DNA of 64,000 bases. Origin: Candidatus Multivoradales bacterium. Its GTDB lineage: Bacteria; Acidobacteriota; Thermoanaerobaculia; Multivoradales; JAHEKO01. Location of the stretch: NCBI GenBank assembly GCA_965248055.1, contig CBDFIJ010000004.1, positions 96,001-160,000 of the forward strand, in the 5' to 3' direction. Below are positions 1-64,000 of this stretch, one piece after another. Both the position numbers and the translations under genes were made by a program. The notes below the pieces were generated by a model. It saw only the letters and a program-made list of their open reading frames with translations. It was not told the origin of the DNA and searched no databases. Each line of letters begins with the position of its first letter. Within the stretch, counting starts at the first letter, position 1.

Positions 1-17
1 CTAGCTCGTCCCAGCCA

Positions 18-2753
18 GTGCAGCCCCAGCCAGTGCAGTCTCAGGCAGTGCAGCCTGAGCAACTGACGCTCGATTCCGCATCAGAGTCGAGGGCCGATTT
101 TGCAGATCCTCCGCAGAAGCCAACGCACAGCCAAAGATATGTCGCAGTAGCGGTGCCGGTACCCCATCTCGGGCCGCTGACCTACGCACTGCCGGAGCGA
201 CTGCCGATTGCACCTCAACCGGGGATGCGTTGTCGGGTGCCCCTGGGCAAGCGGGCGGTGGAAGGCGTGATCGTAGAGCTGCTGGATACCGCGCCAGAAG
301 GCATCCGGCTGCGAGCAGTGGCAGAGATTGTCGACCGTGAACCGGTGCTGTCGGCTGAGTTACTGGCACTCGGTCATTTCATTGCCGACTATTACTTGGC
401 GCCGATCGGCGAAGTGTTGCGCTCAATGGTGCCCCAGGGAGTCTCGGCTTGGGGCAAGGAGAGAGTGCGGATTACTAACGCCGGTGCCCTGGCGAGTTGC
501 GACGACGGTCGGTTGTTGGCGGTGTTAGACCTACTGCGCGACGGTAGCCCGCGCTCGGTCTCTGAACTCACCGCCGCGGCGACGCTGGATTTGCTGTGGC
601 CGATTCTGGGCGAGTTACGGGAGCGCGATTGGATTCGCTACGAAGGGCGATCGGCCGACCGCGGCAGCCGCTTCGGCAAAGCCTACGAGCTGGTCGAAGA
701 CGAACCGGAGGCCCTCTATCAGCGCTGCGGTCGATCGAAACCGGGGCGCCGCGCAATAGACGTGATGTTGTCGCTGCAGCGCAGTGTTACCCGCGAGGAG
801 CTATTGGATGCGGCGGAGTGTGGGGTTGGGGTGCTACGCCGGTTGGTCAAGGTCGGGGTACTGCGGGAGTTTGTCGAAGTGCGTTCCTTGGACTTAGAGC
901 GCCACCGGCTGAGCGCCGAAGCGCAGCCAGAGTTCGTACTCACTGCTGAGCAAGAAACGGCCTTGAGTGCGATTGTCAGAGCTCTGGATCATGGGGCTTT
1001 GGGGCTGGCAGCTATGGATTATGGGGCTTTGGAGCAGGTGGCCTTAAACCAAGGGGTTCACGATCAGGCGCCTCTGAATCAAACGCCTCCGGATCAAAGG
1101 AGTGCCCAAACACCCGATGCGAAACGCACAGACGCCAGCGTCGAAGATGACGCGGCGAACGAGTCCCAAGCCCGGTCCCAACCCGAGTCCCAAACCGATG
1201 TCCAGACTCCAAACGCATTCTTGTTGCACGGCATCACCGGCAGCGGCAAAACCGAGGTCTACCTGCGCGCCGCACAGTTCGCTTTGCAGCAGGGTAGGAG
1301 TGCCTTAATCCTGGTGCCTGAGATCGCCTTGGTGCCCGCGTTGGCCAAGCAAGTGCGAGCGCGATTTGGCGACTGCCACGCGATCCTGCATTCCGGGCTA
1401 TCGCGCCAGGAGCGGGCCCAGGAGTGGCAGCGCATTCGCTCTGGCGCCGCTCGGGTGGTGGTTGGCCCTCGCTCAGCGCTGTTTGCGCCGATGCCCTCCT
1501 TGGGCCTGCTGATCGTCGACGAAGAGCACGACTCCTCTTACAAGCAGGAAAATTCACCGCGCTACCACGGGCGGGATATGGCTTACGTGCGGGCGCAAGG
1601 GGTCGGCGCTACCTTAGTCCTGGGCTCGGCAACCCCGAGTATGGAGACCCGGTTCAACGTGCAGCGCAACCGCGTCGCGCTGCTGACCATGGGCAAACGG
1701 GTTGGCGGAGCGAGGCTGCCCGAGGGGCAAGTGGTCGATCTACGCGAGGAGCAACCTCCCCGTAGGCCGGGGGAGATCGTTTTCTCTCGGGCGTTAGTCG
1801 CTGAGTTGCAAAACTGCTTGGACAACAAGAAACAAGCGATCCTGCTGCGCAACCGCAGAGGCTATGCCCCGGTCTTGTTGTGTTCCGCCTGTGGTCATGA
1901 CCACGAGTGTGCGGAGTGTGGCTTGGCGCAAACCGTCCATCGCAAAGCTGGGTTGCTCAAGTGCCACTACTGTGGTGCCAGTCGACAGATTCCGGATCGC
2001 TGCGCTGACTGCAACAGCAACGCGTTAGAGGCGGTGGGAGCGGGCACCGAACGGGTGGAAGAGCAGGTGCTGGAGCTGTTTCCGAATGCCCGGGTTGAGG
2101 TGTTGGATCGAGATAGCGCGCGCGGCGCTGGTCTGCGAGAAATCCTGGAGCGCTTTGGTTCGGGCCAGCGAGACATTCTGGTCGGCACTCAGATGGTTGC
2201 CAAAGGGCATCATTTTCCCAACGTCGCCCTGGCGGCGGTGCTCAACGCCGATACCTACATCAGTTTTCCCGACTTTCGTGGCGTCGAACGGGCCTATTCG
2301 TTGCTCTCGCAACTGGCGGGCAGAGCCGGACGGGGAGAGGTGCCCGGCAAAGTAATCATCCAAACGCGCCAGCCGGACCACTACGCGATCCGAGCTGCCC
2401 TCCAAGCGGATGACCAGAAATTTGCTGAGCGCGAGATGCTATTCCGCGAGCGCTACAGTTACCCACCGTTTTCCCGATTGGTGGAAGTGGTCACCGAAGA
2501 CCGCAATCGTGATCGAGCCCGCGAGGAGATCGAATCGATTGCCCGCAAGCTGCGCCAGCAACCGACCGCCGAAAGGCTAAGAATTCTAGGGCCGCAGCCG
2601 CCGCCGCACGAGCGCATCGCCGGTCGTTGGCGCTTTCAACTGCTGGCGATGGGGTCCAATTCCAGGCTGCTGCGATCGGCGATCGCACAGGCGCTGCCAG
2701 AGCGTTCCAGCGCTCGGGTCGCGGTTGACGTCGACCCTTACCAGCTTTTCTAA
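18..2753 (+). CDS. priA: Primosomal protein N' (replication restart helicase); true start may differ or lie upstream of the window
   Basis: Walker A GITGSGKT, DEEH box, RRGY followed by four CxxC pairs, GTQMVAKG, QLAGRAGR and C-terminal DVDP; low-complexity insertion before motif I. Confidence 0.96.
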   Translation: MQPQPVQSQAVQPEQLTLDSASESRADFADPPQKPTHSQRYVAVAVPVPHLGPLTYALPERLPIAPQPGMRCRVPLGKRAVEGVIVELLDTAPEGIRLRAVAEIVDREPVLSAELLALGHFIADYYLAPIGEVLRSMVPQGVSAWGKERVRITNAGALASCDDGRLLAVLDLLRDGSPRSVSELTAAATLDLLWPILGELRERDWIRYEGRSADRGSRFGKAYELVEDEPEALYQRCGRSKPGRRAIDVMLSLQRSVTREELLDAAECGVGVLRRLVKVGVLREFVEVRSLDLERHRLSAEAQPEFVLTAEQETALSAIVRALDHGALGLAAMDYGALEQVALNQGVHDQAPLNQTPPDQRSAQTPDAKRTDASVEDDAANESQARSQPESQTDVQTPNAFLLHGITGSGKTEVYLRAAQFALQQGRSALILVPEIALVPALAKQVRARFGDCHAILHSGLSRQERAQEWQRIRSGAARVVVGPRSALFAPMPSLGLLIVDEEHDSSYKQENSPRYHGRDMAYVRAQGVGATLVLGSATPSMETRFNVQRNRVALLTMGKRVGGARLPEGQVVDLREEQPPRRPGEIVFSRALVAELQNCLDNKKQAILLRNRRGYAPVLLCSACGHDHECAECGLAQTVHRKAGLLKCHYCGASRQIPDRCADCNSNALEAVGAGTERVEEQVLELFPNARVEVLDRDSARGAGLREILERFGSGQRDILVGTQMVAKGHHFPNVALAAVLNADTYISFPDFRGVERAYSLLSQLAGRAGRGEVPGKVIIQTRQPDHYAIRAALQADDQKFAEREMLFRERYSYPPFSRLVEVVTEDRNRDRAREEIESIARKLRQQPTAERLRILGPQPPPHERIAGRWRFQLLAMGSNSRLLRSAIAQALPERSSARVAVDVDPYQLF

Positions 2754-2852
2754 CCTCTTTTTCTAGACCCTGTTTGAAGTGTCGTCGGCCCTTTTGCTAA
2801 GCGAAAATAGCGGGCTTTGACCGTTGGAACGGATTTTGCTAGCGTCGCTTTG

Positions 2853-3805
2853 GTGAGCACGCCTGAAACCGCATTCGAACAACCGCTGATTGAACTGCGC
2901 AGCCAACTCGAGGAACTTGAAAGCTATCCCGCTGACGCGCGCCGCGAAGGGGAGATCGCCCAATTGCGCCGCAAGCTGGAGCGCGAGTCTGAACGCGTCT
3001 ACTCCAAGCTCACGCCCTGGGAGACCGCGCTCACCGCTCGTCATGCAGCCCGCCCCCAGGCCTTGGACTACATTGAAGACCTGACCGAGGATTGGCTGGA
3101 GCTGCACGGGGATCGCGGTTTTGCCGACGATCCAGCGATTGTCGCCGGTTTTGCCCGCTTTCACGGTCGTTCGGTGGCCATTGTCGGCCACCAGAAGGGA
3201 CGCAGCACACAGCAACGCATCCACCGCAACTTCGGCCAACCCCGGCCCGAGGGCTACCGCAAAGCGCTACGGATCATGAAGTTGGCGGAGCGATTTGACT
3301 GCCCAGTGCTGACCTTTATTGACACCCCGGGAGCCTACCCAGGGATTGGTGCCGAGGAGCGCGGCCAAGCTCAGGCGATTGCTCACAATTTGGAACAGAT
3401 GGCGCAACTTAGGGTGCCGATCATTGCCATCGTCATTGGCGAAGGCGGCAGTGGCGGAGCGTTGGCTCTGGGCGTAGCGGATCGAGTTTTGATGCTGCGC
3501 TATGCGATCTACTCGGTGATCTCCCCTGAAGGCTGCGCGGCGATTCTGTGGAAGAACCAAGACAAGCGAGCTGCCGCCGCAGCGGCGATGCGCATCACCG
3601 CTCCAGACTTAGAGGGTCTGGGAGTGATCGACGGTGTGGTGCCCGAGCCAACCGGGGGCGCCACACCGATCCACCGACGACTTTTCAAGCAGTGTCTCAG
3701 GCGCTTCGCACCGCACTCGATGAGGTCGCATCCTTGACCACCGAAGAACGCCTGGAACTCCGCTATCAACGATTCCGCAAGCTTGGTGTTGTCGCAGACG
3801 CCTAG
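2853..3805 (+). CDS. accA: Acetyl-CoA carboxylase carboxyltransferase alpha subunit, apparent 1-bp frameshift near 3661
   Basis: [50 protein letters not shown]; conserved C-terminus (HTDP...RYQRFRKLG) lies in another frame ending at 3805. Confidence 0.92.
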
Positions 3806-3822
3806 CTCTTCGCTGGTTCCCG

Positions 3823-5898
3823 ATGCCGTCTCCGAAAACGATTCGACTGGTACGCCGAGTGCTGCTGTTTTCTTTGATCGGGTTTGTCGGGGTGTTGGGA
3901 TTCCTACTCTGGTTTGGCCAGAGGAGAAGCACCGATCCAGCAACTTTGACCGTGCGCGAAACGGCTCCCGGTGAGATCGACGTCGACGTCACCACCGGGT
4001 TTGACTACACGATTTCCATTGCTGGCCATAAGTTGATGCGCATTCGAGCCGATCGAGTGGTGAGTCGTGGCGAGCGGGAAGTACACTTGGAGCAAGTCGG
4101 GCCGATTGAGCTTTACCGCAGCGACGGCAACACCATTTTTGTCAGCGCTGATCGCGGTTCGTTTGACTTGGAAAGTGGGTCTTCCAAGCTGGAGGGAAAT
4201 GTCGAACTGCAGGGCGCCGCAGGAACTTGGTTCAGTACCGACAGTTTGGAGCTCGCGGAAGAAGGCAAGGTGGTGCGCAGCGCCGGTGAGGTTCGTCTGC
4301 GCAAGGACGAGCAGGTCCGGGGTCGCGCCAATCGTTTTACCGCCAATCTACAAGAGAATGCCGTCAACCTAGTGGGGCGCGTGCGTTTTGACCTCGCCGG
4401 AGAAGGCGGCAATCTGCCCTATCGGTTGGAGGGAAGGCGAGCCACTTACTACTCCAATCGGTCGGAGTTTCGAATGGCTGGCGGAGTGACCTTGATCCAC
4501 GCTGATTCTCGATTGCAAGCCCGCGAGATGGCAGCTTTTTCTGGCACTGGCAAGGGTTTGAAATTGGTGCAGTTTCGCCGCGGGGTGACCGGCCACTGGC
4601 TGGAGCGACAAGCCGACGGTGGCGCAACACGCATGGACCTGATGGCGCAAGATCTGGACTTGGATTTCGACGACAACGGAGCTATCACCAAAACCCGGTT
4701 GCGACGGAATCGACCAGCGGAGCTGCGTCTCACCCAAGGCGCCAAGGAACAGTCACTGCGGGGTATCAAGATTGAGGTGCTGTGGCAGCAGGGCGAGCCG
4801 ATTTCCGGCACCGCCGAGCAGCAAGCGCAAATCGTCGAGCACACGCCAACCGGGGGGCGCAGTGCTTTTGGGGAGCGGGCGACGTTTACTTTCAATGCCG
4901 GCGATCTAAGCGAAATGAGGATGTCCGGCGCGGTCCGGGTTCAGGAAGAGGACGCAACCACCACCGGCGACTTAGCGACCTATAGCGCAACGAGTCGTTC
5001 CTTTGAAGTCAAGGGGAGTCCCGCCGAGACCACCTTTCCCAGCGGCAGCATGACTTCTCCCAAGATTACTTATGACGCCGCGACTAAAGTCGCGACCGCA
5101 GTTGCCACCGTGCGCGGCGAGTACCGCCAAGGTAGTGAACCTGGAATCTTGGGTGATGGTCCGGGACCGGCGAGGTTTGAAGCGCAGGGTGCAACTTGGG
5201 AACAAAGCACAGAAGCAGTCCAGCTCGACGGTCAAGCACGTATATGGCGCGAGCGCGACCTGATGATCGCCGACACCATCACCTCCTACTTGAAGCGGAG
5301 ATCGGTGGAAGCGAACGGCGACGTCCGCGTGATCATGGAACGAGTCGGCGACGACCCCAGCGCGGGACCGGTCGCCACTGAAGCGGCAGCCGACGCCATG
5401 CAGTATTTTGAAGCGGAGCGGGTGATTCATTTGATCGGTAGCGCGACCGCCCAACGTGAGGGTCGAACCCTGAGCTGTGGCAAGTTAGATGTGATTTTGG
5501 GTCCAGACGGGGACGTCGAGCGCATGAACTGCGCGGAGAGAACTCGACTGCTTGATCCAGTGGCGGGCCGCACGGTGGTGGCTGAGACTGTGGTTTATCG
5601 GATTGGCGATGAAGAAGCGCTGTTTACCGGTGATCCGGTGACCGCAACCGCAGACGATGGCAGCGTGGTGACTGGCAAACGACTGATCTATCGGTTGGCC
5701 ACCGGGGAAGCGATCATGGACGTCGGTCCGCAGGCCGCGGCTGAGAGCACGGCGCCAGAAGGCGCCCTAACAGAAGGCGGGTCCGAAGACGGAGAGGCCC
5801 CTGAATTGGAGCCACTCGGTGACAGCGAGGCGGTAGAAACTTCAAAGCCGACAGGCGACTCAGGTTCCACTGACCCGGTAACGGAGGAGCAACCGTGA
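3823..5898 (+). CDS. Extended LptC/LptA-like LPS transport periplasmic protein (N-terminal TM anchor plus several beta-jellyroll repeats)
   Basis: Single N-terminal TM helix, repeated OstA-like beta patterns (LEGNVEL, MSGAVRV, LDGQARI, ANGDVRV), directly upstream of lptB. Confidence 0.8.
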
Positions 5899-6707
5899 GC
5901 GAACGGCCACCCAGCATCTTGGTTCCCGACTCCGCTGACCACGAGTTCGAGTCGGATCAGCCGGTGCAGGCAGATCGACCACCGGCTCGCCAGCTTCGCG
6001 CCGAGGGATTGAAGAAGGTGTACCGCGGCCGAGCGGTGGTCGACGGAGTCTCGATTGACGTCAAGTCCGGAGAGGTAGTCGGTCTTTTGGGCCCCAACGG
6101 GGCCGGCAAAACCACCATCTTCTACATGGTGGTGGGATTGACGCCGCCCGACGAAGGCAAAGTCTTTTTCGGCGACCAGGACATCACCGAGCTGCCGATG
6201 TACTTGCGCGCCAAGAAGGGCCTAAGCTACTTGCCGCAGGAACCATCGGTATTTCGTCGCATGACGGTGGAAGACAATCTACGGGCGATCTTTGAGACTC
6301 TCGATCTGCCGCTGGTCCAACAGCGCAGAAGGACCGATCAACTACTGGCTGAATTTGGCTTGGAAACGGTGCGTAAGACGCGGGCGATTGCACTCTCGGG
6401 TGGCGAGCGGAGAAGGGTCGAAATTGCTCGCGCGTTGGTCCTCGACCCGGCCTTCATCTTGCTCGATGAGCCATTTGCTGGCATCGACCCGATTGCGGTG
6501 CTCGATATTCAACGCATTATTTCGCACCTCAAGGAAATGGGGATTGGAGTCTTGATTACCGACCACAACGTGCGCGAAACGCTGCGCATCACCGACCGTG
6601 CTTACATCATCAGCGAAGGCAAAATTCTGTGTGCCGGCATTCCGTCTGAACTTTCGGCAGATCCAGAAGTGCGCAAGATCTATCTTGGGGAATCGTTTCA
6701 GCTGTAG
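5895..6707 (+). CDS. lptB: LPS export ABC transporter ATP-binding protein
   Basis: [53 protein letters not shown]. Confidence 0.97.
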
Positions 6708-6718
6708 GGCATGATCTG

Positions 6719-8185
6719 ATGGCACTGGAGCAAAGACTTTCCCTCAAGCTGGCGCAAAAGCTGGTGATGACCCCCTCCTTGCAGCAGGCGATCAAACTGC
6801 TGCAAATGACTCGTCCAGAGCTGCTGCAAACGGTTACCCAGGAGCTGGTGGAAAACCCGCTTTTGGAAGAGCTCGAGGCGGCGCTCGAAGAGGAAGGCGA
6901 AGAAGGGGTCGAGGCCAACACCGAGGAAACGACCGAGGCCGAGGATGCTTCTGACGCCGATCACGAGCAGGCAATGCAGGAAGCCGAGATGGAGTCCTAC
7001 TTTGCCGATCAATTCGACGGTACCCACTTTGAAGGATCAACTCGCGAGATACCAGAAGCTCCGCCGCTGGAGAACACCCTGGCCCGAGACCCGGATCTCT
7101 ACGACCACCTGCTGTGGCAGCTACATATGGCGGGTATTTCCCCCGAGCTTTGCCAGGTCGCCGAGGTGGTGGTGGGCAACCTGAATCCGGATGGATTTTT
7201 GATGGCGGATGAACACGAGATTTTGCAGACCATGAGTGGCGACGGCGGCGACTGTACGTTGGAACTGATCGCTGAAGCGTTGGAACTGGTGCAGTCTTTC
7301 GACCCTCCTGGAGTTGGCTTTCGCACGCTGCAGGAAAGCCTCGCCTATCAATTGGTGAAATGCGGAGAGCCGCCAGAGTCGACGGCGACGCGTATCGTCT
7401 CGGAGCACTGGTCGTTGTTTCTCAAGCGTCAGTTGCCAGCTCTGGCACGGGATCTGGGGATCAAACTGGCGGAACTCGAGCCAGTGATCGAGATCATCAA
7501 AGGCCTGGAAACGCGACCCGGCCGTCAGTTCAGCGCCGAGCGCACGCACTACGTTGAGGCGGACGTCTACGTGGTTAAGGTTGGCGGCGACTACGTGATC
7601 CAATTGAACGAAGACGGGCTGCCCAAGCTACGCATCAGCGGGGCTTATCGCAAGATGTTGATGGAAATGAAGCGTGCGGGATCGGAAAAGGACACGCAGG
7701 ACTACATTCGCGAGAAGATGCGGGGGGCAATGTGGTTAATCAAGAGTTTGGATCAGAGACAGCGTACAATCTACAAAGTGGCTGAATCGATCATCCGGCA
7801 GCAGCGTGCATTTTTTGATCACGGGCTGGACAAGCTGCGGCCGATGGTTCTGCGCGACGTGGCTGACGACATTGGTATGCACGAGTCGACCGTCAGTCGA
7901 GTGGTTTCCAACAAATACATCCACACTCCGCGCGGGTTGTTTCCCCTTAAGTTCTTCTTCCATAGTGGGATTGATCGCGACTATGGAGAAGACATTTCTT
8001 CCTTGACGGTCAAGCGCAAGATCTCCAAACTTATTGAATCGGAGAATCCCAAACGTCCGTTCTCGGACAGTGCTCTCGGCAAAGCTCTCAACCGTGAAGG
8101 AATCAACATCGCCCGTCGAACGGTAGCTAAGTATCGTGACGAACTACAAATCCCCTCCTCGACGGACCGTAAGCAGTACTTCTAA
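6719..8185 (+). CDS. rpoN: RNA polymerase sigma-54 factor
   Basis: Region I MTPSLQQAIKLLQ, HTH HESTVSRV and RpoN box ARRTVAKYR. Confidence 0.98.
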   Translation: MALEQRLSLKLAQKLVMTPSLQQAIKLLQMTRPELLQTVTQELVENPLLEELEAALEEEGEEGVEANTEETTEAEDASDADHEQAMQEAEMESYFADQFDGTHFEGSTREIPEAPPLENTLARDPDLYDHLLWQLHMAGISPELCQVAEVVVGNLNPDGFLMADEHEILQTMSGDGGDCTLELIAEALELVQSFDPPGVGFRTLQESLAYQLVKCGEPPESTATRIVSEHWSLFLKRQLPALARDLGIKLAELEPVIEIIKGLETRPGRQFSAERTHYVEADVYVVKVGGDYVIQLNEDGLPKLRISGAYRKMLMEMKRAGSEKDTQDYIREKMRGAMWLIKSLDQRQRTIYKVAESIIRQQRAFFDHGLDKLRPMVLRDVADDIGMHESTVSRVVSNKYIHTPRGLFPLKFFFHSGIDRDYGEDISSLTVKRKISKLIESENPKRPFSDSALGKALNREGINIARRTVAKYRDELQIPSSTDRKQYF

Positions 8186-8205
8186 CCAACCAGGAGCTAT
8201 CGCAT

Positions 8206-8754
8206 ATGAACGTGGAATTCGTCGGTCGACATTACGAAATTGAGGATCGGGTCAAAGGTTATGCTGAGCAGCGATTAGCAGCCTCCGAGCGTTTCGCCGA
8301 CGAACCGATCCATGCTCATGTCGCTTTCACCCGTGAGGGTTATCGTTGTATCACCGACCTGCAGTTCTCCCATCGTGGTGGCAATCTGCACGCCACCGAA
8401 TCGGCAGACGACATGTTTGATGCCACCAACTTGGCGTTCGACAAACTCGACAAACAGTTGCGCAGAGCGAACAAGCGACGGGTAGACCGACGTCGGCGCG
8501 CCGATCACAAACGGGTCGAAGATGACCATTGGCCAGTCGATGTGGTCGGCGGTGATCAGTTGCGTTCAGGGGAAACAGAAGTGCTGCGTTCTTCCACTTT
8601 TGAAATTTGCGAGATGGATATGAACGCTGCGGTGGCTCAGCTGGAGACTTCGAAGAACCAATTCCTGATCTTCCGGCATTCAGCAACAGGCCAGACCACG
8701 GTTCTCTATAAACGCAAAGACGGTGACTATGGAGTGGTGTCTCCCGACGCCTAA
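8206..8754 (+). CDS. hpf: Ribosome hibernation promoting factor, long form
   Basis: S30AE-like N-domain and C-terminal domain (FLIFR...VLYKRKDGDYG); follows rpoN. Confidence 0.9.
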   Translation: MNVEFVGRHYEIEDRVKGYAEQRLAASERFADEPIHAHVAFTREGYRCITDLQFSHRGGNLHATESADDMFDATNLAFDKLDKQLRRANKRRVDRRRRADHKRVEDDHWPVDVVGGDQLRSGETEVLRSSTFEICEMDMNAAVAQLETSKNQFLIFRHSATGQTTVLYKRKDGDYGVVSPDA

Positions 8755-8763
8755 GATCGCGCG

Positions 8764-9321
8764 ATGCCTGAGGCCAGAATGGAGATGATCGACCTCGCTC
8801 GACGCGATTTTGTGTTCGCCGACGTAGAGGGCAGCGAAAGGATGTCGGTGCTGCGAACCCTGTCCGCGCTGATGGTGAAAAACGGAGTCGTCCCAGAAGC
8901 CGATCGGCTTTACGAGGCGCTTTGGGAGCGAGAACTGCTGCAATCGACCGGCGTCGGAGACGGGGTTGCGATTCCGCACTGCAAGGTCCGAGGCCTAAAG
9001 AAAGTGGTGATGGCGGTTGCCACTTGCTCGCAGGAGGTCGACTTTGAGGCCCCAGACGGCCAACCGGTACGCCTGGTGTTCTTGTTGTTGTCGCCGGTCA
9101 ATGAAGCGGTGGCGCATCTGCGATCGTTGGCGGCTGTGTCCACCTGGCTGCGGGATCGTCCTCGCTTGGCCGACAAGCTGGCTGGTCTCGCAGAAGATGC
9201 GATCTTCAGCGCTTTGTTCCCCGAACCGAAACTAGAAGCAGCAACTATCGAGCCCCCTTCTTCGGAAACCCCTTCTTCAGAGACTCCAGCCTCAGAGACT
9301 CCGCCTTCAGAGACAGTGTAG
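8764..9321 (+). CDS. ptsN: PTS EIIA (Ntr/fructose type)
   Basis: RELLQSTGVGDGVAIPH with phospho-His; rpoN operon context. Confidence 0.9.
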   Translation: MPEARMEMIDLARRDFVFADVEGSERMSVLRTLSALMVKNGVVPEADRLYEALWERELLQSTGVGDGVAIPHCKVRGLKKVVMAVATCSQEVDFEAPDGQPVRLVFLLLSPVNEAVAHLRSLAAVSTWLRDRPRLADKLAGLAEDAIFSALFPEPKLEAATIEPPSSETPSSETPASETPPSETV

Positions 9322-9352
9322 ATGGCGGCGCGCCGCCCCTAGGACAAGTACC

Positions 9353-10300
9353 GTGGTCACCCGCCAAAGCGTTGCTGTCTCAGAACTGCTGGGAGACGAA
9401 CTATCCGAGTTGGAGTTGCAGGTTGTTTGTGCGCCAGAGGGGCTCGGTAACCGCATCGAGCATCCACGAATCCAAAAACCCGGCCTAGCACTGGCGGGGT
9501 ACTACCAGTACATCAAACCCGGGCGTCTACAGATCCTTGGGGCTAGTGAACGCGATTATGCTGAAACCCTTGCTGCCGAAGTGCTGGCTGAACGGGTGGC
9601 AGAAGTCACCCGGCGACCGATCCCCGCTTTTGTTGTTTCCAAGGGTTTGCCGACCATTGAGTTACTGGCCGAGGCCTGTGCCGAGCACAAGATCACCATC
9701 CTGTCCTCGCCCAAGTTGACTTCCCAGCTGATTCAAGAACTGGGCGACTTTCTAGAGGAACATTTGGTGCCCTCAGTGGCGGCGCACGCGGTACTGCTGG
9801 ATGTTTTCGGTCTGGGGGTGATGCTGGTGGGGGAGAGCGGTGTAGGAAAGAGCGAGTGCGCCCTGGATCTGATCACGCGGGGGCACAGCTTAGTTGCCGA
9901 TGATCGGGTCATTGTCCGACGCTATCCTCACAGTGAATTGGGAGGCAGCGGGGATCCGGCTACGCGTCACCACATGGAGTTGCGCGGCCTGGGGATTCTC
10001 AACATCCGCGACCTGTTTGGTTTGTCGGCGGTGCGCGAGCGCAAACGGATCGACTTGGTAGTGGAGTTGGTGTCTTGGAAAGAGGGTGAAGAGTACGACC
10101 GTCTCGGGCTGGAGGAAAGCACCTACGAAATCCTCGGCACGCCGATTCCCTACGTCAAGATGCCGGTCGCCTTGGGCCGCAATGTCGGCATCTTGGTTGA
10201 GATCGCTGCCCGCAACCATCGACTCAAAATGCAAGGGCATCACTCTGCGCGCGAGTTCATTCGTCAGTTGGAAAGTGGACGCAACAAGGACAGCAACTGA
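9353..10300 (+). CDS. hprK: HPr kinase/phosphorylase
   Basis: GESGVGKSECAL, LVADD, MELRGLGI. Confidence 0.96.
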   Translation: MVTRQSVAVSELLGDELSELELQVVCAPEGLGNRIEHPRIQKPGLALAGYYQYIKPGRLQILGASERDYAETLAAEVLAERVAEVTRRPIPAFVVSKGLPTIELLAEACAEHKITILSSPKLTSQLIQELGDFLEEHLVPSVAAHAVLLDVFGLGVMLVGESGVGKSECALDLITRGHSLVADDRVIVRRYPHSELGGSGDPATRHHMELRGLGILNIRDLFGLSAVRERKRIDLVVELVSWKEGEEYDRLGLEESTYEILGTPIPYVKMPVALGRNVGILVEIAARNHRLKMQGHHSAREFIRQLESGRNKDSN

Positions 10301-11160
10301 TGCCAACCCCGGTTTTGGTCACCGGTCTTTCCGGTTCCGGCAAAAGTAGCGCCGCCAAGGCGTTTGAGGACCTGGGTTTTTACTGCGTCGACAATTTGCC
10401 GCTGCCGCTGCTGGCGGACTTACTGGGGGATCCCCAGGGGATTATCGGCAACCCCGAACAACCCTTGGCGGTGGTCACCGATGCCCGGACTCCAGATTTC
10501 GTGGTCGGCTTGCCGGCGTTGCTGGATCGCTTGGAGGTGTGCCCTACCTTGGTCTTTCTTGAAGCCTCAGACGAAGCGCTGGTCCGTCGTTTCTCCGAAA
10601 CTAGGCGGCGCCATCCGATGGCCTCGGATCGTCCGGTGATCGACGGCATCCACGCCGAGCGAGACATGCTGGCGGAGCTGCGCGGTCGTGCCGACATTGT
10701 TCTGGATACTGGCGAATGGACGATTCACGACCTGCGCCGACAGATTCAACGGGAATTCAAATTGGCCACCAGCGACGACGCGATGAGCGTGTCGATCATG
10801 AGTTTTGGCTTCAAGCATGGTCTGCCCTATGGCGCCGACACCGTGTTCGATGTGCGTTTCTTGCCCAATCCGCACTTCCAACCGGAGCTGCGTCCCAAGA
10901 CCGGTCGGGAGCCCGAAGTGGTGGAGTTTCTTGAGAGTCACGACTCGTACCACCAGTGGCTAGAGAAATTGTTTGAATTCGTTGAGTTCTTGCTGCCGCG
11001 CTACCAGCAGGAAGCGCGCAGTCACCTGACCCTAGCGATTGGCTGCACTGGCGGGCGTCATCGTTCGGTTGCCACCGCCGAAGCCCTGGCACAGCGCCTT
11101 GAGCAAGCCGGCTGGCGGATCCACCTGCAACATCGAGATTCGCACTCACTCGAAGGCTGA
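10300..11160 (+). CDS. rapZ: RNase adapter RapZ/YvcJ family protein
   Basis: TGLSGSGKS, CVDNLP, RRFSETRRRHP, SFGFKHG, DVRFLPNPH, IGCTGGRHRSV. Confidence 0.96.
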   Translation: MPTPVLVTGLSGSGKSSAAKAFEDLGFYCVDNLPLPLLADLLGDPQGIIGNPEQPLAVVTDARTPDFVVGLPALLDRLEVCPTLVFLEASDEALVRRFSETRRRHPMASDRPVIDGIHAERDMLAELRGRADIVLDTGEWTIHDLRRQIQREFKLATSDDAMSVSIMSFGFKHGLPYGADTVFDVRFLPNPHFQPELRPKTGREPEVVEFLESHDSYHQWLEKLFEFVEFLLPRYQQEARSHLTLAIGCTGGRHRSVATAEALAQRLEQAGWRIHLQHRDSHSLEG

Positions 11161-11169
11161 TCGGTAAAC

Positions 11170-11589
11170 GTGCTGCAGGCAATTGTCGTCACCCAGGGCC
11201 GTCTAGCCCATGAGCTGCTCAATAGCGCCGAGCGGATCTTGGGCCAGCCGCTGCACGCGCGCTGCGTGTGCTTGGACTGGGAAGCCTCAGCAGCCCAAGA
11301 TCGCCAGGTGTTGAAAGAGGCATTGTCCGAGTACCCAGAGTCGGATCGATTTCTGCTCTTGACCGATATCCCAGGGGGCACTCCTCATCGGGTGGCCTCG
11401 GAACTGGCCGACCAACGGGTCGCTGTCGTTGCTGGGGTTAATCTGGCGATGGTGGTGCGTCTAGGCTGCTTGCCGGAGGTTGACTCGCGGTCGATCCAAG
11501 AAATCGCCTCTTGGATCGTTGAGAAAGGGCGCAAGGCGGTGATCGCCGGAGACTATAAATCCGCCCGCAAGGGAGGCGAGTGTCGATGA
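11170..11589 (+). CDS. PTS EIIA mannose-type domain protein, phospho-His replaced by Gln
   Basis: IVVTQG (normally THG), LTDIPGGTP, GVNLAMV; between rapZ and ptsH. Confidence 0.85.
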   Translation: MLQAIVVTQGRLAHELLNSAERILGQPLHARCVCLDWEASAAQDRQVLKEALSEYPESDRFLLLTDIPGGTPHRVASELADQRVAVVAGVNLAMVVRLGCLPEVDSRSIQEIASWIVEKGRKAVIAGDYKSARKGGECR

Positions 11590-11861
11590 TCGAACGCAAT
11601 TTGATCATCCGCAATGAACTCGGTTTGCACGCGCGCGCTGCCGCTAAATTAGTACACACGGCATCGCGCTATTCCTGCAAAGTGTTTTTGATTGATGGCG
11701 AAGATGAGATCAACGCTAAGAGCATCTTGGGCCTGTTGGCGTTGGGCGTCGAACCCGGAAGTGAAGTCACCATGCGCTGCGATGGCGATAGCGAGTTGGA
11801 AGCGATGGGCTCCTTAGAGGAGCTTTTCGCCGAGGGCTTTGGCGAGATCGGCGAAGGATGA
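11586..11861 (+). CDS. ptsH: Phosphocarrier HPr/NPr
   Basis: GLHARAAA (His15) and NAKSIL (Ser46). Confidence 0.95.
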   Translation: MIERNLIIRNELGLHARAAAKLVHTASRYSCKVFLIDGEDEINAKSILGLLALGVEPGSEVTMRCDGDSELEAMGSLEELFAEGFGEIGEG

Positions 11862-13636
11862 GCAAGTTGGCGCTTCAAGGGATCCCGGCAGCGGAAGGCG
11901 TCGCCAGCGGAACCGCTTGGTTATACCGAGCCCGAGGGGTGGACTTTGAGAGTACATCCAGCGACGCGCAAAATTTGCAGCCAGGATCGGGACCAAGCGC
12001 CGCATCGCTGGACAACGAAATGGCCCGCTTCGTCGACGCCAAGGGTGTGGTCAGCCGACAACTCGAGGAATTGACTTCTCAATTCGGCAGCGAACAACAA
12101 GACGTGGGCGAGATCTTCGGTGCGCAAGCCTTGATGCTCGAGGATCCAGGCCTGGGTGAATGTGTTTTGGAATTGGTCCAGGGTGGAGCCGGAGCCGAGG
12201 AGGCTGTGCGCCGCTGCGGCGAGCGCTTCGCCTGCCAACTGGAAAGAGCTCCGAGCTCCACCATCCGAGAGCGCGCGACCGACTGCCGCGAGGTCGCCGA
12301 TCGCATTCTGGGCGCTTTGGTGCATGAAACCACCGTCCAAGCCGAGCCCGATCTCGTCGGACGGGTGATTGTGGCCCGAGAACTACCGCCCGGTGAGGCT
12401 GTACGCATGCTGCGCGCTGGGGCAGTCGCGTTGGTCTTGGAACATGGGGGCACCACCTCGCACACCGCAATCGTCGCCCGCGCTCTGGGAGTCCCCGCAG
12501 TGGTCGGGATTCCAGATCCGCTGACCGCCATCGGCGCGGATTCCCCAATTGTGGTGGACGGTACTGAAGGCTGGGTGCGCGACACCGTCGGTTCGCAGCC
12601 AGCAATTTCTCCTGTCAGCAAGGTTGCCACAAGCGCACCCGCAGTATCCGGGCCTTGCACGACGGCGGACGGTGTGCGCATCCACTTGGCCGCCAATATC
12701 GAACTTCCTGAAGAACTAGAGCTGATGACGACGAATGGAGCCGAGGGTATTGGTCTCTACCGCAGTGAATTCCTGCTGATGGAAACCGACCCTGGCTTGC
12801 CAAGCGAGGAAAGCCAAATCGAGCGATACCAACAACTGCTGTGCAGCGCCGGTCGTTACGACGTTGTGATTCGCACCTACGATTTGGGAGGACGGAAACT
12901 GGCCCGTGAGGTGCTGGCGACCCAGGACGCTCATCCAAGTCTGGGCCTGCGCGGCATTCGCATTCTCAACCTGCGTCGCCACTTGTTCCACACCCAGGTA
13001 CGGGCTGCACTGCGAGCCTCTGCGGAGTTGACCTCGGCACAGCGCGGGCGCCTTCGATTTCTGTTACCCATGGTGTCGACGGTGGGGGAGGTCAAAGAGT
13101 TTCGCAACTTCCTGGCCGCCACTGTTGAGGAACTCGGCCTCAAGGAGACACCCGAGGTCGGCGCGATGATCGAAACTCCAGCGGCGGCGGCCACTAGTCA
13201 AGCACTGGGCGAGGCGGCGGACTTTTTGGCCATCGGCACCAACGACTTGGTCCAATATGCCACCGCAGCGGAGCGCGACAACGAGCACGTCGCCCATTTG
13301 TACCAGCCGTATCACCCGGGTGCCATGAAGTTAGTACAACTAGCCGTCGAAGGAGCGGAAAGGGCTGGGGTACAGATTTCCGTGTGCGGCGAGATCGCTT
13401 CGGAACCAAGGGGCCAAGTCGCGCTGATTGGCTTGGGCGTGCGCAGGCTGTCCATGCATCCGGCCAAGATTCCGCAGGCCAAAGGTTTGATTCAGAGCCT
13501 CAATTGCAGCAAACTGGACGCGGCTGCTAGCAACTGGTTGGGCAGCACCAGTAGCGAAGAAGTTGTGGCGATGCTGAGTCAAGAGACAGAGCGGGAAAAA
13601 GAGCAGCCGAGGGTACCTGGAGCGGGGGAGCCCTAG
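11858..13636 (+). CDS. ptsI: PEP-protein phosphotransferase (enzyme I)
   Basis: GGTTSHTAI, GIGLYRSE, LGLRGIR, MIETP, IGTNDLVQY, VCGE. Confidence 0.95.
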   Translation: MSKLALQGIPAAEGVASGTAWLYRARGVDFESTSSDAQNLQPGSGPSAASLDNEMARFVDAKGVVSRQLEELTSQFGSEQQDVGEIFGAQALMLEDPGLGECVLELVQGGAGAEEAVRRCGERFACQLERAPSSTIRERATDCREVADRILGALVHETTVQAEPDLVGRVIVARELPPGEAVRMLRAGAVALVLEHGGTTSHTAIVARALGVPAVVGIPDPLTAIGADSPIVVDGTEGWVRDTVGSQPAISPVSKVATSAPAVSGPCTTADGVRIHLAANIELPEELELMTTNGAEGIGLYRSEFLLMETDPGLPSEESQIERYQQLLCSAGRYDVVIRTYDLGGRKLAREVLATQDAHPSLGLRGIRILNLRRHLFHTQVRAALRASAELTSAQRGRLRFLLPMVSTVGEVKEFRNFLAATVEELGLKETPEVGAMIETPAAAATSQALGEAADFLAIGTNDLVQYATAAERDNEHVAHLYQPYHPGAMKLVQLAVEGAERAGVQISVCGEIASEPRGQVALIGLGVRRLSMHPAKIPQAKGLIQSLNCSKLDAAASNWLGSTSSEEVVAMLSQETEREKEQPRVPGAGEP

Positions 13637-13717
13637 GTCGAAGATCTCTAGGAATCCGGTTCACTAGCGGTGCAGCCCACTCGGCATCCTAGTTAAGAAG
13701 AAACGTACCTGGGTGGC

Positions 13718-14119
13718 ATGCACATCGGGCCCGCCGATGAGGAGTCAGTGATGCAGACAGAAGTGAAAACCATCGACAAGCCCTGGGGCTACGAGTTGAT
13801 CTACGCCCAGACCGATCGTTATGTCGGCAAGATTCTTCACGTCAACGCCGGAGAGGCCCTGAGCCTGCAATACCACGAGCAAAAAGATGAAACTCTCTAT
13901 CTGCTGTCCGGTAGCTATTTGTTTGTCGTCGACGAGGGAGGGGAATTGGTCGAACGGATGATGAACCCGGGAGATGCCTATCGGATCACACCTGGAACGC
14001 GCCACCGGATGACCGCTGGCCCCGAGGGTTGCGACATCTTGGAAGTCTCGACTTCAGAGCTAGACGACGTGGTACGCCTAGAAGATCGTTATGGTCGAAC
14101 CTCTGAAGACGGATGCTAA
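13718..14119 (+). CDS. Cupin domain protein (mannose-6-phosphate isomerase-like); start may be 13751
   Basis: KPWG, LSLQYH, ILEVST...DDVVRLED. Confidence 0.85.
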   Translation: MHIGPADEESVMQTEVKTIDKPWGYELIYAQTDRYVGKILHVNAGEALSLQYHEQKDETLYLLSGSYLFVVDEGGELVERMMNPGDAYRITPGTRHRMTAGPEGCDILEVSTSELDDVVRLEDRYGRTSEDGC

Positions 14120-14183
14120 CTGTTATGTTCTGCCAAGGAATATCCCGCTGAGCACAGTTCAACTCAGGAAAGTGCTGCTACCG

Positions 14184-15128
14184 ATGGCACTGCCAAGAAT
14201 TGCGCGCTTCGGACTGGGTGTCTCTTTGCTAAGCGGGATAGTTGCTTGCGCACCACCCCTGCAGACCCTGAACCCGGTAACCCTACAACCGGACGCCCGG
14301 CGGACCGCTGGCTCCGACGGATTGACCGAAGCGCTGCCAATAGCGGAGTCGACAAAACCGAATCTAGCTGTGGACTCTGTAGCTACAGACCTAGCCGACC
14401 CAAGTGAGCCGGCAACCGCAGAACAGCCTGCTGTGAGTGACACCTCTATTGAAGTGGTGCCTCCGAAGACTCAAGTCATCTCTGGCGAATCCGACCAGGA
14501 AAGGCCGAGCCTGGTCGAGGTTGCTCGTCAAGAACAATTGCGCAGAGATACCAGCCCTAGTTCGCGTCTACGCATCGACGACAAGAATCTCAAGCGGCAC
14601 GCAACCGCCAATATGACCTCTGCCTTCCCGGACTCTAAAGTTGGGACTGAGTCTGGCGCTCAAGCGGCTGCGGAGATCTCGGAAAGCGATGATTCGGCAC
14701 AGCAAGAGGCGGCAGTCGAGTCCGAACGATACTGGCGTGCGCTGGTACGGGAGCTGCGTTACGACTGGCAGGATCTAGTCTTTGAAGAAGAAAACCTTGA
14801 GCAGGAGGTCGAACGCCTGCGCAAGGAATACTACCAAGAGGATGACCCCTATTATCGAGACGGTGAGATCAAGCCGGAGTGGGACGCCAGTTGGCAGTCA
14901 CTACAAGCCACCACACTGGCAATCCAAGAGGCGATCAACAAGCTAGACCGAGCGATTGAAGAAGGTCGACGCGCCGGAGCTCTGCCCGGCTGGTTGCGCG
15001 AAGGAGTCGAGTTGGAACCGATCGACTCTTCGACTGAGTCGCGGAACTACGACACCGGGAATCAATTCGGCGCCGCCGACGCAGTGGAACCGAATGAAGC
15101 GTCCGAAGCGGTGGAGATCGAGCCGTGA
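14184..15128 (+). CDS. Hypothetical lipoprotein with coiled-coil C-terminal region
   Basis: Lipobox-like IVAC after a hydrophobic stretch; SLVEVAR and RRAGALPGWLR motifs. Confidence 0.65.
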   Translation: MALPRIARFGLGVSLLSGIVACAPPLQTLNPVTLQPDARRTAGSDGLTEALPIAESTKPNLAVDSVATDLADPSEPATAEQPAVSDTSIEVVPPKTQVISGESDQERPSLVEVARQEQLRRDTSPSSRLRIDDKNLKRHATANMTSAFPDSKVGTESGAQAAAEISESDDSAQQEAAVESERYWRALVRELRYDWQDLVFEEENLEQEVERLRKEYYQEDDPYYRDGEIKPEWDASWQSLQATTLAIQEAINKLDRAIEEGRRAGALPGWLREGVELEPIDSSTESRNYDTGNQFGAADAVEPNEASEAVEIEP

Positions 15129-16498
15129 GCGCGACCAATCGCTACTACATCGAAACCTGGGGCTGCCAGATGAACGAGTTGGACAGCCAGCGGATGCGTG
15201 GCCAACTGGAACGTCAGGGGATCCTTCCGACCGACAAGCCCGAGGATGCCGATGTCATCTTGCTCAATTCTTGCTCGGTACGCGAAAAGGCGGAGCACAA
15301 GGTCTATTCGCGACTGGGGGTTTTTCGTCAGTACAAGGACCAGCGGCCTGGGATGCGCATTGGCCTGTGCGGTTGCGTCGCTGAGCAAGAAGCTGAGCGC
15401 GCCTTGAAACGGATGCCCGACCTGGACTTCGTCCTGGGTACCGGGCGCATTGGCGAACTGACCGACGTGTTGCTGTCTGCATCCAAGGGTAGGCGCAGGG
15501 CGGTGATCGGATTTCCGGAACACTCTGACTATGACCTAGACACGATTTCCCGCGACGGGACGTTCAAGGGCATGGTCACCCTGATCGAAGGTTGCGACAA
15601 GAAGTGTACGTTTTGTGTGGTCCCCACCACCCGCGGTGGTGAACGCTGTCGATCGATGTCTCTGGTGCTGCAAGAGGTCCGTGGGTTGGTGGAGAAGGGC
15701 TTTATCGAGATCGAGCTTCTCGGTCAGACCGTCAATCACTGGCGCGACCCAGAATCCGACGCCGATTTTGCCGACATGCTGCACGCGGTGGCCGAGATCG
15801 AAGGTGTCGAGCGACTGCGCTTCGTCACCTCTTATCCGCGCGACTTCACCCGGAGAATGGTCGAGGCTTTCGCCAGTCACCCCAATATTTCACCCTACTT
15901 GCACCTCCCGGTGCAATCTGGATCGAACCAAGTCTTGCACTGGATGGGACGCGGATACACGGTTGAAGAATATCTAGATCTGGTAAGCCTGATCCGCGAA
16001 CTGCGCCCAGAGACCGCGTTGTCCACCGACATCATCGTCGGCTTTCCCGGCGAAACCGACGACGATTTTCAAAAGACTCTCGGCCTGATCGAACAATTGC
16101 GTTTCGCGTCGTTCTTCGCTTTCTGCTATTCGCCGCGGCCCCACACCGCGGCGCCTAAGCTGCCTCTCGACGAAGTGCCCGAAGCGGTGGCCAAAGAGCG
16201 CCTGCACATTCTCCTCAATGTCCAAGAGGGAATCCAAAGAGAGCTCAACCAAGCCCTGATCGGCGAACGTTTTCAGGTCTTGGTCACCGGACCGGGCCGC
16301 GATCAAGGCACCCTGGTGGGCCGTACCCCCTGCCATCGACAGATCCATTTCGAGGGTTCGATCTACCGGACCCCTCCCGGTCGTCTGGTGGATGTTGAAG
16401 TGCAACGGGCGCACCCCCACAGCTTGGGCGGCCGACCGATCGCAGTTCCACCGACCACGCAGCCCAAGCAATCTTTTGCGCAAGGGGCACGAGCGTGA
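15125..16498 (+). CDS. miaB: tRNA-i6A37 methylthiotransferase
   Basis: TWGCQMN, NSCSVREKAE, radical SAM CDKKCTFC, HLPVQSGS, TDIIVGFPGET, TRAM domain. Confidence 0.96.
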   Translation: MSATNRYYIETWGCQMNELDSQRMRGQLERQGILPTDKPEDADVILLNSCSVREKAEHKVYSRLGVFRQYKDQRPGMRIGLCGCVAEQEAERALKRMPDLDFVLGTGRIGELTDVLLSASKGRRRAVIGFPEHSDYDLDTISRDGTFKGMVTLIEGCDKKCTFCVVPTTRGGERCRSMSLVLQEVRGLVEKGFIEIELLGQTVNHWRDPESDADFADMLHAVAEIEGVERLRFVTSYPRDFTRRMVEAFASHPNISPYLHLPVQSGSNQVLHWMGRGYTVEEYLDLVSLIRELRPETALSTDIIVGFPGETDDDFQKTLGLIEQLRFASFFAFCYSPRPHTAAPKLPLDEVPEAVAKERLHILLNVQEGIQRELNQALIGERFQVLVTGPGRDQGTLVGRTPCHRQIHFEGSIYRTPPGRLVDVEVQRAHPHSLGGRPIAVPPTTQPKQSFAQGARA

Positions 16499-16986
16499 GC
16501 GAGCGCAGTTACGTCGGCATGTCGGTCAAGGGGTTGATCGTCGATCCATCCTCCGACTCGCCGGTGGTGATATTGGAGGACGAGAAGCACGAGGTCTTCC
16601 TGCCGATTTGGATTGGCAACTACGAGGCCAGCGCCATCGCTCTGCGCATCGAAGGAATCGAGCCACCGCGACCGATGACCCATGACCTGCTGGCTCAAGT
16701 GGTTCGAGACGGGCGCATGCGGCTGCAGGAAGCCAGGGTCTCCTCGTTGCGCGACGGAACCTTCTACGCTGAGCTGGAGTTCGATTTGGATGACCAATCG
16801 TTGGTTTTGGACGCACGCCCCAGCGACGCCATCGCTCTTGCCTTGCGGATGCAGTGCCCGATCAAGGTCGCCGCGGACGTGCTCGAAGAGGCGAAAGCAG
16901 TACGTCTGGCTACCACCGACGAGGAACGGGTCAAAGAGTGGCTGGAAAATGCCAAGCCTGAAGAGTTTGGCGAGTTTGAGATGTAA
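16495..16986 (+). CDS. Bifunctional nuclease family (DUF151) protein
   Basis: LPIWIG, RPMTHDL, DARPSDAIALA. Confidence 0.92.
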   Translation: MSERSYVGMSVKGLIVDPSSDSPVVILEDEKHEVFLPIWIGNYEASAIALRIEGIEPPRPMTHDLLAQVVRDGRMRLQEARVSSLRDGTFYAELEFDLDDQSLVLDARPSDAIALALRMQCPIKVAADVLEEAKAVRLATTDEERVKEWLENAKPEEFGEFEM

Positions 16987-17065
16987 CCGCTGCCGCTAGC
17001 AGTGCAAATTATCAAGGTCCGATAGTGAGCATCGTGGCCAGCCGAGAAGACCAGATCCATATCGA

Positions 17066-17083
17066 TTGTCGGCGCGCCGACAA
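17066..17083. promoter_or_regulatory. Perfect 18-bp palindrome TTGTCGGCGCGCCGACAA, candidate parS-like site
   Basis: Loopless palindrome in intergenic DNA; 16-bp core has the TGT...ACA format of parS; parAB lies 3.2 kb downstream. Confidence 0.5.
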
Positions 17084-17518
17084 GGGGGTCCGGGAAATGG
17101 AACGAAAACGTACGCTAAGAGCCAGTGAGAGGCTTTGTTCCGATACCCGTTAGCGGCTGCCTACGCCAAGGGAAACCGGTCCTTTGAGGGTAGCCAAAAA
17201 CCTCTGTCACCCTGTGGCCTAGAGAGCCAGCATATCCGGGTGTCCAAGTTGCTCACAAACGGGTGGCTGAAACCTATAACTTTTGGCCAGGTGTGCATCG
17301 AGCAACGGCGGCGCAGGCCGCGGACTAACCGGCCCCCTAGCTTCGGGTGGGCTTGCGCGTGTCCGACGGAGGTCATTGGAGCTCGGCTCGTCGTTTACAG
17401 TAATTTCCACACCGTTGCGGCTCAAGCCTCAAACCTAGGGGTCCGGCGGCGAGGAGGCCAGCGAGATTGCCCCCGGTCGTTCATCCAAGGTTCAGACACC
17501 GAGTGTTCTTGTTGAATC

Positions 17519-18340
17519 ATGATCGAGCGCAAGAGATTCCTACTACTTTGGATCGCAGCCATCTTGGCCTTTGGCTGGCGCTTGTCGTCACCGTGGCGGC
17601 AACAGTCCGCTGTCTTGGCGGGCGATCTGTCAGAGCTGGACCATACAATGTTCGTGACCCTGGGCGTGATGGGGCTCGGTTTCATTGCTTGTGGCCTGAT
17701 CGCTCATCATTGGGCAGGTACGAGAGCGAGCTGGCTCTTCGCCCTCTACGCCGTATTCGCGGGTCTCCACTGGGGTGGGCCGCTTGGTGTCTCTACCAAC
17801 GCCTGGATTGTGTATCTGTTCATGAGTGGCTTCCTCAGCGAGGCTTTGTTGCTTCACTTCACGCTGGTTTTTCCGCAGCCGCTGCGGCCGCACTTGCCCC
17901 GCTGGATGCCTATCTTGCTCTACGGTCCGGTTGCGGTGTCAGGTCTAGTGGCGGCGACGATCGTCGCCCTGACGCCTCATATGCCGGTTGCGCAAGCGCT
18001 GACACAGGTCTTCTTGGGTCTCCACGCGACGGTTCCCAACCTCTTCGCTGTCTTGACGATTGTCGTCGTTGGAATTCGCTTCGCGCGCGCGATACCAGCC
18101 GAACGCCGCGCAGACGGGCTGACCTTCCTCTTGCTCGGCATGGTGTTCGGAGTCGGTCCTTACCTGGGAGTTTTGACCGCCGGGGCGACGGGAGTCGAGC
18201 TTCCCGGCGGGCCCCAGCCTTACAACCTGTTCTTTATTCTGATCCCGATCGGCTTCTGCGCTGCGATCCTCCGCCACCGCGCGTCTTCTCTCCAGAAGGC
18301 CGCAACGCAAATAGGCACAGCACTGCACAGCACGTTGTAG
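17519..18340 (+). CDS. Multi-pass membrane protein (about 7-8 TM), putative accessory sensor
   Basis: Alternating hydrophobic segments, LLHFTLVFP and YNLFFILIPIGFCAAIL; 19 bp upstream of the response regulator. Confidence 0.75.
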   Translation: MIERKRFLLLWIAAILAFGWRLSSPWRQQSAVLAGDLSELDHTMFVTLGVMGLGFIACGLIAHHWAGTRASWLFALYAVFAGLHWGGPLGVSTNAWIVYLFMSGFLSEALLLHFTLVFPQPLRPHLPRWMPILLYGPVAVSGLVAATIVALTPHMPVAQALTQVFLGLHATVPNLFAVLTIVVVGIRFARAIPAERRADGLTFLLLGMVFGVGPYLGVLTAGATGVELPGGPQPYNLFFILIPIGFCAAILRHRASSLQKAATQIGTALHSTL

Positions 18341-18359
18341 GATCTGCACGGAGCGAGGA

Positions 18360-19022
18360 ATGCGAGTGTTGGTGGTAGAGGATGAGCCCGAGTTGGCCAA
18401 ACAGCTGGCCGATCAGCTTTCCGCGGAAGGATACGCAGTGGATCTGGTTGCGGACGGAGCGGAAGCTCGGCACCTTGGGGCAACCGAGCCGTACGATGTC
18501 ATCGTCCTCGATCTCGGCCTGCCTTCGCTCGACGGCCTGTGCGTGCTGGAGAGCTGGCGGAGCGCGGGCCTCTCGACCCCTGTGCTGATCCTGACCGCTC
18601 GTGGGCGCTGGCATGAACGCGTGGCCGGCATAGACGCCGGCGCCGATGACTATCTTCCCAAGCCGTTCCGCATGGAGGAGCTCTCCGCCCGGGTCCGAGC
18701 ATTACTGCGGCGCGCCGGCGGCTCAGGCTCGGCTGAGCTGTGTTACGGAGGAGTTACTCTCGACACGCGCTCTCTCAAGGTCCGGCTCGACGGTGACCCG
18801 GTTCAGATGACATCGCACGAGCTGAGGGTCCTCCGATACCTCCTTCACAATGCTGGTCGCACCATCTCTCAAGCAGAGCTCATCGAGCACATCTATGCCC
18901 AGGATTTCGATCGGGACTCGAACACCATCGAAGTGTTCGTCGCTCGGATACGCAGAAAACTGGGAGCGGATCTGATTCGAACCGTGCGCGGTCTCGGCTA
19001 CCAGATCCCCGCCGACCGATGA
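18360..19022 (+). CDS. OmpR/PhoP-family response regulator
   Basis: VLVVEDE, LDLGLP, LILTAR, GADDYLPKPF, winged helix SNTIEVFVARIRRKL...TVRGLGY. Confidence 0.95.
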   Translation: MRVLVVEDEPELAKQLADQLSAEGYAVDLVADGAEARHLGATEPYDVIVLDLGLPSLDGLCVLESWRSAGLSTPVLILTARGRWHERVAGIDAGADDYLPKPFRMEELSARVRALLRRAGGSGSAELCYGGVTLDTRSLKVRLDGDPVQMTSHELRVLRYLLHNAGRTISQAELIEHIYAQDFDRDSNTIEVFVARIRRKLGADLIRTVRGLGYQIPADR

Positions 19023-19975
19023 AGCGCGCTTCGCTGCGGGCCGCAATCCTCATCGGCGGGCTCCTCTGGGCAGCGGGGGCTGTGCTGTTGGCGGCGGCGG
19101 GCTACCTTCCCGGTGGCGGCGCCTGGATCGCTGTGGTTTGCAGCCTCGCCATCGTCCTGATGGTAGCGGGCGTGCTCACCGTGGTCGTCGGCTTCCTGCC
19201 ACTCGGTCGCCTGAGTCGGCGTCTCGTCTCAGTTCGGAAAGGCGCATCAGACCGTCTCGACGGTAGCTATCCGAAGGAGGTACAACCTCTGATCGACGAC
19301 CTCAACGACCTCCTGCGACGCAATCAGGAGGCGCTCGAGCGCTCGCGCCTCGAAGCCGACAACCTCGCCCACGGTCTCAAGACGCCGCTGGCAATCCTCG
19401 GCAATGAGCTCCAGCGTCTGGCAGCCGAGGGGGAGATCTCAACCGGGGACATGCGCCAACAGGTAGAGGCAATGACCGCGCAGGTCGAGCTTCACCTTGG
19501 CCGGGCTCGAGCCGCCGCCGCTCACCTTGCCCATCCTCCGGAGTCGACTTGCGAAGTCCTTCCGTCGGTCGAACGATTGAACCGCACCATGCGCAAGCTT
19601 CACCAAGAGAAGGCCCTGAAGATCGAAGTCGACGTCACGCCGGAACTCACCTTCTGCGGCGATCGTGAAGATCTTGAGGAGGTGCTGGGCAACCTTCTAG
19701 ATAATGCGTGCAAGTGGGCTCGAAGTAAGGTGGTGATCGGGGCCCAGACTTCGGGAGACCGGGTTACGCTCACGGTGGAAGACGATGGGCCCGGGCTCTC
19801 TGAGCTAAAGCGCACTGTCCTGGCGCGGGGCCACCTCCTCGGCGACCCGAGACCTGGCGGCGGTATCGGCCTGAAGCTGGTCCAGAACGTGGTCCGGCTC
19901 TATGGCGGCAAGGTGGCTTTCAAGGAGTCCCGGTTTGGCGGTTTGCGAGTTGTTCTGGAGCTGCCAAGCGGTTAG
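19019..19975 (+). CDS. Sensor histidine kinase lacking an extracytoplasmic domain
   Basis: Two TM helices with a very short loop, HAMP-like linker, H-box AHGLKTPL, NLLDNACKW, DDGPG, GGGIGL. Confidence 0.92.
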   Translation: MKRASLRAAILIGGLLWAAGAVLLAAAGYLPGGGAWIAVVCSLAIVLMVAGVLTVVVGFLPLGRLSRRLVSVRKGASDRLDGSYPKEVQPLIDDLNDLLRRNQEALERSRLEADNLAHGLKTPLAILGNELQRLAAEGEISTGDMRQQVEAMTAQVELHLGRARAAAAHLAHPPESTCEVLPSVERLNRTMRKLHQEKALKIEVDVTPELTFCGDREDLEEVLGNLLDNACKWARSKVVIGAQTSGDRVTLTVEDDGPGLSELKRTVLARGHLLGDPRPGGGIGLKLVQNVVRLYGGKVAFKESRFGGLRVVLELPSG

Positions 19976-20167
19976 GTCGACCGCTCGTTTGAAGCTGCGG
20001 GACTGCAAAAAGGTGATCTGATCGTCGCGATCGATGGGACTCCGGTGTATGAACCCGCGTGTCGGGATCCCAGCGGCGAGCTGGCGGGGCTGCCCAAAGT
20101 GCTGCCTTACCTTCCTGAGGGACTCCAAGCGGAAGCGGTCATCAAGACTGAGATTCTCATCCCGTGA
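19976..20167 (+). pseudogene. PDZ-domain fragment without a start codon
   Basis: Frame after the kinase TAG reads VDRSFEAAGLQKGDLIVAIDGTPV, matching the PDZ signature AGLxxGDxIxxIDG. Confidence 0.55.
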
Positions 20168-20270
20168 GACAGGGGGCCGAACAGCACCAGTTCCTGGTCA
20201 GTTCTTGATTATCGATTCGCATTGGCAAACCAAGGGTTTGGGCTAAACTCTACGCAGCCGACTCGAGCCC

Positions 20271-21026
20271 ATGATTATCACCATTACCAACCAAAAAGGC
20301 GGCGTGGGAAAGACCACAACGGCGATCAACCTAGCGGCTGGCCTCGCTGCCAAGGGCCTTAAAACCCTGTTGCTGGACCTGGATCCGCAGTCGAACGCCA
20401 CCCTCAGCTTTGTCAGTGCGAAAAACCAACGCCTGTCCTTGTTTGAGGTGATGACCGGTGAGGCCGCCTTGTCCGATGTCTTGTTGCAAGTGGAGAAGGC
20501 TCCCAATTTGACCCTGGGGCCTGCAGCCCTGGCACTTGCCAAACTGGAAACCAAACTGATCGGCGAGATCGATGCCCACTACAAGCTGACCGACCAATTG
20601 CAGATGGTTCGAGATCAGTTTGACTACGTGGTGATCGACACTCCGCCCACTCTTGGCTTGATCACGGTCAATGCTTTGGTCGCCGCCACCCACGTCTTAA
20701 TTCCGGTGCAAAGCAGCTACTTTGCGTTGGAGGGAACCGACGACCTTCTCGAAACCATTGATCGAGTTAAAGTGCGGGCGAATCCTGATCTGCAGATCCT
20801 TGGAGCGGTACTCACCCTCTATGACAAGCGCACGTTGCTCTCCCGGGATATCGAAGCGCAAGTGGAGAAGGTGTTTGGCAGCAAATTATTTGAAACTCGG
20901 ATTCATAAGAACGTCCGGTTGGAAGAGAGCCCGGCCTACCAAGAGGCGATCTTCAGCTACGCCCCCCGCTCGACCGGCGCCTACGATTACTATCGACTCT
21001 CTGAGGAGGTGCTGAGCCGTGTCTAG
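20271..21026 (+). CDS. parA: ParA/Soj family partition ATPase
   Basis: NQKGGVGKTT, DLDPQSNAT, IDTPPTLG, VRLEESP. Confidence 0.95.
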   Translation: MIITITNQKGGVGKTTTAINLAAGLAAKGLKTLLLDLDPQSNATLSFVSAKNQRLSLFEVMTGEAALSDVLLQVEKAPNLTLGPAALALAKLETKLIGEIDAHYKLTDQLQMVRDQFDYVVIDTPPTLGLITVNALVAATHVLIPVQSSYFALEGTDDLLETIDRVKVRANPDLQILGAVLTLYDKRTLLSRDIEAQVEKVFGSKLFETRIHKNVRLEESPAYQEAIFSYAPRSTGAYDYYRLSEEVLSRV

Positions 21027-21912
21027 CAGCAAGAAGGGATTACCCAACCGGGTCAAGATGCGCCACTCTTCGCATTTCGTCGACGAATTGGCGGTACGTT
21101 CCGAACAACCGATTGGCAAGATGGTGCAGATCGACGTTCTCGAAGCCGACCCAGATCAACCCCGAGTGGATTTCGGCAACATCGAGGAGCTGGCTGAGTC
21201 CATACGCTCCAAGGGAGTGCTCGAGCCGATCTTAGTGCGCCCTTTACCACGCCAACGTGGGGAAGCGCCTAGCTACCGAATCATTTCCGGCGAACGCCGC
21301 TTTCGCGCTGCCACGGCTGCGGGGCTTCCAGAAGTTCCGGTGATCGAGATGGACCTGGATGACGATGAAGCGCTAGAAGTCGCGCTAATCGAAAATCTGC
21401 AGCGCAAAGACCTGGATCCCTTTGAGGAGGCCGAAGGATTGCAGGCTCTGAGAGATCGCTTCGAATACACCCACGAGCAGATCGCCAGCACCATGGCGAA
21501 GTCGAGGCCGGTGATCACCGAAGCCTTAACCTTGCTGCGTATTCCGGCGCTGCTGAGACAACTTGCGCGGGAACACGGCATGATGACCAAGTCTTTGCTG
21601 TTGGAGATCGCCAAACTCGGCAGCCAAGAAGAAATGCAAGCGTTGTTTGCCCAGGCGCTTTCGGGCAACCTGACCCGAGATCAAGTTCGTGATCAAGTGC
21701 GCGCCAGGAGCCCCGAGGGTGCCAAGAGCGCCCGACGACGCCCGACCTTTCGCTTTGCCGGCCCTGATGAAAGCTTCAAGGTCGCTTTGACCTTTGAGAC
21801 CGAGGCCGTAGAACGCCACGACGTCATCCGGGCGCTGGAACATATCTTGGAAGGTCTGCGCGAGGCGGAGCATCAAGAGGACAGTATCGGTTCTCCTGAA
21901 ACTCTTTTTTGA
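21019..21912 (+). CDS. parB: ParB family CTPase / partition protein (atypical N- and C-termini)
   Basis: DQPR, GVLEPILVR, ISGERRFRAA, ALIENLQRKDL, HTH THEQIA...KSRPVITEAL. Confidence 0.93.
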   Translation: MSSSKKGLPNRVKMRHSSHFVDELAVRSEQPIGKMVQIDVLEADPDQPRVDFGNIEELAESIRSKGVLEPILVRPLPRQRGEAPSYRIISGERRFRAATAAGLPEVPVIEMDLDDDEALEVALIENLQRKDLDPFEEAEGLQALRDRFEYTHEQIASTMAKSRPVITEALTLLRIPALLRQLAREHGMMTKSLLLEIAKLGSQEEMQALFAQALSGNLTRDQVRDQVRARSPEGAKSARRRPTFRFAGPDESFKVALTFETEAVERHDVIRALEHILEGLREAEHQEDSIGSPETLF

Positions 21913-22022
21913 CAGGAGTGTTGAGCACATAAGGGGAACTTGCAACGGGTCTGGGGTGGGGAGAAGGAAGGTGCGATTGCGAGAGTCGAACAAAGGCGGC
22001 TCCTGACACTAGGCTGTATGTA

Positions 22023-22050
22023 GGTTTACATAATACACCTTATCAGACAC
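22023..22050 (-). other. dif site (XerC/XerD recombination site)
   Basis: Minus strand GTGTCTGATAA-GGTGTA-TTATGTAAACC has the 11-6-11 layout of E. coli dif (GGTGCGCATAA-TGTATA-TTATGTTAAAT); intergenic; gene orientation converges on this region. Confidence 0.85.
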
Positions 22051-22194
22051 TGGGTACGCCCCTATAGCTCTGATCAGTTACCCGGTTTTCCCCTTCTGCT
22101 GTACTCTTGAATCAGCGGTTGTCGAGTTCGGTTTTCTGGCCCGGGATCTGCTTAAAACAAACGATCTGCCATAGTTTTTTCTTCCAGCAACTCC

Positions 22195-24552
22195 GTGCCT
22201 GCCATTTTTTCCAAGATCGACCGCTACGTTGCCAGCGAGATCCTAGGGCCGTTCGGCCTGGGGTGTGTGGTCTATACGCTGATCCTGTTTCTCCACTTTC
22301 TACTCCAGGCGTCAAAAATGGTGTTCGCCCGCGGGGTTCCGCTGGGTGACGTTCTCGCCTTGATCGCCTACTACCTGCCGAGCATGCTGGTGCTGGTGAT
22401 CCCGATGGCCTTTCTGTTCGCCACGCTGATGGCGGTCGGACGTCTGTCGGGTGACAGCGAGATTACCGCGTTACGAGCTTCCGGTGTGGGCCTGTTCAAG
22501 CTCTACCTCCCATTACTTTGGTTTTCGCTGGCGCTCACTGTGCTGAGTATTTATCTAATGACAGCGGTTTTACCTTTCTCCAACGCCCGCTACACTTCGA
22601 CCATTTATCGAATTCAGACCCGCCATGCTACTCAGGTGGTTGAACCCCGTGAGTTTCACACCGATTTGGGCGCCTGGGTGATGTACGTCTTTGGTCTGAC
22701 CGCTGACCGCAGCGAGTGGGACGGGGTGTTCTTGGCGCAGGAAAACGCTCCAGGGCAATCGGAAGTGATGGTCGCAGAGCTTGGGCATCTCGCCTTTGAC
22801 GAGTCGACCCAGGAACAAGTCCTGCAGCTGACCAATACCGAATCGCACATTATCGACCTCAAGGAGAGTTTTGCCGACGCGCAGTATCGGCTCGGCTTTC
22901 TGCGCACCTACGAGAAAGTCGTCCAGGGCGGCACGGGCATTGAAACAGGAGACCGCAAGGTCGAAAAAAACTTGCGTTCGATGACGTTGGCTGAACTCAA
23001 GCGAGAGCGCAATGACCCAACGCGCGCGGAGACCATCCGCCGGATGGCCTTGGTTGAGGCGCACAAAAAGTTCTCGCTACCGGCAGCCTGTATCGGCTTC
23101 GGTTTATTCGCTCTGCCCTTCGCTTTCGGTTCGCAACGAGGCTCAGGGGCTAAGTCGGCCAGCTTCGCGCTCTCTTTATTGGTGATCGCTTTCTACTACA
23201 TCCTGCTCGAGCAAGGAGAGAAAGCTGCACGGTTGGACAATATGAGTCCCTGGCTGGCCATGTGGCTCCCCAACCTCATCCTGATGGCAGTCGGTGCTTA
23301 CCTATTTTGGCGCCGCAATCGGGACAAGAGCCTGCTACTCGGGCGCGCGGATCGCTTGCTCCGTCAGCTGCCCCTAGCCGCATTCGTAGCCCAGGCCTGG
23401 GCGCGGGTGCGCACAGCGTTTGCCCGGCTCAGAGGTTCGGCCAGCGATCGCTCGTGGATGCAGTTTCCCTCACGCAATGACCGCTACATTCTGCGTCTGT
23501 TTTTCACCGTCGCGGGCCTAACCATGGCCTCGATGATGCTGCTTGCCGCATTGGCACGATTTACCCGAGTCGCGGATCGACTGCAAGAACACAATCTGGC
23601 TTCCAGCGATGTCTGGCGCTACCTCGGAACGGTGGTTTTGGATACTGGTTACCTGATGACTCCGGTGGTGGTGTTGATGGCAACAGTGCTCGCGTTCGCC
23701 TTGTTGTCTCGAAGCAACGAAGTGGTTGCCTGGAGGTCGACGGGCGTCAGCCTCTATCGACTGGCACTGCCGATTCTGGTGGCTACCGCCGGAATTTCCC
23801 TCGGTACCTTTCTGCTCGACGAGTATCTGCTGCCAGCAAGCAATCAGGAAAAACAACGCCTTGAAGACCAAATTTATGGTCGTCAGTCCCAAAGCTTCCG
23901 CCGCGCTGATCGACAATGGCTGTTCGGCCAAGATCGCTTTATCTACCATTACTCCAGCTACGACCAAGAGCAAGAGGCGCTGATCGAACTTGAGGTCTTT
24001 GAGTTCGACGCGGACAGTAAGTTGGTTCGGCGGCTCTATGCCACGCAAGCGGTCTACCAAGGTGAAGGCGCGTGGCTGTTTGATCGCGGCTGGACACGAT
24101 CCTTCGCCGGGGGCGAGGTGGTCGACTTCCGTTGGTTTGAAGAGCCTCATACCGCCCGTTTCCCAGAGACCCCCGACTATTTCCGAGAAGAAGAACGCCA
24201 GCCGGCGCAGATGACCTTTGGCCAACTCAGCCAACACGTCGAAAACCTAGAACGCAGCGGCCAGCCCAACCTAAAGTACCGGGCACAGCTGTATCGCAAG
24301 ATCGCCTACCCCGCCGGTTGTTTGGCCATGGCGTTGGTGGCACTACCGTTTTCGTTTCGCGTAGGTCGTGAGGGGGGAGCGCTGTACGGGGTCGGCCTAG
24401 CCCTGGGACTAGCCATTGCCTTTATCGTGCTGGACTCGATCTTCACCACCCTGGGTGAGACCGGCACCCTGCCACCCTTGCTCGCGGTGTGGGCGCCGTC
24501 TGCTCTATTCTCCACTTTGGCTGTTTATTTGTTCCTCGGAGTGCGCTCTTAA
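22195..24552 (+). CDS. Fused LptF-LptG LPS export permease
   Basis: Two YjgP/YjgQ modules in one ORF (GRLSGDSEITALRASG; LSRSNEVVAWRSTG), each ending in W-x-P. Confidence 0.9.
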   Translation: MPAIFSKIDRYVASEILGPFGLGCVVYTLILFLHFLLQASKMVFARGVPLGDVLALIAYYLPSMLVLVIPMAFLFATLMAVGRLSGDSEITALRASGVGLFKLYLPLLWFSLALTVLSIYLMTAVLPFSNARYTSTIYRIQTRHATQVVEPREFHTDLGAWVMYVFGLTADRSEWDGVFLAQENAPGQSEVMVAELGHLAFDESTQEQVLQLTNTESHIIDLKESFADAQYRLGFLRTYEKVVQGGTGIETGDRKVEKNLRSMTLAELKRERNDPTRAETIRRMALVEAHKKFSLPAACIGFGLFALPFAFGSQRGSGAKSASFALSLLVIAFYYILLEQGEKAARLDNMSPWLAMWLPNLILMAVGAYLFWRRNRDKSLLLGRADRLLRQLPLAAFVAQAWARVRTAFARLRGSASDRSWMQFPSRNDRYILRLFFTVAGLTMASMMLLAALARFTRVADRLQEHNLASSDVWRYLGTVVLDTGYLMTPVVVLMATVLAFALLSRSNEVVAWRSTGVSLYRLALPILVATAGISLGTFLLDEYLLPASNQEKQRLEDQIYGRQSQSFRRADRQWLFGQDRFIYHYSSYDQEQEALIELEVFEFDADSKLVRRLYATQAVYQGEGAWLFDRGWTRSFAGGEVVDFRWFEEPHTARFPETPDYFREEERQPAQMTFGQLSQHVENLERSGQPNLKYRAQLYRKIAYPAGCLAMALVALPFSFRVGREGGALYGVGLALGLAIAFIVLDSIFTTLGETGTLPPLLAVWAPSALFSTLAVYLFLGVRS

Positions 24553-24554
24553 CG

Positions 24555-25382
24555 ATGCTGATCATTGGGGTATTTCTTCTCGCTCTTGCTGCTGGGGTGG
24601 TCTCAACTTCGTTTTGGATTCGTGAAGAGGACTTGGGACGAGGCTATTTTCAAACCAATGCTCTGGTGATCCTCGGGCTGCTGGCGATCGTCGTCGGGCT
24701 GGTGGCGACCGGAGTGATCATGCCGTGGCCAGCGGACTCCCCATCCAGTGCGCAGTTGGATGGCTCCGGGACAATCCCAAGGACCCTCCTGCTCTACGTT
24801 GGATTCGCCTTTTCTTTACTGGCTTACGCTGGCATCTGGTCACGAAAATGGTTCTTGGGACGCCTCGCCGCGGGAGGCGCTTTGGTTACCCTGAGCTTGG
24901 CTCTGTGGCTGATCGATCTGCCGCTGCGTTTCAGCTACGTCCTGCCAATTTTGGGCAGGGTGAGCCTGTTGCTTTCTGCCTTGGTGTTGGGCTGGTCGAT
25001 GGTCACCATGCTGTTGGGCCACTGGTATTTGGTCGCGCCCATGTTGGACTTCCGCCATCTGCGACGCTTTAGCTGGATCCTCACCGTACTGCTTGTGCTG
25101 CGCGCCTTAGCTTCACTGCTGGCAATGTTCTTGGCTTCCCGACTCCCTGACCCGCAAAGTTGGTGGGCTCTCACCTCGGGTGGCGGTTGGGCGATGTTCC
25201 TCTGGATACGAGTCCTCTGGGGACTGTTGGGCGCATTGTTGCTGTCGGGGATGGCACTACATTGCGCACGCCAGGGATCCAACCAATCAGCGACCGGCAT
25301 CTTGTACGTGGTGATCATTAGCGTGTGGATCGGAGAGGCCACTGCATTGTTCCTGCTGGCAATGACCGGAGTGCCAGTTTGA
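24555..25382 (+). CDS. Uncharacterised polytopic membrane protein
   Basis: About 8 hydrophobic segments; MLLGHWYL and QSATGILY motifs. Confidence 0.7.
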   Translation: MLIIGVFLLALAAGVVSTSFWIREEDLGRGYFQTNALVILGLLAIVVGLVATGVIMPWPADSPSSAQLDGSGTIPRTLLLYVGFAFSLLAYAGIWSRKWFLGRLAAGGALVTLSLALWLIDLPLRFSYVLPILGRVSLLLSALVLGWSMVTMLLGHWYLVAPMLDFRHLRRFSWILTVLLVLRALASLLAMFLASRLPDPQSWWALTSGGGWAMFLWIRVLWGLLGALLLSGMALHCARQGSNQSATGILYVVIISVWIGEATALFLLAMTGVPV

Positions 25383-25415
25383 TCGGCGGTAGTTTCCTCA
25401 AGCTGTAGCGAACCT

Positions 25416-25886
25416 ATGATCGTAAGAAGCACTCTGGACCCGATGGAGATTCGCACCCAGTGCCGAGAGTGTGGGCTCCCCTTCTCCACTTCGATCAGCC
25501 CTAACCAAGAACACTTGCCCTGCCCGAACTGCGAACACTCGCGGAGCTTGGATTGGAGCACCTACGACCCCGCACAGGCAACCACGGTTCCGTGCTGCGT
25601 GGTTTGCGGTTGCAAGCATCTCTACCGACAGCGAGACGTCAACCGGGCGATCGGCTGCTTGGTGGTGGCCATCGCCATCGTCCTGACCCCGTGGACCTAT
25701 GGTCTGTCGCTGGTGGTGGCAGCGGCGATCGATTGGTGGCTGTGGTACCACTTGGAGGAGCGGCCGGTTTGCTATCGCTGCGACACGGTCTATCGAGACG
25801 CGATCCCAACCGCTAGGCAGAAGGAGTTCGACCTCCTACGCCACGACGTACTGAAATATGGAAAGTCTTGGGAAGACGCCGACTAG
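25416..25886 (+). CDS. Membrane-anchored zinc-ribbon protein
   Basis: Four CxxC pairs (CREC, CPNC, CVVC, CYRC) around a TM hairpin. Confidence 0.72.
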
Positions 25887-27022
25887 ACTGCGGCGGCCAC
25901 CTTTTCAGCCAGGTCGGTTCTTTCCCAGGTGAAGGCGTCCTCTTCGCGACCAAAATGACCGTAAGCCGCGGTCGGTCGATAGATCGGACGGCGCAGGTCA
26001 AGATGCTCGATGATCCCGGCCGGAGTGAGCGGAAAGACCTCTCGCACCACGGTCTCAAGCAAACGATCGTCGGCGGTGCCGGTGCCGTGGCTGTCAACTC
26101 GGATTGAAACCGGATCAGCGACGCCGATTGCATAGGCCAACTGGACCGTCACTCGATCGGCCAGGCCACTGGCGACAAGGTTCTTGGCCACGTAGCGCGC
26201 CATGTAGGAGGCCGAACGGTCGACCTTGGTCGGATCTTTGCCGGAGAATGCCCCACCACCGTGGGGCGCCATCCCGCCGTAAGTGTCAACGATAATCTTG
26301 CGTCCGGTGAGGCCACAGTCGCCCTTGGGGCCGCCAACCACAAAACGTCCGGTCGGGTTGATATGAACAATCAATTGGTCGTCCACCAGTTCCGCAGGCA
26401 GCTCCGGTCGAATCACTTCTTCGCGCACCAGGTCGTGTAGATCTTCGGTCGAGATATCTTCAGAATGCTGGGTTGAGACAACCACGGTGTGTACCCTGGC
26501 CGGCCGGTCCCCTTGGTACTCAATCGTCACCTGACTCTTGCCGTCGGGTCTCAAGTCTTTTTGCCCAGCCTTACGCACCTGCGCCAATCGCATGGTCAAA
26601 GCGTGAGCCAAACTGATCGGTAACGGCATCAATTCAGCGGTTTCGCGGCACGCGTAGCCAAACATCAGCCCTTGGTCCCCGGCCCCACCGGGATCCACGC
26701 CCATGGCAATGTCCGGAGATTGGGAATCGATCGAGGTGATCACTGCGGCATCGGTGGCGTCAAAACCAATTCCCCGGTCGACGTAGCCGATTTCTTCGAG
26801 CGTCTGCTGGGTTACTTTGCGAAAATCGATAAAGGCATCGGTGGTCATTTCCCCTGCCAGGACCACCAGTCCGGTGGTGACCAAAGTTTCGCAAGCGACC
26901 CGACCATTGGGATCTTCGGCCAAAACTGCATCCAAAACCGCGTCGGAGATCTGATCCGAGACCTTGTCAGGATGCCCCTCAGTGACCGACTCTGATGTAA
27001 ATAGCGAACGTTCGTCCGACAT
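25883..27022 (-). CDS. metK: S-adenosylmethionine synthetase
   Basis: [49 protein letters not shown]. Confidence 0.98.
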
Positions 27023-27220
27023 CGAATATATTCCTTGTAATTGACAGCTGTTCGACTGGTGTGCTGTGCCCAACCCCCGTCCTACCGTTTAGCATCTCGA
27101 CGGCACGGGGCCATGCTACCAGAGCATCACACCCTCGCTGAACGCCTCTGCCGTGGCGGTTTCAGCTGACCGGAAGGATAGCCCTGCGGCTAGACAAACT
27201 CCCGCCTCCTGGTGATACCG

Positions 27221-27254
27221 GGAAATTCTCCCTGGGTCACCCTGGAAATTCTCC
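27221..27254 (+). promoter_or_regulatory. Tandem GGAAATTCTCC repeats, candidate enhancer (bEBP) sites
   Basis: Two exact 11-bp near-palindromic copies at 27221 and 27244, 100-135 bp upstream of a -24/-12 element. Confidence 0.55.
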
Positions 27255-27354
27255 TAGATACCTTGAGTTTTGTCCCTTGACGTCGTGATTCAGTGATTTA
27301 TGTAAGTCGTTGTATTACAATGCTTTAAGCTCCCTCTGGACGGCAAAAAAATCC

Positions 27355-27370
27355 CGGCATGAACCTCGCA
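27355..27370 (+). promoter_or_regulatory. Candidate sigma54 (-24/-12) promoter
   Basis: CGGCATGAACCTCGCA versus consensus TGGCACG-N4-TTGCW, with exact GG-N10-GC spacing. Confidence 0.6.
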
Positions 27371-27380
27371 CTAAAGAGTA

Positions 27381-27535
27381 GCTCTCCAGCATGGAGACCC
27401 AGCTGGAGGAGGGTTCTTTAAAGATGGTTCGATTCGGGGATTCCCAGGTTGAACCAAGGATTGTTTTCTCGGGCCCGGCGACTTGAGAACATGTCCGATC
27501 TGTTTGGCCACCTGTCATAAGGTGGCCTTTTTTTT
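27381..27535 (+). ncRNA. Candidate sigma54-dependent small RNA with three stem-loops and an intrinsic terminator
   Basis: Stems 27384-27408, 27425-27456, 27458-27496 and 27506-27527 followed by T8; no ORF of 60 aa or more on this strand. Confidence 0.62.
27506..27535 (+). terminator. Rho-independent terminator
   Basis: GGCCACCT-gtcata-AGGTGGCC followed by eight T. Confidence 0.88.
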
Positions 27536-27640
27536 GAGGCAGTCGGAGCTGGTTGTACTCAGCATCCGGTGTTAGCCATCTCATAGGTGGCGTCGGGACT
27601 CCCGGTGGGACAAAATTCAGGCGTTCTTCACACCAACACC

Positions 27641-28399
27641 ATGATCGACTCCCCCGCCAACCCAAAAATTCGCTTCGCCCAAGCGGTGCGTAGCGGTCAG
27701 CATCGCGAATTGGTACTACTGGAGGGGGAACGCGGAGTCCTGGAGGCGGCGAGCCACGGACTGCCCTTTGAACTCTTGCTGGCAACCCCAGAAACAGCCG
27801 GCATCCTGGACAGATCCTTACCTGGCCATCAATCGCTGACACCGCTGGCTACCAACGCCAAATTGCTGGCGACGCTGAGCGATCTGGACGCCCCGCGCGA
27901 CGTAATCGCGGTGGTTCGCAATCCGCGGCCCGATGCCGCACAGTTCTCGCTTTCTGGCGATCACCGCTTATTGGTCTACGCCGATCGGGTCCAGGATCCG
28001 GTCAATCTGGGAGCTTTGGCGCGCGTCTGCGCGGCGGTTGGAGCTGATGCTTTGCTCACCTCCCCGGGCTCCGTACACCCTAATCACCATCGCGCTGTGC
28101 GCGCTTCCGCGTTCAGTCTGTTGACGCTGCCGGTATACCCAAAACTTCCGTGGCAACAACTGCGTTTGTTGACTCAGGACGCGAACTGGATTGCTCTAGA
28201 CCCAAGGGCCAAACAGGGCATCTATGACTGCCCGGTGAACAGTCCGTTGGTGGCTGTGATCGGCGGTGAGATGGGAATCTCCCCGGAGCACCTGACCCAA
28301 GTACCAGCTGCGGCGATCCCCATGTCCGGCGAAGTCGAATCGTTGAATTTGGCGGTCGCCGCTGGGGTTGCCCTGTTTGACTGGGTCCGCCGTCTCTAG
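27641..28399 (+). CDS. TrmH/SpoU family RNA methyltransferase
   Basis: VQDPVNLGALAR, IGGEMG, IPMSGEVESLNLAVA. Confidence 0.92.
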   Translation: MIDSPANPKIRFAQAVRSGQHRELVLLEGERGVLEAASHGLPFELLLATPETAGILDRSLPGHQSLTPLATNAKLLATLSDLDAPRDVIAVVRNPRPDAAQFSLSGDHRLLVYADRVQDPVNLGALARVCAAVGADALLTSPGSVHPNHHRAVRASAFSLLTLPVYPKLPWQQLRLLTQDANWIALDPRAKQGIYDCPVNSPLVAVIGGEMGISPEHLTQVPAAAIPMSGEVESLNLAVAAGVALFDWVRRL

Positions 28400-28412
28400 C
28401 AGCCACAGGCTG

Positions 28413-29390
28413 CTAGAGACGCGCCTCTCGAATCGCTTCGGTCAGCAGAGGCACGATCTCATGCAAATCACCGACGATGCCGTAGTCGGACACCGCGAAA
28501 ATCGGCGCCCCGGCATCCTTGTTGATCGACACCACGACCTGGGATCCCTTCATCCCAACAACGTGCTGAATGGCACCGGAAATCCCCAGCGCAACGTACA
28601 GCTTGGGGGTCACGGTTTGACCACTCGAGCCGATCTGTCGGTCGCGCGGCAACCAACCGCTATCGATCACCGGGCGGCTCGCTGCAACCTCAGCGCCCAA
28701 GGCAGAGGCCAATTCTTCGACCACGCTCATCTTGTCTTGGTCGCCGATGCCACGACCTACGGCAACGATCACCTCAGACTGGCTAAGGTCGACCTCCTCC
28801 TCGGCGGCCTGTTCGGTGCCAATGATTTCCCGATCCGACACCGCACCCTCAAGCGAACTCGGCCAAGCAGCTAACTCCGCCGTTCCAGTCTGCACGTCGT
28901 CAGCACTCCAGGATCCAGACTGCACGGAAACCATAGTGCGGTCACCAGACGCAGTTACGGTTGCCACCAATTTGCCACCGAGCACCGGGCGCGACCACCG
29001 CAACGATTCACCTGACGAAGTCACAGAGGTGACTTCGGGGATCATTCCCGCCCCAACCCGCACCGCTAGCCGGGCCATGAAATCCACCGACTGATAGGTG
29101 TGCGGCAGGATCACCCATTGGGAATCCAGTTGTTCAACCAGAGCTGCCAATGCACCGGCATAGGCCCCTGGCGTGTAGCCAGTAAGTCGGTCGTTCTGGC
29201 AATGAAACACCTTTGCCACCGCGCACCCAGCGAGCTTCTCGGCAGCCTCCGTGCTCCCGTGCGGCAGCGCCACGACAATTTCTGCTCCGTTGGTTTGGGC
29301 CAACTGCTGCGCAGCGCAGATCGCCTCCAAACTCATTCTATGAATTCCGTCATCCTTTGCCTGAGCCACGACCAAGATCAGATTTGACAT
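28413..29390 (-). CDS. etfA: Electron transfer flavoprotein alpha subunit
   Basis: RQIGSSGQTV, GISGAIQHVVGM, INKD. Confidence 0.95.
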   Translation of the reverse strand: MSNLILVVAQAKDDGIHRMSLEAICAAQQLAQTNGAEIVVALPHGSTEAAEKLAGCAVAKVFHCQNDRLTGYTPGAYAGALAALVEQLDSQWVILPHTYQSVDFMARLAVRVGAGMIPEVTSVTSSGESLRWSRPVLGGKLVATVTASGDRTMVSVQSGSWSADDVQTGTAELAAWPSSLEGAVSDREIIGTEQAAEEEVDLSQSEVIVAVGRGIGDQDKMSVVEELASALGAEVAASRPVIDSGWLPRDRQIGSSGQTVTPKLYVALGISGAIQHVVGMKGSQVVVSINKDAGAPIFAVSDYGIVGDLHEIVPLLTEAIREARL

Positions 29391-30178
29391 CACAGCACCC
29401 TCGCTTGGCGAACTAGATGTTCGACCAACTGCGCAACCATTTCTTGGGGGGAACCCTGCAGCATCTCGGCTCCACCCCCTGAGTCCGGAAATGCAACCGC
29501 CTCAATCTGCACCAAGGAACCTGCAGCTCCGACTTGATCTTCGGTGAATCCGAGCTCCGAAGACGTCAACGCGACCAGTTCTTTCCTTTTCGCCTGCATG
29601 ATTCCGCGCAAAGACGCGTAGCGCGGAGTATTGAGCCCTGCCTGGATCTGCAACACCGCCGGCAGTTTCAAGCGCACGATCTGGTTGATCCCAGATTCCA
29701 TTTCCCGGGTAACCAGAACGCTTCCCTCTTCCAATGCGATCCCCATGACCAACCAAGCGTGTGGCCAGCCCAGATACTCGGCGACTACGGAACCGGTGGC
29801 AGCCCAACCGAGATCGTCGGACTGGGATCCGGTGAGTACTAGGTCGAATTCCTCCCTCTGCAGCGCCTTGGCGAGCACTCGCCCGGTAGCCAACGCGTCT
29901 CCACCGACTAGATTGTCGCCCTGGATATGAACAGCGCGCGTAGCTCCCAAAGCTAACGCCTTGCGTAAAGCCTCGCCCACCCGAGCGGGCCCCAAACCAT
30001 AGACCACCACTTCGCCTTCGGTTCTCTCGGCGATCTGCAACGCCTCCTCGACTGCATACTGATCGTTCTCACTGATAACGAACGGTAGATCTTCTTCATC
30101 CAGCCACTTGCCGTCTGCCGCAACTCGTAGTCTAGCTTCGGTATCGGGCACCTGTTTGATGCACACCGCTATCTTCAT
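29390..30178 (-). CDS. etfB: Electron transfer flavoprotein beta subunit
   Basis: CIKQVPD, GSQSDD, NTPRYASLRGIMQAK. Confidence 0.95.
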   Translation of the reverse strand: MKIAVCIKQVPDTEARLRVAADGKWLDEEDLPFVISENDQYAVEEALQIAERTEGEVVVYGLGPARVGEALRKALALGATRAVHIQGDNLVGGDALATGRVLAKALQREEFDLVLTGSQSDDLGWAATGSVVAEYLGWPHAWLVMGIALEEGSVLVTREMESGINQIVRLKLPAVLQIQAGLNTPRYASLRGIMQAKRKELVALTSSELGFTEDQVGAAGSLVQIEAVAFPDSGGGAEMLQGSPQEMVAQLVEHLVRQARVL

Positions 30179-30430
30179 CGATCTCCTCTCGTGAATGTCG
30201 AGTCCGGACTACCAAGGTTTCCCGCGTCCGGTGTCGGAAAACCAACCTTATTCGTCCGGTTGGACTAAGGTCAACCGGGAAATCGAGCGAACGGAACTGG
30301 CAAGCAGCGTGCAGGCTTCGGGTAATCGACCGGAGTTGGACATCACATTCGGCCCGATGTTAGCTTCGCCTCGTTATAGCCTACTGAGGCACCCCTTTAC
30401 GTCCATCTATCGAGAGGCAGACCAACTTAC

Positions 30431-31135
30431 ATGTGGATCATCGCTCAAGCTCATTCCGCTCCAGGCCTTATGGAGCTTTTCCTCGAGGCGGGACTTTTTG
30501 CCAAATTCATTCTCGGCCTGTTGGTCTTCTTGTCGTTGGGTTCTTGGGCCATCATGGCGCGCAAGTCCCTACAAATTCGGCGCGCCGACCGGGAAAACGA
30601 GATTTTCTTGTCGGCCTTTCGTCACAGCAAACGGTTTTCCGAGGTCAATCGCGCCGCCGAAGATCTTGACACCAGCCCGTTGGTAGGCATGTTTCAGGCT
30701 GGCTACTTGGAGATCGATGCCCAGATCAAGGCTGCGCGAGAGGGTGAAGGGTCGGAGGCAGCTTACAAATTGTCCTCTCTCACCTCTTTGGAACGCAGCC
30801 TGCGACGAGCCGCTCAATCGGAAGTCAGAAGGCTAGCGCGAGGATTTGGCTTTCTCGCCACCACCGCGTCAGCGAGTCCGTTTATCGGTCTCTTGGGCAC
30901 CGTCTGGGGAATCATGGTGTCCTTCCAGAGCATTGGCGCCACCGGCTCGACATCGCTGGTCGCGGTCGCACCCGGTATCGCCGAAGCCCTGGTTAACACC
31001 GCAGCCGGACTGGCCGCGGCCATCCCGGCCTTGGTCGGCTACAACTACTTTTCCGGGCGATTGCGGGAAGTGCGGGCCCAGACTGAAGACTTCCATCTGG
31101 AATTCCTCAACCTGGCCGAACGAAACTTCTCCTAG
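30431..31135 (+). CDS. tolQ: Tol-Pal system TolQ
   Basis: SPFIGLLGTVWGIM, VAPGIAEAL, AAIPA. Confidence 0.93.
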   Translation: MWIIAQAHSAPGLMELFLEAGLFAKFILGLLVFLSLGSWAIMARKSLQIRRADRENEIFLSAFRHSKRFSEVNRAAEDLDTSPLVGMFQAGYLEIDAQIKAAREGEGSEAAYKLSSLTSLERSLRRAAQSEVRRLARGFGFLATTASASPFIGLLGTVWGIMVSFQSIGATGSTSLVAVAPGIAEALVNTAAGLAAAIPALVGYNYFSGRLREVRAQTEDFHLEFLNLAERNFS

Positions 31136-31146
31136 GAGCGCTGGCG

Positions 31147-31569
31147 GTGGCCTTCAACTTTGGATCCCAGCAGGAGGACGATCAAGTTCTCACTGACATC
31201 AACGTCACCCCTCTGGTGGACGTGATGTTGGTGCTGTTAATCATTTTCATGATCGCTGCGCCGATGCTGCATCAGGGCATTGAAGTCGCCCTGCCGCAGG
31301 CCAACGCCGGTGCCCTGCCGCAACGCACTCAGGATCCCATGGTGATCTCGATCAATCGAGATGGTCTGATCTATCTCTTTGAAGAACCGATTCACGCCTC
31401 CCAACTGGTGGACCGCTTGCAGCCCTTGGTGCAAGCCCGCGCTGGCGAAACGGTATTCGTCAAAGGCGATCGCGATGTCGCCTACGGCCAAGTGATGGAA
31501 GTCCTCGACTTGCTGCGCGAAGGCGGAATCGTCAATGTCGGCATGGTTACCGATCGTAGAAGTCGCTAA
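31147..31569 (+). CDS. tolR: Tol-Pal system TolR
   Basis: INVTPLVDVMLVLLIIFM. Confidence 0.93.
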   Translation: MAFNFGSQQEDDQVLTDINVTPLVDVMLVLLIIFMIAAPMLHQGIEVALPQANAGALPQRTQDPMVISINRDGLIYLFEEPIHASQLVDRLQPLVQARAGETVFVKGDRDVAYGQVMEVLDLLREGGIVNVGMVTDRRSR

Positions 31570-31642
31570 ACGAACCAAACCGGTATTTTATGGCTCTAGT
31601 TCACCGGCACCATCAACCGTCTCAAGTCAACGCCTAAGCTAA

Positions 31643-32395
31643 ATGAGCCGGAGCATCAGTACACACCTTGATCGGCGCTTTGAGCGGTTGGAGGCGGAAA
31701 ATCGAGCTTCCGGCTTGGCTATGTCGCTAGGCATGCATCTCGCTATCATCGCCTTCGCCTGGTTTGCCTCCACCTGGTCGACCGCGCCGGTGATGATCGA
31801 CGACTTCAGTCAGGTGGTGCGACTGGTACCGGTCGCCGCCCTCGGAACTCGCGAGGTGCAACCGAAACCCACGCCCCCCGCACCTCGACAGGAAGCGGTC
31901 CCCGAACTGGAAGAACCAGCGGCTGAAGAAACGGAGATCGAAGAACCGGTGCCAACCCTCTCCCCACCGCCTGAGCGCCGCAAGCCCACGCCATCACCGG
32001 CACCCACCACTCGCTCTCGATCCTCCAGTCAACCGCAGCAGTCAACCCAACGTGCCGGGTCGCCGACCGGCAGCCTTCTGGGCACTTCTCTGGCCGGATC
32101 AGGAGCGGCCAGCCTGGACTCACCCGATTTCACCTACTCCTACTACACCGACCAACTGTTGGCGCAGATTGACTCGGTGTGGAATCGCCCGGTGATCGGC
32201 GGCGAGATCGAGGCAATCGTAAAATTCGTCATCCGCCAAGACGGTTCTCTAGCGAACGTCAGTCTGGCTCGCTCGTCGGGATACAACAGCTTTGACTTAG
32301 CAGCGATGCGCGCAATCCGCGCTGCAGCGCCATTTCCGCCGCTGCCTGCGGCATTTCGCAATTCGACTCTTGGCGTCAATCTCACCGTGCGATAA
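31643..32395 (+). CDS. tolA: TolA/TonB-like energy transducer
   Basis: TM helix with SxxxH (SLGMH), Pro-rich linker, TonB-C domain (SSG...FD). Confidence 0.85.
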   Translation: MSRSISTHLDRRFERLEAENRASGLAMSLGMHLAIIAFAWFASTWSTAPVMIDDFSQVVRLVPVAALGTREVQPKPTPPAPRQEAVPELEEPAAEETEIEEPVPTLSPPPERRKPTPSPAPTTRSRSSSQPQQSTQRAGSPTGSLLGTSLAGSGAASLDSPDFTYSYYTDQLLAQIDSVWNRPVIGGEIEAIVKFVIRQDGSLANVSLARSSGYNSFDLAAMRAIRAAAPFPPLPAAFRNSTLGVNLTVR

Positions 32396-32413
32396 TTCGC
32401 TGGTTCGAGGCTC

Positions 32414-33826
32414 TTGCTCCAACTGAAACCCCAATCCACCACTCGGAGACTCCAGATGCAAGCGACCCCAAGACCGCTACAACCTCAGACCCTTAGAATG
32501 AGATCCGGGATCGCACCAACCTTGGCGCTGGTAGTCACTCTGAGTGGCTCCCTGGCAGCACCCAGTAACCTCTCTGCCCAGGATCTTGATCAACCGATCG
32601 TCGACCTAGTTCTGGATGGGCGAGGGAAATCACCGATCCGTATGGCTTTTCCCACCTCGCAAAGTCCGGGCACGCCTTCTGGGCTCAGCAGCGCTACCAC
32701 CACCCTCGACGCCACCATTCGTGGTGACTTGTCGATTTCTGGCGTGGTGGTGCTAGATGGCCCGGAACAACTCTCGGTACTAGAACTGACCGGCAATATC
32801 GCTAGCGACCTGGAAAGTTATCGTTCGTTGGGTAACCAAGCGCTGCTGCTGGTCAAGACCACAGCCGAGGGGGACCGGATGGTGGTCGACGCTCGGGTGG
32901 TCGACTTCCAAACCAGACAGGATATCTACGCCAAACGCTACCGCGGAGGCTATGACCTAGCCCGGCGCATTGGCCACATCGTCGCCGACGACATCATCTT
33001 GTACTATTCCGGACGGCGAGGACTGGGACAGACGCGAATCGCGTTTTGGTCCGATCGCAATGGCTTCAAAGAAATCTATTTGATGGAATACGACGGCAGT
33101 AGTCAAAAACCGGTTACCGCTCACAAGTCGATTTCCATGTCTCCGGCTTGGAGCCCACAGTCCGACGGTTTGTCCTATGTCTCTTTTGTTGGTGGACTGC
33201 CCAACGTCTATTTCGCCGATCTCGCTTCCGGCCGTAAGCGCGCCCTGCTGGCTAAGGGCGCCCACAACACCTCACCGACGTTCTCGCCAGATGGCAGCAA
33301 GATTGCCTTTGCCAGTTCAACCAATGGCAACTGGGAGGTGTTTACCGCCAATCGAGACGGAGGCAATCTGCGCCAACTGACGCATTCAAAACGCATCGAC
33401 ACCAACCCTTCCTGGAGTCCAAACGGGCGCGAGATTGCCTTTACCTCCAACCGGGGTGGTCAACCGCAGATCTACGTGATGGACGCCGAGGGAGCAAACG
33501 TGCGACGGGTCTCCTTTGGCGGCACTTACGCTGACGGAGCCGCTTGGAGCCCGAACGGCTCGGTGGTGGCCTTTGCCAGTCGACGCGGGGGTTCTTTTGA
33601 CCTGGCAGTCAGCCATCTAGTGACCGGAGAGAGCCGTTTTGTCACCGCGGGAGGAGCCAACGACGAGACCCCGACTTTTTCACCCGACGGACGACGCATT
33701 GCTTTCGCTTCTGACCGCAGTGGACGCGCCCAAGTCTACGTGGTCGATGTCGAAGGCCGTGAGGTCACTCAGTTGACATCCAGCGGCACCAATCGGGCGC
33801 CGGACTGGTCACCGTATCTCCAATAA
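32414..33826 (+). CDS. tolB: Tol-Pal beta-propeller protein; start codon uncertain
   Basis: Repeated PD40 motifs (SPAWSP, PTFSPDG, PSWSPNG). Confidence 0.93.
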   Translation: MLQLKPQSTTRRLQMQATPRPLQPQTLRMRSGIAPTLALVVTLSGSLAAPSNLSAQDLDQPIVDLVLDGRGKSPIRMAFPTSQSPGTPSGLSSATTTLDATIRGDLSISGVVVLDGPEQLSVLELTGNIASDLESYRSLGNQALLLVKTTAEGDRMVVDARVVDFQTRQDIYAKRYRGGYDLARRIGHIVADDIILYYSGRRGLGQTRIAFWSDRNGFKEIYLMEYDGSSQKPVTAHKSISMSPAWSPQSDGLSYVSFVGGLPNVYFADLASGRKRALLAKGAHNTSPTFSPDGSKIAFASSTNGNWEVFTANRDGGNLRQLTHSKRIDTNPSWSPNGREIAFTSNRGGQPQIYVMDAEGANVRRVSFGGTYADGAAWSPNGSVVAFASRRGGSFDLAVSHLVTGESRFVTAGGANDETPTFSPDGRRIAFASDRSGRAQVYVVDVEGREVTQLTSSGTNRAPDWSPYLQ

Positions 33827-33982
33827 ATGACAGCGGTTTTTGCCACAAAATCGCCATTGTTTCTCGCTATGAGCTCTGCTAATCTCCACTTGATCGCGGC
33901 TTGTCGCGGCCTAAAGGTGGGTTTGTACAGGCAGGCGGGAAATTAACAAGACCTGGAACTCGACATCGCAAGGAGCATATCG

Positions 33983-34552
33983 ATGCAACGCAAGACTTGG
34001 CTCACTCTTCTTCTCGTCGCCGTAATGGTTGGTGGCGTTTCCAGTGCATGTAAGAAAGATAAACCGGTAGCGCCGCAGGCAGTAGAGCCCGCCGAGGCGC
34101 CGGATGATAGCGCCACCGATGTTGAGCCTGAGCCCGATCTCGAGATAGTGGACGATACCCCCGATCCGCTCGATGGAGACCTCCTAGACGCTCAGGTGTA
34201 CGCTGAGTCGATGGGATTTTTGGGCGATGTCTACTTCGACCTGGATCGTTCCGACTTGTCTTCCGCATCACGCGACCGTCTGGCGCAGAACGCCGAGTTC
34301 ATTGCCAGCCGTCCTGAGTTCACCTTCACCATTGAAGGGCACTGTGACGAGCGTGGCACCAACGAGTACAACCTCGCCTTGGGTGATCGCCGTGCTAACA
34401 CTGCTTTGAGTTACTTGGTTTCGCTGGGTGTCGATGCCAGTCGCATCACCACCATCAGCTACGGCGAAGAGAACCCGACCTGCGATACTTCTGGGGAAAG
34501 CTGCTGGAGCCAAAATCGCCGCGCTCACTTCGCGATTACTGGCCGCCGCTAG
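33983..34552 (+). CDS. pal: Peptidoglycan-associated lipoprotein
   Basis: Lipobox SSAC, EGHCDERGTNEYNLALG, SYGEE, NRR. Confidence 0.96.
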   Translation: MQRKTWLTLLLVAVMVGGVSSACKKDKPVAPQAVEPAEAPDDSATDVEPEPDLEIVDDTPDPLDGDLLDAQVYAESMGFLGDVYFDLDRSDLSSASRDRLAQNAEFIASRPEFTFTIEGHCDERGTNEYNLALGDRRANTALSYLVSLGVDASRITTISYGEENPTCDTSGESCWSQNRRAHFAITGRR

Positions 34553-34590
34553 ACGATACAGGTAAGTCGCACTAATCACTGGCTTTGTCG

Positions 34591-35358
34591 ATGCGTCCTT
34601 GGATCCACTCCCCTATTGTTCTCCTAGTTTTCGCTGGGTTGGCTGGCGGCTGCGTCACAACCAGCGATATTGAAGATATCCAAAGCCAACTGCGGCGTAT
34701 CGAGAACGAACTGGGAGTGGTCCGCACCGAAGGTTCCAGCAAAGACGAGGTCGCACGGCTGCAGCAAGAGATGTCCGACCGGATGAAGGAATTGCTCCGC
34801 GTCGAGGCTGACATGCAGGTCGAGTTGTCTCAGCTCTCCGGTCAGATCGACCAATTGCAGGCCAACCTGGAAGACACCAATTACCGTCTCGATCAGCTTT
34901 CCAAGCAAATTGGCGGGGTCACGACGGCAATTGCGACCGCGACCTCGAACAACAGCAGCCGCAACTCTGGAAGCGCTCCAGTTTCAGATCCGCGCGCTAT
35001 GTATGACGTGGCCTACAACGATTACCTGCGTGGCAACTACGACCTAGCGATTGGTGGTTTTGAACAATATCTGGCGAATTTTCCAGATACCGACTTAGCG
35101 GATAACGCTGCCTATTGGATCGGCGAAAGCTATTTCAGCCAAGGCGAGTACAACGACGCGGTGCAAGAATTCCAACGCATCCTGAGCGACTTTCCGCGCA
35201 GTGACAAGCGCGCGTCAGCGATGCTCAAGGCAGGATATGCCTACCTGGAATTGGGAGATCGTCGACGTGGGGTTGCTCAACTGCAGCAAGTTTTGCGTGA
35301 TCATCCCGGTACCGACGAGGCTGACTTAGCGCGTCAGCGGTTGGCGGAGGTTGGTTAG
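34591..35358 (+). CDS. cpoB: CpoB/YbgF TPR protein
   Basis: Lipobox AGGC, coiled coil, three TPR motifs (ADNAAYWIGE); follows pal. Confidence 0.9.
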   Translation: MRPWIHSPIVLLVFAGLAGGCVTTSDIEDIQSQLRRIENELGVVRTEGSSKDEVARLQQEMSDRMKELLRVEADMQVELSQLSGQIDQLQANLEDTNYRLDQLSKQIGGVTTAIATATSNNSSRNSGSAPVSDPRAMYDVAYNDYLRGNYDLAIGGFEQYLANFPDTDLADNAAYWIGESYFSQGEYNDAVQEFQRILSDFPRSDKRASAMLKAGYAYLELGDRRRGVAQLQQVLRDHPGTDEADLARQRLAEVG

Positions 35359-35538
35359 ACGACAAACCAGCCAGCGCCGATCTGGTTGACGTGGTCTAAA
35401 GGGCTGCTTTAACATTCCGATTCGGCGTTACACCGGTTCACCGGCGTAACGCTTCTTAACGAGAAGAACCAAGAAAACCAACAAGCAAAATTCCCGAGCG
35501 GTATCTCCGCGTCGGAGATACCTTCAGAGAACTTCACC

Positions 35539-35811
35539 ATGGCCAACAACCCCAGTGCAATCAAACGTATCCGCCAAAACGAGACCAACCGGGCTCGCAA
35601 TCGGACCCATAAAACGCATCTGCGCACTGCGATCAAAGAGGTCCGTACTGCGGTTGCGGCTGCAGATTTGGACGCTGCCGAGAAGAGTTTGGCAACCACG
35701 CTGCCGTTGGTGGACTCTTCGGTCGGCAAAGGCGTCATCCATCGCAATGCTGCCGCCCGGACCAAATCGCGATTGACGCGTGCTGTAGCTCAATTGCGAG
35801 CCAGCGCCTAG
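35539..35811 (+). CDS. rpsT: 30S ribosomal protein S20
   Basis: MANNPSAIKRIRQ, KGVIHRNAAARTKSRL. Confidence 0.97.
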   Translation: MANNPSAIKRIRQNETNRARNRTHKTHLRTAIKEVRTAVAAADLDAAEKSLATTLPLVDSSVGKGVIHRNAAARTKSRLTRAVAQLRASA

Positions 35812-36183
35812 TTCGCCCAGCTCCAATCGGTTCCATTTCTAGTCATATATGGTTTCTTGGTCGCGTTTGGGCGGCCTGATCACACCTTTCCAAGTACCCC
35901 AGGGCCTCTTTCGAGGGCATAGTTCTCTCGGAGGCTGGATCTCGCGTCCCAGCCTTTGCCCAACGCTACTAAGCCTGGAACGCTAGGATGCCAGAGCACA
36001 GAGCGTCCTGGCGGGGAACTCGTTATAGTCTGAGACAGGGAACTGTTGCACGCACCGCGCCCTAACCGGCCGATGTAGACGGTGGGAACGGGTTGCTCTA
36101 TCAGGGATATGAGTCTAGAGGCAGAAGCCGCATGCGGCCCTTGCTCACCGAGCACGCCGCGCCAACAACAATTCGCTTACAGA

Positions 36184-36762
36184 CTAGAAGCCCTCAAGCA
36201 AGTCGCTGATCAAACTTCGGGCGAACTTGCTGGAAATGTCTTCAATCGCAGTGACCTCACGCTCAAAGATTCCGGTATCCCCTTCGAGGTCCAGCTCATA
36301 GTTTTCACGGAAGTCATACTCGGGATTGGCCCACAGAATGGTTTCTTCCTCGTCGGTGCGGCGCAGCAGTATGAAGGCTCGCACCGAAATTTCGTACTCT
36401 GTAGCGAAGCCAGCGCCACCAAAGGTAATCGGCGTTAACCGTACACTGAGGATCTCGCCTTCCAGCACCGCGTCGGAGTCCGCTTCGTTACTCGCCAACT
36501 CGAAGCGCTGCCTCAGCACCATCTCCTCGGCGATCGCGGTACCCAAGATTTGTTCCACCAGAGCCTTGTTGGAGCGGCTGGTGAGCGGTTCGATATAGAC
36601 CGATTGAATATCTTCGGGCAAGTTACTTCCGCGCCCCACCAGGGCGTAGCCACAGCCGCTGAGACCGGTCAGCAGCAGGAGCACCGCCATCCACCCCTGG
36701 CAGAACTTGGTTTCTGTGCTGCTGGCAATGCGACTTCTGAAGGTCAATATTTTCTCAGTCAT
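36184..36762 (-). CDS. lptE: LPS assembly lipoprotein LptE-like
   Basis: Lipobox LSGCGY; position downstream of leuS. Confidence 0.82.
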   Translation of the reverse strand: MTEKILTFRSRIASSTETKFCQGWMAVLLLLTGLSGCGYALVGRGSNLPEDIQSVYIEPLTSRSNKALVEQILGTAIAEEMVLRQRFELASNEADSDAVLEGEILSVRLTPITFGGAGFATEYEISVRAFILLRRTDEEETILWANPEYDFRENYELDLEGDTGIFEREVTAIEDISSKFARSLISDLLEGF

Positions 36763-36833
36763 AGTTCCTCGTTCCGAAGAGTATCCCTTATTACCAAGAG
36801 CCATCGACTTGGATGTTCTCGCTTTGTCGAGCT

Positions 36834-39326
36834 TCAGCGAACGACAAAATTCACCAAACGCCCAGGCACGTGAATTACTTTGAGGATTTCCCCTGACGCT
36901 AGATGGCCTGCGGTGTTTCTCAAGTCCTTCGCTAGTTCTTCAATCGCCGCTTGATCGATTCCCGCGGAGACGGTCAAGCGATCCCGAAGTTTACCGTTCA
37001 CTTGCACCACCAAGGTTACCGTCTCGTCATCGAGCAAAGCTTCATCCCAGGTCGGCCATTCAGATTGCAACAAGCTGTCACTGTGGCCGCACGCCTGCCA
37101 CATTTCCTCGGTGATATGGGGAGCAGCGGGGTGCAACAATTGGATCAAGGTCTCAAGAGCCCGTTGGGTTGTGGTACGCGACACCCGACCCTGCTCCAAA
37201 GCTTTGGAAACCGTGTTCAAGAATTCCATCAGCCCGGCGATCGCAGTGTTGAACTTAAATCGTTCCAAGTCCTCACTGATTTTCTTAATCGTACGGTGTC
37301 GTGCCCTTTCAATCGCACGGTCCTCTGAACCCTCGACCTCAAGTGCCGATTCAATACGTTCCGGTAGCCGCCACACCCGGCGCAGAAAGCGATAAGCGCC
37401 CTGAACGGCATCGTTATTCCACTCCACCTCATCCTCCGGGGGACCGATGAACAACGTGTAGACCCTCTCGGTGTCCGCCCCCATCCGCTCAATCAGTTCA
37501 TCCGGGGACACCGTGTTACCCCGCGACTTGGACATCTTTTCGATCCGCCCGGTTGCCTCTGCGTAACGTGTGATCATCCCCTGGTTGAACAGCCGGGTGA
37601 ACGGCTCCTCAAAATCAACCATCTCAAAATCATGCAGTACCCGGCAGATGAACCGGGCGTAGAGCAGATGCAAAATTGCATGTTCAATGCCACCGATGTA
37701 CTGATCCACCGGCCCCCAAGATCGGGCTCGCTCTTTGGAGAACATCACTTGGCCGTCGTCGCTCGACAGGTAGCGCAGGTAGTACCAAGAGCTGTCGACA
37801 AAGGTATCCATGGTGTCGGTTTCGCGCCGTCCAGGCGCGCCACAGGTCGGGCATGCAACTTCGACGAAGCCACGATGCTTGTCCAAGGGATTGCCGGTCG
37901 CACCCTTCATCTCAATATCGTAAGGAAGCTCCACCGGAAGCTGCTCTTCGGCTACCGGGACCGCGCCACAGTGGTCGCAGTAGATGATCGGGATTGGGGT
38001 TCCCCAGTAGCGCTGGCGCGAGATCAACCAATCGCGCAGCCGGTAGTTGACTTCCCCACTGCCCCAGCCGTGTTGCTCACTCCAGACGATGAAACGAGCA
38101 ATGGTCTCCGGTCCGTTGACCGCACCCTCAAACTCAGGGATGCCTCGGATTACACCAACACCAACCGTCGGCTCGGTCATCACTTCGGGTTGTTCGTCCA
38201 GATGGTAGACGGGAATCACTTCCAAGCCTTCTTGGCGGGCAAACTCGAAGTCGCGACCATCGTGCGCCGGTACCGCCATGATCGCGCCGGTGCCGTAGTC
38301 CGGTAGCACGTAATTGGCGATCCAAATCGGAATCTCGGCTCCGGTGGCTGGATTGATTGCCTTGCGCCCGCTGTCCCAACCTTCCTTCTTGAGCCCAGCG
38401 TCCTGGCGTTCGATCTTGGAACTGTCGCGCACCTTGTTGACCCAAGACCGGATCTCCTCGGCCTCAGGGTGCTCGGCAATCAGATCTTCTACCCACGCGT
38501 GCTCCGGAGCCAGCACCATAAAGGTTGCTCCATGGACGGTATCGGGTCGGGTGGTGAACACCTCCAGCACCCGCTTGTCTGCTTTACCGGCGAGGGCAAA
38601 ACGCAACCGAGCGCCCTCAGAACGGCCAATCCAGTTGCGTTGCATAGTCTTGACCCGCTCAGGCCAGCCATCCAGACCGTCCAACCCATCAAGCAATCGC
38701 TCAGCATAGTCGGTAATGCGATAGAACCACTGCTCTAGGTCTCGCTGGCGCACAGTGGCCCCACAGCGTTCACAGGCTCCGTCCACCACTTGTTCGTTGG
38801 CCAGCACAGTCTGACAAGAAGGACACCAATTGACCGGAGCCTTCTTCTTATAGGCCAGGCCTTCCTGGTACATCTTGAGAAACAACCATTGATTCCAACG
38901 ATAGTAATCGGGATCGCAAGATGCCAATTCCTTTGACCAGTCGTAGAGAATCCCCCACTTGGCAAACTGCTCCTTCATCACCCGGATATTTTCTTGGGTC
39001 CAATCTCGAGGGTGGATTCCACGCTGAATCGCAGCATTCTCCGCTGGCAGGCCGAAAGCGTCCCAGCCCATCGGGTTGAGCGCCCGTTTTCCGTGCATCC
39101 GCAGCGAACGATAGAGAGCATCACCCAAGATGTAGTTGCGCCCGTGTCCAACATGTAGACGATCGCCGGAGGGATAAGGGAACATCATCAGCATGTAGTA
39201 GTTGGCGTCTGGATCCCGACCGTCCAGGTTGGCGTCTAAGGCAACCTGGGCACTACGCTCCCGGCGCCACCGCTCCTGCCACTTGGCCTCGATCTCTTGA
39301 TGGTTGTACTCGCGCGACTTACTCAT
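36834..39326 (-). CDS. leuS: Leucyl-tRNA synthetase
   Basis: MFPYPSG, HVGH (HIGH), [25 protein letters not shown]. Confidence 0.98.
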
Positions 39327-39345
39327 TGGGTGCGGTCCTGGATCT

Positions 39346-39777
39346 TCACTGCATCCGTCCTGGAAATTTATGTTGCTTGAGCATGCCGTCCAGTATCCCG
39401 TTAACAAAGGCCCCGGACTTTTCGCTCCCCAAGCGTTTGGCTAACTCGATCGCTTCGTCAACCACCACCAGCTTAGGAACATCTTCCTCAAACAGGAACT
39501 CCCCCACCGCCAAGCGCAATATGTTGCGGTCTACCGGGGCCATTCGTTCCAGTCGCCAGTGATCGGCCTGGCCTTGAATCAGTTCGTCTATTTGGGGCAG
39601 ATTGTCTAGGGTCGCTTGGGCCAACTCCACCGCGTAGGCCAGAACTTGCTCAGCGCCCGCAACTTGCAGTTGAGCCTGAGGAAAGTCGCCAACGATCTCG
39701 GCCAACGTGCTCTCCCCCAAATCTGCCTGATACAGCATTTGGGCAGCCAGCTCACGTCCTTGTCGTCGACCACTCAT
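39346..39777 (-). CDS. nusB: Transcription antitermination factor NusB
   Basis: [14 protein letters not shown]...DRNILRL, FVNGILD. Confidence 0.95.
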
Positions 39778-39875
39778 TCCAAAGAACCCTTTTTCTTAAT
39801 CTACAGGCAACGCGGCAGCACGAATGCGGCTGCGGAAGAAAATTCAGCTTATCAAGCAACGCAGACCAGATCAGC

Positions 39876-40979
39876 CTACTCGGGCAAACTCCGGCTTCGA
39901 TAGCGCCGAAAACTCACCAGTCGTCCTTCGGCCTCATCCCAAAGATGCAACTTAGCGCAATGGATGCTGTCGCGCAGGGATAACCGGGTGACTTTGTTCA
40001 GCTCAGGCACCTTGCGAAAGCACTCTCTCAAACGGTAGTTGGGGATTGAGCTCGCCAAGTGATGTACATGGTGGAACCCAATATTGCCGGTAAACCAGTG
40101 CAGCGCGACCGGCAGATCGTAGAGCGAACTACCTTCGATTCCCGCGCGGTGAAAATCCCACTCTTGGTGTTCCCGCCAATAGGTGTCTTCAAATTGGTGT
40201 TGAACGTAAAACAGCCAAACACCCAACGCCCCACTGATCAAGATGATCGGTGCCTGCACCAAGACAAACTGTTGCAAGCCAATCAACTTCCAAGCAGCTA
40301 ATACCCAGCCAGCTATAAACAGATTGGTCCACATCACACTCGCCCATTCCCGTTTCCAAGTCCGAGGGATATCCAGAGGCAGGCGCTGTTTCAGAACGAA
40401 TTGGTACAAAGGACCGAACCCGAGCAAAACCACCGGATGGCGATAGAGACGGTACTTCAACTTGCCCCACCACGACCGCCAGCGATACTCCTTCACAGTC
40501 AGCGTCTCGACGTCGCCAATACCTCTGCGATCTAGGTCTCCCGAGGTACCGTGATGAATCGCATGGGTGCGCTGCCAATAAGCAAACGGAGTCAACGTCA
40601 CCACCCCGATCAAAAAGCCAACCAACTGATTCAGTCTGCGGCCCTTGAAGAAAGAACCGTGGCCGCAGTCGTGTAGAAAAATAAACAAGCGAATCTGCAA
40701 CCCGACCGCGGGAATCGCCAAGAGCAAAGTCAGCCCATAGGAGAGTTGCAAACTCTTGAACATCAGCAGCCAGTTGAGCGCCAGCAACCCGGCAGTGCTT
40801 GAGAGCTGGAACCACGCCTTGCGGTCCACCGCATTCATATAGGGACCGAGCAGACCGTTCCAGTATTTCTGCGCTGAGGTTGGTGGATTAGGGCTTGGTT
40901 GACTAGTGCTTGGTTGGCTGGAGCTTAGCTGGTTAGGGCCGATTGGATTGGGTGCAACGTTCAATTGAGGTGCCTCCAT
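39876..40979 (-). CDS. Membrane fatty acid desaturase
   Basis: Three His boxes HDCGH, HAIHH, HHVHH. Confidence 0.93.
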
Positions 40980-42513
40980 GGATGACAGAACGGACCATAA
41001 CACTGGAGGCGGTATTCATGGCGACTCCATCCGTCGTTGCGCAACGGCCGCAGAGGTGAAAACGGCTGGAAATCGTGACCCCGTTGTGACCTAGCTTCTC
41101 TCGTCGCAAGTCTGAGAGCCTGACGTGAATCGAATCGGGCTGGCCCAAGCACGTCTCTTTGATGGTTCCCCCATTAATGCCAGCCGAACTGGAGCGGTTG
41201 CTCGGTCCGATTACTGAGCGAGCCTTGCCGCTCTCCCACCTCGAACCAATGGCTGCAGCGGCTGCACGCCAGTTTGAGAAAGCAACCCAACGCGCGAAGG
41301 AAGCGGCTGCCCAACTTGAGGGACGGATTGCCTCTGTCACGGCGCGGCCGGCGTCGTAGCCTTCGGGCAACCCGTCATCTTGATTTATGAAGACTGATGA
41401 TACTCGCTGTCCAACTTGTCGCCGATTGCTTGGCCGTAGACGGTCAGATGGAGCGGTTGAGGTTAGGAGCTGACGTTCTTCAACCATATTTCGAGAGGGT
41501 GAGCAGCGTTGCATTCGGTGTGGTTTATCCGTCACAACCAAGAGCATCGGGAAAGGTCGAGATCGTCGTTTAGGCGTCCATTCTGGGCGTTGTTTGTCGC
41601 CTTAGTGCTCTGGTTCTCCAATGCTCAAATCGAGCCCTTCAAGTTCAATCTCAGGCTGATCACCGGCTAGTAGGTTGAGAGCTTCACCACGGGTTTTGCC
41701 GATGACCGTATCGCCACCCTCGATCCTTTGAGCGTTCCATAGGTTTGGTATAGGCGTCCCACTGTAACCAACAGTAGCCACCGCCGTGTACGGGCCAACG
41801 TTGGCGGATGCCTAGGTCGTCGATCCAGGGTTCAAGCATTCGTGTTGGAGTGTCCTCTCAAAGTAGCCAAGAAGCTCTCTGCAGATTGTCGAAACTTCAC
41901 TCATGCAGGGCTCTTATTCGTCCTCGTCGTTAGCTTTATGAACGACCGACCCACTACGGCGCGCATCTACAATCGAGAGTAGGTAAGAAGCTAGGACTAG
42001 CATTTCGGAAGCCTCCTGAGGTTCAAGTTCTACGTGCCTGTGGGAATTGGGGTTCTTGTAGGAGCCGATGGCCCCTGAAAAGAGGCGACGTAGCGCCAAC
42101 TGTTCCGCTTCAAGAGCTTGTGTGTCTGCCAGAGGCCCCACATGTGGTTTGAATGCTTCATCGACGAGTGGTACGCCCACTAACCTAGAGGGAAGGTCCG
42201 CAGCTTCTCGCACAGCTACCTCTAGCTCATGGCAAGCCTTGAAGACAGCGCCACTGAAGTCACTTCGAATGAAGTCTGGCCAGCTCCGTTTCTGGATCTT
42301 CGGGTGCAAGAGTTCTTTGGGCAACAGGGTACTAACCAAAAATTCTCGTTGGGCAGCTTCGGACCCCGCAACTACATGGCCGCGACAGGAGACTCTGTAC
42401 TTCAGGTAAGAGTCTTCGAGGCTGCGAACCACAAGCCGATGCGCTACCAGCCATGCCCACGCTTCGGACGCTCCGGAACCTGTCAACAACTTTGAGACAG
42501 TTGGCAGAATTAA

Positions 42514-43527
42514 TTAGTGAATCGGGACAACCTCCTTGGTGCGCTGATGTTTGGGTGGGTTGATCCAGACGGCCCTCGGTAATAGCTGAACGGTCGGTCT
42601 TCCACGGACAAATCGCTGTGGGTTGTTTCGCCAAGCTTGGTCAAGGGCCTGCTGACGGAGTTTGAGCTTGTGGTCGGCCTTGCCGTAGTGGACATCTTCG
42701 GGTGTCAGCATGGCGATGCCGGCGTGACGGTGCTGGGTGTTGTACCAGATAAAGAACGACCTGCAGAAGGCGATAGCGTCCTCGATCGAGCCAAACCGAT
42801 CGGGAAAGCTCGGGTGATACTTGAGGGTCTTGAATTGGGCTTCGGAGAAGGGATTATCGTTGGAGATGCGAGGCCGCGAGAACGACTGAGAGATACCAAG
42901 CCTTACGAGGAGTCGTCCGGTGTCCTTGGCGGTCATCGGCGAGCCCCGATCACTGTGTAGGGTTAGCTGATTCTTGGGAATGCCTTGCTTGGTTGAGGTC
43001 TCCTCGAGAAGCCTTTGGGCTAAGGCCTCGCGTTCGTGCTCGGCGAGCATCCAGCCGACCACATAGCGGCTGAAGATATCGAGGACAACGTAGAGATAGA
43101 ACCACCATCCCGGCTGAGGCCCTCTCAGCCGGGTGATATCCCAGCTCCAGACTTGGTTTGCCGCTGTGGCGAGTAGCTCTGGCTTGGTATAGACCGGATG
43201 GCGGCGTTGGCGCCGTCTCTCCTGCAGCGTCTTCTCAGCTGCCAGGAGTCGGTACATGGTGCGCTCCGAGCACAGATAGCGTTCTTCGTCGAGAAGGGTG
43301 GCCACCACGGCCGCCGGTGCAGCGTCGACAAAGCGCGGCCCGTTGAGTAGGTCAAGGACCTGTTGTTTTTCGCTGACTGTCAGTGCCCGAGCTGGAGTCG
43401 GTCGAGGCTGCTGAGGCTCGGTTGATCTCGGCCGAAGCCGACGATAGAACGTTGCACGACTGACGCTCAGGCTCCGGCAGGCCGGTGCGATACCGACCCA
43501 CGGAGCCAGCGTCCTGGCCGCTTTCAC
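42514..43527 (-). CDS. IS3-family transposase OrfB (DDE)
   Basis: NQVWSWDIT, LDIFSRYVVGW, HSDRGS, DNPFSEAQFKTLK. Confidence 0.95.
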   Translation of the reverse strand: MKAARTLAPWVGIAPACRSLSVSRATFYRRLRPRSTEPQQPRPTPARALTVSEKQQVLDLLNGPRFVDAAPAAVVATLLDEERYLCSERTMYRLLAAEKTLQERRRQRRHPVYTKPELLATAANQVWSWDITRLRGPQPGWWFYLYVVLDIFSRYVVGWMLAEHEREALAQRLLEETSTKQGIPKNQLTLHSDRGSPMTAKDTGRLLVRLGISQSFSRPRISNDNPFSEAQFKTLKYHPSFPDRFGSIEDAIAFCRSFFIWYNTQHRHAGIAMLTPEDVHYGKADHKLKLRQQALDQAWRNNPQRFVRGRPTVQLLPRAVWINPPKHQRTKEVVPIH

Positions 43528-44003
43528 GAGTTCTTCTCGCCCTCTGAGGGGATACCCAGCAGCCCGGCTACTTTTCTTTGCACATCGATGATCAGCTGTG
43601 CCCTGTGCAATTCGTTCTCAAGCCGAGTCTTCTCCCGCTCTAGTCGAGCAACCTTGCTTTCCAACGGGTGCCTTTTGGGTTTGCGTCCACGGCTTTTGCC
43701 GAGCGCGGCAAGCGATCCCCGTCGCCGAGCTAGGCGCCAGTTAGATAGATGAGATGAGTAGAGACCCTTCCGGCGCAACAGGGACCCGACCTCCTCTCGG
43801 CTGGAGCAAGCGTCGGCCTGCTCCAAGATCGCCAGTTTGTACTTTGCCGTAAACCGCCGTCTGGCGGGTCGAGCCTCGATCTCAGGGTCGGGTACCGATT
43901 CGGGGGTCGAGGGCAACTGCGCCGTCTCCCCTCCGGATCCCTCGTCGCTACGCTCCTCGGTCGCCTTCGGCGAGACCGGCAATATGGGCTGATTCTGAAA
44001 CAT
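43524..44003 (-). CDS. IS3-family transposase OrfA (HTH)
   Basis: RRRFTAKYKLAIL, LLRRKGLYSSHLSNWR, leucine-zipper-like tail. Confidence 0.92.
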   Translation of the reverse strand: MFQNQPILPVSPKATEERSDEGSGGETAQLPSTPESVPDPEIEARPARRRFTAKYKLAILEQADACSSREEVGSLLRRKGLYSSHLSNWRLARRRGSLAALGKSRGRKPKRHPLESKVARLEREKTRLENELHRAQLIIDVQRKVAGLLGIPSEGEKNS

Positions 44004-44326
44004 ACTGAAACCTCCTTCCGCCCTCTAATTATCAGGGGGCCAAGTGTCTCAGCTACGTTGGCAGATAGGGCTCGAAGTTCCAATTCAACAATGTCGCTCG
44101 ATCCGCCATAGAAGCGACTCAACTGGATTCGGCTATAGAGGTTTGAGGGCGCCACCGCCAAGTTGGTACTGTGCCTTCGCTGGCTCTGCCTATTCTCTTC
44201 TGCAACAAGGTGCCGCAGCATATACACCGCCAATTCTTCGGGCTCAAGTGCGAGGATTGTTTCTGCCTCACTTGGTAGTCCATACGGCATATACAAACCG
44301 TAACACCCAGTGCGTCTTAATTCACC

Positions 44327-45061
44327 CTAGGTTCGCACTTTCCGATAGGGGGTGTTGCGCTGGGCCTTGAACCTCGTAACGAGTTGATAGAGGGGGCGAT
44401 TCACCTCATCCAATAGGGCTAAGTTGCCCTGCAGCAAGCCCGGCTCATTGTGTTCGTCCGCAATTGTCTGCAGCACTTGGTATGCGGCGGCGTCCGCGAA
44501 GTAGAACCGGGTTGACTCCATTGAGCTGGCGCTTGATTCGTATGGCGGACCAGCCGTCGTCTCTTCGACGAAGCGGGCTTTGTACCCGATCCCGATTTTC
44601 TTGGCGTCGTAGTGGAACGAGATTTTATTTCGGGCTAGGAGCAGCGCCTTGCCTATACCGCCGACGGCTCTTCGATTATGCGCAACCTCAAGCAGGGACT
44701 CCCACGCGTTGCGAGCCTTCTTGTCAATACGCTTGTGCAAGGCCTGGAACGCTGTGTGCTCAATCGCCTTCTTATTCTCCTCCAGTAAGACGAGCAGTTC
44801 GTTGAGCTGGCCCCAGCTCACCCTGAGCCAGGCTATTCCCAGCCCACTCCAATTGCCATATGTGGGTGTGTCTTCCTGAGGAGGTTCCATATCAATCAAC
44901 AGCCTGCGAGTTAGCGTTAGGTCCCGGAGGTCGTTGTAGGCAACCGCGAGAGCGAGCACAAAGTTGCAGACTTCTTGGGGGCATTTATCGTCACCGACGA
45001 ACAGAGCAGGATCGAAGGTAGTCAACGGACCTAGTTTCTGAACCTCTGTGTCATACGACAT
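44327..45061 (-). CDS. Hypothetical helical protein with a HEPN-like R-x5-H motif
   Basis: ARNKISFHYD; GGAGG RBS upstream of the ATG at 45061. Confidence 0.65.
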   Translation of the reverse strand: MSYDTEVQKLGPLTTFDPALFVGDDKCPQEVCNFVLALAVAYNDLRDLTLTRRLLIDMEPPQEDTPTYGNWSGLGIAWLRVSWGQLNELLVLLEENKKAIEHTAFQALHKRIDKKARNAWESLLEVAHNRRAVGGIGKALLLARNKISFHYDAKKIGIGYKARFVEETTAGPPYESSASSMESTRFYFADAAAYQVLQTIADEHNEPGLLQGNLALLDEVNRPLYQLVTRFKAQRNTPYRKVRT

Positions 45062-45420
45062 CGAGCAGACCTCCACTTTGGGATTGACTACTAATTGTAG
45101 CAGCTACGCAGGAGCATCAACCGCTGCCGCTGAGTCTCGCGCTTCTTCGCGCATAGTATCCACCACCTCTAGCGCTGAACTGTCCTTCTGGCTTTCTTGC
45201 CAGAGATCAAAAGCGCGCATGAATGCCTTTGTAGGTGCCTTGCGGTCACCCTTCAATCTCAGCCACCCAAGGAACAAAGCCACGGTATACGCAGTGGGGG
45301 TCCGGTGTAAAAACTGATCTTTGAAGCACGTTACTAGGCACCGGGTCTAGCTCCCATCTACCTTCGCCGAACCCTTGAATCACCGCTCCGATTGTCTCCA
45401 TGTCCAACTTGGCGTCGTGC

Positions 45421-45747
45421 TTAGGCTGCTACTGGAAACCAAGCGTCTATCTGCACTTTCCAGGGGTCTATGCCCGTTGGGGGCACCATCGCTCGCAACG
45501 ATCCAGGCACCACACCAGATATAAGCTTTTCCACTGTCCCTGTAGCCTGGAACCTGAACCCTCGGCGACCGTCTCGGTCCTCGGGAGCGAAGGTTATTTT
45601 CTCAGATAGTAGCTTCTGAACAACTTGCCGTGCTTGTGGTACTTGGCGACCTAAGACGCCACGCCATTGCTCGACTGCAGCATTGATCTTTGTTTCCATG
45701 GCGCCGTCAACTGTGATGGTTGGTGAGTTCAGCGAATCTAGTTGCCC
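45421..45747 (-). pseudogene. C-terminal remnant of a large serine recombinase
   Basis: WRGVLGRQVPQARQVVQKLL...ITFAP...FRFQATG...MVPPTGIDP resembles the C-terminus of tRNA-targeting serine integrases; catalytic domain absent. Confidence 0.6.
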
Positions 45748-46139
45748 CTACCGGGCATATGTTGGCGGCTAGGTAGTCCTTTGCTGCATCCAGGAACAGC
45801 TCCCCAGAGGTAACCGCGGGATGGAGTAGTAAGTAGCCGCCTTGGGCGGGGTCGCGGTCGGCCATTTCGGACCAACTACCTACGATGATGGAGGTACCGC
45901 GTTGTGAGTGTCGAAGTCCTGCGAAATGGGCGCTATGTCTACCGCAAGTACATCTCCCGCTCCAAGAAAGATGCTCCAGCCTCCCTCAAAAGCGTCCCAT
46001 TGCAGCAGAATCCGATGCTTGAACTCGCCATCCACGCCCCAAGGCAATCCGCCCAGTTTCTTCCCGAGCCCCACAGGCACTTTCCGGACTTTGGCCTGGA
46101 TTGAAGCTGCCCCGTTTTGGTGGACACATAGTTTAGCTC

Positions 46140-47039
46140 TCATTGAGCGAGAGCGGTTTGGTTAGCGACCGTTGCCAAAGCAGCGAGTCGGTCTTCATAG
46201 GCGACAGGACTCAAGCCTCCGAGGCTTGAGTGGCGTCGCTTGCGGTTGTAGAAAATTTCGATGTAATCGAAGAGGTCTCTTTGAGCTTGTCGACGACTGG
46301 TATAGCGCACATGATGCACCCGCTCGGTCTTCAAGCTGGCAAAGAAGCTCTCCATCGGTGCGTTGTCCCAGCAGTTGCCTTTACGGCTCATACTCACCGT
46401 GATGCGGGCATCTTCGAGTTTCTTGCGATAGTCAGACGCTGCGTACTGACTACCGCGATCAGAGTGGTGCAGGAGCCTGCCAGGATCTGGCCGGCGCTCA
46501 TAGAGAGCGCTCTCCAGGGCCCGTAGAGTCAAATCCTGAGTCAGACGAGTACTGGTCGAAAAACCAACAATACGCCGGGACCCAAGGTCCATGATCGCTG
46601 CCAAGTACAGCCAGCCTTCAGTGGTGGGAATGTAGGTTATATCGCTCAACCACACATGATTGGGATCTTCGACCTCGAAACGGCGGTCCAATACATTCGC
46701 AGCCACCGGATGCTTATGTTTCGACTGCGTCGTTACCCGAAACTGCTTGGCCCGTATTGAGCGAATGCCGTGATTGTGCATTAACCGAGTCACACGCTTG
46801 CGGCTGTGGCAAAACCCCTGGTCTCGCAACTCACCATGGATTCTAGGGCTCCCATACGTCCGCCGACTCTCGGAGTTAATCATACGAATCTGAGTCAGAA
46901 GTCGGCGATCTTCTCGGCCACGTCGGCACTCTGGGCGACGCACCCAAGCGTAATAGCCGCTGCGTGACACCTCCAGCACACGACACATGACGAGTACAGA
47001 ATACTCGCGCCGATGACGGCGAATGAAATCGAATCTCAT
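46140..47039 (-). CDS. IS3-family transposase OrfB (DDE)
   Basis: YGSPRI, WLSDITYI, HSDRGSQY, GNCWDNAPMESFF. Confidence 0.96.
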   Translation of the reverse strand: MRFDFIRRHRREYSVLVMCRVLEVSRSGYYAWVRRPECRRGREDRRLLTQIRMINSESRRTYGSPRIHGELRDQGFCHSRKRVTRLMHNHGIRSIRAKQFRVTTQSKHKHPVAANVLDRRFEVEDPNHVWLSDITYIPTTEGWLYLAAIMDLGSRRIVGFSTSTRLTQDLTLRALESALYERRPDPGRLLHHSDRGSQYAASDYRKKLEDARITVSMSRKGNCWDNAPMESFFASLKTERVHHVRYTSRRQAQRDLFDYIEIFYNRKRRHSSLGGLSPVAYEDRLAALATVANQTALAQ

Positions 47040-47332
47040 CGTCGTCGATCCGAGAAGATCGCCACCGCTTTTTTTAGGATCGCGTGTTCCTCTCTCATCA
47101 TCCCCAGCTCGCGGCGAAGACGACGTAGCTCCTCTTCCTCTGGCTTTAAACGCCCCTCGCCGGGAAACGCTTGGTCTGGGTCATCCAAGTACTGCTGCTT
47201 CCACCTACCCAGAAGATTCGGCCGGATGCCTAGATCTCGAGCCACTGACGACATCGGCAGATCGCTTTCCAGAGCCTGATGTACTGCTTCTCGTTTGAAC
47301 TCTTTGCTAAATCGACGACGAACTACTGACAT
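47036..47332 (-). CDS. IS3-family transposase OrfA
   Basis: RRFSKEFKREAV, VARDLGI, ILKKA with an A7G slippery tract; ATGA overlap with orfB. Confidence 0.93.
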   Translation of the reverse strand: MSVVRRRFSKEFKREAVHQALESDLPMSSVARDLGIRPNLLGRWKQQYLDDPDQAFPGEGRLKPEEEELRRLRRELGMMREEHAILKKAVAIFSDRRR

Positions 47333-47383
47333 GAACACCTCCTTAGATCCAATGATCCTATTCTTAGTGTCCACTAAAACGGG

Positions 47384-48620
47384 GGTGGTCTCAAACGATC
47401 ATCGCAACACTTGGAGAATTCTTTGATAGAGATTCTCAGGAGGTGTTGGGATGGTAAAGAGACGAATCCGAGGCATGCGGCTTACCCGTGGAGAGCGATT
47501 GGAGGTACGGTCCCTAGTGGGCAAGGGCAGCAGCTTCGAAGAAGCTGCTGCCACAGCCAGATGCTCAACAAAGACCGTCCAGAGGCTGTTGAATTCATCA
47601 GGAGGCCTACCAGCGCGAGAGACAAGTCGCTCAGAGCTACGGTTGTCGTTAGCCGAACGCGAGGAGATCTCTCGCCATCTAAGTGGAGGCGCTTCGTATC
47701 GAGTGATCGCCCGCCATCTCAAGCGAGCGCCGTCGACGATCTCACGTGAGGTCAATGCCAATGGAGGTCGCCGACGTTATCGGGCTGTTCGGGCTGACGA
47801 GGCGGCCTACAGGAGAGCCAGGAGACCTAAGATCTCGAAGCTGAGACGATGTCCAGGGCTCCGTGTTCAAGTTGAAGCGATGCTGAACAAGCTTTGGTCT
47901 CCTGAGCAGATCAGTGCGAGACTAATGGTCGAGAACCCAAACGACTCCGAGCTACGCGTGTCACATGAAACGATCTACCAGTCTCTGTTTGTTCAATCGC
48001 GGGGAGCGTTGCGAAAAGAACTCTCGGCTTGCCTCCGTTCGAAACGCACCCGCCGCAAACCTCATGGACGCAAAGATCCTGGCGGGTACATCAAGGGCAT
48101 GGTCCTCATTTCAGACCGCCCTGCTGAGATCGAAGATCGCGCTGTTCCTGGGCATTGGGAAGGCGATCTCATTATTGGAGCGCTTGGGCAATCGGCGATT
48201 GCCACCCTGGTCGAACGTCAAACTAGATATGTCATGTTGCTCTCTGTCGGCCGAAATAGGACCAGCCAACATGTCTGTTCGTTGCTAGCAAAGAAGATCA
48301 AGACGCTGCCTAGACATCTCGCAGTCTCCTTGACCTGGGATCGCGGGAAAGAGCTTGCTGCCCATCTCAAGTTCACCATCGACACGGGAGTCCAAGTCTA
48401 CTTCTGTGATCCACATAGCCCATGGCAGCGAGGAAGCAACGAGAATACCAACGGGTTACTGCGCCAGTACTTCCCAAAGGGAACCGACCTCGAGGTCCAC
48501 AGCCAGGGCCATCTCGACCATGTTGCTCATATGCTTAATGATCGACCTCGAAAAACGCTCGGATGGATGAAACCGACCGAAAAATTGGCTGAACTGTTGC
48601 GATGACCGAATGAGACCACC
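47384..48620 (+). mobile_element. IS30-family insertion sequence (1237 bp)
   Basis: IRs GGTGGTCTCAAACGATCATCGCAACA / GGTGGTCTCATTCGGTCATCGCAACA; GGG flanks on both sides. Confidence 0.93.
47451..48605 (+). CDS. IS30-family transposase
   Basis: RAPSTISRE, WSPEQIS, SHETIY, GHWEGDLI, TWDRGKE, PWQRGSNENTNGLLRQY. Confidence 0.97.
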   Translation: MVKRRIRGMRLTRGERLEVRSLVGKGSSFEEAAATARCSTKTVQRLLNSSGGLPARETSRSELRLSLAEREEISRHLSGGASYRVIARHLKRAPSTISREVNANGGRRRYRAVRADEAAYRRARRPKISKLRRCPGLRVQVEAMLNKLWSPEQISARLMVENPNDSELRVSHETIYQSLFVQSRGALRKELSACLRSKRTRRKPHGRKDPGGYIKGMVLISDRPAEIEDRAVPGHWEGDLIIGALGQSAIATLVERQTRYVMLLSVGRNRTSQHVCSLLAKKIKTLPRHLAVSLTWDRGKELAAHLKFTIDTGVQVYFCDPHSPWQRGSNENTNGLLRQYFPKGTDLEVHSQGHLDHVAHMLNDRPRKTLGWMKPTEKLAELLR

Positions 48621-49259
48621 GGGTCAACTCCAGATTACCCGGTAGCGATCCACGCCAACCACAACCTCCTGGTCTGATACGACCTCCTCCAACGTTTCGC
48701 GATAACAATCGCCAACGAGGATCCCGTCCCGTATCTCTGCTAGCTTGAGTCCTGTCGCAGTTGCTTCGATAGTAACCGTCTTCAACCCTCCATGTTGAGT
48801 TCGTGCAAACCAATCTTCCCAAGAGAATTGTTTATCTGAGGAGAGAACGTCCTCAACCACAACCTCAACAAGTCCCGCCGTTTCCCACAGCGGCACTATC
48901 TCCTGAAAAGCGGTCAAAGACATCTTACCCTTGCCCATCGAGAGGTGCCGCGTTTCTGTAACACTGATGTCATCCCCTACTGGCACAAGACATTGTCGGG
49001 GCTTGGTCCCCAGCCAAAGATCCGTCACAAGTTCACTCGCTTCACTCCCTCGTCCACTGCACCCCATCAACCCGATCCAACAGGCGGCAACAAGAAAAAC
49101 AGCGGCTCTTTGGTGCATCAACAACTCCCTGGTCCATCCCTGAGCGTGAGCCCCCGCCACATGCGCTCGGTTAACGATCCCCAGAATCTAACAGAGGGCT
49201 ATGGGTTTGTGGAAATGTGGTGACAGAGGGTCACTAATTCAATGGCTAACTGGAAATTA

Positions 49260-49279
49260 TCTTGCAAGAGTCTTGCAAG
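49260..49279. repeat. Tandem TCTTGCAAG repeats beside tRNA-Pro, possible integrase arm-type sites
   Basis: Two 9-bp copies with 11-bp period, about 70 bp from the tRNA 3' end. Confidence 0.4.
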
Positions 49280-49347
49280 TCTAACTTCGGAGGTTTTTCA
49301 GCTTGCGGCTGTTGTGCCGTAAGTGTCTGTAGTTATTGAGTTTGTAA

Positions 49348-49424
49348 TGGTCGGGACGCGGGGATTTGAACCCCGGACCACCTGACCCCCAGTCAGGTAC
49401 GCTACCAGACTGCGCCACGTCCCG
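49348..49424 (-). tRNA. tRNA-Pro (GGG)
   Basis: CGGGACG acceptor stem, CCTGA-CTGGGGG-TCAGG anticodon arm, GGTTCAAATCC, encoded CCA. Confidence 0.97.
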
Positions 49425-49535
49425 ATTCTTATCTATTAGGAGCCTAGGCTCCCGAGCGGGTGACTGTACCGTTTGCTCTCTTGGCTGGCAAGACGGCCCG
49501 CGCCATGCAACTACTCTTGAACTACCCGCGGCCTA

Positions 49536-50243
49536 CTACCCCTTGCGGAGTTGCTTCAACAGCCCCTGTGCTTCCCCTAGGATCGCCCCCAGTTCCTCGA
49601 GGTTAACCGTCGATTGCTCGGTCGATTCTTCGGCTGACAGCTCAGCTGACTGTTCGGCCGCAACTAGGGCGTCATCAGCGCTATCTCCATCGGGGCTATC
49701 TTCAACGGGGCTGTCTTCAGCGCCTGCATGGCTTTCTTCAGTCGAATCTTCCTCTGCAGCACTGTCTCTTACAGTACTGCCCTCTGCGACACTGCCCTCT
49801 TCGACCGGTTCATCATCTTCAACGACAAGATCCTGAGCGGAATCCGCTGCCGTTGCTTCTTCATCGGGTTCGTCCTCGACCAGCGGTTCGGGATCCGCCT
49901 CGGGCGCCTCGACCTCCTGCTCTTCAACCTCTTCCCCGCTGTCGCCAGCGCTCGAAGCATCCACCGCCTCTACTACATCGTCTTGGGCTACCTGCAGGGT
50001 GCCTTCCACCAGTTCTGCCTGCAGTTTCTTTTTCGCTCCGACCAGGGTGAACCCTTCACTGTAGAGCAGCTCTTTGATCCGGCGGATGACCGCCAGGTGG
50101 TCTTCGCTGTAGGTTCGTTGCCCACTGGTTTCCTCATCGTTGGCCAAGGCTGGAAATTCGGTTTCCCAGTAGCGCAACACGTAGGGTTGTACATCCAGCA
50201 GGCGGCAGACTTCCCCGAAGCGATGCTGTTTCTTTTTTGCCAT
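49536..50243 (-). CDS. MerR-family HTH regulator with a long acidic tail
   Basis: YVLRYWETEF, GQRTY, IKELLYSEGFTLVGAKKKL; this subfamily commonly precedes tRNA-Pro(GGG). Confidence 0.88.
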   Translation of the reverse strand: MAKKKQHRFGEVCRLLDVQPYVLRYWETEFPALANDEETSGQRTYSEDHLAVIRRIKELLYSEGFTLVGAKKKLQAELVEGTLQVAQDDVVEAVDASSAGDSGEEVEEQEVEAPEADPEPLVEDEPDEEATAADSAQDLVVEDDEPVEEGSVAEGSTVRDSAAEEDSTEESHAGAEDSPVEDSPDGDSADDALVAAEQSAELSAEESTEQSTVNLEELGAILGEAQGLLKQLRKG

Positions 50244-50357
50244 GTTCTCTCTGGTCAGGCCCGACTATGCGGACATTGCAATCTAGATTTTCGAAGCACG
50301 CTCTGGCTCCCTGGTGGCAGACAAGCCGCGAATGAACCAGCTAATTATACGATGTAA

Positions 50358-51665
50358 CTACTGGTCACGCTTGCGCCGGATGACTAAGCGAATCGGCACA
50401 CCGGGGAGCGCCAGTTCACTACGAACGAAGTTCTCCAGATAGCGTCGATAGGACGCCGCCCGGGGCAACGAACGGTTGGCAAACAACATGAATGTCGGCG
50501 GCCCGGTCTTGACCTGGGTGGCGTAGTACACCCGCCAGGGCTTATCGCCGATGGCCGGCGGATGATGACGCTCTAGGGCTTTCTCAAACATGCTGTTGAC
50601 TTGCGAGGTGGACAACTGGGTTTTGGAGGCTTCCCCAGCACGCACCACCGCCGGAAAAAGCTTGTCGATGCTGCGCCCGGTGAGTGCTGAAAGATTAACC
50701 CGCTCCGGGCCACTCAGGATCTCATCCAGCCGGGGATAGGACTCGTCGACCCTTTCCCTAACTTCACCAGAGACCAAGTCCCACTTGTTGACCGCGACCA
50801 CCGCGGACTTACCCTTCTCCCAAATCGCCCCGGCGATCCCGAGATCTCCCGAGACCACACCTTGAGCGCCGTCGACCACCAAGATCGCCACCTCACACTG
50901 TTCAATTTGGCGTCGCGCCATCATCACCGCTAAACCTTCTGGAGCATCGGAGACTTGGCTGCGCCGACGGATGCCAGCGGTATCCACCAGCCGATAATCC
51001 TTGTCCTCAAACTGAAAATGAGTATCGATCGGATCGCGTGTGGTCCCGGCTTGCGGCGACACCAGCACACGCTCTGACCCAACCAGCTGGTTGACGATGG
51101 ATGATTTGCCGACATTGGGGCGTCCGACCACCGCGATCGGGACGCCGACCGCAGCTCCGTCCGACTCGCTGGTCCCGGGAAGCACCGAAGCGATCAAGTC
51201 GCCCAGGTCGCCAGTACCGGTTCCATGTTCAGCGGAAATCTCGACGCTGTCGGCAATGCCCAGCCTGGCAAACTCGACCGCGTTCTGTTGTGTGATCTTG
51301 GCGTCGGCCTTGTTGATCGCCAGTACCGCGGGCCGGTTGCTGCGACGAATTTCGTGCCACACCGTCTGATCGGCAATGGTCAGACCTTCTTTACCGTCCA
51401 CCACCAAGACCACTAGGTCCGACTCTTCAATCGCCAGTCGTACTTGGTCGTTCATACCCAGGACGTCGTGGCCAAGAATCAGACCGCCGGTGTCAATCAG
51501 GGTGATCTCTCGAAAGCCGACTTCGGTATCGGCGACGATGCGGTCACGGGTCACTCCGGGCTGGTTGTGGACGATCGACTGCCGCCGACCCACGAGGCGG
51601 TTAAAGAGTGTGGACTTACCCACGTTGGGACGGCCGACGATGGCCACCACTGGAGTCGAAGACAT
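50358..51665 (-). CDS. der: Ribosome biogenesis GTPase Der (EngA)
   Basis: Two GRPNVGKS GTPase domains and a KH-like tail. Confidence 0.97.
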   Translation of the reverse strand: MSSTPVVAIVGRPNVGKSTLFNRLVGRRQSIVHNQPGVTRDRIVADTEVGFREITLIDTGGLILGHDVLGMNDQVRLAIEESDLVVLVVDGKEGLTIADQTVWHEIRRSNRPAVLAINKADAKITQQNAVEFARLGIADSVEISAEHGTGTGDLGDLIASVLPGTSESDGAAVGVPIAVVGRPNVGKSSIVNQLVGSERVLVSPQAGTTRDPIDTHFQFEDKDYRLVDTAGIRRRSQVSDAPEGLAVMMARRQIEQCEVAILVVDGAQGVVSGDLGIAGAIWEKGKSAVVAVNKWDLVSGEVRERVDESYPRLDEILSGPERVNLSALTGRSIDKLFPAVVRAGEASKTQLSTSQVNSMFEKALERHHPPAIGDKPWRVYYATQVKTGPPTFMLFANRSLPRAASYRRYLENFVRSELALPGVPIRLVIRRKRDQ

Positions 51666-51678
51666 GCTGCGGTCTCAG

Positions 51679-52155
51679 TTAGGTGTCTTGGCGCTGGCGA
51701 TACAACACCAGCCAACCGTTTTCCCCACGCTTCAGTTGATAACGTACGCGATCCTGGCGCTCTTCGGAGGAAAGCTCGTGCTGACCACCACCTGAGTACA
51801 ACTTAACGGTCCACGATTCTAGGGTCGTCACGTAAGCATTGGCGTGGCCCCAACTGGTGACGTCCTCGATGGTTAGGCCGTGGAACGTAGCGTGGATCTC
51901 CCGGCCCCCTTGGCGCACCTCCCGCACCCATTTCTCCACCACCGACATCTCCTTTTCTGCTGCCAATCCGTAGAGTGGGTAGGAGGTTCCGGTAGCGTAC
52001 GCCTCTGCCAGTTTTGGTAGGTACGCCTCGAGTGTGGATTGAATCTCCTGCCGCTCGGCCGCTGCTTTAACTTCCGGGTCTCCGCAAGCAGCCATCACCA
52101 ACAAGCCCCCGAGGAGTCCCAACCAAAGGTCTCTGCGCATGGTGTTTTTCATCAT
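51679..52155 (-). CDS. Hypothetical lipoprotein
   Basis: Signal peptide ending MAAC; likely start 52155 or 52152 just after the rnr stop. Confidence 0.7.
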   Translation of the reverse strand: MMKNTMRRDLWLGLLGGLLVMAACGDPEVKAAAERQEIQSTLEAYLPKLAEAYATGTSYPLYGLAAEKEMSVVEKWVREVRQGGREIHATFHGLTIEDVTSWGHANAYVTTLESWTVKLYSGGGQHELSSEERQDRVRYQLKRGENGWLVLYRQRQDT

Positions 52156-52162
52156 CGTCAGT

Positions 52163-54514
52163 TTACCGCCGCTTGCTGGGTCTATTCCTGCCGCTCTTGT
52201 TGCCACTGCCCTTACTGTCATTGCGTCGCTTGCTGGAGCCGCTATTCCCCTTGCTCGAGCCACCGGAACCACCACCGGAACCACCACTGGAAACACTTCC
52301 TCGTTGGCCTGGGCTCCTCCCCCGCCTATCTCGGAACGGTTCGGGCATGTCGGGAATTCCGAGGTCCAAACGTCGGAAGGCAATACTCACTCGTTTGATC
52401 TCTACTTCGAGTCGATCTCCTAGGGTGAAGGTCCGACCGTGGCGCAAGCCGATCCAGCGAAAGTTCTCAGGTTCCAACTGGTAGCGATCATCGCTGAGCA
52501 CTGATCGCTGCACTACCCCATCGACGATCAAATCATCCAATTCGACGAATAGGCCGACTTTGGCCACGCCAACGATGGTGCCTTGGTGGCACTCTCCTTG
52601 GGCATCTCCTAAGTAGCGTAGTTTCTTCACCAGTGTCAGCTCTCGCTCCGCTCGTTCAGCCCGCCTCTCGGTTTGGCTCGAGTGCGCGGCCAGTTCTTCA
52701 TATTGGGACGCCGGGGAAACCTCCTGAGTTCCGAACCCTGCTTCTTTTGAAGCACTAGAAGGTCCGGCAGCTTCAGCGGAGCCGTGTGCTTTCAGCGATC
52801 GATGCACTAGCAGGTCAGGATACCGGCGAATCGGCGAGGTGAAGTGGGTATAGTGGCGCAACGCCAAAGCGAAATGACCCAACGAGTCGTGGGCGTAGTA
52901 GGCCCTTTGCAAGCTACGCAGGATCAAGCGCCCGACTACGCTCTCCACTTGTCGCTCCTCCGCCTGGCTCAACAGTCGTTGTAACCCCTCGGGATGCAAG
53001 GATTCCAGCCCCTGTGGCGCTTCCAATCCCAACGCCCGTAAAGCAGTTGCCAGCTCTTCCACTGCCGCCGGGTCGGGTGGAGGGTGGACCCGGTGCACCG
53101 ACTCGATCTCCGACATCTCCAGTTCGGTTGCCACCGCCTCGTTGGCAGCCAGCATGAACTCCTCGATCAATCGATGCGCCCGACCCCGGCTCAACCGATG
53201 AATCGCGACCGGTACACCCTTCTGGTTGACTTCAACGCGGCTCTCAGGAATTTCCAGGTCGATGGCCCCGCGTTCTCGCCGGTCTTTAAGCCGATGCTCA
53301 AGTAGCTCGTTGGCGATTGTCAGCGTCTCGCTCAGGGCAGTCCCGGTGATCCCTTTGATCTCTTGCCGATCGAGATAGCGGTTGACCTCGTCATAGGTCG
53401 ATCGGCGATCACTTTGAATCACAGAAGGAAAGATTTTGCGAGCAACTAACTGGCCCGCACCATCGAAATCCAGTTGCGCCGTCATGGTGAGTCGAGGCAC
53501 ACCAGGCCGCAACGAACAGAGACCATTGGACAACCGTTCGGGAATCATCGGTACCACGCGGCCGGCAAAGTAGACACTGGTCCCGCGCAACCGAGCGTCC
53601 AGATCGATCGGACTGTCCAGTTGAACGTAGTGGGCAACGTCGGCAATGTGCACCCATAAACGGTAGCCACTACCTTTGCGCTCCAGTGAGATCGCGTCGT
53701 CAAAGTCTTTGGCATCGGCCCCGTCAATCGTCAGGGTCGGTAGAGTTCGAAGGTCTTTTCGTTGTTGACCGTCGCTCGGGTCTGGGTCCGTCGGCAACTC
53801 CGCTACCATGGCCAAAGTCGCTTCGCTGAACGCTTCGGGCAACTCATACTGGGCGATCACCGTGGCGGTGTCAGATGCTGGGTCAGCAAGCGCCCCCAGT
53901 ACTTTCACCAGTTCGCCCACGACCCCGCTGCGAAAATTGCGTTCGGTCAGGTTGGTCTCAACCACGGAGTCAACGTCAAGTTCTACATCGGCCAGCCAGA
54001 TCTCCAGGCGAAGTCGGGGGTCTAACGGTTTGACCAAGGTCCAAGGCCCAGCTTCCACCACAATTCCAACCATGCGCTGATGAGCACGCTTGAGCACCTT
54101 GCCAACCTTGGCTTCGGGTAACGAGCCGCCGCTTCGACCACCGCTCCCGCCGCCTCTGCGGCCGCCATTGCGACCGCTACCCCCACCTCGCTGCAGCGGG
54201 CGCACAGCGACCAAGTCACCATCGCGTGCCCCAGATAGCTCTCGCTGCGATACGAAGTAGGTCGCATCGCCGCGTGCTTCAGCCAGAACTAAAGAGTCTC
54301 CGCGTTCAAGTCGACGGATGATTCCCACCGACCATTCGCTTTTGCCGATCGAAACCCATCGATTGGACCACTCGATGCACTCTCCCTCACTCTGCAGTTG
54401 TTTCAGTTGGACCAGCAAATCTGCGGTATCGACGCCGGTCGCTTCGGCCAGTTGCTGTAGCGTCGCGCCCTTTTTGCCGATGCGAGAGAGCGTATGGTTG
54501 ATGCTTTCGTTCAT
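52163..54514 (-). CDS. rnr: Ribonuclease R
   Basis: TIDGADAKDFDDA, HIADV, IEEFMLAAN, HFTSPIRRYPDL, S1 domain and basic tail. Confidence 0.95.
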   Translation of the reverse strand: MNESINHTLSRIGKKGATLQQLAEATGVDTADLLVQLKQLQSEGECIEWSNRWVSIGKSEWSVGIIRRLERGDSLVLAEARGDATYFVSQRELSGARDGDLVAVRPLQRGGGSGRNGGRRGGGSGGRSGGSLPEAKVGKVLKRAHQRMVGIVVEAGPWTLVKPLDPRLRLEIWLADVELDVDSVVETNLTERNFRSGVVGELVKVLGALADPASDTATVIAQYELPEAFSEATLAMVAELPTDPDPSDGQQRKDLRTLPTLTIDGADAKDFDDAISLERKGSGYRLWVHIADVAHYVQLDSPIDLDARLRGTSVYFAGRVVPMIPERLSNGLCSLRPGVPRLTMTAQLDFDGAGQLVARKIFPSVIQSDRRSTYDEVNRYLDRQEIKGITGTALSETLTIANELLEHRLKDRRERGAIDLEIPESRVEVNQKGVPVAIHRLSRGRAHRLIEEFMLAANEAVATELEMSEIESVHRVHPPPDPAAVEELATALRALGLEAPQGLESLHPEGLQRLLSQAEERQVESVVGRLILRSLQRAYYAHDSLGHFALALRHYTHFTSPIRRYPDLLVHRSLKAHGSAEAAGPSSASKEAGFGTQEVSPASQYEELAAHSSQTERRAERAERELTLVKKLRYLGDAQGECHQGTIVGVAKVGLFVELDDLIVDGVVQRSVLSDDRYQLEPENFRWIGLRHGRTFTLGDRLEVEIKRVSIAFRRLDLGIPDMPEPFRDRRGRSPGQRGSVSSGGSGGGSGGSSKGNSGSSKRRNDSKGSGNKSGRNRPSKRR

Positions 54515-54532
54515 AATCTATTCAGAATCCGT

Positions 54533-54562
54533 TTGACATCTCATGGTTCGATGCCTCACAAT
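54533..54562 (+). promoter_or_regulatory. Sigma70-type promoter for tRNA-Leu
   Basis: TTGACA-18 bp-CACAAT followed by a GC-rich discriminator. Confidence 0.55.
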
Positions 54563-54571
54563 CCCGCCCGC

Positions 54572-54659
54572 GCGAAAGTGGCGGAATTGGTAGACGCGCA
54601 AGACTCAGAATCTTGTGGCCATTACGGTCGTGGGGGTTCAAGTCCCCCCTTTCGCACCA
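54572..54659 (+). tRNA. tRNA-Leu (CAG)
   Basis: GCGAAAG/CTTTCGC acceptor stem, CAAGA-CTCAGAA-TCTTG anticodon arm, long variable arm, CCA. Confidence 0.97.
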
Positions 54660-54756
54660 ACCTCCCCGTTGACTGAGGCGGTGGCTCGCTCCACCCAAGA
54701 TCCCCTTCCAAAAGATTCCATTCGTCGAGCGTCTCCCTATTGTCGCCAAAGTCTGC

Positions 54757-54774
54757 TTGTGACAATCTTCACAA
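54757..54774. promoter_or_regulatory. Rex operator (autoregulatory)
   Basis: TTGTGAC-AATC-TTCACAA versus consensus TTGTGAA-N4-TTCACAA, 20 bp before the rex ATG. Confidence 0.85.
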
Positions 54775-54794
54775 GCGCTGAACGGGATCACTCA

Positions 54795-55430
54795 ATGGCC
54801 GCAACACGCGACACCTCCGCCCTAACCCTCAACCGACTCTCCCTCTATTTGCGTGCGCTACGCTTACTGCAGCAGGCTGGCGTGGCTACCGTGTCTTCGG
54901 GCCAACTGGCCAAACGCTTGCACCTCTCCGCACCGTTAATTCGTAAAGACCTGGCTCAGTTCGGAGAGTTTGGCACCCGCGGAGTCGGCTACAACATCGA
55001 GCGGTTGATTCCTCGCCTGGTAGAGATTCTCGGCCTCGACCAAGAACGCACTTTGGTGATCGTCGGCATGGGGAACCTCGGCTCTGCATTGGCAGGATAC
55101 CTTGGTTTTAACACTGATGCCTTCAGGGTTTCCGCCATCTTTGACAACGACCCCAAAAAGATCGGCCGCGGCCATGGTGGCTTGACTATTCTGCCACCTA
55201 GAGAAATCGCCCGCGTGGTCGCTCAAGACCAAGTCGACCTCGGAGTGCTGACTGTCCCAGTCGAGGCGGCGCAGGAAAATTACGATCTGATGGTAGAGGC
55301 CGGGATCCTGGCGATTCTCAACTTTGCTCCAGTGTCCCTACGCGAACACGACGCGGTGCGCACCAAGAATGTTGATCTGCGGATTCACCTGGAAGAGCTC
55401 ACTTACTTCTTGGCCGGTACCAGCGCTTAA
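54795..55430 (+). CDS. rex: Redox-sensing transcriptional repressor Rex
   Basis: RLSLYLR, IRKDLAQFGEFGTRGVGY, GMGNLG, ILNFAP. Confidence 0.96.
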   Translation: MAATRDTSALTLNRLSLYLRALRLLQQAGVATVSSGQLAKRLHLSAPLIRKDLAQFGEFGTRGVGYNIERLIPRLVEILGLDQERTLVIVGMGNLGSALAGYLGFNTDAFRVSAIFDNDPKKIGRGHGGLTILPPREIARVVAQDQVDLGVLTVPVEAAQENYDLMVEAGILAILNFAPVSLREHDAVRTKNVDLRIHLEELTYFLAGTSA

Positions 55431-55457
55431 GCACCGCCGCGAAGCCCAGTCCCGCGC

Positions 55458-56003
55458 CTACCCCATCTTTCGACCATAGACAGCCAACCCAGAATCGCCG
55501 TACTTGCGATACCAGGTTTGCCGAAGTCCTGCGACGGATTCGGGCAAGGAAGTACTCGATCGTACTTCCACAGCGCACTCCCCCCGCTCGGCGAGCAGCG
55601 GCGCCACCGCCAACAGCAACCTATCAAGAGCGGTCAACTGATAGGGCGGATCGGCAAAGACTAAGTCGAAGGGACCATCGATCTCGGCCATGACTATGGG
55701 CAATTGCCCCAACTTCACGTTCAGATGGCTCACGTTCCAAGCTTCAGCCAAGTCGACAAGACGATCGGTGACCGCGCGGCTGCCATCAACTGCGACCGCG
55801 CTTTGCGCGCCGCGGCCCAGCACCTCAAGGGTCATCGCACCGCTGCCGGTGTAGAGGTCCAGGAACCGTGCGCCGGCGATCTTATCCTGCCAATGGGAGG
55901 CCAACGCCTCGCGCAATCGGCCGGAACTGGGGCGCACTCCCTTGGCAACGGCAATTCTGCGTCCGCCCCACTGACCGCCGGTAAGTCGTACTCCCGCTTT
56001 CAT
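55458..56003 (-). CDS. rsmD: 16S rRNA m2G966 methyltransferase
   Basis: VRPSSGRLREAL, LDLYTGSG, FADPPY. Confidence 0.9.
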   Translation of the reverse strand: MKAGVRLTGGQWGGRRIAVAKGVRPSSGRLREALASHWQDKIAGARFLDLYTGSGAMTLEVLGRGAQSAVAVDGSRAVTDRLVDLAEAWNVSHLNVKLGQLPIVMAEIDGPFDLVFADPPYQLTALDRLLLAVAPLLAERGECAVEVRSSTSLPESVAGLRQTWYRKYGDSGLAVYGRKMG

Positions 56004-56021
56004 CGTCGTCCACTTCCCCTG

Positions 56022-56699
56022 CTATTTGCTGGAAACCTTTTGGTACTGCCGAGGCAGGTCGTCCAAGGCGTCAATCACGATCAAAGGTTGAGAGACACCG
56101 TGCAGTTCCGCGCCCCGTCCGTCCCCTGTTGTGCCGTAGAACTCAAACAGGACGCCGTCCGAGCGGCGCCGGAGAAACGCTCCGATAGGCAATTCGCTCG
56201 CGCTCCAATCTGCGACCGGAGCGTTGAGGACGCGCTGCACCAAGTCATCCACCAGCCGATCCATGGTCGCCAGCCCGGGAGACAAAGTGTCCAAATTACC
56301 GTAGCGAATCAGCAGTTCTTGACCATGGCTATCCAGCTTCAGCTCACAGCTCTCCCCGCCGATCCCGGAGGGGGCGGAAGAACGCGTGGCATCTTCCCCG
56401 CGTTCGCTGACCGTCGTCGACTGGCGCAAGAGAGTCTCCAAAATCGTTTCGGTTTCCAGCGGGTCCAAAGACAGTCGTAGCAGGCGAGCCCGGGGCCCGG
56501 TGTCCAACTGCAGCCAGGCGGTACCGGGCTGAACCAAGGCGAATCTTTGATCTCCAGAGGGATGACGGCAAATCCGTTCAACCGGTGCAGGGCCGGTGTC
56601 ATCCAGGACCGCAGTCAATTGAGTCTCTTCGCCAGATTGCGCCCAAATGAATCCGGCCAAAAACATTGCTAGGGCCGCGGCGCCAGGAGAAATCTTCAC
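56022..56699 (-). CDS. Hypothetical exported protein
   Basis: 225-aa ORF with an N-terminal signal-like segment, overlapping the dnaE stop by 4 bp. Confidence 0.65.
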   Translation of the reverse strand: MKISPGAAALAMFLAGFIWAQSGEETQLTAVLDDTGPAPVERICRHPSGDQRFALVQPGTAWLQLDTGPRARLLRLSLDPLETETILETLLRQSTTVSERGEDATRSSAPSGIGGESCELKLDSHGQELLIRYGNLDTLSPGLATMDRLVDDLVQRVLNAPVADWSASELPIGAFLRRRSDGVLFEFYGTTGDGRGAELHGVSQPLIVIDALDDLPRQYQKVSSK

Positions 56700-59600
56700 G
56701 AGTTCAAGACCGGCGCTGGCGGCTCGGCGCTCACAGGTCTGTTATTTGGACTGGCATTTGGGTTGGCATTTGGCCTGGCATTGGGTTTCGCTTGCCTGGG
56801 ATGGACGCAGCCCGGCCCCAGAATTCTCTCCACCCGACTGACCAGATCATCACCAAAAGTCACTCCGTACTTTGGCGCACCCTGAATCTCGACTTCGGTT
56901 CCACTTGCTCTCAACAAGAACAGTACCGGAACTGAGCCGGGAGACTCGGTGAGGACATCGCGCAACTGCAGCATGGCGTCGCGGGCAAGATTGTCGCGCA
57001 CCACGATCGCAACCGACTGCATCCCGCCAACGTGGTTATCCAACAACTCCAGAGATTCCATCGCCAATTCGGGGTTGCCGCCCCGTTCCCGAACCACCCC
57101 TTTGACCAATACCCGCGCTCCTTCCTGCATCAGGTGGGCGTAACGTTGCATGGCATTGGCGAACGCGGTGGTGGACAGCCGTCCAAATTGGTCTTCAAGA
57201 ATAAAGCGACCCATCATCCGACCGGCGTTGCGCCCGCTCTTGATCTTCACCTGTTTCGGTTGCCCGACGATACCGCCGATCACGATCTGCCCTTCGTTGT
57301 CTTCGGCGATGTCGGCCGTGGTGTGGGTCGCCAGTTTGGCAACGACATCTGAGTACTCGGTGAGCGGATTACCCGTGAGATAGAAGCCCAACGAGTCTTT
57401 CTCATTCTGCAACCGCTCTTGCTCTTCCCACTCGGGCTGCGTGTTGTCCCACAGGGAGTCGCTTTCGACCGATTCGGCACCAAACAAGGACGACTGTCCT
57501 GCCTCTCGATCGCGCCACTTGCGTTGGCCATAGCCAACCGCCCGCTCCAGCGCCTCGTGCATCGATCGTCGACTGGCACCAAATGAATCCATCGCCCCCG
57601 ACTTGATCAATGCGTCTAAGGAACGAGAATTGATCGCTTGTGGGTCTACCCGGCTGACAAAATCGGGCAGATCAGAAAACGCACTTTGTTGGCGTCGCAC
57701 GTTGAGCACCGACTCGATCGCGCCATCACCAAGCCCTTTGATAGCGCCCAGTCCAAAGCGGATCGAATCATCACCGACGGTAAAAGACCACTCGCTGAGG
57801 TTGATATCCGGCGGCAGGACTTCGATGTCCATCTGCCGACATTCGTGAATGTACTGTCCGACCCGATCTTTGGAGGCCATTTCTGAGGTCAACATGGCGG
57901 CCATGAATGACACCGGGTGATGAGTCTTGAGAAAACCTGTCTTGTAGGCGAGAAGTGCGTAAGCAACACTGTGACTCTTGTTGAAACCATAGCCAGCAAA
58001 CGGTTCAATGTACTCCCACAACTCCACGGCTTTGTCCTTGGCGAACCCCTTGCTCTGCGCACCTTCGACAAATTTCTGCTTTTGCTGAGCCATCATCTCG
58101 ACGTGCTTTTTGCCCATTGCCTTACGCAAAACGTCGGCTTCCGCCATCGAGAATCCGCCGATTTCCACTGCCACCTGCATCACTTGCTCTTGATAAACGA
58201 TGACGCCGTAGGTTTCCTCCAGAATCGGCTCCATCTCAGGAAACAGGTACTTAACTTTGCTCCTGCCCTGCTTGCGCTCGGCAAAGGTGTCGGCCATGCC
58301 CACCGACAGGGCGCCAGGTCGAAACAATGCGTTGAGTGCTGCCAGATCTTCGAAACGGGAGGGCTGAGCCCTACGCAGAAGTTGCTTCATTCCCCGCGAC
58401 TCAAACTGGAACACCCCGTCGGTCCGGCCTTCGGCGAACAATTGGTAGGTAGCCTCGTCATCCAGAGGAAGGTGCTCCAAGTCGGGTTCGACTCCCTGTT
58501 GCTTCAGTAACTTGACCGCGTCGTCGATCACCGTCAGCGTGCGCAACCCGAGAAAGTCCATCTTCAGCAGGCCGAGATCCTCAATCACGTCCTTATCCCA
58601 CTGGGTGACGATTTCGTCTTTGCTGGTCTTGTAAAGCGGAACCAGTTCCTCAATCGGCCTGGGAGTGATCACCACTCCGGCTGCGTGCAGCGAAGCGTGC
58701 CGGGTCAATCCCTCGAGGCGACTGCCGGCTTCCACCACCCGGTGAACTTCCGGGTCATTGCGAATCTCAGCCGCTAGCGCGTCCACCTCACGGGCCGCTT
58801 GGGCTAGCGACTTGGTGTTTTCCGGCACCATTTTGGCCACGCGATCCACTTTGGCGTAGGGCAAGCCGAGCACGCGCCCGACATCGCGAATTACTGCGCG
58901 CGCAGCCAAAGTACCGAAAGTAATGATCTGGGCAACGTGGTCCCGACCGTACTTCTCGGCGACATACTGAATCACCTCGCCACGGCGGCGCATACAAAAA
59001 TCGATATCGATATCAGGCAGGCTCACCCGGTCTGGGTTGAGAAATCGCTCAAACAGCAGGTTGTACTGCATCGGGTCGATGTCGGTGATGCGTAGCGCGT
59101 AGGCAACCAGACTTCCTGCCGCAGAACCCCGACCAGGCCCTACCGGGATTCCTTCGTTTCGGGCATGGCGAATAAAGTCCCAAACGATCAGAAAGTAGCC
59201 GGCAAACCCCATTTCAAGAATGATCGAAAGCTCCTTATTGAGCCGCTCTTGATAAATATCGTCAGAGATTGCCGCGGCATCGTGAGCGCGGTCCTCAAAC
59301 CTTTCTCGCAATCCCTGTTGCACCATTTCGACTAAATAGCCGTCTAGATTTCGACCCTTTGGGACGGGGAAATCAGGAAGATGGAACTCCCCAGTGGGGA
59401 TTTCCAGATTGCAACGCTCAGCGATTAGCAGAGTATTCTCTAGAGCCTGGCGATCATTAGGGAATCTCTCGACCATCTCGTCCGCAGACTTGAAATAAAA
59501 GTTATCACTGTAGTACTTCAGCCGATCTGGATCGTCGTAGTTGCGTTGAGTGCCAACACAGAGCAAAACATCGTGGGCAAACGAGTCGGCCTGAGTTAGG

Positions 59601-60220
59601 TAATGACAGTCGTTGGTTGCCACCAGCGGTAGTTCTCGACGGCGGGCAATGTCGTGCAAGACTTCATTCACTGCAGCCTGCTCAGGAATGCCGTGGTCTT
59701 GCAACTCCAGGAAGAAGTTTCCTTCGCCCAAGATCTCCCGATAATTGCAAGCAGTCTCTTCCGCTCCGTCAATGTCTCCCGCCTGCACGGCTTCAGCAAC
59801 CTCTCCCGCCAGACACGCCGATAGCCCAATCAGCCCTTCTGCATGGTCGCGCAGGAGTTGGTGGTCGATCCTGGGCTTGTAATAGAAGCCTTCCAAGAAG
59901 GAACGCGAAGTGAGCTTGAGAAGATTGCGATATCCCGCTTCGTTCTGTGCCAGGAGCACCAAATGGTTGCGTCCCGAACGGGCCGGATTGCGGTCGGTAT
60001 GGGAGCCCTTAGCGACGTACGCTTCAATGCCAATAATGGGCTTCACTCCCCGCTTGCGCGCGGCGTTGTAAAACTCGATCGCCCCAAACAAGTTGCCATG
60101 GTCGGTGATCGCCACCGCCGGCATCTTCGCGGCGCTGGCGGCATCCATCAACTCATCGAGCCGATTGGCGCCGTCTAACAGGCTGTACTGGGTATGCAGG
60201 TGGAGATGAGCGAAGGACAT
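56696..60220 (-). CDS. dnaE: DNA polymerase III alpha subunit
   Basis: PHP HLHLHTQYSLLDG, GPGRGSAAGS, PDIDIDF, GLLKMDFLGL, YGFNKSH, OB fold. Confidence 0.98.
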   Translation of the reverse strand: MSFAHLHLHTQYSLLDGANRLDELMDAASAAKMPAVAITDHGNLFGAIEFYNAARKRGVKPIIGIEAYVAKGSHTDRNPARSGRNHLVLLAQNEAGYRNLLKLTSRSFLEGFYYKPRIDHQLLRDHAEGLIGLSACLAGEVAEAVQAGDIDGAEETACNYREILGEGNFFLELQDHGIPEQAAVNEVLHDIARRRELPLVATNDCHYLTQADSFAHDVLLCVGTQRNYDDPDRLKYYSDNFYFKSADEMVERFPNDRQALENTLLIAERCNLEIPTGEFHLPDFPVPKGRNLDGYLVEMVQQGLRERFEDRAHDAAAISDDIYQERLNKELSIILEMGFAGYFLIVWDFIRHARNEGIPVGPGRGSAAGSLVAYALRITDIDPMQYNLLFERFLNPDRVSLPDIDIDFCMRRRGEVIQYVAEKYGRDHVAQIITFGTLAARAVIRDVGRVLGLPYAKVDRVAKMVPENTKSLAQAAREVDALAAEIRNDPEVHRVVEAGSRLEGLTRHASLHAAGVVITPRPIEELVPLYKTSKDEIVTQWDKDVIEDLGLLKMDFLGLRTLTVIDDAVKLLKQQGVEPDLEHLPLDDEATYQLFAEGRTDGVFQFESRGMKQLLRRAQPSRFEDLAALNALFRPGALSVGMADTFAERKQGRSKVKYLFPEMEPILEETYGVIVYQEQVMQVAVEIGGFSMAEADVLRKAMGKKHVEMMAQQKQKFVEGAQSKGFAKDKAVELWEYIEPFAGYGFNKSHSVAYALLAYKTGFLKTHHPVSFMAAMLTSEMASKDRVGQYIHECRQMDIEVLPPDINLSEWSFTVGDDSIRFGLGAIKGLGDGAIESVLNVRRQQSAFSDLPDFVSRVDPQAINSRSLDALIKSGAMDSFGASRRSMHEALERAVGYGQRKWRDREAGQSSLFGAESVESDSLWDNTQPEWEEQERLQNEKDSLGFYLTGNPLTEYSDVVAKLATHTTADIAEDNEGQIVIGGIVGQPKQVKIKSGRNAGRMMGRFILEDQFGRLSTTAFANAMQRYAHLMQEGARVLVKGVVRERGGNPELAMESLELLDNHVGGMQSVAIVVRDNLARDAMLQLRDVLTESPGSVPVLFLLRASGTEVEIQGAPKYGVTFGDDLVSRVERILGPGCVHPRQAKPNARPNANPNASPNNRPVSAEPPAPVLNS

Positions 60221-60248
60221 AGGCGAATCCACCCAATGGTATGCCGGA

Positions 60249-61568
60249 TCAGCGGCGAGTCAAGCTCTCCTGTGCCCGACGCGCCCAGTTGGCGAACTCG
60301 CCACCACTCAGTGTCGACCCCAGCGAACATTCAGAAGGTTCCAACACCCCACAGGCGACCGCGGCGCTGCACGCATCGGCTGTCGTTGGCTCCAAGCAAG
60401 TCGCTCGCTCGGTACGCATCAGTCGCAGAACCACATCGATCGCTTCCTGGCGAGACATCGGAAGGTCCGGGTAAAACCGATGACCGGCGCGGTCGACGTG
60501 CAGCAGGCCTGCATTGACTACTTGAGCAATTTCTTCCCGATTGGGATGTTCCAAAATATCGGTGGCGATGCGCACCTGTTGTGAGCGGGCATAGCGCACC
60601 TGGGGGAAGAACCAATAAAGCGCCAGCGAAAAATCAGCTCGTGTCATGGACGCGGTCGATAGAACCGCCCTGGCCTGTGCTGGCAACAGTCGAGCACGCC
60701 AGTTGAACTCGGCGCGCGCCAGCAATTCGTCGTGCAAAGGATCTCCAGCCGGATCAGCGGCTAGCCCTCGGGCGATCTCCACGGCTCGATCGGCACTTCC
60801 CCGGGCAATTTCCAATTCGGTCAGAGAAATTAATTCCTCAGCGTTCAGAAACTCACCCAGATACAAACGACGCCATGCGCTGAGTTCGCCATCGAGGTCC
60901 TTAACCGCCCGGGTTAGGAGCAACCCTGAGCGTAGGGTTAATTCGCGCTCTGGTACCCAGGCACTAAGAACGGACAACAGCCGTTGGGCGCGACCTAGGC
61001 GAGCGCCCTCTAGGGCTTGCAGGAAGTCTTGATCGACCACCTCCACTGCAGCAGGGAGCAACCCCTCAACACGACCGGCGGCAACGTTGGACCGTTCGCG
61101 GATCGTCCAGTAGTTGCGAAGCGCCTCTGCAGGATCTTGATTCAACTCGTACAACCGACCAGAAAGCAGCAGACCGGCATCGCTGTTGGGTTCTCGTCCC
61201 AAAGCAGACCGAGCATCCGCAAAACGGCTGTCGGCAAAGGCGATCTGCGCGGTGAGTAAGTCAATCAAATCGTCACCCGCTAGGGATCCTGGGGCGCCCA
61301 ACGTAGACGTAGCACCCTCCAAGTCCCCTTGGATCACCCGCGAATAGATTTCTTTGGCCCACCTCGTGGTAGTCGAACCCGGCACCTCTTCGCTACCCAC
61401 CGGGTCCAGTAGGTAAGACCGCAAATCGGCGCTCAAAGGCCGGTATGTGACCCTCGTCTGACCGGTTGGTGTGGTGGTCGTAGCGCAGCCAATCCCTAGC
61501 GCGGCGATCACCGTCACCACGGCGAGGGAGCGCACTCCGCCCCTCAACGGAGTCTTGCCAGAACGCAA
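60249..61568 (-). CDS. Lipoprotein with TPR-like helices and a C-terminal SLH-like region
   Basis: Lipobox LGIGC; MTRADF, DILEHP...VNAGLL...FYPDLPMSRQEA. Confidence 0.7.
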   Translation of the reverse strand: MRSGKTPLRGGVRSLAVVTVIAALGIGCATTTTPTGQTRVTYRPLSADLRSYLLDPVGSEEVPGSTTTRWAKEIYSRVIQGDLEGATSTLGAPGSLAGDDLIDLLTAQIAFADSRFADARSALGREPNSDAGLLLSGRLYELNQDPAEALRNYWTIRERSNVAAGRVEGLLPAAVEVVDQDFLQALEGARLGRAQRLLSVLSAWVPERELTLRSGLLLTRAVKDLDGELSAWRRLYLGEFLNAEELISLTELEIARGSADRAVEIARGLAADPAGDPLHDELLARAEFNWRARLLPAQARAVLSTASMTRADFSLALYWFFPQVRYARSQQVRIATDILEHPNREEIAQVVNAGLLHVDRAGHRFYPDLPMSRQEAIDVVLRLMRTERATCLEPTTADACSAAVACGVLEPSECSLGSTLSGGEFANWARRAQESLTRR

Positions 61569-61571
61569 TGT

Positions 61572-61775
61572 TTACAGCGTGGAGATCGTCGCCACGGCGT
61601 GCTTATAAATCAGTATTTCTGATCCCCCCTCAAGCACCACCAAAGCAAAACGATCAAAACGGAGCAACGGACCTTCAAAAACCTTCCCTGTCATCAGTTC
61701 GACCCGCACTGGCTGGCGAGCTTTGAGGTTTTGAAATAGAAATCCGTCTTGGATATTGATACTAGTTTTGGACAT
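61572..61775 (-). CDS. hfq: RNA chaperone Hfq (short, divergent)
   Basis: NIQDGFL, FDRF, IYKHA; directly downstream of miaA. Confidence 0.9.
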   Translation of the reverse strand: MSKTSINIQDGFLFQNLKARQPVRVELMTGKVFEGPLLRFDRFALVVLEGGSEILIYKHAVATISTL

Positions 61776-62679
61776 TTGCCTCCTGAATGGTCTTCACCAC
61801 GGTATCCGTGTCGTGAGACCCAATCCAATCAATTCTCGAATCGCACCGAAACCAGGTGAGTTGCCTTTTTGCGTAGCGTCGCGTCTCTCTCGAAATTAGT
61901 TCTGCCGCTTCGCCCTCGGCTAAGCGATCATCGAGCACCGCCACCAAAGTTCGATAGCCAATCGCTTGAAACGCGGCCACCTCAGAGCCGTACTTTTCTT
62001 TTAGTTCTCGGACCTCTTCAAGCCAACCCGCCTTGAGCATATGGCTAGTCCGAGCCGTGATCCGATCGTACAAGAGCTTTCTATCTAGGGTCAATCCTAT
62101 CCAACACACTTCGCTAAGCGGAGGCTCCTCGGGAGCCTGTTGTTGCCATTCGCTGAGAGGTATTCCGGTCGCCTGATGAACCTCCAGCCCGCGCACCACT
62201 CGCTGACGATCTCCTGGTTCCAACCCCGCTGCCCATTCGGGGTCCACCGCTGCCAGGCGTTGCTGCAGTTCTTCGAGCCCAAACTCTTGCAACTGGCCCC
62301 GAATTTGTTGCTGAATCTTTGCACTGACGCTCGGAATCGGCGCCAAACCGTCAATCAGAGCCCGCAGGTAGAAACCAGAACCACCGACGATCACTGGAAC
62401 GCGACCTCTATCCTGAATCTCTGAGATCACGATACGCGCCCTTCGGGCAAAGTCTCCCGCAGAAAACGGCTGATCGGGGTCCAAGATATTGATCAGATGA
62501 TGTGGCACCTGACGCCGGGCCGCGGCAGATGGCTTGGCGGTACCCACTTCCAGCTCTCGGTAGACCTGCAACGCATCCGCGTTGACCACCTCGATCGGCA
62601 GTTCTTTGGCTAACCGAAGTGCAAAATCCGTTTTTCCGGAGGCGGTCGCACCGACCAGTACCAGGATACCCTTCACCAC
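61762..62679 (-). CDS. miaA: tRNA dimethylallyltransferase
   Basis: GATASGKT, DALQVY, GTAKP, VGGSGFY, TRRYAKRQLTWF. Confidence 0.97.
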   Translation of the reverse strand: MVKGILVLVGATASGKTDFALRLAKELPIEVVNADALQVYRELEVGTAKPSAAARRQVPHHLINILDPDQPFSAGDFARRARIVISEIQDRGRVPVIVGGSGFYLRALIDGLAPIPSVSAKIQQQIRGQLQEFGLEELQQRLAAVDPEWAAGLEPGDRQRVVRGLEVHQATGIPLSEWQQQAPEEPPLSEVCWIGLTLDRKLLYDRITARTSHMLKAGWLEEVRELKEKYGSEVAAFQAIGYRTLVAVLDDRLAEGEAAELISRETRRYAKRQLTWFRCDSRIDWIGSHDTDTVVKTIQEANVQN

Positions 62680-62685
62680 TTCATC

Positions 62686-64000
62686 TTAGAGCGATCCGGC
62701 GACCTTAGGCGAACCCAATGGCACAACCACACTGCCCTCTTGGTCGGTGCGCCAGATTTGCACTCCAGCGTTGTCCAAGCGCAGCAACACTTCTGGGGAT
62801 GGGTGGCCAAACGGATTGTCCTTTCCAGCAGAGATCAACGCTGTCGAGGGCGCCACGCAATCCAGTATTCGCCTGCTGGTCGAGGTCCGACTGCCGTGGT
62901 GAGCGACTTTCAATACCTCGGCAGCCAACTCGCTGCACGGGAATCGACGCATCAGCTTTCGTTCGCCACGCAGCTCCAGGTCACCGGTCAGTAGGATCGA
63001 ACCCCACGGACTCCGCTTCAGGTGAATAACCGCCGAGTCGTCATTGTCGAGCCTGACGCCTGCTGCGACGGGAGAAAGCACGCGAAAATTGAGCTCGCCC
63101 CAGAGCATGTCCCGGCCAGCCCACAGCGGCACCAAGCGGGGTCCCGGTGAGCTTAAAAGATCCCAGTAACACTCCTCATCCCAACCAGCAGAGGTCCAGA
63201 CCTGATGCACTGGAACCCATCTCACAAGCGATCGTGCGGCGTCACAGTGGTCATAGTCGGGATGGGAGATGAGCAAGGTATCCAGGCGTCTAATCCTTCG
63301 CTCGGCCAAGTGCGTCTTGAGACCTTGGAGACTGCTGCCGCCATCGATCAGCATCGATCGCTCCCCCATGCGCAAAAGCAGGCCGTCGCCTTGCCCAACA
63401 TCGAGCAACACCAACTCCACTCTTGCACCATCCCTGGGGATCAACACCCAAAGCAGCAAGCTCGCACCGCAGATCATCAAGGCTCGGTCGTGCGACACGC
63501 TGGCGACACCCGCTCGCCAACGGATCCCGATCAAGAACAATACCAACCCGAGGGAATAGAGCATCGCACTGGTGGTGGTGATCGGCCAACCTTGAAACGT
63601 GCTGGGTGCGAGGTGTCGCAATGCGGTCCCCATCTCGAGTAGTGACGTCAGCGGGATAGCGAGCCAGCGGGCAATCCAGGTTGGTGTCGCGAGCGTCAAC
63701 AATCCCAGCGCTAGAACGGATGCCACCCAGGGGAGAGCCAAGGCACTGAACACCGGCGCCCCCGGCGCCAGCCAATGGAACAGACTTGTTGCCCGAGCCA
63801 AGGTCGCCGCCTGGGCAGAGGCTCCGATAACCAGTACCGCGCCCGTCTTGCCCACCCAGCCGCCCGGGAGTGCTTGGGCGATCGGGACCCCGAGAATCAA
63901 AATGCCTGATATCGCCAGCACGCTCAATTGCAATCCGACATCGGAGCGCCACGCCGGATCGACCGCCAACAGCAGGGCTACACAAGTCGCAAGTGCTGAA
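62686..64000 (-). CDS. comEC: ComEC/Rec2 competence protein, 5' part outside the window
   Basis: VGLQLSV TM region, DVGQGD, SHPDYDH, LLTGD, KVAHHGS, FGHP, RTD. Confidence 0.92.
   Translation of the reverse strand, partial: SALATCVALLLAVDPAWRSDVGLQLSVLAISGILILGVPIAQALPGGWVGKTGAVLVIGASAQAATLARATSLFHWLAPGAPVFSALALPWVASVLALGLLTLATPTWIARWLAIPLTSLLEMGTALRHLAPSTFQGWPITTTSAMLYSLGLVLFLIGIRWRAGVASVSHDRALMICGASLLLWVLIPRDGARVELVLLDVGQGDGLLLRMGERSMLIDGGSSLQGLKTHLAERRIRRLDTLLISHPDYDHCDAARSLVRWVPVHQVWTSAGWDEECYWDLLSSPGPRLVPLWAGRDMLWGELNFRVLSPVAAGVRLDNDDSAVIHLKRSPWGSILLTGDLELRGERKLMRRFPCSELAAEVLKVAHHGSRTSTSRRILDCVAPSTALISAGKDNPFGHPSPEVLLRLDNAGVQIWRTDQEGSVVVPLGSPKVAGSL

Follow-up and report, generated by a model that had tools for sequence, protein, structure and literature searches.

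ParABS is the textbook origin-segregation machine of bacteria, and terminus handling is commonly ascribed to factors unrelated to it, such as FtsK, XerCD, MatP, and SMC unloading. In Vibrio cholerae (ParAB1 and ParAB2) and Burkholderia cenocepacia, each replicon has its own ParABS near its own origin. MatP of enterobacteria organizes the Ter macrodomain through many matS sites that are distributed over hundreds of kilobases, and the Noc sites of Bacillota, although scattered along the chromosome, avoid the terminus. ParB clamps usually spread over a few kilobases, and dif-integrated elements that carry parA/parB homologs are known as well.

The locus described here, which lies in a window of 64,000 nucleotides (the whole stretch of DNA that was analyzed), combines a parA-parB pair, denoted parA2 and parB2, with a dif site and a palindrome, parS2, that is distinct from canonical parS. 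We consider it moderately probable that ParA2, ParB2, and parS2 make up a second chromosomal ParABS that is located at the terminus, normally with dif inside the ParB-spreading range, and that positions or segregates the terminus. The titles and abstract openings of the surveyed literature contain no terminus-located ParABS and no mention of the palindrome.

The parA2-parB2 pair and the dif site

The parA-parB pair had been described as intact in the preliminary description of this DNA, and indeed, both reading frames are intact and contain the expected motifs (Table 1). The N-terminal start of ParA2, MIITITNQKGGVGKTT, comprises a deviant Walker A motif (residues 7–16, NQKGGVGKTT) with the signature lysine that defines the ParA/Soj family, and residues K9, G10, G11, G13, K14, T15, D36, D38, and D123 are invariant among 21 orthologs. 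ParA2 matches the Pfam family AAA_31 (189 bits); its best solved relative is Soj of Thermus thermophilus (1wcv, E = 1.2e-53, residues 3–251), Soj of Helicobacter pylori (6iub) is matched with E = 1e-45, and the matches to MinD and MipZ are far weaker. By this full-length similarity, ParA2 can be classed with the solved Soj/ParA proteins. It is 42% identical to ParA1, the product of the other parA gene discussed below. The parA2 gene is located directly 5′ of parB2 in all loci compared (30/30 and 80/80, or 110/110 altogether).

The parB2 gene starts with a GTG codon and overlaps the parA2 stop codon. The encoded protein scores well above the cut-offs of Pfam ParB_N (PF02195, 93.4 bits, cut-off 26.3), HTH_ParB (PF17762, 53.1 bits, cut-off 22.6), and NCBIfam parB_part (TIGR00180, 145.3 bits, cut-off 58.45), and its GERR and ENLQR motifs are invariant in the 21 orthologs (G91, E92, R93, R94, A97, E125, N126, L127, Q128, and R129). 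With this N-terminal domain and its motifs, and the helix-turn-helix domain, ParB2 is assignable to the ParB/Spo0J family, and CTP binding, CTP hydrolysis, centromere loading, and sliding are predicted from the motifs. The solved relatives are the ParB proteins of Myxococcus xanthus and Caulobacter crescentus (E = 1e-34). The AF2 model (pLDDT 85) matches both ParB-parS and ParB-CTP structures and superimposes on the C. crescentus ParB-parS structure 6t1f_D with a TM-score of 0.77 (target-normalized) and an rmsd of 3.4.

The termini of this ParB had been noted as atypical, which holds for the family as a whole: the N-terminus is of the conserved type KRGLPxRVKMRHxxHFVEEL, and the C-terminus is distinctive too, with residues 243–289 confidently modeled by AF2 as a strand-strand-helix unit, a possible dimerization domain, the sequence of which is unlike ParB1. 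A canonical ParA-contacting motif (RGLGRGLxALL type) was not found in the ParB2 N-terminus. Typical traits of ParA/Soj proteins are ATP-dependent dimerization, non-specific DNA binding, and an ATPase that the N-terminus of ParB stimulates. The predicted complex of ParA2 with ParB2 residues 1–45 scored 0.53, compared to 0.02 for the best of three controls, with at least 72% of the contacts in agreement between runs and a partner pLDDT of at least 50. The mark used for such scores was passed by 58 of the 80 solved complexes and by 2 of the 110 mismatched pairs; passing scores of 0.60 or less come from only 7 of the 80 solved complexes and from both mismatched pairs that passed. This prediction lends weak support to an interaction between the two proteins, and the passing score might only mirror the resemblance to solved ParA-ParB pairs.

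Table 1 Features of the parABS2 locus and its surroundings (positions in the window)
Feature	Position	Strand	Evidence and remarks
miaB/RimO-like radical-SAM methylthiotransferase gene	15125..16498	+	Pfam UPF0004 and Radical_SAM; conserved upstream context, no functional part claimed
BFN_dom (bifunctional-nuclease-domain) protein gene, 163 aa	16495..16986	+	PF02577 at 134.9 bits
parS2, candidate centromere, perfect 16-bp palindrome TGTCGGCGCGCCGACA	17067..17082	no strand	intergenic
Lineage-specific insertion between parS2 and parA2	17519..19975	+	Pfam; blastn against the same-genus genome G001
Membrane protein, 273 aa, inside the insertion	17519–18340	+	
OmpR-type response regulator, inside the insertion	18360–19022	+	Pfam
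Histidine kinase, inside the insertion	19019–19975	+	Pfam
Promoter-like site TTGGCA-16-TAAACT, 22 bp 5′ of the parA2 start	20222..20249	+	consensus scan, weak
parA2, Soj-type deviant-Walker-A ATPase, 251 aa	20271..21026	+	ORF, Pfam, NCBIfam
parB2, ParB family, CTPase motifs, 297 aa	21019..21912	+	ORF, Pfam, NCBIfam
dif, 11-bp arm, 6-bp center, 11-bp arm	22023..22050	-	single-copy; homologous sites in relatives
Fused lptF-lptG permease gene, 785 aa	22195..24552	+	Pfam, NCBIfam; frequent dif neighbor, context only

The dif site (minus strand, GTGTCTGATAA-GGTGTA-TTATGTAAACC) begins 110 bp past the parB2 stop codon, matching the distance of about 110 bp estimated earlier. It is the sole match to the pattern RTAA-N6-TTATGTNAA over all four contigs and scores 40.5 bits against a dif weight matrix, with no other match of 12 bits or more on the 3.35-Mb chromosome. 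The cumulative GC skew reaches its maximum at C4:122,000 (C4 being the contig that holds the window), 4 kb from dif at C4:118,023, and the skew in 50-kb blocks changes sign across dif, from +0.036 and +0.084 on the left to −0.069 and −0.057 on the right, that is, the skew switch expected of a terminus is present at this locus. The site is thus a dif: 28 bp long, with two 11-bp arms around a 6-bp center, in a single copy, and at the GC-skew switch. By profile matches, the genome also encodes the recombinase and the FtsK gamma-domain that dif requires, with a XerD match at C4:481,882 (354 bits, cut-off 329.6), a second Xer-like recombinase at C4:1,809,145 (303.6 bits), and an FtsK_gamma match at C4:2,891,634 (96.3 bits).

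The skew minimum, at C4:1,946,000, coincides with dnaA and is 1.83 Mb away from the terminus locus. The only other gene with a ParB_N domain (C4:1,962,000) is preceded by parA1 and separated from dnaA by 15 kb; its product, ParB1, has a canonical N-terminus (RGLGRGLDALL). Given that this canonical pair adjoins dnaA, the terminus locus is not the sole parAB of the genome, in line with the earlier suggestion of a second partition system. In the phylogenetic tree, ParB2 groups apart from ParB1, in a clade of its own (SH-aLRT 97).

The upstream context differs between the genome studied and its same-genus relative, in that the gap between the BFN gene and parA2 is 3.28 kb in the former and about 140 bp in the latter (blastn). 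In the relatives, the BFN gene immediately precedes parS2/parA2. The promoter scan upstream of parA2 yielded one site, compared to 1.4 expected in shuffles, and for promoters and terminators alike the scan of the locus was no better than shuffles. The Rfam search of positions 15000–27000 of the window returned no family at the gathering score, and in particular, no known RNA family was found in the 530-bp intergenic stretch that contains parS2.

The parS2 palindrome and the conservation of the locus

The preliminary description had noticed no canonical parS. For the canonical sequence this stands, with no site at one or fewer mismatches genome-wide and a single two-mismatch site on the origin side, at the 5′ end of parA1; it does not extend to centromeres of other sequence, given that a non-canonical candidate, TGTCGGCGCGCCGACA, is present 3.2 kb 5′ of parA2. 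This palindrome differs from canonical parS in 10 of the 16 positions, the outer TGT...ACA bases being identical, and ParB2 carries E168, K191, S192, and L195 in the DNA-reading positions that are occupied by N, G, Q, and R in ParB1. The palindrome is the sole copy at one or fewer mismatches across the 3.4-Mb genome, and it is still perfect despite the 3.15-kb insertion that separates it from parA2.

Among the Acidobacteriota, the palindrome was found in 130 of the 175 ParB2-positive genomes versus 1 of the 126 ParB2-negative ones (hand tally), and in 48 of the 53 genomes for which both coordinates were listed, it is located within 3 kb of parB2. Across the relatives, it occupies three alternative positions, namely, upstream of parA2 (58–180 bp 5′ of this gene in many genomes), within parB2, and just 3′ of parB2. 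Where the palindrome lies within parB2, the cysteine codon is TGT in 20 of 20 loci, compared to 2 of the 41 loci where the palindrome is absent. Most relatives contain one or two copies and two contain arrays of five to nine, with reversed-pattern controls near zero. A rare palindrome that is located in or beside a parAB operon and co-occurs with ParB has the attributes of a putative centromere, and TGTCGGCGCGCCGACA is likely to be that of ParB2, its binding by ParB2 being predicted from the co-occurrence. Several observations count against a role in terminus partition: the palindrome as defined is missing from 45 of the 175 ParB2-positive genomes, it is absent from the flanks of 42 of 109 loci, and the genome studied has one good parS2 only. 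An exact k-mer search of 38 loci without the palindrome revealed no alternative shared palindrome, only conservation at the coding level.

A ParB2-type match was detected in 38 of the 41 relatives of the same order (the three without it are 62–89% complete), in each of the 30 genomes that represent the class, and in roughly 175 of the 301 that were sampled from the phylum (hand tally). About 126 of the 301 genomes, whole families included, lack ParB2, so that the system is dispensable there. The orthologs are placed non-randomly with respect to dif, nor are they restricted to plasmids. In 29 of the 30 loci of the order, dif follows parB2 on its 3′ side at a distance of no more than 3.5 kb: it falls within the 1.5-kb flank in 24 loci and, in five further genomes, is the sole genome-wide match, 2.3–3.3 kb 3′ of parB2. 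Outside the order, 10 genomes that are closed or nearly so were compared, and 8 of them have dif within 0.8 kb of parB2: all five closed genomes of two other families contain a single match to the generic dif pattern, 23–796 bp 3′ of parB2, with dnaA some 47–54% of the chromosome away, and the adjacency also holds in three of five further families. Across the phylum, the parABS2 module is an old, vertically inherited component of Acidobacteriota genomes.

A proposed role at the terminus and the competing explanations

As read from the genomes, the parA2 and parB2 genes are intact, their terminus location is opposite dnaA and parAB1, and the palindrome co-occurs and co-localizes with parAB2; from these features we infer that parABS2 positions or segregates the terminus. 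In the proposed scheme, ParB2 would load at parS2 and spread over about 5 kb to dif in the genome studied (about 1.8 kb in most relatives), and nucleoid-bound ParA2 would position the resulting terminus complex, keeping it at mid-nucleoid as long as the terminus is present in a single copy. Following replication of the terminus, the two copies would be separated, and the dif region would be presented to the closing septum, the place of FtsK and XerCD action, and afterwards cleared from it. A broader version of this scheme, under which many Acidobacteriota chromosomes have two centromeres and ParABS2 moves the dif region to the division plane and then parts the sister termini, is offered tentatively, as plausible but on balance somewhat doubtful. 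Under this version, terminus segregation and dimer resolution would be driven by ParA rather than left to FtsK, MatP-like factors, or entropy, and ParB2 clamps sliding across dif could pair or license XerCD recombination.

The most serious alternative, which we nevertheless consider unlikely, is that the adjacency to dif reflects inherited gene order, with parABS2 working as a second partition-type system or another ParB-based organizer in which dif is not involved and which merely happens to be part of a block that rearranges slowly (miaB-like gene, BFN gene, parA2, parB2, dif, lptFG). The upstream synteny that includes the miaB-like gene, the BFN gene, and parA2 is kept at least as well as the link to dif: the BFN gene is found upstream of parA2, on the same strand, in 86 of 109 loci (of the 109, 97 extend 700 bp or more upstream), with a gap of 24–446 bp in 79 of the 86, and a relative of the miaB-like gene is found 5′ of parA2 in 60 of the 109 (tblastn). 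Furthermore, the fused lptFG gene follows dif in 13 of the 35 named loci examined and in the same-genus genome as well, so that the adjacency may be, in part, inherited gene order. In the same vein, Terriglobia-type loci retain the upstream block without a dif within 5 kb, the Terriglobia- and Acidiferrales-labeled loci all belong to those that lack the palindrome or dif in their flanks, and 47 of the 109 loci contain no dif of 15 bits or more within the flanks. Furthermore, dif is not always in the same orientation with respect to parB2, and in three genomes (G189, G117, and G077), 31–39 kb separate the module from the best dif candidates. The synteny, the loci without dif, and the varying orientation of dif also count against a role in terminus partition. 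In G189, however, dif is located 38.5 kb off, at the skew switch, and the module, with four parS2 sites over 53 kb, is still within about 40 kb of that switch, so that the terminus location is kept even though dif is not adjacent. The link between parB2 and dif also holds with at least seven different Pfam families in the gene beyond dif and across families in which ParB2 is only 42–50% identical, and the terminus regions are generally regarded as being among the more plastic parts of chromosomes, all of which argues against inherited gene order as the full explanation.

Apart from partition, ParB2 and parS2 could chiefly load, block, or unload the SMC condensin at the terminus, with ParA2 in an accessory role. 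The GERR arginine patch, which in model ParBs is required for SMC recruitment, is invariant in ParB2, and the genome encodes a full-length SMC (C4:3,332,995–3,336,489; 881 bits, cut-off 567); since the full SMC model detects the gene, the blank obtained with the SMC hinge (PF06470) in this genome is a false negative. The retention of ParA2 together with ParB2 in every one of the 110 loci points instead to a positioning role driven by the ATPase, and we regard a primarily SMC-directed function as improbable.

Even less support was found for ParB2 acting not as a segregation adaptor but as a Noc- or KorB-like regulator, involved in nucleoid occlusion, division-site control, or transcriptional silencing around parS2. 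The departure of its N-terminus from the canonical ParA-contacting motif would fit such a regulator, as would the palindrome shortly upstream of parA2 in many relatives, a possible place for an operator, and the apparent lack of MinC (PF03775) in the phylum (0 of 301 genomes, with a blank in the genome studied as well). The MinC blanks carry little weight, given that the SMC hinge was missed by a similar search, and they show no distribution complementary to that of ParB2. Set against a regulator of this kind are the invariable presence of parA2, given that Noc and KorB are not known to share an operon with a ParA of their own, the one to few sites clustered at the terminus instead of many across the chromosome, and those positions of the palindrome, within or after parB2 or 3.2 kb upstream, that poorly fit a simple operator. 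The identification of ParB2 as Noc itself is rejected on this site distribution and on the score of the Noc model (TIGR04285, 135.9 bits, far below the cut-off of 315), and a regulator of either type is, in our assessment, quite improbable.

The weakest alternative, raised for a plasmid-like element in the preliminary description, is that an element of this kind, or an Xer-dependent one (IMEX), integrated at dif with its own partition genes and left the module behind. Partition genes beside dif are the expected leftover of such an event. It is nevertheless very improbable, close to refuted as a recent integration and at most conceivable as an ancient capture, because no second dif-like site flanks the module, its GC content is native (0.567 vs 0.57 for the chromosome), no integrase, relaxase, or replication gene is present in the 14–26 kb region of the window (ORF list, Pfam), ParB2 is a single separate clade found in every sampled genome of the class and in over half of those sampled from the phylum, and no plasmid ParB exceeds 38% identity among the 72,556 plasmid records searched (E of 7e-22 or higher), a weaker match than that to chromosomal ParBs.

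Comparison with known systems

The conservation of the parABS2 arrangement across much of the Acidobacteriota runs contrary to the textbook expectation. If the proposed role is correct, it would represent a novel way of positioning the terminus and of coupling chromosome resolution with division, in a large and poorly studied phylum. With the protein, the candidate site, and the expected position in the cell all defined, the proposal can be tested directly, and ParB2 with parS2 would additionally offer a DNA-labeling pair orthogonal to canonical ParB and parS.

Like parABS2, IMEX elements have parA/parB homologs right beside dif; unlike them, parABS2 has no flanking second dif-like site and no mobility or replication genes, and shows native composition and phylum-wide vertical inheritance. 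The Noc-NBS system similarly involves a ParB paralog with altered site specificity alongside a canonical ParB, and the ParB2 model overlaps the Noc structure 7nfu (TM-score 0.70, target-normalized), but Noc is not known to have a ParA partner, whereas ParB2 comes with ParA2 and its candidate sites are confined to the terminus. MatP-matS is, likewise, a site-specific DNA-binding system with sites restricted to the terminus around dif; MatP, however, belongs to an unrelated protein family and is not known to have either the ATPase partner or the CTP switch predicted for ParABS2.

The closest similarity is to the chromosomal ParABS systems, such as Soj/Spo0J of Bacillus subtilis and T. thermophilus and those of C. 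crescentus and M. xanthus, which share with parABS2 the Soj-type ParA, the combination of ParB_N and HTH_ParB with the GERR and ENLQR motifs, the overlapping parA-parB operon, and a 16-bp palindrome beside or inside parB. The differences are the location of parABS2 at the terminus beside dif instead of the origin, the N-terminal motif, C-terminal domain, and DNA-reading residues of ParB2, and its coexistence with parAB1, the canonical pair on the origin side of this chromosome. With the ParABS pairs of multipartite genomes, parABS2 has in common two sets of ParA, ParB, and parS per cell with distinct centromeres, but here a single chromosome carries both sets, one at each pole of its replication map.

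The terminus-side partition pair and its chromosomal position

The chromosome of the Candidatus Multivoradales genome under study (G000; contig C4, 3.35 Mb, GC 0.57) carries a parA-parB pair, here parA2-parB2, distinct from the canonical origin-side pair parA1-parB1. The window covers C4:96001-160000. ParA2 matches the Pfam families AAA_31/CbiA, and ParB2 matches ParB_N (93.4 bits) and HTH_ParB (53.1 bits) and, with 145 bits, exceeds the cut-off of the generic NCBIfam partition model TIGR00180. The closest solved structures to both are chromosomal proteins, namely, T. thermophilus Soj for ParA2 (E 1e-53) and the ParBs of M. xanthus, C. crescentus, T. thermophilus, and B. subtilis for ParB2 (E 1e-34 to 1e-27); the AF2 model of ParB2 (pLDDT 85) superposes on ParB-CTP and ParB-parS structures.

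The chromosome dimer resolution site, dif, is the sole match to the pattern RTAA-N6-TTATGTNAA in the whole assembly and, at 40.5 bits, the sole hit of at least 12 bits when the chromosome is scanned with a weight matrix made from 42 related sites. It lies at C4:118,023, 4 kb from the maximum of cumulative GC skew (C4:122,000), and the minimum is at C4:1,946,000, giving replication arms of 1.83 and 1.52 Mb. The one other ParB_N gene, at C4:1.962 Mb, is preceded by parA1 and encodes the canonical N-terminus RGLGRGLDALL; XerD, a second Xer-like recombinase, FtsK with a gamma domain, and SMC are also encoded elsewhere in the genome. Given these results on the genes, dif, GC skew, dnaA, and the second ParB_N gene, the observation in the preliminary description of a parA-parB pair followed by dif is right in every detail.

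Two side observations concern the rest of the assembly. The best match to canonical parS in the genome (2 mismatches) is at C4:1961037 (position 541 of the extracted locus L001), at the 5' end of the parA1 ORF and 14.6 kb from dnaA, which mirrors the placement of parS2, the candidate centromere of ParB2, 5' of parA2 in relatives. Contigs C1-C3 (14.8, 16.7, and 28.4 kb; GC 0.39-0.43 vs 0.57 for the chromosome) may be plasmids, phage, or contamination.

Features of the terminus-side partition region (window positions unless prefixed C4) and dnaA
Feature	Position	Strand	Description
MiaB/RimO-like radical-SAM gene	15125-16498		translationally coupled to the BFN-domain gene
BFN-domain gene (bifunctional nuclease, PF02577)	16495-16986		163 aa; directly 5' of parA2 in relatives
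parS2 (candidate)	17067-17082		intergenic
3.15-kb insertion	17083-20270		between the palindrome and parA2
parA2	20271-21026		251 aa; deviant Walker A NQKGGVGKTT
parB2	21019-21912		297 aa; GTG start overlapping the parA2 stop
dif 28-mer	22023-22050	minus	GTGTCTGATAA-GGTGTA-TTATGTAAACC; starts 110 bp past the parB2 stop
fused lptF-lptG gene	22195-24552		one 785-aa protein
dnaA	C4:1,946,182-1,946,661		at the skew minimum region

The candidate centromere and its distribution

Counts of 12-mers common to the loci of relatives yielded a perfect 16-bp palindrome, TGTCGGCGCGCCGACA, located 50-450 bp 5' of parA2 in 28 of the 30 loci of the order (one mismatch at most in 26, two in the other 2); the other two are the G000 locus itself, excised too short, and one truncated locus. 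With at most one mismatch, the palindrome occurs in 36 of 41 genomes of the order, mostly in 1-2 copies and as arrays of 5 and 9 in two, and the reversed-pattern control matched 2 of the 41, once each. parS2 is the sole such copy in the 3.4-Mb G000 genome. Among the 17 other sites with up to three mismatches, three (C4:104491, 105323, and 126575; window 8491, 9323, and 30575) fall less than 14 kb from dif, against 0.16 expected in this post hoc count; they may represent secondary, weak sites or have arisen by chance on the GGCGCGCC core.

In G001, a genome of the same genus, the BFN-domain gene and parA2 are ~140 bp apart, whereas in G000 parS2 lies 3.2 kb from parA2 because of an insertion without a counterpart in G001. 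This insertion encodes an OmpR-type response regulator and a histidine kinase, besides a membrane protein of 273 aa that matches no Pfam family. The palindrome is still perfect after this displacement, which argues that it is more than a simple parA2 operator. An Rfam search of the 530-bp intergenic stretch around parS2 (16987-17518) returned nothing at gathering score.

In other classes, the palindrome is found within parB2, where it encodes C-R-R/H/L/Q-A-D, or just 3' of it. Across 109 distinct loci, it lies (at most one mismatch) 5' of parA2 in 46, within parB2 in 17, at both places in 3, and 3' of parB2 in 1, and is absent from the flanks of 42. The Cys codon is TGT in all 20 loci with the intragenic palindrome vs 2 of 41 that keep the Cys without it, a codon bias indicative of selection at the DNA level.

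The phylum sample comprised 301 genomes, each at least 90% complete, in which the best E-values with the ParB2 query are bimodal: a hand tally gives 175 with a ParB2-type match (E up to 6e-44), including all 30 sampled from the class of G000, 120 with a ParB1-level match alone (1e-35 to 1e-23), and 6 with none. A search of the same genomes with TGTCGGCNNGCCGACA gave 131 positives, 130 among the 175 ParB2-positive vs 1 (G101) among the 126 ParB2-negative genomes; these counts are descriptive rather than inferential, since related genomes are non-independent. Where coordinates of both palindrome and parB2 are listed, the distance is at most 3 kb in 48 of 53 genomes, 5.3-5.7 kb in two, and 10 kb in one, with different contigs in two. 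The order and phylum counts include four unpublished genomes (G002, G062, G182, and G087), removal of which shifts each count by at most 3 and on none of which alone any claim depends. One genome, G019, has two ParB2 matches (C1 and C5), each with a palindrome beside it; the C1 translation ends and dif site are the same as in the G012:C1 locus (L009, L010), and the second ParB2 could reflect a duplicate replicon, a mixed bin, or shared sequence.

Proximity to dif and descent of the module

The gene parA2 is directly 5' of parB2 in all 30 loci of the order and in all 80 named loci from metagenome-assembled genomes (MAGs; labelled Thermoanaerobaculia, Holophagales, Blastocatellia/Pyrinomonadaceae, Chloracidobacterium, Vicinamibacteria, Polarisedimenticolaceae, and Terriglobia/Acidiferrales, with two odd labels). 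In the order, dif is within the 1.5-kb 3' flank of parB2 in 24 of 30 loci; a genome-wide search for five of the remaining six found the single dif match 2.3-3.3 kb 3' of parB2, the sixth (G023) being represented by its flank only. Among the 80 MAG loci, several of which have short flanks, a dif scoring 15 bits or more lies 35-4,520 bp 3' of parB2 in 39, none of them labelled Terriglobia or Acidiferrales. Over all 109 loci, dif is present in 62 (no farther than 300 bp in 36 and 1 kb in 53), and the parS2-dif spacing is 0.45-2.85 kb (median 1.78 kb; 49 loci with both).

Five single-contig genomes from two other families each contain the generic dif pattern once, 23-796 bp 3' of parB2, with dnaA at a distance of ~47-54% of the chromosome length (rounded genome sizes). 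The reversed pattern matches 0-1 times in each, so that a single match is unremarkable and its position remarkable. Of five further families, three (represented by G320, G239, and G281) follow the pattern, with dif at 191-538 bp. In G189, parB2 is separated by 38.5 kb from the skew switch and from a 21-bit dif-like site; G117 and G077 have only weak dif candidates, 31-33 kb away. The parABS2 module is thus a feature of the terminus region that usually but not always abuts dif.

A rival reading holds that the gene order is simply inherited and serves no function tied to dif. The BFN-domain gene directly precedes parA2, in the same orientation, in 86 of the 109 loci (97 assessable), and is itself preceded by a MiaB-like gene in 60. 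Beyond dif (longest ORF starting within 1.2 kb, a crude rule), 35 named loci have fused lptFG in 13, metK in 6, five other Pfam families once each, and no family in 11. The block as a whole, flanking genes included, is unusually stable, and part of the parB2-dif adjacency may therefore be inherited order. However, the downstream neighbour varies while dif stays, and G189 keeps the terminus location though the adjacency is lost.

The module might also, though improbably, derive from the ancient capture of an element. In a quick maximum-likelihood tree of 55 ParB2 (every second of 109, 54 omitted), 17 ParB1, and 4 outgroup sequences, one branch (SH-aLRT 97) sets ParB2 apart and another (95) sets ParB1 apart; the tree is effectively unrooted, as the four long outgroup rows fail to group together, and gives no order of events. 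A remnant of a plasmid-like element integrated at dif, the alternative raised in the preliminary description, is rejected: the chromosome scan found no second dif-like site of at least 12 bits bounding the module, its base composition is native, its neighbours are housekeeping genes, namely, the MiaB-like and BFN-domain genes, fused lptFG, and metK, and ParB2 shares no more than 38% identity (E at least 7e-22) with the best match among 72,556 plasmid records.

Proposed role and relation to known partition systems

Comparison of 109 ParB2 with 17 ParB1 sequences revealed positions conserved within and different between the clades (ParB2/ParB1): E168/N, K191/G, S192/Q, and L195/R in the helix-turn-helix region, H19/R in the N-terminal motif, and E69/Q, R220/A, and R224/E. 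These differences are consistent with an altered DNA specificity and with a ParA partner of its own for ParB2. A complex prediction with two ParA2 chains, ATP, and ParB2 residues 1-45 scored 0.53 vs 0.02 for the best of three controls, with contacts agreeing at least 72% between runs and partner pLDDT of at least 50, and lends weak support to this pairing. Solved complexes passed the mark in 58 of 80 cases and mismatched pairs in 2 of 110; passes with a score of 0.60 or lower numbered only 7 among the 80 and included both of the mismatched ones. This calibration is rough (own alignments and a riding ligand), and resemblance to ParA-ParB pairs of solved structure may explain the pass.

For this module, whose identity, terminus location, age, and co-inheritance with the palindrome have been demonstrated, we propose that ParB2 would load at parS2 as a CTP clamp and spread over dif, and that ParA2 would position the terminus complex and later separate the sister copies. 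Rival roles are the loading or unloading of SMC and Noc/KorB-like regulation; ParB2 scores 135.9 with the NCBIfam Noc model vs a cut-off of 315. MinC (PF03775) was found in 0 of the 301 phylum genomes, a weak blank because the same kind of search, with the SMC hinge (PF06470), falsely came up blank in G000, where the full SMC model finds the gene.

Literature searches, at the level of titles and abstract openings, returned no terminus-located ParABS, no ParB beside dif in Acidobacteria, and no mention of this palindrome. The module is best read as a ParABS system whose candidate centromere sequence and chromosomal address are both new. New here are the two ParABS systems at opposite skew extrema of one closed-looking chromosome, the shift of parS2 by a naturally occurring insertion, the tabulation of palindrome presence or absence against that of ParB2, and the codon evidence pointing to selection on the intragenic palindrome. 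In one family of the phylum sample, f63, several palindromes are scattered over tens of kb around parAB2 (G189:C1:1,260,076-1,313,240, with four over 53 kb around the operon; G136:C60; G124:C83), an arrangement that resembles the parS clusters around origins.
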